Assembly: GCF_963921235.1 (NCBI RefSeq) | Contig: NC_086108.1 | Coordinates: 6,076,001 to 6,140,000, forward strand | Origin: Mobula hypostoma | Lineage: Eukaryota | Length of the DNA: 64,000 nucleotides | Direction of reading: 5' to 3' | Shown: piece after piece, positions 1 through 64,000 of the stretch | Position numbering within the stretch: position 1 is the first letter of the stretch | Layout: the number at the start of each line of letters is the position of its first letter | Made by a program: the position numbers and the translations under genes | Notes under the pieces: generated by a model | What the model saw: the letters and a program-made list of their open reading frames with translations, nothing else | The model's database searches: none | What the model was told of the DNA's origin: nothing

Positions 1-30
1 ACTTCGTTGGATTTGGTATCAGCTGTATAG

Positions 31-305
31 ACAGCACAGTGGCATAGTAGTTAGCACAACTCTTTCCAGTACCAGCGATCCGGGTTTGAATTCCCACCAC
101 TGCCTGAACGATGTTTGTACAGTATATCCTCCCTGCGACTGCATGGATTTCCTCCAGGTGCTCCAATTTCCTCCCACAGTCCAAAGACTAGGTTAATTGG
201 TGATTGTAAATTGTCCCATGATTAGGTTAGGATTCAATTGGGGGTGGGGGGGTTGCTGGGTGGTGCAGTTCAGAGGGTCTATTCCACCTTGTATCTCATT
301 AAATA
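31..305 (+). mobile_element. HE1-like V-SINE (tRNA-derived)
   Basis: A-box-like TGGCATAGTAG, B-box-like GGTTTGAATTCCC and V-domain core GGATTTCCTCCAGGTGCTCCAATTTCCTCCCACAGTCCAAAGAC; many related copies occur in the window. Confidence 0.7.
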
Positions 306-619
306 AACATAACAATTGTTTACCCAGTGCCTCTCTCATATTACCAAACTCTCATATTAACGTTTATAAATTACTTAATTTCGGCGGTTTGGCACATTCA
401 GGTGTAATTGCAGCTTGTTCGTCATACAAGATAGGGGGCGCCAAAGCTCCTGAAATTACACTTGTTATCTCTTGCATCCTCTATTTGTTAGTCATTGAGA
501 AGCAAATCCCGCCTACCATTCGTCACTCGATTGGATATAGCGAGTCCCGATCACGAAGTTGATTGGACAAATCAATTGACAATCAACCTCCATTGGGTGT
601 TTGAGTACGGCCTCTCGTA

Positions 620-699
620 TGTTCTAATATCTCGTATTCTTCAAACGGATGACCTCTGGTTACAATTTTGAAAACTTCTTTTTGCTCAGCGACTACAAG
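620..699 (+). other. ALKBH6: Putative first (5'UTR) exon of ALKBH6; 5' end unknown
   Basis: Donor-like AAG|GTTGGT at 699/700, downstream of inverted CCAAT boxes. The exon at 4529 has an acceptor, so an upstream exon is needed. Position is inferred only. Confidence 0.35.
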
Positions 700-1002
700 G
701 TTGGTGGCAATTACGGTTTCACCGAACCCATTACCGACAGCTCGGCAATTTCGTCCTTAATAGGCGGGGTTCGGCTCGTGCTCGCTATCAATCAGAGCCT
801 CTCCTTTACTCTTCTCTATCTCTCTCCCCCCCCCCCCACCTTGCCACAATCCTACAGTCACACGGTTCGCTGCTTTTTTTGATTTCCATTCGACCTTTGC
901 CCAACCATTCTGTCGTCGCAGCTTCCCGTTTGGATTTAGCTGCATAACGCCCGTTCCCCCATGCTGCAGCAGCATTCCCCGTGACCTGCACGCCAAGTAT
1001 AC

Positions 1003-1210
1003 CCTCCAATCAGAACACGTAGCTCCGCATCGTGCTCGCGGTTCCTCCAATCAGAGCTCGCCATTCCACATTGCGCTCTTGGTTTCTCCAATCGGAGCTC
1101 GCCGCTCCGCGTCGCGCTCCTGATCCACTAATCAAAGCTCGCTGTTTAACATCGCGCTCTGGGTCCACCAATCAGGGGTCGCCACTCCACAATGTGCTCC
1201 AATCAGAGTA
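1003..1210 (+). repeat. Degenerate ~41-bp tandem repeat, each unit with a CCAATC box
   Basis: CCAAT at 1006, 1047, 1088, 1168 and 1199, CTAAT at 1128; units share CTCCAATCAGAGCTCGCC...CGCGCTC. Confidence 0.85.
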
Positions 1211-1474
1211 TGTTTTTTTTCGCGCTAGGGGTCGGCTCGTGCTCTGGCTTCAAGTCGACGGTCCGCACGGTGATAATGGAGGGCGGCCGAGTCACGCCAC
1301 TTCACACGGAAAAAGCTCCAAGAACTTGGGCTCAGTAGTCGTTTCGTGTGGAGTGAGACCTTTCAGCAGGACAGTTCATCTCTCTCCGTAGATGTTCCCT
1401 GACCTGCTGAGTTCCTCCAGCATTTTGTGTGTCGCAAGGGCTTAACAGCATCTGCGGAATTTCTTGTGTCGATG

Positions 1475-1710
1475 CAGTGGTCCCCAACTTCGGGCCGCGA
1501 AGGGTGCAGCGGTAGCCGGAACGCACCCAGCACATCTTTAAGAAAAAAGCCGAAATAAACAAGCTAATTGATTAGGTGCCGCCTGGCATGTAAATATCGG
1601 CCCAGATTGTGATTAATTAGCTTGTTTATTTTGGCTTTTTTCTTAAAAATGTGCTGGGTGCGTTCCGGCTACCACTGCATTCTTCGCGGCCCGGAGTTTG
1701 GGGACCACTG
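1475..1710. mobile_element. hAT-type MITE with ~95-bp inverted arms
   Basis: Termini CAGTGGTCCCCAA...TTGGGGACCACTG and long near-perfect inverted arms; the 8-bp TSD is degenerate. Confidence 0.75.
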
Positions 1711-2485
1711 GTCTATAGAATCAAAATCAGATTTAATATCACCGGCACATGTTCTGAAATTTGTTATGCAGCAGCAGTACAACGCCATACATAATACGGT
1801 ACCTTTATTATAATTTACAGTTTGTGTGTTTGTGCATGCACCCTCGGTGGCGCTGACTGAGTTCACAACTTTCTGCAGCTTATTTCAATCCCGTGCAGCA
1901 GTTACCCCCCCACACCCCCATACCAGACAGTGATGCAGCCAGTTAAGATGCTCTCCTTGGTATATCTGTAGAAAATTGCCAGTCATTCAGCAAAGAAACA
2001 GGATCTTTGGCCAACCAGTCCACTCCAAGCAAGATTCCCATTGAAACTATTTCTTTCTGACCTCTTTTGACCAATGTCCGTTTAAACCTTTCCTATCCAT
2101 ATACCTGTTGAAATAGCTTTTAAATATTATTGCTAAATCTGCCTCTACCATCTCTCCTGGCAGCTTATTGTATATATAGACAGAGGAAGCTGTCCCCCAG
2201 GTTCATATTAAATCTCTCCCTCACACCTTAAACCTATACCCTCTAGTTCTCAGATGAAGGGTCTCAACCCGAAACGTTGTCTGTCCATTTCTCTCCATAT
2301 TTGATGCCTAGTGTGTAGAGTTCCTCAGTACTGTGAGTGTTGCTCCAGACTCCAGCAACTTCTACCACCTGATTCTCCCACCCTGTCAAATAAAACTGGG
2401 CGCATCCATCATATCTGTGCCCCTCGTGATCTTGTTTAGATATACAGCACAAAACAGGCCCTTCCAACACAAGGTGCCATGCTGC

Positions 2486-2680
2486 CCAGCAACCCACCTG
2501 GGTAACAGCCTTCCCCCCCTTACCCCCAGGCTGTGAGACCTCTGAACCCCCTGCTACCAGCAACCCACCTGGGTAACAGCCTTACCCCCAGGCTGTGAGA
2601 CCTCTGAACCCCCTGCTACCAGCAACCCACCTGGGTAACAGCCTCTCCACCCCCAGGCTGTGAGACCTCTGAACCCCCTG
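2486..2680 (+). repeat. Minisatellite, 3 copies of a ~60-70-bp unit
   Basis: CCAGCAACCCACCTGGGTAACAGCC-(variable C tract)-CAGGCTGTGAGACCTCTGAACCCCCTG repeated three times. Confidence 0.9.
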
Positions 2681-3519
2681 GTATCACCCAGTACACATTA
2701 CTTATGACAGTCATACTGTTGTGCATTTAACTGCATGTTGTATATGCACTTTAAGGCCACTTGTAAATCTATAGAATACATTTTTTGTCAGTTCAAAATT
2801 CAGAGTAAATTGGATTATCAAAGTACATAGATATCACCATATATAACCCTAAAATTCATTTAATTATGGGCATACTCAATAAATCTATAGAATAGTAACT
2901 ATAACAGGATCAGTGAAAGATCAACCAGAGTGCAGAAGCCAACAAATTGTGCATATGCAACTATAAATGCAATAAATATGGAGATCATGGGGTAATGAGA
3001 TTAAGAGTCCTTAAAATGAGATTGTTGGTTGTGGGAACATTCCAGTGATGGGGCAAGTGTGTGAAGTTATCCCCTTTTATTCAGGAGCCTGATGATTAAC
3101 TGTTCTTGAACCAAATGCATTGTCCATCAGATTCCTAATACTGCCCCTAATCTTATACAGGTCCTCCTTGTGTAAGATGGCTACTGCACCTCCTCAAATC
3201 ATATCAAGTTTAATTATCATTCACCCATACATGGATACAACCAAATGTAACAGTGATCCTCTGGGACAAGGTGCAGAACATACAGTACACAGCACATTCA
3301 AAATAGTGAGGGGGAGAAAACAGTCACGCAAAAAAGTAGTCCAAGACCTTGAGTGACATGTCCTGCCAATTGATGGTATAGTTCCTGGCATTGCAGCCTG
3401 TCGTTCCACCATTCAAACACTGGAGGGCTCCACCGACGGGGTGTTGGGCCAAGATGCAGAGCTGGTCCTCGTCCGTGGATCCCTCAGTTGTCACACAATT
3501 TGAGTGAGTGGTTAGAAGG

Positions 3520-4470
3520 TACATGGCATGTTAGTCTTTATTAGTCAAGGGACTGAATTCAAGAGTCCATAAGACCATAGGAGCGGAATTTGGTCCATTC
3601 GGGTTTGCTCCTCCATTTCCTCATGGCTGACCCATTTCCCTTTTTGCCCCAATCTTTTGCCTTCTCCCCATATCCCTTCATGTCCTGACTAATCAAGAAC
3701 TGGTCAACTTCTGCCTTAAATATACATAAAGACATGATCTCCACAGCTGCCTGTGGCAACAAATTTCACAGATTTACCACTCCCTGGCTGAAGAAATTCC
3801 TCCTCATCTCCGTTCTAAAGTCATGAGGAAATGTTGCAGCTCCATGAAACTCTTGTTTGACCACCTTTGGAGTATTGTGTTCAGTTCTGGTCACCTCATT
3901 ACAGGAAGGATGTGGAAGCTTTAGAGAGGGTGCAGAGGAGATTTACCAGGGTGCTGTCTGGATTAGAGAGCATGACTTATGAGGATAAGTTGAGTGAGCA
4001 GGGGTTCCCATTCCCAACCTTTTTTATGCCATGAACCCCTACGATTAATCGAGGGGCCCATGGACCCCAGGTTGGGAACCCCTGAGTGAAGGATGCTGGG
4101 AGGTGACTTGATAGATGTGTATTACATTATAAGAGGCATCAATAGTGTGGATAGCTAGCATCATTTTCTTTGGGCGGAAATAGATATTACAAGAGGGGAT
4201 AATTTTGTGGTGATTGGACTAAAGTATGGCGGGGGAGGGGAATGTCAGAGGCAGGTTTTTTTTACACAGAACAGTGGGTGTGGAATCCACTGCCAGCATG
4301 GTGGTAGAGGGAGGTACGTTAGGGAGATTTATGAGACTCTTAGATGGCCCTCCATTTTTCTTTCATCCCTGTGCCTATGTGGGAGGGAAGGGTTAGATTG
4401 ATCTTGAAGTAGGCTAAAATGTTGGCACAACAACATGAGCTGAAGGACCTGTACTGTGCTGTACCATGTT
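3520..4470 (+). mobile_element. Degenerate CR1 LINE 3' fragment, interrupted by a minus-strand CR1 tail (~3565-3820) and an ~85-bp hAT MITE (3999-4084)
   Basis: GAGTATTGTGTTCAGTTCTGGTCACC (EYCVQFWSP) motif; CAGGGGTTCCCA...TGGGAACCCCTG termini of the MITE. Confidence 0.75.
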
Positions 4471-4603
4471 TCATAAAGTCAGGAGGCAATATTGCAAATA
4501 GATTTAATTGTTTCTTATGAATTTACAGGTTCACTTCAGTGACTGATGAACAGCCCTACCTGTTTTGAAAAGCAGATGTTACATTCTTCAGTTTGACCGT
4601 GCC

Positions 4604-4657
4604 ATGGCTGCTCAGAACGATGGTCCTTGTGATCTGGAGCTCTTCCGTGTGGTTCAG
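4604..4657 (+). CDS. ALKBH6: ALKBH6 coding exon 1 (MAAQNDGPCDLELFRVVQ); exon starts at acceptor 4529
   Basis: TTTACAG acceptor, Kozak GCCATGG and CAG|GTTCGT donor; 18 aa matching the human N-terminus ending LEPFRVEQ. Confidence 0.88.
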
Positions 4658-4756
4658 GTTCGTTAGTACCTTATATTCGATGAAGGATACGGGAGTTGCT
4701 TGCCTGCTGGTCTAAGTAGATACATTAAATTCTAAAGGAGGAATTTCTTTACAATA

Positions 4757-6600
4757 TAGAAATCTGCTGCACAATACAGGCCCTTTGGCCCACAATGTTG
4801 TGCCAACCATGTAACATACTCTAGGAACTACCTAGAATTTCCCCAGCGCATAGCCCTCTATTTTTCTAAGCTCCATGTACCTATCTAAGAGGCTCTTAAG
4901 AGACCCTATTGTATCCGCTTCCACCACCGCCACCTGCAGTGCATTCCTTGCGCCCACCACTCTGATGCCCTCTGTCACCCCTGACATTCCCTTGGTACCT
5001 ATTTCCAAGCACCTTAAAACTGCCCCCTCGTATTAGCCATTCCAGCCCTGGGAAAAAGCCTCTGGCTATCCGCATGATCAATGCCCCTCATCATCGTATA
5101 CACCTCTGTCAGGTCACCCACCTCTCATCTTCCATTGCTCCAAGAAAAAAAGGCCAAGTTCACTCAACCTGTTCTCGTAAGGTACACCCTCCAATCCAGG
5201 CAACATCCTTGTAAATCTCCTCTGCACACTCTCTATAGTATCCACATCCTTCCTGTAGTGAGGTGACCAGAACTGAACACAGTCTCCAAGTGGGGTCTGA
5301 CCAAGGTCTTATATGGCTGTAACATTACCTCATGGCTCTTGAACTCAATCCCACAGCTGATGAATGCCAGCACACCATATGCCTTCTTAACAATACTGTG
5401 AACCTGTGCAGCAGCTTTGAGTGTCCTATGGATATGGACCCCAAGATCTCTCAGATCCTCCACACCGCCAGAAGTCTTACCATTAACATTATATTCTGTC
5501 TTCAAATTGGACCTACCAAAATGAACCACTTCACATTTATCTGGGTTGGAGCCCATTTGCCACTTCTCAGCACAGTTCAGCATCCTATCGCTATCCCTTT
5601 GTAACCTCTGACAATGAGACTGTCCACAACATCCCCAACTTTTATGTCATCAGCAAACTTACTGATCCACCCTTCTACTTCTTCATCCAGGTCATTTATA
5701 AAAATCACAAAGAAGGGTCCCAGACCAGATCCCTGCGGAACACCACTAGTCACCGACCTCCTTACAGAATACGAACCATCTACAACTACCTTTTGCCTTC
5801 TGTGAGGAAGCCAGTTCTGGATCCACAAAGCAATGTTCCCTTGGATCCCATACCTCCTTACTTTCTCAATAAGCCTTGCATGGGGAACCTTATCAAATGC
5901 CTTACTGAAATCCTTGTACATTACATCCACTACTCTATCTTCAGTGCGTTCTGATACATCCTCAAAGAATTGAATTGAATCAGGCTCGTAAGGGTCATCC
6001 TACCCTTAACAAAGCCATCATGACCATCCGTAATCAGATTATGTCTCTCCAAATACTCATAAATCCTGCCTTTCAGGATCTTCTTCAACAATTTGCCCAT
6101 CACTGAAGTAAGAGTCACTGGTCGATAATTTCCTGGGTTATCTCTACTCCCTTTCTTGAACAAGGGAACAACATTTGCAACCCTGCAACCCTCCAATCCT
6201 CCGGTACTTCTCCCATCCCTATTGATGACGCAAGAGGCTCAGCAATCTCCTCCCTTGCTTCCCACAGTAGCCTGGTGTACATCTCATTCGGTCCCGGTGA
6301 TTTATCCAATTTAATGCACATTCTCTTTCTTAATGCCTATATGCTCAAGCATTTCAGTTTGCTGTAAGTCATCCTCACAATTGCCAAGGTCGTTTTCCCT
6401 GGCGAATACTGAAGCAAAACATTCATTAAGTACGTCCGCTACAGCCTATGAATCCGTGCACACGTTTCCACTATTGCACCTGACTGGTCCTATTCTCACT
6501 TGGCTCATTCTCTTTCTCTTCACATACTTGTAGAATGCCTTGGAGTTTTCTTTAATCCTGCTCACCAAGGCCTTCTCATGGCCCCTTCTGGCTCTCCTGA
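4757..6600 (-). mobile_element. Degenerate CR1 LINE (RT region to 3' tail)
   Basis: Minus ORFs with [23 protein letters not shown] and GNYRPV, broken by frameshifts. Confidence 0.9.
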
Positions 6601-7259
6601 TTCACGGCTTCATGCTTTGAGTTGTAGAGGGATACAGCATGGGTGGCAGGGTGCAGATACGTATCTACCAAAGGAGGTGTAAGGCATTTCTTCCCTCTGC
6701 TATCCTGCAGGTCACCCTTGGGCAGGTGCTGCACCTACTTACCCGCCCCCCCACACCCACCATCAGGGTCACGTGAAGCCATGGGAGCAGGTGGTGGATG
6801 GTCGTACGAGCAGCCGGTGCAGATCACAAGTCCTGGTTACTGACACCAGGCACCGACTCTGAAGAGTATTGATAATGGCTGGGGGAGGTGGGGGTCACTG
6901 TCTTGTAAAGACACTGCGCAGAGGAAGACAATGGCAAGCCACTTATGTAGTAAAATTTGCCAAGACCAATCATGGTCATGGAAAAACCGTGATCATCCAT
7001 GTCATACGACACGGCACATAACGAACGAACAGCATAGTGATAGGCCTTTCAGTCTGAAGACTGCACCAATTATTAACAACTGATTTACACTAATCCAGTA
7101 TTAATCCCATATTTCAGTATTCTCACTTCTCAAGTTTTTTTTGTAGCAGCAGTATAGTGCAATACATAAAAGTACTACAAAATTGTGCCAAGTTTTAGAC
7201 ACCTTAGCTACATCCATGTGCTATATGTACATGTGACAAATAAAAGTAATTTTTTTTCA

Positions 7260-8100
7260 GAATATAAAGATAAATGTTAAAGATAAAGCAGATGGAGTAC
7301 AGTATCTGGAATTGTGTGGTCATGCACCTTGGTAGAAGAAATAAAAGCTCAGACTGTTTTCTAAAACAGGGAGAAAATTCAGAAATCTGAGGTGCAAGGA
7401 GACTTGGGAGGCTCATGCAGGATTCTCTAATGTTAACTTCCAGGCTGAATTGGTGGTGAGGAATGCGAATGCCATGTTAGCATTCATTGCAAGAGGATTA
7501 GAATATAAAAGCAAAGATATAATGTTGAGATTTTATAAGACACTCTTGAAACCTCATTTGGAATATTGTGACTAATTTTGGCCCCTTATCTAAGAAATGA
7601 TGTGCAGACATTGGAGAGTTCATTTGGAGGAGATTCATGAAAATGATTCCGGGATTGAAAGTCTTGTCACATGAGGAGCATTTGGTGGCTCTAGGCCTGT
7701 ACTCACTTTAATTTAGAAGAATGATGAGGTGAATTGCAATTAAACCCATGGAATGTTGAAAGGCCTAGAAGGAGTGGACGTGGAGAGGATGTTTTCTATG
7801 GTGGGGGAGTCTAGAACTAAGGGACACAGCCTCAGGATAGAGGGGCCTCATGGAAGTGAGGAATTTTTTTAGCCAGTGAGTGGTGAATCTGTGGAATTTG
7901 TTGCCACAGGTGGCTGTGGTGGCCAAGTCATTGGGTGTATTTAAGGCACAGGCTGATAGACTCTTGATTATTCAGGGCATAAAGTGTTACGGGGAGAAGA
8001 CAAGATATTGGAGCTGAGATGGAAAATGAATCAGTCACGATAAAGTGGCAGAGCAGACTCCATGGGCTGACTGGCCTAATTCTGATCCTTTGTCTTACGG
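7260..8100 (+). mobile_element. Degenerate CR1 3' fragment
   Basis: Nucleotide similarity to the other CR1 3' ends in the window (GTGGTGAATCTGTGGAAT; GGCCTAATTCTG tail). Confidence 0.75.
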
Positions 8101-8209
8101 TCTACATCAAAGCATATAGTGAAATGCATCATTTGCATCAACGACCAACATGGTCCCAGGATGGGCTTGGGACAGTCTGTAGGTGTCACTGTGCTTTCAG
8201 CACCAACAT

Positions 8210-10458
8210 CTTCTTCATTAACATGGAGAGTGACGTAGTTAATTCAGAAACAAAGGTTCTGAACTTAAAGAGGGGTAACTTTGAAGGTATGAGACGTGAA
8301 TTAGCTAAGATAGACTGGCAAATGACACTTAAAGGATTGACGGTGGATATGCAATGGCAAGCATTTAAAGGTTGCATGGATGAACTACAACAATTGTTCA
8401 TCCCAGTTTGGCAAAAGAATAAATCAAGGAAGGTAGTGCACCCGTGGCTGACAAGAGAAATTAGGGATAGTATCAATTCCAAAGAAGTAGCATACAAATT
8501 AGCCAGAGAAAGTGGCTCACCTGAGGACTGGGAGAAATTCAGAGTTCAGCAGAGGAGGACAAAGGGCTTAATTAGGAAGGGGAAAAAAGATTATGAGAGA
8601 AAACTGGCAGAGAACATAAAAACGGACTGTAAAAGCTTTTATAGATATGTAAAAAGGAAAAGACAAATGTAGGTCCCCTGCAGACAGAAACAGGTGAATT
8701 GATAATGGGGAGCAAGGACATGGCAGACCAATTGAATAATTACTTTGGTTCTGTCTTCACTAAGGAGGACATAAATAATCTTCCAGAAATAGTAAGGGAC
8801 AGAGGGTCCAGTGAGATGGAGGAACTGAGTGAAAGACATGTTAGTAGGGAAGTGGTGTTAGGTAAATTGAAGGGATTGAAGGCAGATAAATCCGCAGGGC
8901 CAGATGGTCTGCATCCCAGAGTGCTTAAGGAAGTAGCCCAAGAAATAGTGGATGCATTAATGATAATTTTTCAAAACTCGTTAGATTCTGGACTAGTTCC
9001 TGAGGATTGGAGGGTGGCTAATGTAACCCCACTTTTTAAAAAAGGAGGGAGAGAGAAACCGGGGAATTATAGGCCGGTTAGCCTAACGTCGGTGGTGGGG
9101 AAACTGCTGGAGTCAGTTATCAAGGATGTGATAACAGCACATTTGGAAAGCGGTGAAATGATCGGACAAAGTCAGCATGGATTTGTGAAAGGAAAATCAT
9201 GTCTGACGAATCTCATAGAATTTTTTGAGGATGTAACTAGTAGAGTGGATAGGGGAGAACCAGTGGATGTGGTATATTTGGATTTTCAAAAGGCTTTTGA
9301 CAAGGTCCCACACAGGAGATTAGTGTGCAAACTTAAAGCACACGGTATTGGGGGTAAGGTATTGGTATGGGTGGAGAATTGGTTAGCAGACAGGAAGCAA
9401 AGAGTGAGAATAAACGGGACCTTTTCAGAATGGCAGGCGGTGACTAGTGGGGTACCGCAAGGCTCAGTGCTGGGACCCCAGTTGTTTACAATATATATTA
9501 ATGACTTGGATGAGGGAATTAAATGCAGCATCTCCAAGTTTGCGGATGACACGAAGCTGGGTGGCAGTGTTAGCAGTGAGGAGGATGCTAAGAGGATGCA
9601 GGGTGACTTGGATAGGTTGGGTGAGTGGGCAAACTCATGGCAGATGCAATTTAATGTGGATAAATGTGAAGTTATCCACTTTGGTGGCAAAAATAGGAAA
9701 ACAGATTATTATCTGAATGGTGGCCGATTAGGAAAAGGGGAGGTGCAACGAGACCTGGGTGTCATTATACACCGGTCATTGAAAGTGGGCATGCAGGTAC
9801 AGCAGGCGGTGAAAAAGGCGAATGGTATGCTGGCATTTATAGCGAGAGGATTCGAGTACAGGAGCAGGGAGGTACTACTGCAGTTGTACAAGGCCTTGGT
9901 GAGACCACACCTGGAGTATTGTGTGCAGTTTTGGTCCCCTAATCTGAGGAAAGACATCTTTGCCATAGAGGGAGTACAAAGAAGGTTCACCAGATTGATT
10001 CCTGGGATGGCAGGTCTTTCATATGAAGAAAGACTGGATGAACTGGGCTTGTACTCGTTGGAATTTAGAAGATTGAGGGGGGATCTGATTGAAACGTATA
10101 AGATCCTAAAGGGATTGGACAAGCTAGATGCGGGAAGATTGTTCCCGATGTTGGGGAGGTCCAGAACGAGGGGTCACAGTTTGAGGATAGAGGGGAAGCC
10201 TTTTAGGACCGAGATTAGGAAAAACTTCTTCACAGAGAGTGGTGAATCTGTGGAATTCTCTGCCACAGCAAACTGTTGAGGCCAGTTCATTGGCTATGTT
10301 TAAGAGGGAGTTAGATATGGCCCTTGTGGCTACAGGGGTCAGGGGGTATGGAGGGAAGGCTGGGTTCTGAGTTGGATGATCAGCCATGATCATAATAAAT
10401 GGCGGTGCAAGCTCGAAGGGCCGAATGGCCTACTCCTGCACCTATTTTCTATGTTTCT
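8210..10458 (+). mobile_element. Young 5'-truncated CR1 LINE with a near-intact RT ORF (8699-10279)
   Basis: 526-aa ORF with [23 protein letters not shown] and KFADD; AACAT TSD at 8205-8209 and 10459-10463; inserted into a minus-strand SINE. Confidence 0.95.
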
Positions 10459-10752
10459 AACATAGTATTCATACAGCCCACTAACACTAACCTGTACGTC
10501 TTTGGAATGTAGAAGGACACCAGAGCATCTGAAGGAAACCCACATGGTCACTGGGAGCATTTTGATGCATTCAGAAATGTTTATTTGAGTCTCTAATCAT
10601 TTTCATTATTCTTTGCAAATCAATTTCATTTATGTGCGTTACACGTGAGTATTGTGTTTGAAATTCAAATGTGTTCAAAGTGCTACCCCCTCTCTAATGG
10701 TAATTATGAAATAGTGTATAATTACTGAAACTTTGCTGTTTGCTCCTTTTAG

Positions 10753-10821
10753 GCTCCAGCAACTGTCTATTACATTCCCAACTTTATCACCATGGCTGAA
10801 GAAAAATATCTGCTGCAGCAG
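10753..10821 (+). CDS. ALKBH6: ALKBH6 coding exon 2 (APATVYYIPNFITMAEEKYLLQQ)
   Basis: TTTTAG acceptor and CAG|GTATGT donor; matches human [23 protein letters not shown]. Confidence 0.93.
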
Positions 10822-11174
10822 GTATGTTACTGCACTTCATCAGAGTCAGTTTTATGATCACTGGTATAAGTTGGAAACTTGTTTTACTACAGCAGTACAG
10901 TACAGGCAATTATTAAACTGACATTAAACTTCTTCATGATATATTCCCCTGTTATCCAGAGCACAGATTAATTGTTCTATCAAACTGGAGTCTATCTGAT
11001 GAGGCAACGTTATCGCACATGGGCTGGTTCGGCCAGAGTCTTCACCTTGTGCAGTCAGAACACAGAATCCGAATCAGTCTATTATCACTGATATGTGTCC
11101 TGAAATTTGTTGTTTTGTGGCTCCAGTACAGAGCTATACATAAATAATTACCATGTTACAATAAAAAATATATA

Positions 11175-11703
11175 AGACATTGGAGTACTGTGTCCAGTTC
11201 TGGTCACCTCACTATAGGAAGGATGTGGAAGCATTGGAAAGATTACAGAGGAGATTTACCAGGATGTTGCCTGGTTTAGAAAGTATGCATTATGATCAGA
11301 GATTAAGGGAGCTGGGGCTTTACTCTTTGGAGAGAAGGAGGATGAGAGGAGACATGATAGAGGTGTACAAGATAATAAGAGGAATAGATAGAGTGGATAG
11401 CCAGCGCCTCTTCCCCAGGGCACCACTGCTCAATACAAGAGGACATGGCTTTAAGGTAAGGGATGGGAAGTTCAAGAGGGATATTAGAGGAAGGTTTTTT
11501 ACTCAGAGAGTGGTTGGTGCGTGGAATGCACTGCCTGAGTCAGTGGTGGAGGCAGATAGACTAGTGAAGTTTAAGAGACTACTAGACAGGTATATGGAGG
11601 AATTTAAGGTGGGAGCTTATATGGGAGGCAGGGTTTGAGGGTCGGCACAACGTTGTGGGCCGAAGGGCCTGTACTGTGCTGTACTATTCTATGTTCTATG
11701 TTT
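11175..11703 (+). mobile_element. CR1 3' fragment with (TTCTATG)n tail
   Basis: ORF EYCVQFWSPHYRKDVEALER...FFTQRVV, followed by tail repeat. Confidence 0.9.
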
Positions 11704-13064
11704 TAAAAATAGTGCATAAAGGGAGTTCAGTAGTGAGGTGATATTGACGGGTTCAGGGACCATTAAAAAACCTGATGCAGGAGGGAAAGATGTTCCTGAA
11801 ACGTAGAGTGTGGGTCTTCAAGCTCCTGTATCTCCTCCCTAATGGTAGCAATGAGAAGAGGAGATGTCCCTGGTGGTGATGGTCCTTAATGATGGAAGCT
11901 ATATTTTTGAGGCACCACTTCTGAAGATGTCCTTGATGGTAGGGAGGCTGGTGCCCATGATGGAGCTGGCCAAATTTTCAATCCTTGCCAGGTATTACTG
12001 ATCCTTTACATTGGAGCGTCTAACCCAGACGTTGATGCAACCAGTCAGAATGCTCTCCTTGGTATATCAGATCAGAATAAGAATCCAAATCTCAATCACG
12101 TCTATTATCACTGACACAAGTTTTGGTGCAGTAGTACAATGCAAGACATAAAAAATCACTCCTAAGTTACCATAACAAATGTTGGTTGCCCTTCATGTCC
12201 TAAGATGATAGGAAACCTGTGGGGGAGAGTTTTTGAAGTGCAAAAGCTGTTGCACTGAGGCAGTTCCACTCTGTTGACCTCTGAAGTCCAGGTTCAGTGG
12301 TACGAACAAGCATCACAAACTGGGGCCTTCCTTGGTTGCAGTGGATGACCAGGACATTTTCTGTGCCTTATCGTGCCCTTCGCTCTCTGCGGAGTGTTGC
12401 GATACCACCTTCCTGGCCATTGGATCTCGCTGTAGATCTCATCCACCCAGTCCGCCCCAGCTGACATTGCATGCTAGGACCAGCATGCTCCCTCTTTCAC
12501 TGGGGTATGAGGCCACCGGCTCCCCTCAGCTGGTTCAGCTCGCCTGTTGAAGTGGTGTAGCAGGTTTAGCCACTGTCGCATACAAACAGCTACTTGGAGC
12601 CACAGGTGAGAGCTGTGTGTCCAGTGGGGACTAAAGTTGAGTGACCTGCTCCAGACACGACAAGCCCCTCACCCAGGACGCTACCCCTCCCTGAACACCC
12701 CATACACTCCAACATAAGTACTAATATCACAATAACAACTGACTGGAAAGAATCTTGCTTACAGTGTCTGTCCTAAACTAGGAAGAAATGATTTTCTTTT
12801 GGCTTCTGGCAATAGTGCTAACTCTTACCTACACTCAGAAATGTGAACCGAAAAGGTCATGTAGTTCCTTAGACTAGGAGCTGTTCTTCAGGTGTTTGCC
12901 AGTTGAATTTGGGTGCTTGTCTGCAGTTGATGGCCGTCCATCTGTTTTCTAAACTAAATGTTCAGCTTAGTTCAATTCAGTTTAGTTGAATTTAATGCTC
13001 TGTCATTCACTCTCAGAGAGACAGTCTCTTCTGATCAAAATTGCACAAAATAGCAATAAGATAA

Positions 13065-13280
<216 letters not shown>

Positions 13281-13459
13281 TAATAGGGGTATAAAGTTGC
13301 CCTGATTGAATATGTTTATGGGTGGATTATTGAGAAAGACATTGCTAGAATAAAGTTGAATGAATTATTCCATATCGAGGCTGACAACCAAAAGGGAAAA
13401 GCTTCCATTCATATTGGCACTTTTCATGGCCTCTAGATGTCCCAAACCAAGCATATCAA

Positions 13460-16360
13460 GACTACCACCGTGAGAAGTACATCCAGCTGCAGCTTCCAAC
13501 AATCCACCTTAAAGAGTTGGAGCTAGAATTGGATGAACTCTGGATCGTTCAGCAGGCTGACGGGGTGATAGCTAAGACGTATAGAGAGATAGTTACACCC
13601 AAGGTGCAGGACACAGAAGAGTGGGTAAGTGGAAGGGGAAAGGGATTAAGGAGTCAGTGCAGAGTGACATTCCCCTCAATAACAGGTATTTTACTGAGGA
13701 TACTGTTGGGGGGTGGTGGTGACCTAACAGAGGAAAGTCATAATTATTGGGTCTCTGGCTCTGTGTGTCAGAAGGGAAGGGGGGAGAAGAGGCACGCTGT
13801 GGTGACTGGGAATTCGTTAGTAAGGGGAATGGACAGGAGGTTCTGTGGGTGAGGATGAGATTCCTGGATGGTATGTTGCCTTCCTGGTGCCAGGGTCCTA
13901 GACATCTCGGACCAAGTCCTCAGCATTAAGTTGGAGGGTGAACAGCCAGAAGTCATTCGTGTAGGTGCCAATGATATGGGTAGGGCGAATGACAAGATTC
14001 TGCATGGGGAGTTTAGGGATTTAGGTGTTAAGTTAAAGGGTAGGACCTCCAGGGTTGTGATCGCAGGATCGCTACCCATACCACATGTTAGTGAGGCCAG
14101 AACTGCAAAGATTCTACAGTTTAATACATGGATGAGTTGGTGTAGGAGGGAGGGCATAAGATATTTGGAAAGGTAAGACCTGGATAGATGGAACAGTTTG
14201 CACCTGAACTGGAGGGGGACTAATATAGCGGGAAGGTTTGTTAATGCTACACAGTGGGTTTAAACCAGAGTTGCAGGAGGATGGGAACCAGTGTACAGAA
14301 CAGTTGGTGGATAGGTTCTGGAGGCAGATTTTGGTAAGATGTCAGACAAATTTAGGTGTCATAAGGTTGAGCATGGTGTGACTGGTATTCTGAGCTGCGT
14401 GTATTTCAATGCAAGAAGTATCGTAGGAAAGGTGGATGATAGTGCTGCAGATGAGGTAGCTGATTTACAAATAGGGGCAAAGTGTAGTGAGGGCATTCTG
14501 CTGATGGGGCAAAACTGCAGTCAACAGAATGAGTTGCAATGTAAAAGGTGGATAAAATCAAAAAGGGCGAATACAGGACTGAAGGTGTTATATTTGAATG
14601 CGAACTGTAAACAGAATAAGGTCGATAAACTTGCAGCACAGTTGCAGATTGGCAGGTATGATGTAGGCATCATTGAATCATAGCTGAAAGAAGACTGTAG
14701 CTGGGAGCTTCATGTCCAGGGATACACATTGCATTGAAAGGACAAGTAGAAAGGCAGAGGGGGTGGCGTTGCTCTGTTCGTAAAAAAAATAAAATCTTTA
14801 GAAGGTGACAAAGGATCGGAAGGTGTTGAAAAATTGTGGATAGAGCTAAGGAACTGCAAGGGTAAAAAGACCCTGATGGGACTTGTATACAGTACCCCAA
14901 ATGGTAGTAAGTATGTGGTCTGCAAATAACAGCGGGAGGTAAGGACAATGTTAAATTAGTCATGGGGATTTCAATATACAGGTAGATTTGGAAAATCAGG
15001 TTGGTGCCAGATTCTAGGAGGGGGAATTTTGAGAGTGCCTTCAAGATGGCCTTTAGGTGAGCCCTGTAGGGGATCAGCTAATTCTCGATTGAGTGTTGTG
15101 CAATAAACTAGAATTAATTAGGTAGAGCTTAAGGTAAAAGAACCCTAAGGGCCAAGTGATCATAATATGATCGAATGCACCCTGAAGTTTGAGAAGGAGA
15201 AGTTAAAGTCAGATGTATCAGTATTATAGTGGAGTAAAGGGAATTACAGAGACATGAGAGTGGAGTTGGCCAGAATTCATTGGAAAAGAACACTGGCAGG
15301 GATGACAGCAGAGCAGCAATGGCTGGAATTTCTGGAAGCAATTCAAAAGGCACAGGATGTATACATCCCAGGAAGGAAGACGTTTTCTGTTGGAAAGATG
15401 ACATAACCATGGCTAACAAGAGAAGTCAAAGCCAACATAAAAGCTAAAAAGAGGGCATATAATAGAGCAAAAATTAGTGGGAAGTTAGAGGATTGGGGAT
15501 CTTAAAATCCAACAGAAGGCAACTAAAAAATTCAGTAAGAAGGTGACATTAAAAAGAAACCAAAACTTTCTTCAAGTATATATGTAAAGTGTAAAAAAGA
15601 AGTGAGAGTGGATTGCAGACTGCTGGGAGACAAGAAAATGGAGGACGGAGTGAATATGTATTTTGCATCAACCTTCACTGTGGAAGAGACAAAACAGTAT
15701 GGTGGAAGTTCTAAGTGTCGGGTCAAAAAGAGTGTGAAGTTGCCTTAACTAGAGAGAGGGTTCTTGGGAAACTGAAAAGTCTGAAGGTAGGTAAGTCACC
15801 TAAATCAGATGGTAGATACCCCAGTGTTCTGAAGGAGGTAGCCAAAGGGATCGTGGAGGCATTAGTAATGATCTTTCAAGAATCACTAGATTGTGGAATG
15901 GTTCCAGAAGATAGGAAAATGTCACTCCACTCTTCAAGAAAGAAGAGAGTCAGAAGAAAGGAAACTATAGGCCAATTAATCTGACCTCAGTGGTTGGGAA
16001 GATGTTGGACTCAATTGTTAAGGATGAGGTCTGAGGGTACTTGGAAGCACGTGATAAAATAGGCCATAGTCAACATGGTTTCCTCAAGGGAAAATCTTGC
16101 CTGATAAATCTGTTGGAATTCTTTGAAGAAATAACAAGCAATATAGACAAAGGAGAATCAGTTGATGTTATGTACTTGGATTTTCAGAAGGCATTTGACA
16201 AAGTGCCACACATGAGGGTGCTTAACAAGCTATGAGCCCATGGTATTACAGGAAAGAATCATGGATAAGGCAGTGGCTGATTGGCAGGAGGCAAAGAGTG
16301 GGAATGAGGGAGCCTTTTCTGGTTGGCTGGCAGTGACTAGTGGTGCTTCACAGGGGTCAT
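13460..16360 (+). mobile_element. Degenerate CR1 with SGNH-esterase ORF1 remnant and endonuclease/RT ORF2 remnants
   Basis: VVTGNSLVRG...VCCLPGARV...VGANDMG (SGNH-like blocks); YFNARSI and LYLNAN (APE start); [13 protein letters not shown]. Confidence 0.85.
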
Positions 16361-17185
16361 AAGATAGAGGAGCAGACTTAGGATTAGGCCATTTGGCCTG
16401 TCAAGTCTGCTCCACCGTTTCATCTTGGCTGCTTCATTTCCCTCTCAGCCCCAATCTACTTTCTTCCCATATCCCTTCATGCTGTGACTAATTAAGAATC
16501 AATCTATCTCTGCTGTAAGTATATTCAATGACTTGGCCATCACCACCACCTGTGCTGACAAATTCCACAGTTTTTCCTCTCTCTGCTAAAGAAATTCCTC
16601 CTCATTTCTGTTCTAAATGGATGTCCCTTCTATTGAGGCTGTGTCCTGTGGTCTTGGACTCCCCCACCATAGGAAACATCCTCTCCACATCCACTGTATT
16701 GAGGTTTTTCAACGTTCAGTACATTTCAATTAGATCACCCCCTCATTCTTCTGAATTTGAGTGAGTACAGGCCCAGAGCCATCAAACGCTCCTCGTATGA
16801 CAAGCCTTTCAATCCTGGAATCATTTTCGTGAACCTCCTTTGAACGGAAATAAGCTCTTATCAGCTGATTGATAAGTGTATAAAGGCCAAGCTTTTGGAG
16901 GACACACCATAATCAACAGCATACTGACAATGTCTCCTCGCATGTCTGAGAAGAATTCAACCCAGTCATCAACCACCCAGGCTACACATTGTACTGATTT
17001 GAACCCTCTCCAATGTCGGCACATCTTTTCTTAGATGGGGCCCCAAAATTGCTCATAATATTCTAAGTGAGGCCCCATTAGTGCCTTATAAAGCCTCAAC
17101 ATTACCTTCTTGCTTTTGTATTCTAGTCCTCTCAACGTGAATGCTGACGCCGCATTTGCTTTTCTCACCATCGAATCATCCTGTT
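16360..17185 (-). mobile_element. CR1 3' fragment, minus strand
   Basis: Reverse complement of the CR1 3' UTR and C-terminal coding region; contains a 152-bp insert at 16846-16997. Confidence 0.75.
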
Positions 17186-17364
17186 AGGGTGCATTGTTAT
17201 GCTTTTCCAGATTTCCCTCCCTTTACTTGCACCCTGAGTTGAATGTAATGGTCCAACAGATCCCACAGTTCCACTGGGAGTTGTTGAGATGTCAGGAGGA
17301 GGAAAATAAGCAAGTAGATTTTTAAGTTGGCACAGTTGTTGTTCTCTTCAACTAACTTTCCTAA

Positions 17365-17625
<261 letters not shown>

Positions 17626-20350
17626 TAAATTTTATTACCAAAGTACATGTATGTCACCACATAGAGCCCTGAGATTCTTTCTCCTGTGGGCATACTCAGC
17701 AAATCTATAGAATAGTAACTGTAAAGAGGATCAATGAAAGATAAAGTAGAACATAGAAGACGACAAACTGTGCAACTACAAATATAAGTAAATAGCAATA
17801 AATAACAAGAACATCAGATAGTGAAATAAAGAGTCCTTAAACTGAGATCTTTGGTTATGGGAATATCTTAATGATGGGGCAAGTGAGTGTAGTTAATCCA
17901 CTTTTATTCAAGAGCCAGAAGGTTGAGGAGTAGTAACTATTCTTGAACCTGATGGTGTGAGTCCTGAGGTGCTTGTACCTTCTACCTGATGGCAGCTGCG
18001 GGAAAAGAACAAGCATGGGTGGTGAGGATTTCTGATGATGGATGCTGTTTCGCTATGACAGCATTTCACGTAGAGGGCTTTACCTGTGATATACTGGGCT
18101 TAATCCACTACCAAACAGTTCAGGAATATAAAGCAGAAGTGGAGAGGGTGAGCACTTTCAAGTTCCCGGGTGTCAACATCTCTGAGGATCTATCCTGGGC
18201 CCAACATATCGATGCAGTTACAAATAAAGCATGATAGCGGCTTTATTGAGGAGATTTGGTATGTCACCAAAGACATACACAAATTTCTGCAGATGTGCAG
18301 TGGAGAGCTCCACCATGGCTCCACCATGGGAGGCCAGTTTCCTCTGCACTTCCTGGTCTCTCGTTTGTATCACTCGTATTCACTAGTTCATTCTCTGTTT
18401 CATTTTTATGTATCCTCTTCACAATCTTCCCCTTCAATGTACGTGTGAGAAATAAAGATAATCTCGATTGTTTAGTTATGGTTAAATTGGAGGTTGACAG
18501 GTTATTGATTAGTCAGGGCGTGAAAAGTTACAGGAGAAAGCAGGATAAAGTGGTTGAGAGGGATAATAAATCAGCCGTGATGTAATGTAAAGCTAACTTG
18601 ATGGGCTGATTGGCCTTATTCTGCACTGATGTCAAATACTGTTTTATTTCAGCTTCCTCTCCCTTAGCTTAATTGTAGTCAATGGGATATAAAGAGGCGA
18701 TGCAAATATAAATTACTACTGTATTTCTTTTACAGCACTGTCTTTCCTGTTTTCTTCTCTTTACTGCTCTTTCTCCTTTATATTCAAAGATTCATTTATT
18801 GTCAGAGTATGTATGCGGTATACAATTCTGAAATTCTTCTCCTCTGGATGGCCACGAATCAAAGTAAACCTTGGAAGTCATTCAAAGAGAAATAGCAACC
18901 CCTCCCCCCCCCCAACCGCACAACAAGCACAGCAACACAATCATTAACTCCCAAAGCCCCCTTCACTGCACAATATGTCAGAAGTATACTGGACCCCAAA
19001 TATCCCTCTTCCCGCATGAAAAGATAAACAAAATCTCAACAAGGACATTTTGCCTTAAATCCCTTCTCCCTGCACATAAAGAAACCAAGAAAGAACAGGC
19101 AGAAACATGGAGTATAAAACTCTGTAAGACTGAAAAAAGTCCATAGGCCAAACTCATATCTATATCCATATCAATAAACGCAAAAAGCCTCAGTGACCTC
19201 CTCTGGGCACAGCGACAGTGATATATTTTACCACAGCCACCCCTTTCTCCTACTCACTACTATCTTCTGGGTTAGTGCTGAGTGGTGTTTGTCCATTGAT
19301 GACTGGAGATCTGTATGAGAGAGTTCTATAAACTGGGAAAGCTGTTGCACTGGGGCAGTTCTACTCTCAACTTTGGAAGTCGGGGTCCAGTGGCATGAAC
19401 AAGTGTCACAAACTGGGGTCTTCCTTGGTTGCAGTGGATGACCATGATGTCTTCTGTGCCTTGTCATGCCTTTTGCTCTGCACAGACCATTACAGAATGG
19501 CCTTCCTGGTTGTTGGACCTCACTGTAGATCTCATCCACCCAGTCCACTTGAGCTGTCTTCACATGCGAGGACAGGCACATCCCTATTCCATCGGGGTAT
19601 GAGTTCCGCCGGCTACCCTAACCTGCTTTAGCCCGTCTGTTGAAGGGGTGTACCAGGTGCAGCCGCTGTCGCATGCAAACAGCTACTTGGAGCCACAGGT
19701 GAGAGCAGAGTGTGCGGTGGGGACCACAAGTGAGTGAGCTGCCCCAGATTGGACAGGGTAAGCCCCTTCACCAGAGGTGCTATCCATCCCTGGCTATCCA
19801 TACAACCCAGTAGTGAAAAGGCTCCACCAAAATGAAGCAATATTAAATGCTCAAATACGAGCTGAGTTTCACCTTAGTTATATCACTTGTAAGTGCCGTG
19901 GCATGGTTTTCTAATAAGCAGTTTCTATTACAGGAATATATATATATAATGTATATTTTTTTTATATCTAAATTCATGTAAAATTGAAGAGGGAAGATTA
20001 TTGTTATTTGTTAAATGTATATTGAGACATACAGTGAAATATGTTTATGTCGATGACCAACATAGTCCAAATATGTGCTGGAGGCAGCCCACAAGTGTCG
20101 CCATGCTTCTGGCGCCAATATAGCACACCCACATCTTACTAACTCTAACCTGTACAGCTTTGAAATGTGGGAGGAAACCCACGTGGTCAACGTACAAACT
20201 CCATGTGCTGGGTGGCGATGACATTACATGCCCCCTGTTGTAACTATGAACAAAGTCACTGGAAAAGACACTGAAGCTTGTGGATATGGAAGCCTTTATT
20301 CTCGCAAACCGAGTATGCAGGCATCATATTTGAGAAGCTCATGAAAGAAG

Positions 20351-20557
20351 AGCAACACTCACAACACGCTGGAGGAACTCAGCAGGTTGGGCAGTATCCG
20401 TGGAAAAGATCGGTCGACGTTTCGGGCCGGAACCCTTCGACAGGTTCCGGCCCGAAACGTCGACCGATCTTTTCCACAGATGCTGCCCAACCTGCTGAGT
20501 TCCTCCAGCGTGTTGTGAGTGTTGCTTTGACCTCAGCATCTGCAGATTATTTTGTGT
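20351..20557. mobile_element. Short palindromic Penelope-derived insertion
   Basis: 84-bp inverted arms (20351-20434 and 20443-20526, 2 mismatches), ~30-bp 3' extension, direct repeat TCATGAAAGAAGAG at 20339-20352 and 20558-20571. Confidence 0.8.
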
Positions 20558-21120
20558 TCATGAAAGAAGAGACCTCTTCGACTCAATATTACATGGCATT
20601 TTTATATGCTAAAGAACAAAGGTAACAGCAGTTCTATAGTTACAATGTGTCTACAATGCTTCCTTTCAATTACATACAGTTTTCAAACACCTTCGACCCT
20701 CACTCCAGACACCCAAAATGACTTTAGGCTGCATTCATGTAGATGCAGGCACCTGAGGTCCAAGTGGAATGTTCCTTTGTTTGTGATTGAGCCCAACCTG
20801 AAGCTCCAGGAAGCCCATTATTCTGAGCTGTTTTAAATTCAATCTGCAATCCACATTCAAATCTGAAAATTGGTTGCTAGTGAAATTAATATTTGCTATA
20901 TACCCTAACAGCAGAATACACCCTAACACCCACAACTCACTAACCCTAACCTGGACGTCATTGAAATGTAGGAGGAAACCCATGTGGTCAACGTAGAAAC
21001 TCCTTACAGACAGCAGCAGGAATTGCTGGCGCTGTGAAGCATTACGCTAACTGTGCCAAATAGCCTAGATTTTATTACTGAGTTGTTGTGTGAAATCAGT
21101 TTTTGTTTTTGTCCTTGTAG

Positions 21121-21294
<174 letters not shown>

Positions 21295-21334
21295 TGAATA
21301 TTTCACCTCACCTGAATTTGACAGTGTCAAGATT

Positions 21335-21900
21335 ATAGAACAGTACATCACCGGAACAGGCCATTCAGCCCACAGTGTTGTACCAAACCAACTAAAAAGC
21401 AAATCAAAAACACCTGAACACTAATCCCTACAACCTACACAATGTCCATGTCGCTCCATCTTTCTCACTCCATGTGCCTATTTAAACCTCTCTTAAAAGA
21501 CTCAAATGTATTTGCCTCCACCACCATACCAGGTAGCTCATTCCAGGCATCCACCACTCTCTGAGTAAAAAACTTAACCCTCACATTTTCCTTGAACCTG
21601 CCAGCCTCTCTCTCCTTCAATGCATGTCCTCTAGTACTAGGTATTTCAATCCTGGGAAATAGATACCCTCTGTCCACTCTATCTATGCCTCTCATAATTC
21701 TATAAACCTTGATCAGATCTCCCCTCAGCCCCCAATGCTCCAGAGAAATACAACCCAAGTTTACCCAGCCTGTCATGATAGCACATGCCCTCTAAATCAG
21801 GCAGCACTCTCTCCAAAGCTTCAACATCTTTCCTATAGTGGGGTGACCAGAACTGTAAGCAATACACCAGAAGTGTCCTAACCAGTTATAAAGTTGCATT
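21335..21900 (-). mobile_element. CR1 3' fragment
   Basis: Minus ORF LRGDLIKVYRIMRGIDRVD...FFTQRVVDAWN. Confidence 0.85.
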
Positions 21901-22094
21901 TACCATTTCAAGCCCTGTAAATGTTTTTCTCAATGTTCAGAGAGATGAGTTCCTGGACTACTTCACCACCTTAGTTTTTAATTCCACCCAAACTGATTTT
22001 ACTTGTTTTCTGATGCAAAATCCTTCTGTACTAACCTATGTCTCTGAGAAACAGTGTGTATTGAATCAGATGGATACCTAGACTCTGTGTAGTG

Positions 22095-23225
22095 AATTGA
22101 ATTGACTTTATTACTTACATCCTTCATATACATGAGGAGTAAAACTCTCCATCTAAATGTGCAATGTGCAATTTATAGTAATTTATAATAAATAGTATGT
22201 ACAATAGGACAGCCAATATAACATAGAAATACAGTGGTGTCAGCATGAATTAATCAGTCTGATGGCCTGGTGGAAGAAGCTGTCCGGGAGCCTGCTGGTC
22301 CTAGATTTTATGCTGTGGTACCGTTTCCTGAATGGTAGCAGCTGGAACAGTTTGTGGTTGGGGTGACTCAGGTCCCCAGTGATCCTTCGGGCCCTTTTTA
22401 TACACCGCTCTCTGTAAATGTCCTAAATAGTGGGAAGTTCACATCTACAGATGTTCTGGGCTGTCTGCACCACTCTCTGCGGAGTTCTGCGATTGAGGGA
22501 AGTATAGTTCCCATACCAGGCAGTGATGCAGCCAGTCAAGATGCTCCCAATTGTGCCCCTATAGAAAGTTATTAGGATTTGGGGGCCCATACCAAACTTC
22601 TTCAACAGTCTGAGGTGAAAGAGGCGCTGTTGTGCCCTTTTCACCACACAGCCGATATGTACAGACCACATGAGATCGTGAGATCCTTGGTGTTCTTTAT
22701 GCTGAGGAATTTAAAGCTGTTCGTCCTCTCAACCCCAGATCCATTGATGTCAATAGGGGCTAACCTATCTCCATTCCTCCTGTAGTCCACAACCAGCTCC
22801 TTTGTTTTTGTGATGTTGAGGGAGAGGTTGTTTTTTTGACACCACTGTGTCAGGATAATGACTTCTCTGTAGGCTGCCTCATTATTATTTGAGATTAGTC
22901 CAATCAGTGTAGTGTTGTCAGCAAATTTAATTAGCAGATTGGAGCTGTGGGTGGTGATACAGTCATGGGTATACAGCAAGTAAAAGATGGGGCTTAGTAC
23001 ACAGTCCTGAGGGGCACCTGTGTTGAGGGTCAGAGGTGAGGGAGTCCACTCTTACCACCTGCCAGCAATCTTACAGGAAATCCAGGATCCAGCTACACAA
23101 GGCAGGGTGAAGGCCAAGGTCTCTCAGCTTCTTCTCAAGCCTGGAGGAAATTACGGTATTGTAGTCCAAGAACAGCATTCTCATATAAGCATCCTTCTTC
23201 TCCAGATGTGAAAGGATGGTGTGTA
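22095..23225 (-). mobile_element. Rex1/Babar LINE 3' portion
   Basis: LYTHDC...IKFADNTTLIGLI...KTKELVVDYR and KRAQQRLFHLRLLKKF, typical of Rex1 RT. Confidence 0.85.
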
Positions 23226-23656
23226 GAGCTGTGGGCACTAGTTTGGTGCCACTTTCAACAGTGCAAATTACACCATGAGTTCACTTTACCCATAAAGTTT
23301 TCAGGCACATCCTATTCTTGTCAGCATCAAACAGTGCCCCAACTAACCCTAGAAATCCCAGATAGCGTAGTAATCAGCGCAACGCTATTAGAGCTCATGG
23401 TGTCCGAGTTCGGGGTTCATTTCCGAGACCCTCTGTCAGAAGTTCTATGTCTTTTCCATGAGCGCATGGGACAGCACTGTAGCGTGGTAGATGGGTTGGT
23501 TGGTTAGTTGGTTGGCAGCCAGGTAGGTAGGTATGTAGGAAGAAGCTAAGTGGTGCAGCTTGTTGGGCCTGTTCTGCACTGTACTCTACCTCTAAATCAG
23601 GGATTCCCAACCCCTTTTATGCCATTAAGCAAGGGGTCAGTGGACCCCAGGTTGGG

Positions 23657-23755
23657 AACCCTTGATCCAAATAAATAAACAAATACACAGCAGAGCTTTG
23701 CCTGATGCAGGAAAAGCTCTGCTGTGTATTTGTTTATTTATTTGGATCAAGGGTT
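23657..23755. repeat. Near-perfect 99-bp palindrome
   Basis: 43-bp perfect arm, 1 mismatch, CCTG/CAGG stem and a 3-nt loop (ATG). Confidence 0.9.
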
Positions 23756-23789
23756 GATGAGTGTTGGTTAATGATGCATCGTTAAGTAC

Positions 23790-25680
23790 AACAAAGCAAA
23801 AATTGGGAAGATAGAGGATTGGGAAGTTTTTAAAGACCTACAAAGAGCAACTAAAATATCATAAGAAGGGAAAAGATAAAATATGAAAGCAAATAATATC
23901 AAACTGCATAGTAAAAGTTTTTAAGTATGTTAACAATAAAAGAGATGAGAGTGGATATAGGACTGCTAGAAAATAAGGCAGGAGAAATAATAACAGGGGA
24001 CAAGGAGATGGCTGATGAACTAAATGAGTATTTTCAATCAGTCTTTACTGGGTGACACTAGCAGTATGCCTGATGTTGTAGTGTGTGAAGGAAGGGAAGT
24101 GGGTGCAGTTCCTGTTACAAGAGAGAAGGTGCTCAAAAAGCTGAAGGACCTAAACGTACATAAGTCACCCAGACCAGAGGAACTGCACCCTAGGGTTCCG
24201 AAAGAGGTAGCGGTAGAGATTGTGGCATTAGAAATGATCTTTCAAAAATCAATGGACTCTGGTATGGTGCCAGAGGACTGGAAAATTGCAAATGTTACTC
24301 TACTCTTTAAGAAAGGAGGAAGGCAGCAGAAAGGAAATTATAGACCAGTTGGCCTGACCTGAGTGGCTGGGAAAATGTTGCAATCAATTGTTAAGGATGA
24401 GGTGATGACACTTGGTGACACAGGACAAGATAGTAAAAAGTCAGCATGGTTTCCTTCAGAGAAAACCCTGCCTGACAATCCTGTTGGAATTCTTTGAGGA
24501 AATTACAGGTAGGATAGATGAAGAGGATACAGTGGATGTTGTATATTTGGACTTTCAGAAGGCCTTTGACAAGGTGCCACACATGAGGCTGCTTACCAAG
24601 TTAAAAGCCTATAGTAGTACAGGAAAGTTAATAACATGGTTAGAACATTGGCTGACTGGTAGGAGGCAGCAAATGGGAATAAAAGGATCCTTTTCTGGTT
24701 GGCTGCCAGAGACTTGGATGTGGGAATAGATGGCCTTGTTGCCAAGTTTGCAGATGATACGAAGATTGGTGGAGGGGCATTTAGTGTTGAGGAAACAGGT
24801 AGGATGCAGAAGGACTTAAACAGGTTAGGAGAATGGGCAAGAAAGTGCCAGATGAAATACAATGTCGGAAAATGCATGGTCATGGGCTTTGGTAGTAGAA
24901 ATAAATGTGCGGTCTATTTTCTAAATGGGGAGAAAATCTAAACATCTGAGATGCAGAGGGACTTGGGAGACTTTGTGCAGAACACCCTGAAGGTTAACTT
25001 GCAGGTTGAGTCGGTGGTGAGGAAGGCAAATGCTATCTTAACATTCATTTCAAGAGGTCTAGAATACCAGAGCAAGGATGTGATGCTGAGGCTTTATAAG
25101 GCACTGGTGAGGCCTGACCTTGAGTATTGTGAACAGTTTTGGGCCCTTATCTTAGAAAAGATGTGCTGGCCTTGGAGAGGGTCCAGAGGAGGTTCACAAG
25201 GATGATTCCTGGAATGAAAGGGTTATCAATATGAGGAACATTTGAAGGCTCAGCATCTGTACTTGCTGGAATTCAGAAGCACGAGGGGGGATTGCATTGA
25301 AACCTTTGGAATATTGAAAGGCCTAGACAGAGTAGATGTGGAAAGGATGTTTCCCATGATGGGAGAGGCTAAGACAAGAGGGCACAACCTCAGGTTAGAG
25401 AACCTGCCCTTTCAAAAGAGAGATGCGGAGAAATTTATTTAGCCAAAGGGTGGTGAATTTGTGGAATTTGTTGCCACATGAAGCTGTGGAGGCCAGGTCG
25501 TTGGGTGTATTTAAGGCAGGGATTGATAGGTTTTTGATTGGACATGCCATCAAAGGTTATGGGGTGAAGGCCAGAAAGTGGGGTTGAAAAGGAGATTAAA
25601 AAAGAATCACCCATGATTGAATGGTGGAGTAGACTTGATGGGCCAGACAGCCTAATTCTGCTCCTATGACTTATGGTTGT
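23790..25680 (+). mobile_element. Degenerate 5'-truncated CR1 LINE
   Basis: Frameshifted ORFs with [23 protein letters not shown] and KFADDTKIG. Confidence 0.9.
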
Positions 25681-26571
25681 AAATGCATCACTGGAGGTAC
25701 TGGGTAGAATCCTTTCCCTCTTCACTGCCGTGGTAACTGTTAAGTTGTGCTACAAAAGTACAAATAGAATAGCATCAAAAATTGAGGCAGCGTGTTAGTG
25801 TAATGCTATTAGAGCTTCAGACACCCAACTGCTGACTGCCAGGAGTTTGTATGTCCTTCCTGTGACTATGTGGATTTCCTCTGGGTGCTCCGGTTTCCTC
25901 TCCCAGTCCAAAGATAAACAGGTTAGTAGGTTGGTTGGACACATGGGTGTGTAATTGGGATCACTGGGCGGGAAGGGCCTGTTACCGTGCTGTATCTCTA
26001 CATAAATTACTATAATCAATCTAGCCCTTAATTGTCAATTTCATATAAAGATTTATATTGTACAAACGTGGACAGTTCTAAAATTTGATCCTGTTATAAT
26101 TACTATTCTATAGATTTGCTGAGTATGCCCACAGGAAAATGAATCTCCAGGTTGTATGTGGTGACAAATACGTACTTTGATAATAAAATTTACTTTGAAC
26201 TTTTAACAATCTAGTTAGTGTACCTATAACATCCCCATTAGTGTAACTAAGCAATCTTAGCGGTCAATAAAAGTATAATATGCTGTGGCTCACCCCTGGC
26301 TCTAACTAGACTAAAACTGACTACAACAAAGGGTGAATATGTAACAATACTCTTTGCTTTTCTGTACCCATAACCCAACCCAGATGACAAATTACCGTAA
26401 TAAACATGCAACACAAAATACAGACGGAAAATAGATTCATGGCTCCTACAGTAAAGTTGAGGTATAAGGTGGCAGTGATGTTCAATAATCTATTTCTTAC
26501 GTAGTACTTGGGGAAATAAATGTGTTAGTTTTGAACTGGATTTTAAATAATTCATGCCCCACCTTTTCCAG

Positions 26572-26844
26572 ATTGCTTTGCCTCAAACCGAAGAGAATCG
26601 CTACTTTTTATCTCTGCTACTTGAGCCACGTAGCCTCCTGGTGCTGAAAGATAGCATGTACTTGAAGTATCTACATGGAATCAGACCCGTGTCAGAGGAC
26701 ATTATCACAGACAAGGTGGCAAACTTGACGTCTTGCAACTCAAAACTTGGAGCTGTTTTAACGAGGACTACAAGAGTGTCTCTGACTATTCGTCATGTGC
26801 CAAAAGTTTTAAAAACTACCATATTATTGGGGAAGAAAAAATAA
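26572..26844 (+). CDS. ALKBH6: ALKBH6 last coding exon (IALPQTEENRYFLSLLLEPRSLLVL...LHGI...RVSLTIRHVPKVLK...GKKK*)
   Basis: TTCCAG acceptor; distal Fe-binding His (LHGI) and 2-oxoglutarate-binding RVSLTIR; TAA stop. The spliced CDS totals 720 nt, 239 aa. Confidence 0.95.
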   Translation: MALPQTEENRYFLSLLLEPRSLLVLKDSMYLKYLHGIRPVSEDIITDKVANLTSCNSKLGAVLTRTTRVSLTIRHVPKVLKTTILLGKKK

Positions 26845-27094
26845 GAGAGGATTTTCTTTAAAATAAGTTGAGGCCCCCGCCCCCCACAGGACACCTCCTC
26901 CCTCAATATCACCTCCCTGAGTAAAAAGGCACAGCTGTACCTTCAGTTCCTGAGGAGACTGAGGCAAGTGAGGCTCCCTACCTACCCACACCCATCTTGA
27001 CTACATTTAAAGGAGCACTATTGAGAGTGTCCGACAAGTTGCATCTTTATCTGGTATGGGAGCAGCCAAGCATTGGATCAGAAGTCTTGACAAA

Positions 27095-27546
27095 GTCAAA
27101 GTCAAATTTATTTATATAGCACATTTAAAAACAACCCACATTGACCAAAGTGCTGTACAGATCAGAGCAACAACCAACAAGGCAAATGGCTTATAGGCAC
27201 CAAAGAAACAACACAAGGGCCTAGGCACATGGTCCTGAAGGAACATTGTTTCATTTTTACTGTGCACTGTACTGGCAGTTATGGTTGAAATGACAATAAA
27301 AGCGACTTGACTTGAAAATCAGCCACATCAGGAGGATTCAAACGCTAGTGAATAGAAGTAAGTTTTGAGCCCGGATTTAAAAGAGTCGATGGTGGGGGCA
27401 GATCTGATAGGGAGGGGAATGCTGTTCCACAGTCTAGGAGCTACAACAGCAGAAGTGCGGTCACCCCTGAGCTTAAGTTTAGATTGTGGGACAGCCAGGA
27501 GCCCCAAGTCAGCTGACCTGAGGGACCTGGAAGTAGAATAAGGGAC
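27095..27546 (-). mobile_element. L2-clade LINE 3' fragment nested in a Rex1 fragment
   Basis: RSLRSADLGLLAVP...RGDR...APRLWNSIPLPIRSAPTIDSFKSGLKTYFYSLAF*. Confidence 0.8.
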
Positions 27547-28049
27547 TGTTAGAGTGACCAAGAAGATCACAGGGATCGCCAATGATCTAATGGGGTCGTT
27601 TTTCAGGAGTGCTGCATACACAGGGCACTTAGTGTTATCAAGGATCCCACCCATCCATCCAGCATCCTCTGACATTCTACATCAGGTAGGAGACGCCGAT
27701 ACATAAAGACAAGAATGGTCAGTATGGGAAACAGCTTCTTCCTGCAGGCCGTTAGGCTTCTGAACTCCCTGCCGCATCACATTCGAAAAGTCTCTAGATC
27801 ATATGTACTGTACCCTGCAATACTTAATTTATGCACTTTGTTTATTATTATGTAATTCATTTGTGGATTTAATGCTTACTTTCCTAAGTTATTGTGTGTC
27901 ATGAGTACTACTGTGCTTTACACCCTGGTCTGGAGAAATGTCTTGTTCTGTGGTATACATGTATACAGTTAAATAACAAAAAACTTGATTTGACAAGAAT
28001 GGTGATAGCAAAACAAGCCCTTTCTTCATACTCCACACACCCCAGGACA

Positions 28050-28574
28050 GGCCTCCACTTTCTCACTCCCAAATAAGGGACAAAAATAGCAGTCAAATAC
28101 GGGACACTTGTGTTTACCCCGAGAAAAGCTACCATGACCATGAAGCCTTGCTGGGGCACCTGCGTGCGCATGTGTGTATGTGCCGATTTTTTTCTACGAA
28201 TGGGTTTTGGCTTAATCTTCCCTATTCTGTTAAGTGAAACTACACTGTACATACATTATTCCTACTTTATATAGGCTGTGTATTTATCGTATCAGTCTTG
28301 CTTTTACTATATGTTAGTGTTATTTTGGGTTTTATGTGCTATTTGATATGATTTAGTAGGTTATTTTTGAGTCTGGGGACGCTCAATAATTTTTCCCATA
28401 TAAATTAATGGTAATTGCTTCTTCGCTTTACGCCATTTCGGCTTATGAACGGTTTCATAGGAATGCTCCACCTTAGCGGGGAAAATACGGGACAAGGACA
28501 GTCCTGTATGGGACAAACCAATTTAGCCCAATATACAGGATGCCCCAGCTAATACAGGACAGTTGGCAGCCCTA
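28050..28574. mobile_element. Non-autonomous hAT-like DNA element with repeated AATACGGGACA subterminal motifs
   Basis: Right end GTTGGCAGCCCTA, left end degenerate; the motif is repeated near both ends. Confidence 0.5.
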
Positions 28575-31500
28575 TCACGTTTCTGGGCCTTTGGATTCCA
28601 GTGGACTCTAACTATCAGACATCGGATCTTTGACTTCCCCAGCAATCTTGCAAAGACTCACAGACCCAAGGCTTCAGCCATCGGGCCTCAACTTTCGGAC
28701 TTTCAATCTACCCTGGACTCGCCAATGATATTGAAATGAAGACCCCAAATTCTGGGCCTTAAACTCAGGTCTCACCGACTTGCGTACCTGGGAGGCCATC
28801 GGCCCTCGTGCCTCCTGTCCGCACAGAACTGCAATCCCAGAAAATGCTGCCGATTCATTCTCATTTACCTTAGGGTGGGGGCCACCAGCCTTTGTCCTCG
28901 CTGGTCTGCCAGACCAACATTCAACCTCAGGAACTATGTACGTAAATTCCACACATTTATTTATTTAGCGATACAGCTCAGTAATAGGCGCTTCCAGCCC
29001 AACAAGGCCGTGCCACCCAACTACACACACGAGACCAATTAACCTACTAACCCATGTATCTAGAATGTGGGAGGAAACCCACACAGCCATGGGGAGAAGG
29101 TACAAACTGCTTGCAGTGACCCCAGGTTGCATTACTGATGATCTGCCCCAGTGCACACCCGGTTCATTAAGCCAAGGGGTGTCGGACATGTTCAAGAAAG
29201 GCGTGGCCCAGATTAAAGTGGCTCCGCTACCCTATCCGCCACAGACCCACATACCTCACCACACTAAACTCTATAACTTTATCTCTCCCAGCCACACATA
29301 TACATCCACCAGCCCTACCCTCAAACCTAATGCTCAGGTCCAAGGGGGCACACACCACCACTAATCCTAGGTGCACCCCATTTAACCGTGGCCACACCCC
29401 TACAAACCCAATGACATGCAAGGAGGAGGAAGATCCAATAAAGGCAAGTGTTGGACCTGGTTAATGAAGGCGTGGGCCAGATGAAAATGGTAGGGTTGTG
29501 TGACACTGAATCGCGCGTGACAAGATCAAGCACAAGAGGGATGATTCTCCCACTGCCCGCATACTCTCAACCCTGACTGGTCAAACAAAATTGTTTTGGA
29601 AACAGCAATGAAGAATCCCTCTGCATGTGAGTGTGACGGAATACCAGACTCTCCTCCAGGGCTTTCGTGACTGACACTAGTGGAAACCAGAGGAAGCTAC
29701 TGAAAAAATGTAGGAAGCCCCAAACACCATCAGAGATGGAGGACCTTCATTGCTGCTCTAAATGCTGCTGGTGTAATGGGCAATAAGTAACAAGTAATGT
29801 TACTGTGTACAATAGGCTGTCCTGAAATACATAGCAACTACTCTGCCATGGTTTAATAAATTACTGACTGTAATATAAATGAATGCTTGTGGTCATGAAT
29901 ATTGAAAAATTAGGTTTTATTTACTGTAATTAGTAATACATGTTACCACTTTATTAAAATCTGACACTTGTTTTCCATGACCATGTCTGAGATGCCAAAG
30001 TGTTGGGATGGACAGTAGTTTTGATGAACTGTCGATCATAGTCTCTGCATGATTTGCTGTTGTTTGCATGGTGGGTGGTGTGGGGGGAAGAGGAGGGTCG
30101 ATGATTTTGCCGCTGCTTGTTAGAGGGAGGGAGGCTTTGGGGTTCTAAAGTTTTCTGTCAATCATTCTTTGCATTTTTCTGTTTTGTGAATGTCTGTGAA
30201 GAGTAAAAATTTCAGGATGTATACTGTATACACTCTGATATTAAATTGAACCATTGAACCATAACTCTTTTAAACATGAATGGATTTCCAGCTTAGACAG
30301 AACAACCGCCCATCTCTCTGTTGACATGGGAACATCTGATGTTTTTCTGTGTGACCAAATAGGGAAGTATCATCATTTTAAGTGATAAGTGTGCTTAAAG
30401 AATATTTAATAAAAAAAATTACGATGGTAAATTCAATATACAAACAAGAAACAACATGTTGATTACAATGTGAGATTTTAATAATCACACAGTGGTTTGA
30501 ACATATCCTGTGGTTCCTGAATAACTGACAGAAGATATAAAATTTTTTAATATAATATAGATTCCCCAAATCAGGGCCACATCAGCAGATTAAAGATTCG
30601 ATTTTTTTGCCACATTTACATCGAAGCATAGTGAAATATGTCTTTTGCCTCAATGACCATAGCAGTCAGTGGATGAGCTAACACCCACACCTCACGAACC
30701 CTAACCTGTATGTCTTTGGTTTGTGGGAGGAAACCCATGTGACTACAGGGAAAATGTCCAAACTCCCTGCAGACAGCGGTGGGAAATGAAGCAGGTCACT
30801 GGTGCAGTAATAGCATTATGCTGTTGTGCTACACATTAATGATCCTGAGGATGTCAACCTCTGATTACTGACCAGAGCCATTTCAACACTCAGTCTGGGA
30901 TTGCTGACTCTGGGATACTGTTGTGTGTGCTGCTTTACTGGCTGTGTCGCCTAGTGAACTGATGTGTTTTGAAGCTGGACATCAGATGATGTCAGGGCAT
31001 TGATAGAACAATCAACAATCTTGTAAAGAAAGTTTTTGGCACATTGGCCTTCATAAATCAATGTATTGGGTACAAGAGATGGGATGTTATGTTGAAGCTG
31101 TAGAAGATGGGGAAGCCTAATTTGGAGTAATGTGTGCAGTTTTGGTTACCTACCTACAGATAAGATGTAACTGAATTTAAAAGAGTACAGAGAAGATTTA
31201 CAAGGATGTTGCCAGATCTGGAGGACCTAAGATACAAGGAAAGATTGAACAGGTTAGGGCTGTATTCCTTAGAATGTAAACGTTTGAGAGAGATGTACAA
31301 AATTTTGAGAAATATACAATGGCTTTTTCCACTGAGGTTGGGTAGGACTACAACCAGAGGTCAATGGGTTAAAGGTGAAAAGTGAAAAGCTGAAGGGGAA
31401 TGAGGGGAAACTTCTTCACTCGGAGGTCTATGAGAGGCCTGGAATTAGTTGCCAGCACAAGTGGTGCATGTGAGCTGGATTTCAACGTTTGGATATGTCC

Positions 31501-33234
31501 ATGGATGGTAGGGATATGGAGGGGTATGGTTTTGGTGCAGATGGATGGGAGTAGGCAGATTAAATGGTTTTGGCATGGACTAGATGGGTTGAAAGGCCTG
31601 TTTCTGTGCTATACTTCTATATAAATCTAATCTCCATTATTGTTTCATCCTCCTGATGGGAACCTGAGACAAGCTGACACTCTCTGAGACACAGGTCTCC
31701 AGGCTCTCCCATTTTCAACTTCCTGCACGATCTGAAGAGAACTGCGATATCTGAGCAGTGTATCTCTGGTTCAGCAGACAAGTTTGCACCTTTAACAATT
31801 CTTCTGCTGGCGAATGATCTGTGCATACACTGCATCACTGCACACACAGATGAGCCATCTTGTGCCGGGGGAGTGTGGGGGTGCATCCCTATTCATGTGC
31901 AGAACAGGTATCTACTGCCATGTCACAGTCCCTTTGCTCCTGGAGGACCACAATTTGCTCATGGGAGCATCCCTGTCCACCAAGAGCAGCAAATGCGCTT
32001 CTGCTCAATGATTCCTAACAACATCTAGCTACTACTGTGTGACCAAGGTCAGAGATCTAGTTTGACCAACAGAGACAGGAGGACAGTGGTCTCCACAGGA
32101 GCTGTTACCATACATGAGAGTGCGCACACAATGTCCAGAGTGAAGGGGGTGAGCAGGGCTCCACAGACTCTCCATAGGGTGCAGCAAGATACACTCTTCC
32201 ACCCTCCTTTCTATCTCCTGAATTCTATCAACTGGCCTGATGGAGATCTCACCAACTCAGTATGCTTCGCCAATCAGTTTCTGCAAGAAAACATCTCAAG
32301 TGGCCCTCAGCTGAAGCTCTGTTGTAATGTGTGTGATACGCACCGCAAGCCCATCAAATGTGCAAAGGTCTCGATAGTGAATGTCATGAGGATGTTTCCT
32401 ATGGTGGGGAAGTTTAAGACTAGAGGGTACAGCCTCAGAATAGTAGGACATCTGAAAGAATGGAAATGAGGTGGAATTTCTTCAAACAGTGGTGAATCTG
32501 TGAAATTCGTGGAGGCCAAGTCATTAGGTATACAGTATTTAAGGTAGAGATGGATAGATTCTGGATTAGTCAAGGCATGAGGGGTATGGGGAGGAGATAG
32601 GAGCTGAGAAGGAAATGGATCAGCCATGTTGAAATGGTGCAGACTTAACAGGCCAAGAGGCCTAATTCTACTCCTATATCTTATGGTCTATTTCACCACC
32701 ACCCAGGTTCCCAAACTTAGCTGACTATCCTGTCTCCACTTCCACACATATTCTCTGGCTTCAAGCACCCAGATATTCAGCTGAGCTCCAAACCAAATGG
32801 TCTTCTGAAGATGGGAGTCAAACCTCTTCAGTATTAGAGCTTCACTCACTAGGTATATGACAAAGAATCCCACTCTTATCTGAAGTAATGACAACTTGAC
32901 TTCCAGCTGCAGAGGCATCAGAGGAATTGAACCAAAGGGTTAAAAAATGTGAATTATGCTTCCAGTAGTAATATAGGACTGCCTATGGACTCCAGCTCTG
33001 GATTTTTGAGGGAGGGGGTGTTTGCTCACAAAGGCTTCCCCATGAGTGGGTATAGCTGCAGGGCAGCAGGGGTTTGAGGTTAAGTGTTTTTCTTCTCCCA
33101 GATGAGTTGCCAACCACAACTGATGAGCCCCATCTGCCCAAAATGTTTGTATATTTTTGTTGCGTATATTTACAATTAATAATGACTGTTAAACATGTAG
33201 TAATTGTGGATAATAATAAACATGAGAGATTCTG

Positions 33235-33610
33235 TAAATGCTCGAAATCCAAAGCAATACATAGAACATGCTGGAGGAGCTCAGCATGTCACATAGCAGA
33301 TATGGAAATGAATAAACAGCCATCATTTCAGAAGAGGGAAGACAGTAGAATGAGTAGTTGGAGGGGAAGGAGGAGAGGTAGAAAGTGATAGGTGAAGTCA
33401 GGTGGGTAGAAAAGATAAAGGGCCGGGAGAGGAAGGAATCTGATAGGAGAAGAGAGTGGACAATGGGAGAAAAGGAAGGTTGAAAGCTACCCAGATGGAA
33501 AATAAGCTGCTTCTCCACCCTGAGGGTTGTCTCACCTTGACATGAAGTGGCCGTGGACTGACATGTTGGACTACAGTGAGAATGAGTAAATGGGAAATAA
33601 CCACATTTAG
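33235..33610 (-). mobile_element. Old Penelope-like 3' fragment
   Basis: ETTLRVEKQLIFHLGSFQP on the minus strand resembles EATLRLEEQHLIFRLGSLQP at 45540-45605. Confidence 0.65.
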
Positions 33611-33684
33611 AGATGTTGAAGATATACAAGGAACTAAATAAGTTTTTAACATCACCTACTAAAATTCAAGAGGCTCCAGGTGAT

Positions 33685-33865
33685 TTAGCGAGGGACAGCA
33701 TAATATTTGTACTCATGGGGTACAGACAGAAGTCCACTTGAATCTGGTGAGGTGTTGATGTCCTTGCGATCGATGACAGCTTTGAAGACAAAGTTCCGCA
33801 GGAGAGTGGTCAAAAAAGGAAAAGTTCCATGCGAGCCAAAGATTCTCCTAGGCACATTCTTTTGC
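33685..33865 (-). pseudogene. CYP2-family P450 exon 9 (heme motif GKRMCLGE) with a 1-nt deletion
   Basis: TTGCAG acceptor; reads GKRMCLGESLARMELFLF then TGA at 33810-33812. Adding one T restores LTTLLRNFVFK...YAVPR-TAA. Length 181 nt versus the 182 needed. Confidence 0.9.
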
Positions 33866-34152
33866 CTGCAAAAATACAGCGATGTTCTTGAAGAAAAATC
33901 TGTAAAAAGTTGTTTACAGCACTCTGCACTTAATTACTTAAAATATACTTCAATAAAAATAGAGACTTTTTTCCTGTTCCTTTGGTTCTTTTTGGTAAGA
34001 TTTGAGATAGATAATAAATATAGCCGTGACAAAATTATCTAATGAATAAAGTTTTTAAAATTCTGAGTTAGACCATAAGATATAGGAACAGAATTAAGCT
34101 ATTTGGCCCATCAAGTATTTACTGCCATTTCATCATTTTCCCACTTAGCCCC

Positions 34153-37135
34153 AATCAGAAACAGGTTTAATATCACCGGCATGTGATGTGAAGTTTTTTA
34201 AACTTAGCAGCAGCAGCAGTTCAATGCAATACAGAATCTAGCAGAGAGAAAAAAAATGATAAATAAATAAAATAACAAATAAACAAGTAAATCAATTGTG
34301 TATATTGATTAGATTTAAGAAAATATGCAAAAACAGAAATACTGTATATTTTTTTAAAAGTGAGGTAGTGTCCAAACGTTCAATGTCCATTTACGAATCG
34401 GATGGCAGAGCGGAAGAAACTGTTCCTGAATCACTGAGTGTGTGCCGTCAGGCTTCTGTACCTCCTACCTGATGGTAACAGTGAGAAAAGGGCATGCCCT
34501 GCGTGCTGTACGTCCTTAATAATGAACGCTGCCTTTCTGAGACACCGCTCCCTAAAGATGTCCTGGGTACTTTGTAGGCTAGTACCCAAGACGGAGCTGA
34601 CAGGATTTACAACCTTCTGCAGCTTTTTTCGGTCCTGTTCAGTAGCCCCTCCATATCAGACAGTGATGCAGCCTGTCAAAATGCTCTCCACTGTACATCT
34701 ATCGAAGTTTTGAGTGTATTTGTTGACATGCCAAATCTCTTCAAATTCCTGATAAGATATAGCCACTGTCTTGCCTTCTTTATGACTACATCAATGTGTT
34801 GGGACCAGGTTAGATCCTCAGAGATCTTGACACCCAGGAACTTGAAGCTGCTCACTCTCTCCACTTCTGATCCCTCTGAGGATTGGTATGTGTTCCTTCG
34901 TCTTACCCTTCCTGAAGTCCATAATCGGCTCTTTCGTCTTATGACGTTGAGTGCCAGATTGTTGCTGCAGCATCACTCCACTAGTTGGCATATCTCACTG
35001 CTGTACACCTCTTGTCACCACCTGAGATTCTACCAACAATGGTTGTATCATCAGCAAATATGTGGATGGTATTTGAGCTATGCCTAGCCACACAGTCATG
35101 TGTATACAGAGAGTAGAGCAGTGGGCTAAGCACACACCCCTGAGGTACACCAGTGTTGATCGTCAGCGAAGAGGATATGTTATCACCAATCTACACAGAC
35201 TGGGGTCTTCAGTTAGGAAGTCAAGGATCCAATTGCAGAGGGAGGTACAGAGGCCCAGGTTCTGCAACTTTTCAATCAAGATTGTGGGAATGATGGTACT
35301 AAATGATGAACAGCATCCTGACGTAGGTGTTTGTGCTGTCTAGGTGGTCTAAAGCCGTGTGGAGAGCCATTGAGATTGTGTCTGCCATTGACCTATTGTG
35401 GCGATAGGCAAATTGCATTGGGTCCAGGTCTTTGCTGAGGCAGGAGCTCAGTCTATTCATAACCAACTTCTCAAAGCATTTCATCACTGTCGATGTGAAT
35501 GCTAACGGGCGACAGTCATTAAGGCAGCCCACATTATTCTTAGGCACTGGTATAATTGATGCCTTTTTGAAGCAAGTGGGGACTTCTGCCCGTAGCAGTG
35601 AGAAGTTGAAAATGTCCTTGAATACTCCTGCTAGTTGGTTGGCACAGGTTTTCAGAGCCTTACCAGGTACTCCACCTTGTGAGGGTTCACTGTCTTTAAA
35701 GACAGCCTAATATAGGCCTCTGAGATGGAGATCACAGGGTCATCAGGTGCAGCAGGGATCTTCACAGCTGTAGTTGTGTTCTCCCTTTCAAAGCATACAT
35801 AAAAGGCATTGAGCTAATCTGGTAGTGAAGCATCGCTGCCATTTATGCTATTGGGTTTCGCTTTGTGGAAAGTAATGTCTTGCAGACCCCGCCAGAATTG
35901 CCATGCATCCGATTTTACCTCCGACCTAGTTCGAAATTGTCTCTTCGCCATTGAAATAGCCCTCCGCAAATCATACCTGGTTTTCTAGTACAGGCCTGGG
36001 TTGCCAGACTTGAATGCCACAGAGTTTATCCACGGCTTTTGGTTTGGGAATGTACAGCAAGTCTTTGTGGGCATACACTCATCCACACAGGTTTTAGTGA
36101 AGTTGGTAACAACTACAGCATACTCATCCAGGTTCGAAGATGAATCCCTGAATACAGTCCAGTCCACCGATTCAAAGCAGTCCTGTAAGCGCTCCTGTGC
36201 TTCCCTTGTTCTATCTTCTTGGTCCTCACTGCTAGTGCTGCAGTCTTCAGTCTCTGCCTATACTCAGGGAGTAGAAGTACAACTAGGTGATCATACTTCC
36301 TGAGGTGAGGGTGTGGAATAGCATGGTAGGTATTCTTGATGGTGGTGTAGCAATGGTTCAGTGTGTTGTTTCCTGTGGTATTGCAAGTTATCTATTGATG
36401 GTAGTTCCTTAGTGATTTTTCAGACTGGCCTGGTTACAATCTCTCAAAACGATGGTGTTTTGTGCACGTTGATCCCATTATTCAGATCATCTAAAGCCTG
36501 CTTGACATTGGCCTGAGGTGGAATGTAAACTGCTACCAAAATGACCCCAGAGAACTCCCGTGGTAGGTAAAAGGACAACACTTTACTGCTAGATATTCAA
36601 GGTCTGGTGAGCAACGTTGGGTCAGGACTGATATATTTGTGCAGCAAGAAGAGTTGATCATGAGGCATACTCCTCCACTCTATGGATCTATATTGACAGT
36701 GTGTAGTAAACCCATCAATCTGAATTGCTGCATTCTGTACGGAAGGGGTTACTCAAGATTCCCTGAAACAAAGGACACACATGGTTCTAATGTCCCTCTG
36801 ATTCAGCACCCTGCTCTGAGATCATCGATTTTATTCACCAGAGGCTGCATGTTCGCCAGCAAGATAGTCAGTATGGGGAGTTTAAAACCCTGTTTCCTTA
36901 AATGCACTTGTAACCATGATCTACACCTGCGCTTCCTCTGTGGGCACTTCCAACCACAATTAGTGTTGTTTCCATTGGTTTTAAGCAGCGATAGTTCATT
37001 TAAATGCATTAAGACATCTTTGTTGACTGTACTGACCTTGGAAGCAATTGTGCTTTTTAGCTGTATCAGGCTGAAACAGGAATATTTAATCGTATCCATT
37101 GAGAGTGCTGCTGCTACTCGAGTCACGCCTAGGTG
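34153..37135 (-). mobile_element. Near full-length decayed Rex1/Babar LINE
   Basis: LPILTILLANMQPLVNKIDDLR (APE start), FPNQKPWIN, CLNDCRPLAFTSTVMKCFEKLV and DPMQFAYR; inserted in a CR1 tail. Confidence 0.9.
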
Positions 37136-37645
37136 TTCTTCCTGTATCCCTTCATGGCCTAACTAATCAAGAATCTATTGTGTCATCCTGCCTTTAGAAT
37201 ACTTCTTCCTCTTCAGGATGTACATACCCTACACCTTCTGAATTGCTTCCAGAAATTCCAGCCATTGCAGCTCTGCCATCATCCCTGCCAGTGTTCTTTA
37301 AAAGTCAATTTTGGCCAGCCCCTCTCTCATGGCACTGTAGTTCCCTTTGCTTCACTGTAATACAGGTACATCTGACTTTAGCATCTCCTAAAAATTGCAG
37401 GGTGAATTTGGTCGTATTATGATCACAGACTCCTGTGGAACCTTAAGCTCTCTACTTTATGACTTGTTTTGTATTCTCTACAACCTCAATGTAAAACTTT
37501 GATATTATAATCACTAACAAATGACTTTTTATTGATGTAAGAGATGCAAGTTGCTCGAACCTAAACTAAGAAATAAACACTGGAGGAATTCCTTCAACAT
37601 TTTGTTTCTTCAGAATCAGGTTTAATGTCACTGGTATATGTTGTG

Positions 37646-39189
37646 AAAGTTCTATTTTAACTTCATCAGTCCACAGGACTTGTTTCCAAAATGCATCAGG
37701 CTTGTTTAGGTGTTCCTTTGAATCTTTTGAATAGAACTTTTGCCACAATGAGCAGAAGTATGTTTGGAGGAAAAGGGGTGCAGAATTTCAAGAACCCTTC
37801 TCCAACTGTTGAGCATGGGGGTGGATCGATCATGCTTTGGGTTTGTGTTGCAGCCAGTGGCACAGGGAACATTTCACTGGTAGAGGAAAGAATGAATTCA
37901 ATTAAATACCAGCAAATTCTGGAAGCAAACATCGCACCATCTGTAAAAAAGCGGAAGATAAAAAGAGGATGGCTTCTACAACAGGATAATGAACCTAAAC
38001 ACACCTCAAAATTCACAATGGACTACCTCAAGAGGTGCAAGCTGAAGGTTTTGCCATGGCCCCCACAGTCCCCTGACCTAGACATCATTGAGAATCTGTG
38101 GATAGACCTCAAAAGAGCAGTGCACACAAGACGGCCCAAGAATCTCACAGAACGAGAAGCCTTTTGCAAGGAAGAATGGGCAAAAATCTCCCAAAAATTT
38201 GAAAGTCTCTTAGCTGGCTACAAAAAGCACTTACAAGCTGTGATATTTGCCAAAGGGGGTGTTACTAAGTACTGACCATGCAGGGTGCGCAAACTTTTGC
38301 TTTGGGTCATTTTCCTTTTTCGTTATTGTAAGAGGTTTCTTCTTTTACGTTACTGCGTAGGCTAATCAAAATGGCTTCTTTGTTATGTTAACTGCTGAGA
38401 AAGTTTTCTCTTTAGCAGCTTGTTTGAGTTATAAAGAGAATTGTATTTGTTTGCTAACCAATTGGGATAGATGTTATTCTTTCTTGTGTGTCTGTAAGCT
38501 ATCGTGTTGCACGGGCTTTGGGGCAGAAGGCACAATGGAGACAGAGAGGGGAAATGCGATGCTGTAAGTTGGCCGACGGGACGAACCCCAAGTGGGAGTC
38601 CGAGACCCAGGACGTTCGGCGAGGAAAGGAGACAAAGACAGACTCGTGTGGAGCGTCTGGTTGACCACCGTGGTTGGTCCCAGGCAGTAGGCCGAGGTGG
38701 TCAGAGGGGATCGAATGGTGGAAATAGGACCCCGTTAATTGAGCTCCAACTGTTGTGCACGAAATGGTTGAACTTTGATAAGTTTGGCGCCTTTTACTTT
38801 CCTTTCATATTTTATCTCTATTAATTACATAGTTCCAGTAATATCTATAAATTGTAATCATTTAATCGCATATGGTGTATTGTCTGTTATTTGGCGGGGT
38901 GGGGTACATCACACAGCATCCACACAAACTTGATTACCCAGTCTGGCGGGGCCGAAGGCTGCTTCCCCTAAATGAAAGTGAGTTGAGCGAGCCTGAGGCT
39001 TACCAAGGGGCTACATCATTTTGAAACTATAAAAGATGGAAATAAAAAAAAGTTTTCTTGCTTAACATATTAAAGAAATGTGTCATTTTTAACTTTATGC
39101 CTTTTGGAAATCAGGAAATCTTTTACTCGCTTAGCTATTCACAGTAACAGAAATTTTGACCGGGGTACCCAAACTTTTGCATGCCACTG
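37646..39189 (+). mobile_element. 5'-truncated Tc1 (IR/DR-type) transposon with the C-terminal half of the transposase
   Basis: PTVEHGGGSIMLW...QQDNEPKHT...WPPQSPDLDIIENLW...GGVTKY*; repeated CAAACTTTTGC DRs; end ...GCCACTG followed by TA. Confidence 0.9.
38327..39015. mobile_element. Solo LTR inserted in the Tc1 right inverted repeat
   Basis: TGTA...TACA termini, flanks TTAT/TCAT (4-bp TSD with 1 mismatch), 689 bp; Tc1 sequence resumes after it. Confidence 0.75.
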
Positions 39190-40339
39190 TAGATGTTTAA
39201 ATATTATATTTATTGATTGATTCATTGAGATACAGCACAGAACAGGCCCTTTTAGGACTTCAAGCCAATCTGCCCAGCATCCCCCAATTTAATCCCAGAC
39301 GAATCATGGGACCATTTACAATGTCCAATTAACCGACTAACCAGCACATCTTTAGACTGTGGGAGGAAACTGGAGCACCCGGAGGAAACCCATGCCTTCA
39401 TGTGGAGAATATACAAACTCCTTACAGACAGTGGTGGGAATTAAATCCGAGCCACTGGTACTAGAAGTTACTGTGCTAACCACTACACTACCATTCCGCC
39501 CTAAATGAAGCATTGTCAACCCAAAGTATTAAAGTAAACAATATCATCGTAACCATTGAAACTGTATTGTGTTACCACTCATCTTCAGGGTATCAAACTG
39601 TGATGTACTTTGAAGAGTAAAGACTTCCATATCCACCAACTTCATTGTCTCTCCGGTGATTTCATTTACAGTCGCAACACTGGGTAATCCTCGCTGTTTG
39701 ATTTTCGTGTGTGCTGAAGTGAACAATCTACTCCAGCTTCAGTATAAAGGGATCTCCTCACGCACGCTTTGATGTTTAGCTCTGTCTGACTCCAGTTGGA
39801 GTAATGTGCCCAGAGTCAACACCTCAGTTTAGGAAGGTCTACAGAAAGCAGCAAGTCTGTTTTATTGGGCGGAGAGCAGCAGCAGCCCATTACGCCATTG
39901 GTGTTTAGGATCACAATGAAGGTCATCCACCTCTGATGGTGTTCAGGGCTTCCTTCATCATGTCAGTGGCTCAGTTTTCACTACTGTCATGCAAGTCCTT
40001 GGTGAGGACTCATGAATACCAACACATTCAGATGTAGAAGGATTCTTCATTGCTATTTCCATTTTAGACCAAAACACCTTAAGACATAGGAGCAGAATTA
40101 GGCTAATTGGCCCATCAAGTCTGCTCTACCATTCAATTGTCTAGTTAGTCTGGCCTTTACCCTTTGACCTGTTTGGCATGGGTGACCCTACCAAGAGCTA
40201 AATCACAAAGCCGTAACTCCTTCCAATATAGATCTCTGGGTCATTGAGGCATGCAAGCCGACAAACCCTACAAAGTTGTGGTCCTCTTGCAGGTGGGCAG
40301 AGAGAAAAGGCAATAAAATAAATAAGTGTATATGTATAC

Positions 40340-40481
40340 CTGCTGAGAATGCCATGAAATTTTCACTCTTTTTGAAATATCCATTTTCATCAAGGAAATG
40401 GTTTGCATTAAATGATTCTGGTGACTCCCATTGACTGTTGTCTTTCAGAGCAGAGGAAAGGACAGGGATCACAAGCATGCC
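40340..40481 (-). pseudogene. CYP2-family P450 exon 8 ([14 protein letters not shown]...[25 protein letters not shown])
   Basis: AG/GT flanks, canonical 142 nt and an open frame; start of the FxxGxRxC motif. Confidence 0.92.
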
Positions 40482-41151
40482 CTAAACACAGAAACACGTT
40501 CAGACATGGTTATGATCAAAAATTATGTCAGATGCACAAAGCAGAAAGTATCTCAACACATTAAAAAAATGACTGATGACGTTATACGTCCCAGAAACGA
40601 TGTACTGCAGTGGCTGATGTGGTATTGATCCTCGGAGCACAGAATGTAATACATTTGTGGTCTGAAACCTGATCTTGTTGGATCGGTAATAATAGTATTA
40701 TTATAATATTAATATAGTAATATTATTATTACTGTTTAAAATTTTTTCTCAGCTCAAGCTGGTAACGCCTGACATACAGGGATAGACAAGCACGTTCATT
40801 TCTCAGTTGCTAGGAGATTTCGGACTATTCAGGTGGTGTTTAGTATTGTGGCTTTCTGGTGATTTACATGAATATTGCTGTGTAGGATTAATTGTTTAAT
40901 GCTATTGTGTAGTGACTGGGATGATACCAGCTGTAGATATTACTATTGGGACAATGTATACTCTGTTCATGTTCCATTGTCTTTCAATTTCCTCTTTTAA
41001 TTCAGTGTTTTTCTGTATGTTATGTGTGTTTAGAATCCAATAAGTTGTGCTTGTTTATCCTGTATTATTATATTATTATTTATAGAGCACATTTCATACA
41101 GGCGATGTAGCTCAGAGTGCTTTACAATGGGTTAAAGTGGAGACCATAATA

Positions 41152-42765
41152 CAGTTGAAGTCAGAAGTTTACATACACCTTAGCCAAATACATTTAAACT
41201 CAGTTTTTCACAATTCCTGACATTTAATCCTAGAAAACATTCCCTGTCTTAGGTCAGTTAGGATCACGATTTTAAGAATGTGAACTGTCAGAATAATAGT
41301 AGAGAGAATGATTTATTTCAGCTTTTATTTCTTTCATCACTTTCCCAGTGGGTCAGAAGTTTACATACACTTTGTTAGTATTTGGTAGCATTGCCTTTAA
41401 ATTGTTTAACTTGGGTAGCCTTCCACAAGCTCTCACAGTAAGTTGCTGGAATTTTCTTCCATTCCTCCAGAGAGAACTGGTGTAACTGAGTCAGGTTTGT
41501 AGGCCTCCTTGCTCGCACACACTTTTTCAGTTCTGCCCACAAATTTTCTATCGGATTGAGGTCAGTGCTGTGTGATGGCCACTCCAATACCTTGACTTTG
41601 TTGTCCTTAAGTAATTTTGCCACAACTTTGGAGGTATGCTTGGGGTCATTGTCCATTTGGAAGACCCATTTGTGACTGAGCTTTAACTTTCTGGCTGATG
41701 TCTTGAGATGTTGTTTCAGAATATCCACATAATTTTCCCTCCTCATGATGCCATCTATTTTGTGAAGTGCACCAGTCCCTCCTGCAGCAAAGCATCCCCA
41801 CAACATGATGCTGCCACCCCCATGCTTCACTGTTGGGTTGATGTTCTTGGGCTTGCAAGCCTCACCCTTTTTCCTCCAAACATAATGATAGTCATTCTGA
41901 CCAAACAGTTCAATTTTTGTTTCATCAGACCAGAGGACATTTCTCCAAAAAGTAAGATCTTTGTCCCCATGTGCACTTGCAAACTGTAGTCTGGCTTTTT
42001 TATGGCGGTTTTGGAGTAGTGGCTTCTTCCTTGCTGAGCAGCCTTTCAGGTTATGTCGATATAAGACTTGTTTTACTCTGGATATAGATACTTGTCTGTC
42101 TGTTTCCTCCAGTATCTTCACAAGGTCCTTTGCTGTTGTTCTGGGATTGATTTGCACTTTTCCCGCCAAAGTACGTTCATCTCTAGAAGACAGAATGCGT
42201 CTTCTTCCTGAGTGTTATGATGGGTGCATGGTCCCATGGTGTTTATACTTGCATACTATTGTTTGTACAGATGAATGTGGTACCTTCAGGCGTTTGGAAA
42301 TTGCTCCCAAGGATGAACCAGACTTGACATCATTTTCTGACCTCAATCCAATAGAAAATTTGTGGGCAGAACTGAAAAAGCGTGTACGAGCAAGGAGGCC
42401 TACAAACCTGCTTCAGTTACACCAGTTCTGTCCTGAGGAATGGAACAAAATTCCAGCAACTTATTGTGAGAAGCTTGTGGAAGACTACCCAAAATGTTTG
42501 ACCCAAGTTAAACAATTTAAAGGCAGTGCTACCAAATACTAACAAAGTGTATGTAAACTTCTGACCCACTGGGAAAGTGATGAAAGAAATAAAAGCTGAA
42601 ATAAATCATTCTCTCTACTATTATTCTGACATTTCACATTCTTAAAATAGTGATCCTAACTGACCTAAGACAGGGAATGTTTTCTGGGATTAAATGTCAG
42701 GAATTGTGAAGAACTGAATTTAAATGTATTTGGCTCAGGTGTATGTAAACTTATGACTTCAACTG
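41152..42765 (-). mobile_element. Sleeping Beauty-like Tc1 transposon, rearranged (two right ends)
   Basis: TA-CAGTTGAAGTCAGAAGTTTACATACAC terminus and its complement at 42765, followed by TA; minus ORF 41375-42169 with WSDETK, DNDPKH and NPIENLW (DD34E). Confidence 0.95.
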
Positions 42766-44142
42766 TATATAGGAGCAGAATTAGGCGACTTGGCCCATCG
42801 AGTCTGCTCTGCCATTTCATCATGGCTGATCCGTTTTCCCTCTCAGCCCCAATATCCGGTCTCCTTCCCATATCCCTTTATGCCCTGACCAATCAAGAAC
42901 CTATCTACCTCTGCCTTAAATATACCCAATGACTTGGCCTCCACAGCTGCCTGTGCCAACGAATTCCACAGATTTATGACTCTCTGGCTAAAGAAAGTCC
43001 TCCTCACCTTTGAAAATGGACGTCCTCTATTCTGACTGAGGCTGTGTCCTCTGGTCCTAGACTCCCCCACCATGGGAAATATCCTCTCCACATCCACTCT
43101 GTCAAGGCCTTCCAACACGCAAATAAAATTAAATATAAAAATAAAAGATAAATAGGTGTTAGTTAAAAGCAAGGTTAAATAAATAGGTTTTGACCTGGCA
43201 TTTAAAAATGTCAACTGAATCTACATCATTATAGTTTCAAGTATTGAGATCCACAATTTAGGAGCGTAGTTCAAAAAAAAACAGACCTGCCAATTTATTT
43301 TTTGGGAGAAATTTGTTTAACTTTAAGAGACTGGCAGAAGACGACCTGAGATCATGGCCTCAGGATACAAGGTCATCACTTTAGAACAGAGATGAGGAAG
43401 AAATAAGAGGGGACTTCATTGAAACCTATTGAATATTGAAAGACTCAGATCAGGGGTTCCCACCCTGGGGTCTACAGACCCCTTGGTTAATGGTAGGAGT
43501 CCATGGCATAAAAACGGTTGGGAACCCCTGGCCTAGATAGAGTGGACATGGAGAGGATTAGGGCTAGAGGACACAGTCTCAGAATACAAGGATGTCCCTT
43601 TAGAACAGAAATGAGGAGGAATTTCTTTAGCCAGAGGGTGGGAATCTGTGAAATTCATCACCATAGGTGGCTGTGGTGACCAAGTCATTGGGTACATTTA
43701 AAGTGGAGGTCGACAGGTTGTTGCTTAGTCAAGTTGTCAACGATTACAGGGGGAGGCAGAAGAATATAGATGAGTAGGGATAATAAATGGCCTGACTCTA
43801 CTTCAAGTTCTTGTGCTCTTTTTAGTGCATTATATATTAATACTTTAAAGCCCTACTATTTACTGTGTACCCCAATATAATGGTGATTATTCCACTTCTT
43901 GGAGTGTATGGGATATCCAGGGAGGGGTAGCACCTCCAGTTATGGAATTTGTCATGTCCATTCCGGGCTAGCTCATTCACCTTTGGCCCCCACTCTGCTC
44001 TCTGCTGTGGCTCCAAATAACTGTCTTTATGCGACAGCAGCCACACCCCAGTACACCACTTCAACAGGCTGACTAAAGTCAAATAATGTCAAATAAGTTA
44101 CAAATAATACAAATAAAACATAATATTGATCTTGCCTCTGAC

Positions 44143-44343
<201 letters not shown>

Positions 44344-44885
44344 TTAAGCAAATTTTGTTTCACACATTTCATTTACCAACATTTCCCAACTTGTCATATT
44401 GGTCAATATCGTCTGATTTTACAATCAATAGTCAGTTTATTAGGTACACCTGCTCATTAGTGCAAATTTAGGATGACGAGAGAGCCAATTTGAGACTGTA
44501 AACGTCTGTAAGGAGTTTGTACGTGTGTCTCACGCCGCATCTTCACAGGCAAGCACAGGATCACACAGACAACCGGAAGGGTTAAGTAAAACTAGGAATT
44601 TTATTAATAAACTAATCAGTTGAATTTACAAGGTCTTGGATAACTCAGCCAAAACTCCACTAGGCAGGGATCAAGACAACGGAGACCTGAGAGGATAGCA
44701 CTACCCCTTTAAATACATTCCAGTGCACAAAAGAATCTGTGCCCAGCTGATAAAACACCAGACTAATTACAGGGTTAACCAGTAACTATTCTAATAAGAG
44801 ACAAAAGTCCAAGGATACTTAAGCAACACACATCAGAGTTGCTGGTGAACGCAGCAGCCCAAGCAGCATCTCTAGGAAGAGGTAC

Positions 44886-44921
44886 AGTCAACGTTTCGGG
44901 CCAAGACCCTTCATCAGGACT
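44886..44921 (-). ncRNA. Minimal type I hammerhead ribozyme motif (Penelope-associated)
   Basis: Minus strand reads AGUC-CUGAUGA-A-GGGUCUUGGCCC-GAA-ACGU-U-GACU. Confidence 0.65.
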
Positions 44922-45919
44922 AACTGAAGGAAGAGCTAGTAAGAGATTTTAAATTGGGAGGGGGAGGGGGAGGGGGAGGGGGAGGGGGAGATCCAAAATG
45001 ATAGGAGAAGACAGGAGGGGGAGGGATGGAGCCAGGAGCTGGACAGTTGATTGGCAAAAGGGATATGAGAGGATCATGGGACAGGAGGCCCAGGGAGAAA
45101 GAAAAGGGGGAGGGGGGGAACCCAGAGGATGGGCAAGGGAGGGAGAGGGAGAGGGAGAGGGAGAATGAGTGTATATAAATAAATAATGGATGGGGTACGT
45201 GGGGGAGGTGGGGCACTAGCAGAAGTTTGAGAAGTCAATGTTCATGCCATCAGGTTGGAGCCTACCCAGACGGAATACAAGGTGTTGTTCCTCCAACCTG
45301 AGTGTGGCTTCATCTTTACAGTAGAGGAGGCTGTGGATAGACATATCAGAATGGGAATGGGACGTGGAATTAAAATGTGTGGCCACTGGGAAATCCTGCT
45401 TTCTCTGGCGGACAGAGCGTAGATGGAAGTGGAATTAAAATGTGTGGCCACTGGGAGATCCTGCTCCCAGTGGCCACACATTTTAATTCCACGTCCTATT
45501 CCAATTCTGATAGGTCTATCCACGGCCTCCTCTACTGTAGAGATGAAGCCACACTCAGGTTGGAGGAACAACACCTTATATTCCGTCTGGGTAGCCTCCA
45601 ACCTGATGGCATGAACATTGACTTCTCAAACTTCCGCTAATGCCCCACCTCCCCCTAGTACCCCATCCCTTATTTATTTCTGTACATTCTTTCTCTCTCT
45701 CTCTCCCCCTCCTTTTTCTCCCTCTGTCCCTCCCACTATACCCCTTGCCCATCCTCTGGGTTCCCCCCACTTCTCCTTCTCCCTGGGCCTCCTGTCCCAT
45801 GATCCTCTCATATCCCTTTTGCCAATCACCTGTCCAGCTCTTGGCTCCATCCCTCCCCCTCCTGTCTTCTCCTATCATTTTGGATCTCCCCTCCCACTTT
45901 CAAATCTCTTCTTTCAGTT

Positions 45920-45955
45920 AGTCCTGATGAAGGGTCCCGGCCCGAAACGTTGACT
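45920..45955 (+). ncRNA. Minimal type I hammerhead ribozyme motif (Penelope-associated)
   Basis: AGUC-CUGAUGA-A-GGGUCCCGGCCC-GAA-ACGU-U-GACU: stem I AGUC/GACU, stem II GGG/CCC, palindromic ACGU in place of stem III. Confidence 0.65.
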
Positions 45956-47004
45956 GTACCTCTTCCTAGAGATGCTACCTGGCCTGCTGCATTCACCAGC
46001 AACTTTGATGTGCGTTGCTTGAATTTCTAGCGTCTGCAGATTTCCTCGTCCAAGGATACTTAATTGGACACCTGAAAAGTCTTGAAGAATTAATTGGAAG
46101 TATCCAAGGACAATTGCAACTTAACTGTAAATTGGGGAAGGTCTAACAACACAAAAACCCCGAAGTGCGTTAATTCAGATAATTATAATTAATAAAACAC
46201 AGAATATAAGAAAAAACTCAGACCACTCAAAAAAGTCTACCAATGACCCATGGTTGTGAGAGTGTGGGTTTCCTCTGCATCCTCTGGTTTCTCCCACATC
46301 CCAAAGACATACAGGGTAGAAGGACAATTGGTCACATGGGTGTAACAGTAGTTGGGCCAGAATGGCCTGTTACCATGTTGTATCTAAATAAGCTACGTAT
46401 GCGCAGTAGGCCCCCCCCCCCAGCCCATATGAGATGGTGATGCAGTCGGTCAGAATGCTTTCCATAGTACATTGTAGAAATTTGTGAGTGCCTTTGGTGA
46501 CATACCAAATCTCCTCAAAATCCTAATGAAATATAGCCTCTGCCTGGTCTTCTTTGTAGCTGCATCATGTTACGTCCTCAGAGCTACTGAAGGAAGTTGA
46601 AATTGCTCACTCCTTCCACTTCCAATAGCTCTGAAAATAGGTTTGTGTTCCCTCGTCTTACCCTTTATGAAGTCCACAGTCAGTTCTTTGGTCTTACTAA
46701 TGTTGAGTACGACACCACTCAATTAGCTGGTATATCTCTCTCCATTGCACCCTCTCGTCACCATCTGAGATTCTGCCAACAATGGTTATATATCATCAGC
46801 AGAGTTATAGCTGGTGTCTGAGCTGTCCCTAGCCACACAGTCACAGGTGTAGAGAGAGCAGAGCAGTGGGCTAAGCACATATCACTGTGGTGCGCCAGTC
46901 AGGTGGAGATCTTATTTCCGATCCACACAGATCGTGCTGTTTCGGTTGCAGTGGAAGGTACAGAGGCCTAGATTCTGTAGCTTTTCACTCAGGTAGCTTT
47001 ATCT

Positions 47005-47320
47005 CAGTGGGGAGAGCGGGACAAGGAGAGAGCACGTGGGGAGGGAGGGGGACAGAGAACGCGGGGAGGAAAGAGGGAGCGCGGGGACGGACCGGGGGAG
47101 GGAGACAGAGCGCGGGGACGGAGGGAGTTTGGGGAGGGGTGGTGGGGAGGGAGGGAGAGGTTGGTGGGGACGGAATGAGGGAGAGTGGGGGAAGGAGGAA
47201 CGGGGAGGAGGGATGGAGAGTGGGGGAAGGAGGGAGGGAGAGGGGAAAGGAGGAATGGGGAGAGAGGAGGGAATGGGAGAGATGAGGTAGAGAGGGTGAA
47301 GGTGACGGAGGAGGCCAGAG
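47005..47320 (+). repeat. G/A-rich low-complexity tract
   Basis: Dense GGG/GGGG runs separated by short A-rich spacers. Confidence 0.85.
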
Positions 47321-49164
47321 GGACAAATCATGCAAACAATAAAAGCAAGCAAATAGCATTCAGAACTGAAGGTGTACGAAAGACTCAAAGTCAGGGATCA
47401 CTGCAGTCTGAGTAATCCAGAATGTGAGTCAGAGTTTTTATCACCAGCATCTGTTGTGAAATTCTGTTAACTTAGCAGTAGCAGTACAATCCAATACATG
47501 ATCATATAGAAAGAAATATAAATAAGGAAATCAATTGCACAGCCGCAGTTCATTGCAGAGCTGAGTATAAATTCTTAAAATTGTCTGAGGTCTAAGTATT
47601 GTCAGAGGTATTTATTATTTTGCTCCTGAGATTCCTAATAAATAACAGAAACATTTTGGGAAACTGGGAGTTGAGTATTTGATGACTTGTCACTGAAATG
47701 AACCTCATGGTTTTGTCCTAATTGTGATCTTCCTTGTAAAAATTCTGTCTAATTTATGTTTTTTTCTTCAGCACTCAGCTTATATGATGCTGTGTGCCTG
47801 TGATACTGCTGCAGGTACGGTTTTCATTGCACCCTTGCATGCACAGGCAGCATGGTATGAAGCTGTTAGTACCGTCGTGTCTTACAACGCCAGTGAACAC
47901 TGATCAGAGTTTGATTTCCACCGCTGTTAGTAAGGAGTTTGTACGTTCTTCTCTGTGACCCCCTAGGTTTCCTCCAAATCCTCTGATTTCCTCCTACATT
48001 TCAAAGACGTATGGTACAGATTAGTAAGGGTTGGTAAATTGTGGGCATGTTGGCACCGGAAGGCCCTAAGAAACCATCAAATATTGGAGCAGAATTAAGC
48101 TATTTGGCTATTTCAACATGACTGATCCATTTTCACTCTCAGCCCCAATCTCCTCAATATACCTGTGATTCCTGACAAATCAGGAATGTATCAAATTCTG
48201 CCCAATATATCAATCCCTGGCCTCCACAGCCACCTATGGCAACAAATTCTACAGCTTCACCACCCACAGGCTAAAAAAATTCTTCCTCATCTCAACAATT
48301 CAGGAACAGCTTCTTCCTCATGAATACTACCTCGCTACTTTTTAATTTCAGTTACTTTGCACTACTTACTTTAACTTAACAACTTAATAGGCATATATAA
48401 CTTAAAGTAACTCAGTTTTGTTCTCTATGTTTATTTATCATGTATTTCATTGTATTGCTGCCATAAAGTTACCAAATTTCACAACATATTCCAGTGATAC
48501 TAAATCTGATTCTAATTCTAAAAGGACGTCCCTCTATTATGAGCCTGTGTCCTCTGGTTTTAGACTCTCCCACCATAGGAAACATCCTCTCTACAGCCAC
48601 TCTATCGAGGCCTTTCCACATTCAACAGGTTTCAGTGAGATCCATATTAGAAGTGTGGTGACACTTGCGAACTGCCCCCAGCATAATTCCCACTGAGTTG
48701 TTTTGACACACATGATGCATTTCTCTGCATGTTTTGATGGCTTATGAGTGCCTGAGATCCCAAGAGCGATTGCGTCTGGATTTCACCTCCTAGTAGGGTC
48801 ACCCATGGCAGTAAGGTCAAGGGAGAGATTCCAGACAAAGAGTGATCCAACCAAGACCTCAACGGTGGAGCTGGTGGAAGATGGTGACTCATCACCATGG
48901 CTGTGAATGCGCAGGAAGGCTTCAGCAGTGTAGGGTCCCGAGTCATTTTGCATCCCGTGCCACTGGACACTAACCCCGACCCATCAAGGACCGAGTGGTG
49001 GCTGCTCATGCATCAATCTCCCCATGTTAAACAAATTCACCCACAGGCATTCTCCATTAGGGAAATAACCCCTCAGGAGAACATCATACTTGTCTTGAGT
49101 GATTACTATACTTCCATTTTTAGAATTTACTCATACATATAACAAAAAACTGGAAAACATTTTG

Positions 49165-52075
49165 GGAGGTGGGAACCGAACTGAAGAGACAGAAGGAGGG
49201 ATGATTGGCTCACTTAAAGCTTGGAGAGTGTGAGAGGGAGGATAGGCAGGTGCTAGAGAAGGGATACGCTCAGACCAATGGGATGAGATGGGTCTATTTT
49301 AATGCAAGAAGCATTATGAACAAAACAGATGAGCTTAGAGCGTGGATCAGTACTTAGAGATATGATATTGTGGACATTACAGAGACTTGGATGGCTCAGG
49401 GGCAGGAATGGTTACCTAGAGTGCCAGGCCTTAGATGTTTCAGAAAGGACAGGGAGGGAGGCAAAAGAGGTGGGGGCTTGGCACTGCTGATCAGAGATAG
49501 TATCAGGGCTGCAGAAAAGGAGGAAGTCATGGAGGAATTGTCTACTGAGTCTTTGTGGGTACAAGTTAGAAACAGGAAGGGGTCAATAACTCTACTGGGT
49601 GTTTTTATAGACCACCCAATAGTAACAGGGACAGCAAGGAGCAGATAGGGAGACAGATTCTAGAAAGATGTAATAATAAGAGGTGTTGTGGGAAATTTTA
49701 ATTTCCCAAATATTGATTGGCATCTCCCAAGAGCAAGAGGCTTAGATGGGGTGGAGTTTGTTAGATGTGCTCAGGAAGGTTTCCTGACACACTATGTAGA
49801 TAAACCTACAAGAGGAGAGGCTGTACTTGATCTGGTATTGGGAAATGAACCTGGTCAGGGGTCAGATCTCTCAGTGGGAGAGCATTTTGGAGATAGTGAT
49901 CACAATTCTATCTCCTTTACCATAGCATTGGAGAGAGATAGGAACAGACAAGTTAGGAAAGCGTTTAATTAGAGTAACGGGAAATACGTTCTCAGGGAAA
50001 TATACAGCAGAAATGTGGCAAATATTCAGGGGATATATGCGTGGCATTCTGCATAGATACATTCCAATAAGACAGAAAGAATGGTAGGGTACAGGAACCA
50101 TGATGTACAAAGGCTGTTGAAAATCTAGTCAAGAAGAAAAGCTTATGAAAGGTTCAAAAAACTTGGTAATGATAGAGATATAGAAAATTATAAGGCTAGC
50201 AGGAAGGAGCTTAAGAATGAAATTAGGAGAGCCAGAAGGGGCCATGAGATGGCCTTGGTGAGCAGGATTAAAGAAAACCCCAAGGCATTCTACAGGTATG
50301 TGAAGAGCAAGAGGATAAGACGCGTGAGAATAGGACCAATCAAATGTGACAGTGGCAAAGTGCGTATGGAACCGGAGGAGATAGCTGAGGTACTTAATGA
50401 ATACTTTGCTTCAGTATTCACTGCAGAAAAGGATCTTGGAGATTGTGGGGATGACTTACAGTGGATTGAAAATCTTGAGCATATAGATATTAAGAAAGAG
50501 GATGTGCTGGAGCTTTTGGAAAGTATCAAGTTGGATAAGTCTCCAGGACCTGTTGAGATGTACCCCAGGTTACTGTGGGAGGTGAGGGAGGAGATTGCTG
50601 AGCCTTTGGCAATGATCTTTGCATCATCAATGGGGACAGAGGAGGTTCCGGAGGATTGGATGGTTGCAGATGTTGTTCCCATATTCAAGAAAGGGAGTAG
50701 AGACCGCCCAGGAAATTATAGATCAGTGAGTCTTACTTCAGTAGTTGGTAAGTTGATGGAAAAGATCCTGAGAGGCAGGATTTATGAACATTTGAAGAGG
50801 CATAATATGATTAGGAACAGTCAGTATGGCTTTGTCAAAGGCAGGTCGTGCCTTATGAGCCTGATTGAAGTTTTTGATGAAGGAAGAGTAGCAGATGTAG
50901 TGTATATGGATTTCAGCAAGGCATTTGATAAGGTACCCCAAGCAAGGCTTATTGAGAAGGTACAGAGTCATGGGATCCAAGGCGACCTTGCTTTGTGGAT
51001 CCAGAATTGGCTTGCCCACAGAAGGCCAGGAGTGGCTGGAGATGGGACATATTCTGCATGGAGGTTGGTGACCAGTGGTGTGCCTCAGGGATCTGTTCTG
51101 GGACCTCTTCCCTTTGTGATTTTTATAAATGACCTGGATGAGGAAGTGGGGGATGGGTTAGTAAATTTGCTGATGACACAAAGATTGGGGGTGTTGTGGA
51201 TAGCGTGGAGGGCTGTCAGAGATTACAGCGGGACATTGCTTGGATGCAAAACTGGGCTGAGAAGTGGCAGATGGAGTTCAACCCAGATAAATGTGCGGTG
51301 GTTCATTTTGGTAGGTCAAATATGATGGCAGAATACAGTACTAATAGTAAGACTCTTGGCAGTGTGGAGGATCAGAGGGACCTTAGGGTCTGAGTCCATA
51401 GGACACTCAAAGCTGCTGCGCAGGTTGACTCTGTGGTTAAGAAGGCATACGGTACATTGGCCTCCATCAACCATGGGATTGAGTTTAAGAGTCGAAAGAC
51501 AATGTTATAGCTATATAGGACCCTGGTCAGACCCCACTTGGAGTACTGTGCTCAATTCTGGTCACCTCACTACAGGAAGGATGTGGAAACTATAGAAAGG
51601 GTGCAGAAGAGATTTAGAAAGATGTTGCCTGGATTGGGGAGCATGCCTTATGAGAATAGTTTGAGGGAACTTGGCCTTTTCTCCTTGGAGCGACAGAGGA
51701 TGAGAGGTGACCTGATCAAGGTGTATAAGATGATGACAGGCATTGATCATATGGATAGTCAGAGGCTTTTTCCCAGGGCTGAAAAAGCTATCACAAGAGG
51801 GCACAATTTTAAGATGCTTGGCAGTAGGTACAGAGATGTCAGGGTAAGTTTTTTTTTAAAAACACAGAGAGTGGTGAGTGCTTGGAATGGGTTACCGGCA
51901 ATGGTGATGGGGGCGGATACGAGAGGGTCTTTTAAGAGACTCCTGGATAGGTACATGGAACTTAGAAAAATAGAGGGCTATGGGTAACCCTAGGTAATTT
52001 CAAAAGTAAGTACATGTTCAGCACAGCATTGTGGGCTGAAGGGCCTGTATTGTGCTGTAGGTTTTCTATGTTTTT
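49165..52075 (+). mobile_element. CR1 LINE with most of ORF2 (APE and RT), decayed
   Basis: [48 protein letters not shown] and the 3' tail; several frameshifts. Confidence 0.92.
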
Positions 52076-53259
52076 TTTCTAATAAACATCTATATGGAAC
52101 ACAGTCATATAAAAGCAGCATCCATCATCAGAGATCCTCACCACCCAGGCCATGCTCTCTTTTCACTGCTGCCATCAGGTAGAAGGTACAAGAGCCTCAG
52201 GACTCACACCACCAGATTCAGGAACAGTTACTACCCCTCAACCATCAGGCTCTTGAACAAAAGGGGATAACTGCTCACACTTGCCCATTCATTGAGATTT
52301 TCCCACAACCAATGATCCCATTTTAAGGACCATCTCAGTATCTCATGTTCTCATTATTTATTGCTATTTATTATATTTGCATTTACACAGTTTATCTTCT
52401 GCACTGGTTGATCTTTCATTGATTCTGTTATAGGTCCTATTCAATCAATTTGCTGAGATGCCCACAAGAAAATGAATCTCAAGGCTTCTTTTAAAAATCT
52501 GTTCAATATACATATACTGCAATTGATTTACTTGTTTATTATTATTATTTTTCTCTGCTAGATTATGTATTGCATTGAACTGCTGCTGCTAAGTTAACAA
52601 ATTTCATGTCACATGCTGGTGATAATAAACCTGATTCTAATTGTGATTCTGTATATGGTGAAAATAGAATCTACTTTGAACTTTGATTTTGACATTTTGA
52701 CACTGCTGTGTAATTGATACACACCTCGCAATGTCTACAGGTGTACCATGGAGACCATTCTAACTGGTTGTATTGCCATCTGGTACGGGGTGTGGGCACT
52801 GCACAGGATTGAAGTAAGCTACAGAGTTGTAAACTCAGTCAGCTTCATCATGGGCACTAGCCTCCGTAGCATCTAAGATATCTTCAAACAGCAGTGCCTT
52901 AGAAAGGTGGCATCCATCATTAAGGACTCCTATTACCCAGACATGCCCTTTTCTCTTTGCTACAATCAGAGGTGGTACAGGAGCCTGAAGACACACACTC
53001 AGTGATTCAGGAACAGCTTCTTCCCCTCTGCCATCTGATTTCTGAATGGACAGTGAACCCACAACACTACCTCACTACTTTTTTTGCACTACTTATTTAA
53101 TTTAACTATTTAATATAATTACTTACTGTAATTCAGTTTTTTCTCTATTACCATGTATTTCATTGTATTGCTATTGCAAAGTTAACAGACTTTACAACGT
53201 ATGCTAGTGATAGTAAACCTGATTCTGAATTAAACACAAGCTGTTTTGCCATCTTCAGA

Positions 53260-54110
53260 AGTTTTCTGATGATTCTGCCATAGTTGGATGCATCAGCAAG
53301 GGAGATGAGGCTGAGTACAGGGCTACGGTAGGAAACTTTGTCACATGGTGTGAGTAGAATTATCTGCAGCTTAATGTGAAAAAGACTAAGGAGCTGGTGG
53401 TAGACCTGAGGAGAGCTAAGGCACCGGTGACCCCTGTTTCCATCCAGGGGGTCAGTGTGGACATGGTGGAGAATTACAAATACCCGGGGATATGAATTGA
53501 CGATAAACTGGACTGGTCAAAGAACACTGAGGCTGACTACAAGAAGGGTCAGAGCCATCTCTATTTCCTGAGGAGACTGAGGCCCTTTAACATCTGTCGG
53601 ACATTGCTAAGGATGTTCTACGAGGCTGTGGTGGCCAGTGCTATCATGTTTGCTGTTGTGTGCTGGGCAGCAGACACCAATAGAATCAACAAACTCATCC
53701 GTAAGGTCAGTGACGTTGTGGGGATGGAACTGGACTCTCTGACGGTGGTGTCTGAAAAGAGGATGCTGTCTAAGTTGCGTGCCATCTTGGACAATGTCTC
53801 CCATCCACTACATAATGTACCGGTTGGGCACAGGAGTACATTCAGCCAGAGATTCATTCCACTGAGATGCAACACTGAGCGTCATAGGAAGTCATTCCTG
53901 CCTGTGGCCATCAAACTTTACAACTCCTCCCTTGGAGGGTCAGACACCCTGAGCCAATAGGCTGGTCCTGGACTTATTTCCTGGCATAATTTACATATTA
54001 CTATTTAATTATTTATGGTTTTATATGGCTATATTTATACTGTTCTTGGTTGGTGCAACTGTAACAAAACCAAATTTCCCTCTGGATCCATAAAGTATGA
54101 CTATGACCAT
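53260..54110 (+). mobile_element. Rex1/Babar LINE 3' fragment
   Basis: LNVKKTKELVVD; MLRMFYEAVVASAIMFAVVCW...RHRKSFLPVAIKLYN; (TATGAC)n tail. Confidence 0.85.
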
Positions 54111-54600
54111 GAATATTTTATGGTCGACTGAAGAGTTCAATGGACTGAAGGTCTGGACTATACCGTTTGTTTGGTTGTATTTTTACTGATATTCTATATG
54201 GGCCTGTTGTCTTTTATCTGTGAGGACTGGGCCTCAAGCTGCAGTTTCACCTGGTGGGGTCGGGTGGGGGGGGGGGTGGTCAGCCTCAGGGCCAGTGAAC
54301 TCCTCCAGGGTCGGTGTGGTGCCGTGTCCAGGCTGGAGCCAGTTCCCCCCACCGTGTTTGCTCACCGGAGACAGGCTATCGAAATCAACTGGAGACTGAT
54401 GGAGTGAGTTTTTGAGTCTTTTATTGTGTGATCATGATACCATTTGTGCTTGCTATCTTGTGAGTGTTTTGTGCTGTGTGTGACCATTGGCACTGTGTTT
54501 TTGACATTGACGCTGGAATAACGTTCTTTCGTTTGGCTGTATTCTTGAGTATTCATGTATGGTTGGGTGATAATTAAATTTGAATTGAATTAAAGCTTAC

Positions 54601-54741
54601 CTTGAATTTCCAGATACTTTGTTAGGATTTGAAGAGCCCAGCGCAGTGTTGTACTGGTTGTTTCCGTTCCAGCCAGAAATAAGTTCTGCGTCGTCAACAG
54701 CAAGTTTTATGAAAAAATTTGGAGTTAAGCTCATCTTTGTC
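54601..54741 (-). pseudogene. CYP2-family P450 exon 6 (I-helix AGTETT) with a 1-nt deletion
   Basis: AG and GTAAGC flanks; 141 nt versus the canonical 142. DKDELNSKFFH, then frameshift (TGA at 54694-54696); the other frame reads NLLLTTQNLFLAGTETTSTTLRWALQILTKYLEIQ. Confidence 0.92.
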
Positions 54742-56139
54742 CTGACACAAAGCAAGCAAAAATCCACGTTTTAAACAGAAGGGATTATGCAGATGCTAGA
54801 AATTGGAGCAACACATACACACAAACGCAAAGTGCCAGAGGAACTTAGCAAGTCAGGCAGCATCTATGAGGGTAAGTGAGCAGTTGACATTGTTACAACC
54901 TGAGATCCTTCATCAAGGCTGAAAAGGAAGAGGGCAGAGGCCAGAAAATGATGGGGGGGGGGGAGGGAGGGAAGGAGTACATTTTAACACCCTTCAGACG
55001 ATTTTCAACTTTAATTCAATTCATGCCTGCCTGGCACCTTTTTTTTTTTTATTTTATTAAGATTCAACGCAGAATCGGTCCTTCTGGTCCTTCAAGCTAC
55101 ACCGCCCTGCAATGCCTTATCACAGGACAATTTACAATGGCCTATGAACCTACCAACCAGAACACCTTTGAACTGTGGGAGGAAACCAGAGCACCCAGAG
55201 GAGACCCATACAGTCATGGGGATAACTTCCTGACAGGTGCGGTGGGAATTGATCCTGGGTCACCTGTATTGTGAAGCGTTGTGCTAACCACTACACTAAG
55301 GTGCCACCCTAATGCTATCGTGCTCTATAATAGGCAAATGTTTGCAATACCAGTTCCCAAAGAAACAGATAATCATGGAAGCTTTTAGGAAGCTTGGCAG
55401 CATCCATGTCAAAGGACTGTTGAGACAAAATGCCAGATTCTTTTTCTAAAGGCACTGAGAACATAAGGCATTTTCATTTCTTACTTTAGATTTCTAGCAG
55501 TTGTATAGTTTTCATCGAAAAAGATAACTTTTTTTGGGCGGCACAGTGGTATAATGCTTTAGAGTACAGGCGACCCGGGTTCAATTCCAGTCGCTGCCCG
55601 GAAGGAGTTTGTATGTTCTCCCTGTGACCGTGTTGGAAACACTGGGTGCTAAAGATTCCTCCTTCATCCCAAAGATTAGGAGGTTCATTGGTCATTGTAA
55701 ATTGTCCCCTGATTGGGCTAGGATTAAATTGGTGGATTGTTGGGTGGTGCCTACTCTTGCTGTATTTCAATCAATCAATAAATTAATTAATAAATACGAC
55801 CACTCTGCAAAATTAACAGAGCAGAACAAGGAGGGATATGGAATTAATGCAGGTAAATGGAATTAGTATAGACAGGCACAGTGGCCAACAGGGCTGAAGG
55901 GCCTATTTCTATGTTTTTCAACTCTGATCTAACTTACCAATTAAGAAAAGTCGGGTGCCATGATAGTGTAGTGGTTATTGCGATGTTATTACAGCTTAGG
56001 ATGTTCCAAAGTTCGTAGTTCAATTCCAGTGCTGCCTGCAAGGAGTTTGTACATTCTCCCCATGACCGCATGGGTTTCCCCCGGGTGCTCTGGTTTTCCC
56101 CAACGGCCCAAAGGTCAATTGGTCATTGAAAATCGTTCT

Positions 56140-56620
56140 CTGATTAAGTTATGGTTGAGCAATATATGGGGATCAACAAAGTACAATGTCCACACCAAGG
56201 TGAAGTTGTACCAGAGCTGTGTTGTGCGGGTCAGAATGTTGGTGCTTGTCAGAGTGACTTCGTCATTCCACACCATGAGCCTCTGGAATAACCTTTGTAT
56301 TTTCTGGCCAAGAAAGATCTCCAACCACACCCTACTCCTTCAGCGTCACCAAGAGGACACGGCCACAATCACCATGAGGAAATGTTGGAGATGGGTTGGG
56401 CACGTGATGAGAAGATATGCCAATGCCATCATCAAGACAGCACTTCATCGGACACCTCAAGGGCAGAGGAAAGACAATTTGCTGCTGTACCGTAGAGGCA
56501 GAAATGAGGATCCTTAACCACACATGGGGCACAATAGAGAAGACGGCCGAGGACAGACAGAGATGGAGGACCTTCATTGCAGCCCTAAGCACCAGCGGTG
56601 TAATGGGCAGTAAGTAACTA
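56140..56620 (+). mobile_element. RTE-clade LINE 3' fragment
   Basis: IFWPRKISN...WRWVGHVMR...KTALHRTPQG and a TAAG-type tail. Confidence 0.7.
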
Positions 56621-56788
56621 AACTGAATAAATAGATGGGCTGCTGGTTGGTGCAGCTCTTTGGGCCAAAAGGGCCTGTTCTGTGTCGTGTCCCTAAAATA
56701 AAATAAGAAGAGAAAAGTTATTATCTTCAGTATATTTGGTAGGACAGTGGGAAATGAATGAATGTGAGAAGAAACTTGCTGCCATTAT

Positions 56789-56965
56789 CTCATCCATCTT
56801 CATGAGGAAGCAGTCGATATAATCCCGAGGGGAGTCTTTCTGGACAGTTTCCTTGTGGCTTTGAATAGTTTTGGCCAGAAAACTTCTCAAGTATGTGACA
56901 TTTTGGAACACCTTTTGGTGAGGTCCGGGCAGGAAATCCATGATCCTTGGGAAGTTGTTGTACAA
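56789..56965 (-). pseudogene. CYP2-family P450 exon 5 (LYNNFPRIMDFLPGPHQKV...PRDYIDCFLMKMDE) with donor GT>AT
   Basis: TTGCAG acceptor; canonical 177 nt; followed by ATAATG instead of GT. Confidence 0.9.
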
Positions 56966-57384
56966 CTGCAAAACAAACTCATCATTTTCACTGACATGGT
57001 GCTACACTGGATACCTAATGCTCAGTTCAAAAAGTTCAAAGTTCAGAGGATATTTATTATCGAAGTATGTATGCAGCATTCTACCCTGAGATTCTTTTTC
57101 CCCACAGACAGCCACAAAACAAAGAAAACCAGGTAAAGTTTTCAAAGAAAAACATCAAAACCCACCCCCACATGCAAAAAAATTGCACAAGTGCCAACAA
57201 AATATAAAGCACAGAATATAAAACACAAAATCTGCAGAGTTCAGGCATATTCAGTTCAGCTCAGTTCAATCTAGCACTGCGTCATTCGTTACCTGCAAGC
57301 CTCCCTCATCACAGACACTGAAAATAGCAAAAAAAAACAAGGAGTGACCAGAAACACATCATAACGTGAAGTACAGAGTCCAAT

Positions 57385-58175
57385 ATACTCCCTGTATAGC
57401 CATGACTGTATCGCCATCCACAGCTCCAATCTGCTAATATGACACTATATTGATTGGCCTTATCTCAAACAATAACGAGGTGGCCTACAGGGAAGAAATC
57501 ATCTCTCTGACACAGTGGTGTCAAGAAAACAACCTCTCCCTCAATATCACACAAACAAAGGAGCTGGTTGTGGATTACAAGAGGAATGGAGACAGGCTAA
57601 CCCCTGTTGACATCAATGGATCTGGGGTTGAGAGGGTAAACAGCTTCAAGTTCCTCGGCATTCACATCACCGAGAACCTCACGTGGTCTGTACACACCAG
57701 CTGTGTGGTGAAAAAGGCACATCAGCGCATCAGTGACTGGCTGCATCATTGCCTGGTGTGGGAACTGTACTTAGATCAATCACAGGACTCTGCAGAGAGT
57801 GGTGCGGACAGCCCAGCGCATCTGTAGTTGTGAACTTCCCATGAGTCAGGACATTTACAAGGACAGGTGTGTAAAAAGGGCCCGTAGGATCACTGGACTC
57901 CCAGCCATTCCAACCACAATCTATTCCAGCTGCTATCATCTGGGAAGCAGTACTGCAATATAAAAGCCAGGACCAACAGGCTCCAGGACAGCTTCTTCCA
58001 CCAGGCCATCAGACCGATGAACTCAAGCTGACTTGTGTACTGTATATTACATTGACTATTCTATTTATTATAAATTACTATGATTGCACATTTAGATGGC
58101 GATGTATTGTAAAGATTTTTACTCCTCATGTATGTGAAGGATGTAAGAAATAAAGTCAGTTCATTTCAATTCAAT
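57385..58175 (+). mobile_element. Rex1/Babar 3' fragment
   Basis: LIGLISNNNEVAYREEI...TKELVVDY...FKFLGIHIT; same family as 22095-23225. Confidence 0.85.
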
Positions 58176-59644
58176 CCACAAACTGCATTGAAAAAAAACC
58201 TTATCCAAGACCCAAGACTCCAGCACAATCCTCCGGCAGTATCAAGTATGAAGCTGAGAGAAAGTTTTTTTTCAAAAGAAGGGACCTTCCTTCAGGAGCA
58301 GCAAGTGAAATGTAGGGGTGGGGGGGGGGTGGGGAGAAGAGATAGAGACAGAGACAGAGACACCTTCCTCTGGCAGCTGCGAGTGAGAGGCTGCTAGATG
58401 GCGCCTAACACCTGCCCATTTTCTGCTCTTGCCTCGAGGATTTCAATCTTCCTTGAGTCCTCAAGTGGTAAGATCAGTGAGAAATAGAGTCAATTATGGG
58501 CTCGCGTCCCATCTCCAGGTTTCCTGGCCTCGAGAATTGGCCCAAAAACACACCACCGTAGTTTAGATCACAGGCTTCATCAATCGAATAAACACATTTG
58601 GAAGAAAAAGAGGTAAAGGCGTCAGGTTAGAGGTAGGAAATTAGCTTTGTCACATGTACATCAAAACATATCGTGGCATTAATTATCTTCGTCTTCAGCC
58701 CATCACTCCTCCTGGAACAAAGGCCCCCGACAGTATCCCGCCAGAGTTTCCTGTCCTGGGCCAGTCTTTCAAGTTATCCCCAGGTGTAGCCCATCTTCTC
58801 CTTCCTCTCCCAGGGATGAGGTCTTTAGAGTTTCTGTAGCTCTGTGATTTTTATGGGATGGGGTTACTAGAGCCATACTAACCCTCCTCCTTTTGGGATC
58901 ATCCAAGGCAGAGTTGGTGTAATTATGGTTGCATTATTATTAAACATCTGGTGCTGTTAGCATTTTTTTTCCCCCAAGTTCAAATGTCATTCAATCATAC
59001 ATGAATATCGCCAAATGAAACCCCATTACTCTGGGGCCAAGGTGCAAAACATAGTACCAACAGTCACACACAGAAAAGTCACATATAGCACATGTAAAAT
59101 AGCAAGCATATATAATAAGAACAAACAAGAGAAAGTCTGCAGTTGCTGGAAATCACAAAAAAATATGGTTCAAGTCCCTAAGTCCATCAACACTGCAGCA
59201 GTCTGCAATCAAATGCGATACCAGCTTGTCTTCTGCTGAGCGAACACTTGGGGCAGCAACAGCCGTGTGGATGCCTCCAATGGAGTGCACCAAATCCAAT
59301 GCATCTCTCATGGGTAACTATGAACAGGCAACAACACAGCTTGAGGTGTAGTCCCCAATGAGTTATTAAGTTTAAGGATTAGGACATGCTCTCTTCTTAC
59401 TGCTGCCATCAGGAAGAAGGTACAAGAACCTCAGGACTGATGCCCTAGATTCAGGAATAGCTATTGCCCTTCAACCATCAGGCTCTTGAACCAAAGGGAA
59501 TAACTTCACTCAACTTCACTTGTTCCCTCATTAAAATTTTCCCCACAATCTATAGATTCACTTTCAAGGACTCTTCATCTCATGTCTCGATATGTATTCT
59601 GCACTCTGGTTGAACACCTTAGTATGGTGGTCTTTTATTGATTT

Positions 59645-60872
59645 TGGGATTGCACTTTGGTAAGTCTGACCACCTGGCAGTACTTCTACTCCGAGTATAC
59701 GCAAAGACTGAAGACTGCAGCACCAGAAGTGAGAACCAAGAAGGTATGGACCAGGGAGGCTCAGGAGTGCTTACAGGACTGCTTTGAATCAGTAGACTTG
59801 TCTTGGTTCAGAGAGTTACTTTCGAACCTGAGTGAGTGTGCCACAGTTGTCACTGACTTCATTAAAACCCATGTAGATGAGTGTGTGCCTACAAAAACTT
59901 ACTGTACATTCCCAAAACAAAAGTTGTGAATGAACAAGGAGATTCAGGTTCTGCTGAGGGCTAGATCTGTGACAATCCAGACTTCTGTCTGGCAACCCAG
60001 CTCTGTATTAGAAAACCAGGCATGACTTGCGGAGGGCTATTTCAAGAGCCAAGAAGCAATTCCAGGAGATGTTCAAGGCGAAATCAGATCCACGTCAACT
60101 CTGGTGGGGTTTACAGGCCATTTCTTCCGACAAAGCAAAACCCAACGTCATGAATGGCAGCGATGCTTCATTACCAGATGAGCTCAACACCTTTTATGTC
60201 TGCTTTCAGAGGGAGAATAAAACCACAGCTATGAGGGTCCCTGCAGCATCCAATGACCCTGTGACCTCATTCTCAGAGGGTGAGGTCAGGGTGTCTTTCA
60301 AGAGGGTGCAAAGCAGCAGGGCACTATGGGCTACCTGGTAGGGCTCTGAAAATCTGTGCCAACCAACTGGTGGGAGTATCCAATGACCTTTATAATCTCT
60401 CACTGCTACGGCCAGAAGTTTCCACCTGCTTCAAAAGGGTAACAATTATACCAGTGCCCAAGGAATACTGTGAGCTGCCTCAACAACCATCGTGAAGTAG
60501 AATTCACATCTACAGTGATGAAATACTTTGAGAGGTTGGTGATGGCTAGAATCAACACCTGTCTCAGAAAGGACCTTGAACCACTGAAAATTGCCTATCG
60601 CCACAATAGGTCTGCAATAGATGAAATCTCATTGGCTTTTCGCACAAGATCAAAATAAGTTACAGAAACTAGTAAGATTAGTCAGCTCCATCATGGATAC
60701 CAGTGTCCGTAGTAGCCAAGACATCTTCGAGGAGTGGTGCCAGAGGAATGCGGCTTCCATCGTTAAGGATCTCCACCACCCAGGATATGCCCTCTTCACA
60801 CTATCACCATCAGGGAGGGGGTACAGTAGCCTGAGGACACACACTCAGCGATACAGGAACAGCTTCTTTCCC
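59645..60872 (+). mobile_element. Rex1/Babar fragments with an internal deletion
   Basis: LQDCFESVD, FPKQK, LPDELNTFY, STVMKYFERLV and RYRNSFFP. Confidence 0.85.
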
Positions 60873-63800
60873 TTCTTCCTTTTTAAATCTTTTTATTAAT
60901 TATTATTGAAAATCAACAACAGAGAAAAATACATCAAAATAATCAAGATAACATATCCATATGTAGAGTAAAAGTTAAACTATCAATCAGGCTAAACAGT
61001 ACATCAATAATAATCAAAAAATGAAGTATTAAAGCTTTTTTTTAAATGGAAAAAAGGAGAGGGAAAAAAAAACCCTAATAACTAAAAAAAAAGGAAAAAA
61101 AGCATTTGGAGCACAAACCCGGAGCTATGCGCCATACAAGCTTCCATTAAAAAAAGACATCAAACCGCCAACCAAATTCATATAATCAAGCATCAGAAAA
61201 GGACCATCTTAATTAACTCAAGTCAAATGATAATAACGGGCAAAAGAACCCCACCTTTTCTCAAAGTCAAATTTAGGATCAAAAGTTCAACTTCTAATTT
61301 TTTCCAAACTAAGACATAACATCACCTGAGAGAACCATTGTATCAAAGTGGGAGCAGAGGCATCTTTCCATTTTAAAATAGCCCTTCTACCAATAATGTG
61401 ACAAATGCAATTACATATTGGTCAGATATAGAAATACCATGAATATGTTGAGAAATTATACCAAACAAAACTGTCAATTTATTAGGTTGTAAATTGATTC
61501 TCAAAGCTTTAGAGTATAGAAAAAATAGATTTCCAAAATTGTTTCAATACAGAACATGACCAAAACATATGTGTCAATGTAGCTATCTCAGTTTTGCATC
61601 TATCACACTGACTATTTACATTAGGAAATATTTTAGACAACCTCTCCTTCATCAAATAATAACAATGTACAATTTTAAATTGAATTAGAGAATGACTGGC
61701 ACAAATCAAAGAAGAGTTAACCAGCCTCAAAATTCGCAACCAATCCTCTGTTATCAAGGTCATATTAAGCTCTCTTTCCCAATCTTGCTTGATCTTAAGG
61801 ATAATTGTCCTGTTGTAATAATAAATTATAAATTTTCCCAATAAAGCCTTTCACTAAAGGGTTCATTTTTAAAATAATGTCTAACAGGTCAGAATCTTGT
61901 ATATATGGAAAATTACTTAAATATTCTTGTAAAAAAATATCTGACCTGAAGATATTACAAAAAATGTGAATATCAGAGAGTATTTAGTTACTAATTTCTC
62001 AAAGGACATCAATCGACCTTCTTGAAACAAGTTCATAAAGGAAAAAATTCCTTATTCCTCCAAAGAGAAAAGATCATTAAGTGAAGGTTTAAATAAATAG
62101 TTTCGATAAATTAAACTAAGAGGGTTAATTTTTTTTAAGATTAAAAAAAACTTACAAAACTGATACCAAATTCGTAATGATTGATTAATCATAGGATTTA
62201 TATTTAGAATAGAAATTTTGGCTAATTGTACAGGTAAAGGAGCTCCTAATAACAAAGCTAAATGAAATTGTTTCAGTTTTCAATTCCAAGTCAACCCAAG
62301 ATGGTCGTTCCTTTTTAAATCGGTCCAATACCACCAAGAACATGCATAACTTATATTAACCACCCAATAATACATTCTTAAATTAGGCAAAGTAAGACCT
62401 CCATCCTTTTTTAATTTTCGTAAATGACATTTTCCAATTCTTGGTCTTTTATTATTCCAAACAAAAGATGAAATAATAGAGTCAACTTGATCAAAAAACT
62501 TCTTAGTTAGAAAAATAGGAATATTTTGAACTATGTATAAAAATTTTGGTAAAATCATCATTTTAACTGCATGAAGTGGATTCCATCTAGAAAAAAAATT
62601 GCTTCATAAAATCCACTAAGGGAACTAAATTAGCTCTATAAAGGTCTCCATAATTTTTAGTAATGGTAATACCTAAATATTTAAAAGAATCCATAACTTT
62701 TAAAGGAATGTTGTCATATATAGAAGTGGAATCATTTAAAGGAAATAATTCACTTTTATGCAGGTTTAATTTATATCCTGAAAACAATCCAAATTCATTT
62801 AATGATTTCAATAAGCTAGGAATAGATTCTCCGGGATTCAAAATATAAACCAAAAGATCATCTGCATAAAGGGAGATCTTATGAATAGTCCCATTTATAG
62901 AATTTCCTTGAATATTTTTAGCTTCACGAAGTGCAATAGTCAACGGTTCCAACATCAAGTTAAATAACAGAGGATTTAATGGACATCCTTGTCTCGTACC
63001 CTGAGAAAGTTGGAAAAAGGGGGATCAACAGTTATTAGTGATAACAGTGGCAATAGGGCTTTTATATATCAATCTAATCCATTTATTAAAATTAGTTCCA
63101 AAGCCAAATTTCTCTAAAACTTTAAATAGATATTCCCATTCAACTCTATCAAATGCCTTTTCAGCATCTAGAGAAACAACACATTGGGGAGTCTTAGAGA
63201 GGGATGAGTATATAACATTTAACAATCTCCGAGTATTAGAAAAAGAATAACGGCCTTTTATAAAACCCGTTTGATCCTGAGAAATAATTTTAGCTAGTAT
63301 ATTCTCCATCCGATTAACCATTATTTTTGAAAGAATTTTGGCATCCACATTTAATAATAGGTCTATATGAAGCACAATCAGTAGGATCTTTATATAAGAA
63401 GTAAATGTTCAATTTTTTTTTATAAAATCCTACAGTAAAACCATCCAATCCAGGAGCTTTACCAGATTGCATTGAAGGAATAGCTTTCTGAATTTCTCTT
63501 TCAGTAAAAGGAGCATCAAGAATTTGTTGATCTTCAACAGATATTCTAGGAAAATCAATCTTTTGTAAAAAGGCATACATATTAGAAGGGTCAGCTGGAA
63601 ACAGATTTGTAGAGTTCACTGTAATAGTCTTGAAAAATTTTATTAATATCTTCATAATTACAAGCTAAACTACCATCTGTCTTACGAATGTTTAAAATCT
63701 GTCTTTTAGCTCTAACTGCTTTAAGTTGAGATACTAATAGCTTGTTACTTTTATCTCCAGACATATAAAATTGACTTTCATCGGATAAATTAATAGTAAA

Positions 63801-64000
63801 TTATATTGAGATTGAAGTTTAACCCTTTGTTTAAATAAATCAACATTAGGAGAAACTGCATAAGTATTATCTAGATCTTTAATTAGTTTGGAAATTCTAT
63901 CTAATTCTATTTTTGTCTGTTTCTTAAATTTAGCCAAATAAGATATTATCTGACCTCGTAAATATGCTTTGAGTGTATCCCATATAATTAATTTCGAAAC
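60873..64000 (-). mobile_element. L1-clade LINE ORF2 remnant, running off the window end
   Basis: GKAPGLDGF, LLNVDAKILSKI, DQTGFIKGR, SLDAEKAFDRVEW, ISLYADDLLVY and the Cys-rich CDRCKTEIATLTHMFWSC; AT-rich. Confidence 0.92.

What the first reader, a model, noticed from the sequence alone, without database searches (positions are those of the whole stretch)
44807..46063. 1.2-kb palindromic Penelope-like insertion with a hammerhead core on each strand
Seen: two inverted arms of a GIY-YIG 3' end, a ~27-bp one-sided extension, a 16-bp TSD, and CUGAUGA...GAAAC cores at 45920-45955 (+) and 44886-44921 (-). Stem III is reduced to a self-complementary ACGU, with a GUU cleavage triplet. Established: Penelope-like elements carry minimal hammerheads thought to act as dimers, and often form inverted pLTR structures. 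Inference: transcription in either direction gives one ribozyme core inside a ~550-bp dsRNA hairpin that could sequester it or feed siRNA and ADAR pathways. The minus copy is in the sense orientation of the CYP2 intron.
Basis: partly seen in the sequence, partly recalled or inferred. Interest (0 to 1): 0.7.

Follow-up and report, generated by a model that had tools for sequence, protein, structure and literature searches.

The report
Mirror-image Penelope retroelement stump, stingray
This is an ordinary, decayed head-to-head insertion of a very common jumping gene, carrying its usual tiny ribozyme motif in each half, inside an intron of a broken cytochrome P450 gene of a stingray-like fish; the ribozyme is probably silent here.

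Summary
In detail: 16-bp TSD, two ~94%-identical inverted arms, a 27-29-nt one-sided tail and a minimal hammerhead core on each strand, far above chance. It is a 5'-truncated head-to-head insertion of a very high-copy, probably Neptune-type Penelope-like element (PLE) in a stingray-like genome. Inverted pLTR + tail + TSD, minimal hammerheads, opposite-strand hammerhead pairs and siRNA from inverted Penelope copies are all published. A second palindrome of the same build lies 24 kb away, and this scan noted the same kind before in other shark-like genomes. Two corrections lower the interest: the host CYP2 gene is a pseudogene (four lesions in five exons), and both cores carry GUU where 73-88% of family depth reads GUC. 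Each strand holds one core, predicted 94-99.9% buried in duplex, so cleavage here is unlikely (not tested). Divergent relatives break off at the core's edges, supporting family-level conservation. One lead: in both palindromes the apex loop reads as cDNA of the tail-less arm, which hints at two separately primed cDNAs (n=2). Verdict: new member of a known kind, low interest.

The parts
44807..44822 (.). Left target-site duplication (16 bp)
   Evidence: contigs of other copies of the host repeat in X1 and X10 match up to 44822 and stop matching there (table 8, records 6 and 12)
44823..45428 (-). Left arm: tail-less, 5'-truncated PLE end (GIY-YIG C-terminus, 3' region, hammerhead), sense on minus = sense of the CYP2 pre-mRNA
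44886..44921 (-). Minimal type-I hammerhead core, GUU triplet, predicted cut between 44890 and 44889
   Evidence: family majority GUC at 44890
45216..45428 (-). ORF remnant, 70 aa plus stop, GIY-YIG C-terminal half
45429..45463 (-). Re-copied 35-nt piece (direct repeat of part of 45360-45400) forming the left side and the 6-nt loop (45458-45463) of the central hairpin
   Evidence: (D5, I5)
45464..46018 (+). Right arm: 5'-truncated PLE end, sense on plus; ORF remnant 45464-45640
45920..45955 (+). Minimal type-I hammerhead core, GUU triplet, predicted cut 3' of 45951
46019..46047 (+). One-sided 27-29-nt tail; family sequence, not captured flank
   Evidence: 4 other window copies carry a similar tail; loose-end consensus at 44821 in X1 and X9 resembles it (table 7)
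46048..46063 (.). Right target-site duplication (16 bp)
44143..44330 (-). Host CYP2 exon 7 with in-frame TGA at 44163-44161; insert lies 477 nt upstream in intron 6 (54600-44331)
20339..20571 (.). Second palindromic PLE insertion of the same build: 14-bp TSD, tail-less left arm, tailed right arm, apex at the 5' edge of the hammerhead

Best explanation
A single retrotransposition event of an abundant endonuclease-positive PLE (probably Neptune clade) wrote two 5'-truncated copies of the element's 3' end head-to-head into a 16-bp staggered cut. Each arm carries the family's pLTR hammerhead simply because it lies about 100 nt from the element's end. Shown: anatomy, family membership by homology, high copy number, decay of arms and host gene. 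Inferred: the copy is dead on arrival (no RT, no complete endonuclease) and its ribozyme is inert, because either strand carries only one core (no cis dimer partner), the antisense arm is always transcribed first and pairs with it, and both cores have the minority GUU triplet. If the CYP2 pseudogene allele with the insert is transcribed, the hairpin is spliced out with intron 6 and is at most one of very many passive sources of family dsRNA.
For: Anatomy; descriptor control. Nearest proteins are ray PLE ORFs (Mobula, Hypanus; 4 of 11 candidates); P0002/P0003 have YIDD/thumb, a CX4CX2C linker and the GIY-YIG with inner cysteines, the linker marking Neptune/Nematis and not Poseidon (PMC8557442). 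130,545 contigs of one DNA run laid on 1.3 kb, summed depth about 7.6 million over the core against 24-55 on exon 7 (not a copy number). Whole-element fold about -1020 kcal/mol; core 94% (+) and 99.9% (-) in long-range pairs, local fold ~0; core-antisense duplex -66/-72 versus double hammerhead -14 kcal/mol. Same build at 20339-20571 with a truncated, damaged core. Literature.
Against: No full-length element was recovered, so the clade rests on proteins from other rays. Core sequence is intact at all catalytic positions in both arms while the arms differ by 6% elsewhere (33 mismatches, only 2 in the core, both in loop II), though 36 nt with 2 changes is what 6% predicts. GUU is still a cleavable NUH triplet. 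Folding is equilibrium prediction, and the anole PLE hammerhead needs its protein to cleave, so trans-assisted cleavage is not excluded.
Confidence: 0.88

Rival explanations
1. One reading: the palindrome is a working dsRNA element in a transcribed CYP2 intron that feeds siRNA/ADAR pathways or gates a ribozyme, with a consequence for the host or the family.
For: One contig of a run guessed to be RNA (X9 record 25) matches exactly exon 7 (44142-44332), keeps the TGA, differs at 2 letters and goes on as other sequence, as a spliced transcript would: the pseudogene, or a close allele, seems transcribed across intron 6. Inverted Penelope copies give siRNA in Drosophila (PMC3681739 passages).
Against: Host gene has four lesions. 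Arms have drifted 6% apart with indels and show no homogenisation: at 7 of the 8 listed sites where the left arm departs from the family majority the right arm keeps the majority letter. The family is so abundant that one more hairpin adds little. Whether the X9 individual carries the insert is unknown.
Confidence: 0.07
2. Formation rival A (twin priming): both target nicks were primed separately, one at the tail-less and one at the tailed RT start; the tail-less cDNA jumped back, snapped back on 2 nt and annealed to the second cDNA.
For: In both palindromes the apex loop plus the next 2 nt read as antisense element on the strand of the tail-less arm (ATCCTG+CT; CTTCGACA+GG, 2 mismatches to the main core), so that strand folded back and could not template the tail. 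Each arm of the main insert holds family sequence the other lacks. 2-nt overlaps of TSD end and element at both left junctions. Anole PLE protein nicks and extends both strands and starts RT at two sites flanking the tail (PMC11167929).
Against: n=2. Two-base microhomologies arise by chance about 1 in 16. The 65-nt asymmetry could be a later slippage deletion between the direct repeats. Arm identity (94%) does not discriminate.
Confidence: 0.35
3. Formation rival B (published idea): one self-primed hairpin cDNA, with the tail asymmetry made by endonuclease resolution of the intermediate.
For: Palindromes at inverted junctions were read as self-priming in PMC3846280; tail ascribed to EN-mediated resolution in PMC8557442. 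Both arms share the GUU variant; the 20-kb arms are 97.6% alike over 84 nt.
Against: Needs the tail clipped from the folding strand and a separate 65-nt loss in the right arm; PMC11167929 maps the tail to two RT starts instead. The shared GUU is a CpG site changed in about a quarter of family depth.
Confidence: 0.4
4. Assembly artefact (false palindrome).
Against: Arms differ at 33 sites with a transition-rich spectrum and by indels, carry a perfect TSD and a one-sided tail; flank pieces with 0 differences exist in run X1.
Confidence: 0.02

Closest known systems
EN+ Penelope-like element insertions with inverted pLTR, tail and TSD (Arkhipova et al. 2013 PMC3846280; Craig et al. 2021 PMC8557442)
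   Same: 5'-truncated copies head-to-head, one-sided ~30-nt tail, TSD around the whole unit, palindrome at the inverted junction, C-terminal GIY-YIG
   Different: TSD 16 bp (8-10 bp in the rotifer examples); tail 27-29 nt (30-40 quoted); no direct-tandem pLTR or RT part retained; ray host
Minimal hammerheads of metazoan PLEs (Cervera and de la Pena 2014, PMC4209133)
   Same: Type I, no helix III loop, palindromic 15.2-16.2, extra nucleotide between 9 and 10.1, G10.1-C11.1, short helix I; opposite-strand pairs 100-700 bp apart already reported
   Different: Stem II 4 bp rather than the 7-8 bp of schistosome motifs; cores ~1 kb apart; GUU instead of family GUC; chondrichthyans not named in the parts read
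Poseidon element of Anolis carolinensis (Frangieh et al. 2024, PMC11167929)
   Same: Hammerhead in pLTR, tail defined by two RT start sites, both strands nicked and extended, AT-rich target
   Different: This family's relatives have the CX4CX2C linker that Poseidon lacks; no activity shown here
Non-LTR retrozymes (bioRxiv 10.64898/2026.07.22.740005)
   Same: PLE-derived, hammerhead-bearing, reported from one chondrichthyan genome
   Different: Retrozymes are head-to-tail tandems that allow dimer cleavage; this is head-to-head with one core per strand

Membership tests
EN+ Penelope-like element | C-terminal GIY-YIG endonuclease of PLE type | tested here: met
   C-terminal 68 aa 88% identical to P0002, which has RT remnant, CCHH-type GIY-YIG and a Pfam GIY-YIG hit below cut-off; met by homology, the GIY and YIG motifs are truncated away in the window
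EN+ Penelope-like element | Telomerase-like RT in the same ORF | tested here: inconclusive
   Absent from this truncated copy; YIDD and thumb present upstream in relatives P0002, P0003, P0005
EN+ Penelope-like element | pLTR in direct or inverted arrangement with one-sided tail and TSD | tested here: met
EN+ Penelope-like element | Hammerhead motif in the pLTR | tested here: met
Neptune clade | CX2-5CxxC linker between RT and C-terminal EN | tested here: inconclusive
   Present in closest relatives P0002, P0003, P0005, region missing in the window copy
Neptune clade | RT phylogeny | not tested
   No named reference RTs were fetched; Nematis not formally excluded
Minimal type-I hammerhead | Core C3-A9, G12-A14, A15.1-U16.1, H17, extra nt after A9, G10.1-C11.1, palindromic 15.2-16.2 | tested here: met
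   against features in PMC4209133
Minimal type-I hammerhead | Conservation of the core beyond flanks across family copies | tested here: inconclusive
   Supportive: top loose-end piles in all 4 runs fall at 44884-44886 and 44919-44921, the two core edges (24 rows shown, 2315 hidden). No per-position test: 248 variant rows hidden; edges coincide with variable linkers
Minimal type-I hammerhead | Self-cleavage as dimer | not testable with these tools
   Bench assay needed; prediction disfavours it in this locus
Non-LTR retrozyme | Head-to-tail tandem units with two or more same-strand hammerheads | tested here: not met
   One descriptor hit per strand in the whole window

The most novel reading that the evidence does not exclude
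Head-to-head PLE palindromes are the footprint of two-ended target-primed reverse transcription: the dimeric RT-endonuclease primes one nick at the tail-less start and the other at the tailed start, and the tail-less cDNA always performs the snap-back that joins them. The apex-loop polarity rule (2 of 2 here) could be scored on thousands of ray copies and would bear on the open question of how PLE inverted pLTRs and tails arise.
Probability: 0.3. Interest if true: 0.45.

Novelty: new member of a known kind. Interest (0 to 1): 0.15.

Why it matters
As a locus it matters little: a dead insert in a pseudogene intron. As a family it is useful material: ray genomes hold very many such units with long TSDs and readable junctions, enough to test by counting alone how PLEs build inverted ends and tails, and whether the hammerhead is under selection in active lineages. 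If the twin-priming reading held, it would link the in vitro two-start, two-strand activity of the anole protein to genomic architecture.

Tried and rejected
Own genome not held, so no genome-wide census. Family copies sought in viral contigs: 0; in metagenome contigs: 7 loci, 0 of 7 similar to the element, treated as chance. Rfam: 8 weak matches, all below gathering, rejected. Isolated core folds no better than shuffles (z -0.26 to 0.17, 4 of 4 sequences), as expected for a motif without helix III; not evidence either way. No RNA holder on record; X9 is only guessed to be RNA. A>G plus T>C places: 26 of 74 in X9 against 50/185, 62/189, 51/177 in the other runs: family-level contigs, uninformative on editing. 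No pile of molecule starts or ends (table 6): contigs cannot show them. Only the left arm and flank (44120-45420) were laid on 4 of 24 listed runs, so the right arm, the empty-site joint and insertion polymorphism stay open. In DNA runs every contig shown at 44163 had CGA, but they carry other differences and look paralogous; the stop is confirmed only by the X9 contig. One identity figure (22/79) was out of register and dropped. Search for shark/ray PLE ribozyme papers returned only unrelated shark papers among 20 listed of 2,100; search for Penelope + twin priming listed 2 papers on other subjects; neither proves absence from print. PMC5785218 is not held. Sequence look-up in earlier findings: nothing.

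Full report
1. Observation. The sequence and repeat search show a perfect 16-bp direct repeat at 44807-44822 and 46048-46063 enclosing nested inverted repeats. Aligning the reverse complement of the left arm to the right arm gives 496 matches and 33 mismatches over 44823-45391 / 45465-46018 (20 transitions, 13 transversions, 5 at CpG) with indels in the low-complexity tracts. A minimal-hammerhead descriptor finds exactly two sites in the window, 45920-45955 (+) and 44921-44886 (-), against 1 hit in 150 Markov control windows. Stem III is the bare palindrome ACGU, the triplet GUU, the cut predicted 3' of 45951.

2. What it is. Both arms begin in the last 58-70 codons of an ORF. The left remnant is 60/68 identical to a Mobula protein; the 4 hits among 11 candidates are all from Mobula and Hypanus. 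Three of these (P0002, P0003, P0005) run upstream into a YIDD/thumb region and a CKRNKC-YTC type linker, and two show VIYCVRCSRCGLLYIGET-like GIY-YIG motifs (Pfam GIY-YIG E 4.6e-4 and 2e-3, below cut-off). Craig et al. (PMC8557442, 12 of 23 passages seen) give the CX2-5CxxC linker as present in Neptune (reduced in Nematis) and absent in Penelope/Poseidon, so Neptune is the likely clade; no tree was built. The family is huge: on the 1.3-kb stretch 130,545, 118,163, 3,952 and 46,123 contigs were laid from four runs of three coded organisms, with summed depth about five orders of magnitude higher on the arm than on the exon (the tool warns this is no copy number). The window itself has five more PLE ends.

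Surroundings. tblastn with ray CYP2 proteins (85-93% identical on exon 7) finds exons 5-9 on the minus strand; the insert lies in the 10.3-kb intron 6, 477 nt from exon 7. The gene is broken: AT at the exon 5 donor, a frameshift in exon 6, TGA in exon 7, a frameshift in exon 9. One contig from a run guessed to be RNA matches 44142-44332, i.e. exon 7 plus the 1-2 letters that spliced neighbours would share, keeps the TGA and differs at 2 letters (record 25; bounds). So the stop seems real and the pseudogene or a close allele seems transcribed and spliced; DNA contigs shown at that place all had CGA but look paralogous.

Internal control. At 20339-20571 a 233-bp unit has the same build: 14-bp TSD, tail-less left arm ending within 1 nt of the same element position, tailed right arm, apex at the 5' edge of the hammerhead, where the left arm keeps a damaged CUGUCGA box without 5' stem I and the right arm starts in stem II. 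The palindromic layout therefore does not depend on an intact ribozyme; it is a product of transposition.

3. How it most likely works. Shown: anatomy, homology, abundance, decay. Inferred: no coding capacity for RT, so it cannot move by itself. For the ribozyme: metazoan minimal hammerheads did not cleave as monomers and only weakly as dimers (PMC4209133, parts 1-2 of 4 read; review passages PMC6765202), and the anole one needed its protein and was dispensable for insertion in vitro (PMC11167929, parts 1-2 of 4 read). Here each strand has a single core, and in a head-to-head unit the antisense arm is transcribed first in either direction. The whole element folds at about -1020 kcal/mol with the core 94% (+) and 99.9% (-) in long-range pairs and essentially no local fold; core-antisense duplex is -66 to -72 kcal/mol versus -14 for a 4-bp-stem double hammerhead. 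Family depth at position 17 reads C in 76, 73, 88 and 74% (X1, X5, X9, X10), so GUC is the consensus and both arms carry a CpG-type change. GUU is listed as cleavable (PMC3138052 passages); that it is slower than GUC is recalled, not sourced here. At family level the core looks conserved: the largest loose-end piles in all four runs lie at 44884-44886 and 44919-44921, the core's two edges, i.e. divergent relatives match the core and leave it on both sides (only 24 of 2,339 rows shown; the edges are also variable linkers). Thus the motif is probably functional in the active element and a passenger here.

Formation. The centre is asymmetric: the left arm reaches 45428, then a 35-nt piece is re-copied (short ATGG-type microhomology at the jump), then a 29-bp stem with loop ATCCTG leads into the right arm. 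In both palindromes the loop and the next two letters read as antisense element on the strand that holds the tail-less arm, and those two letters pair with the stem (CT with AG; GG with CC). The strand that folded back is therefore the tail-less one, which cannot template the tail. Either a second, tailed cDNA was primed at the other nick (fits the two-strand, two-start activity in PMC11167929), or the tail was clipped during resolution of a hairpin intermediate (ideas in PMC3846280, 11 of 11 passages, and PMC8557442). Two cases cannot decide; at 7 of the 8 listed left-arm departures from the family majority the right arm keeps the majority letter, the eighth being the CpG site, which fits either model.

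4. Comparison with what is known. Inverted 5'-truncated copies, one-sided tails, TSDs and junction palindromes are described as typical for PLEs. Dual minimal hammerheads on opposite strands 100-700 bp apart were reported in 2014. siRNAs matching inverted regions of Penelope copies were reported in Drosophila (PMC3681739, 5 passages). PLEs and retrozymes occur in a sampled chondrichthyan (bioRxiv 10.64898/2026.07.22.740005, 8 passages; its supplements are closed). This unit is not a retrozyme (no same-strand tandem). Supplements of PMC4209133 and PMC11167929 were not read and may list shark or ray motifs or inverted insertions. PMC9977147 (6 passages) added nothing; Lunse et al. was seen only as a reference title. 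Earlier notes of this scan describe similar palindromic or hammerhead-headed PLE stumps in other shark-like genomes (unchecked AI notes, not support).

5. Novelty. A new member of a known kind. Neither the anatomy nor the dsRNA consequence is new. The only forward-looking point is the apex-polarity regularity; my one search for Penelope with twin priming listed two papers on other subjects, which does not prove it unpublished.

6. Verdict. Observation confirmed; interpretation partly supported; locus-specific function unlikely. Interest 0.15; novel case probability 0.3, interest if true 0.45.

Noticed in passing
window 56971-33688 (minus): CYP2 gene exons 5-9 with four lesions: exon 5 donor reads AT instead of GT, frameshift in exon 6, TGA in exon 7, frameshift in exon 9 after the heme cysteine (the two frameshifts are in homopolymers and could be assembly errors). 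A spliced-looking contig keeps the TGA, so it may be a transcribed pseudogene.
   Followed up: partly
window 20339-20571: Second palindromic PLE insertion, 14-bp TSD, apex at the 5' edge of the hammerhead, GUC triplet, related subfamily.
   Followed up: yes
window 2244-2344, 1378-1469, 33219-33560, 54774-54932: Four more decayed PLE 3' ends, most with tail; the one at 54774-54932 ends about 35 nt upstream of the CYP2 exon 6 acceptor, sense to the gene.
   Followed up: partly
window 1475-1710: 238-bp palindromic element with CAGTGG-type ends (MITE-like; label recalled), directly after a PLE tail.
   Followed up: no
window 23657-23755: 99-bp near-perfect palindrome of unknown family.
   Followed up: no
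window 44520-44822: The target flank is itself a moderately repeated element (summed depth 160-470 versus 24-55 on exon 7 in X1); family not identified.
   Followed up: partly
window 37661-38272 and 41149-42768: Tc1-like transposase remnants, including an inverted 432-bp duplication (41149-41565 / 42337-42768, 92%); many CR1/L2/L1-like RT fragments elsewhere (labels from recalled motifs, not from a library search).
   Followed up: no
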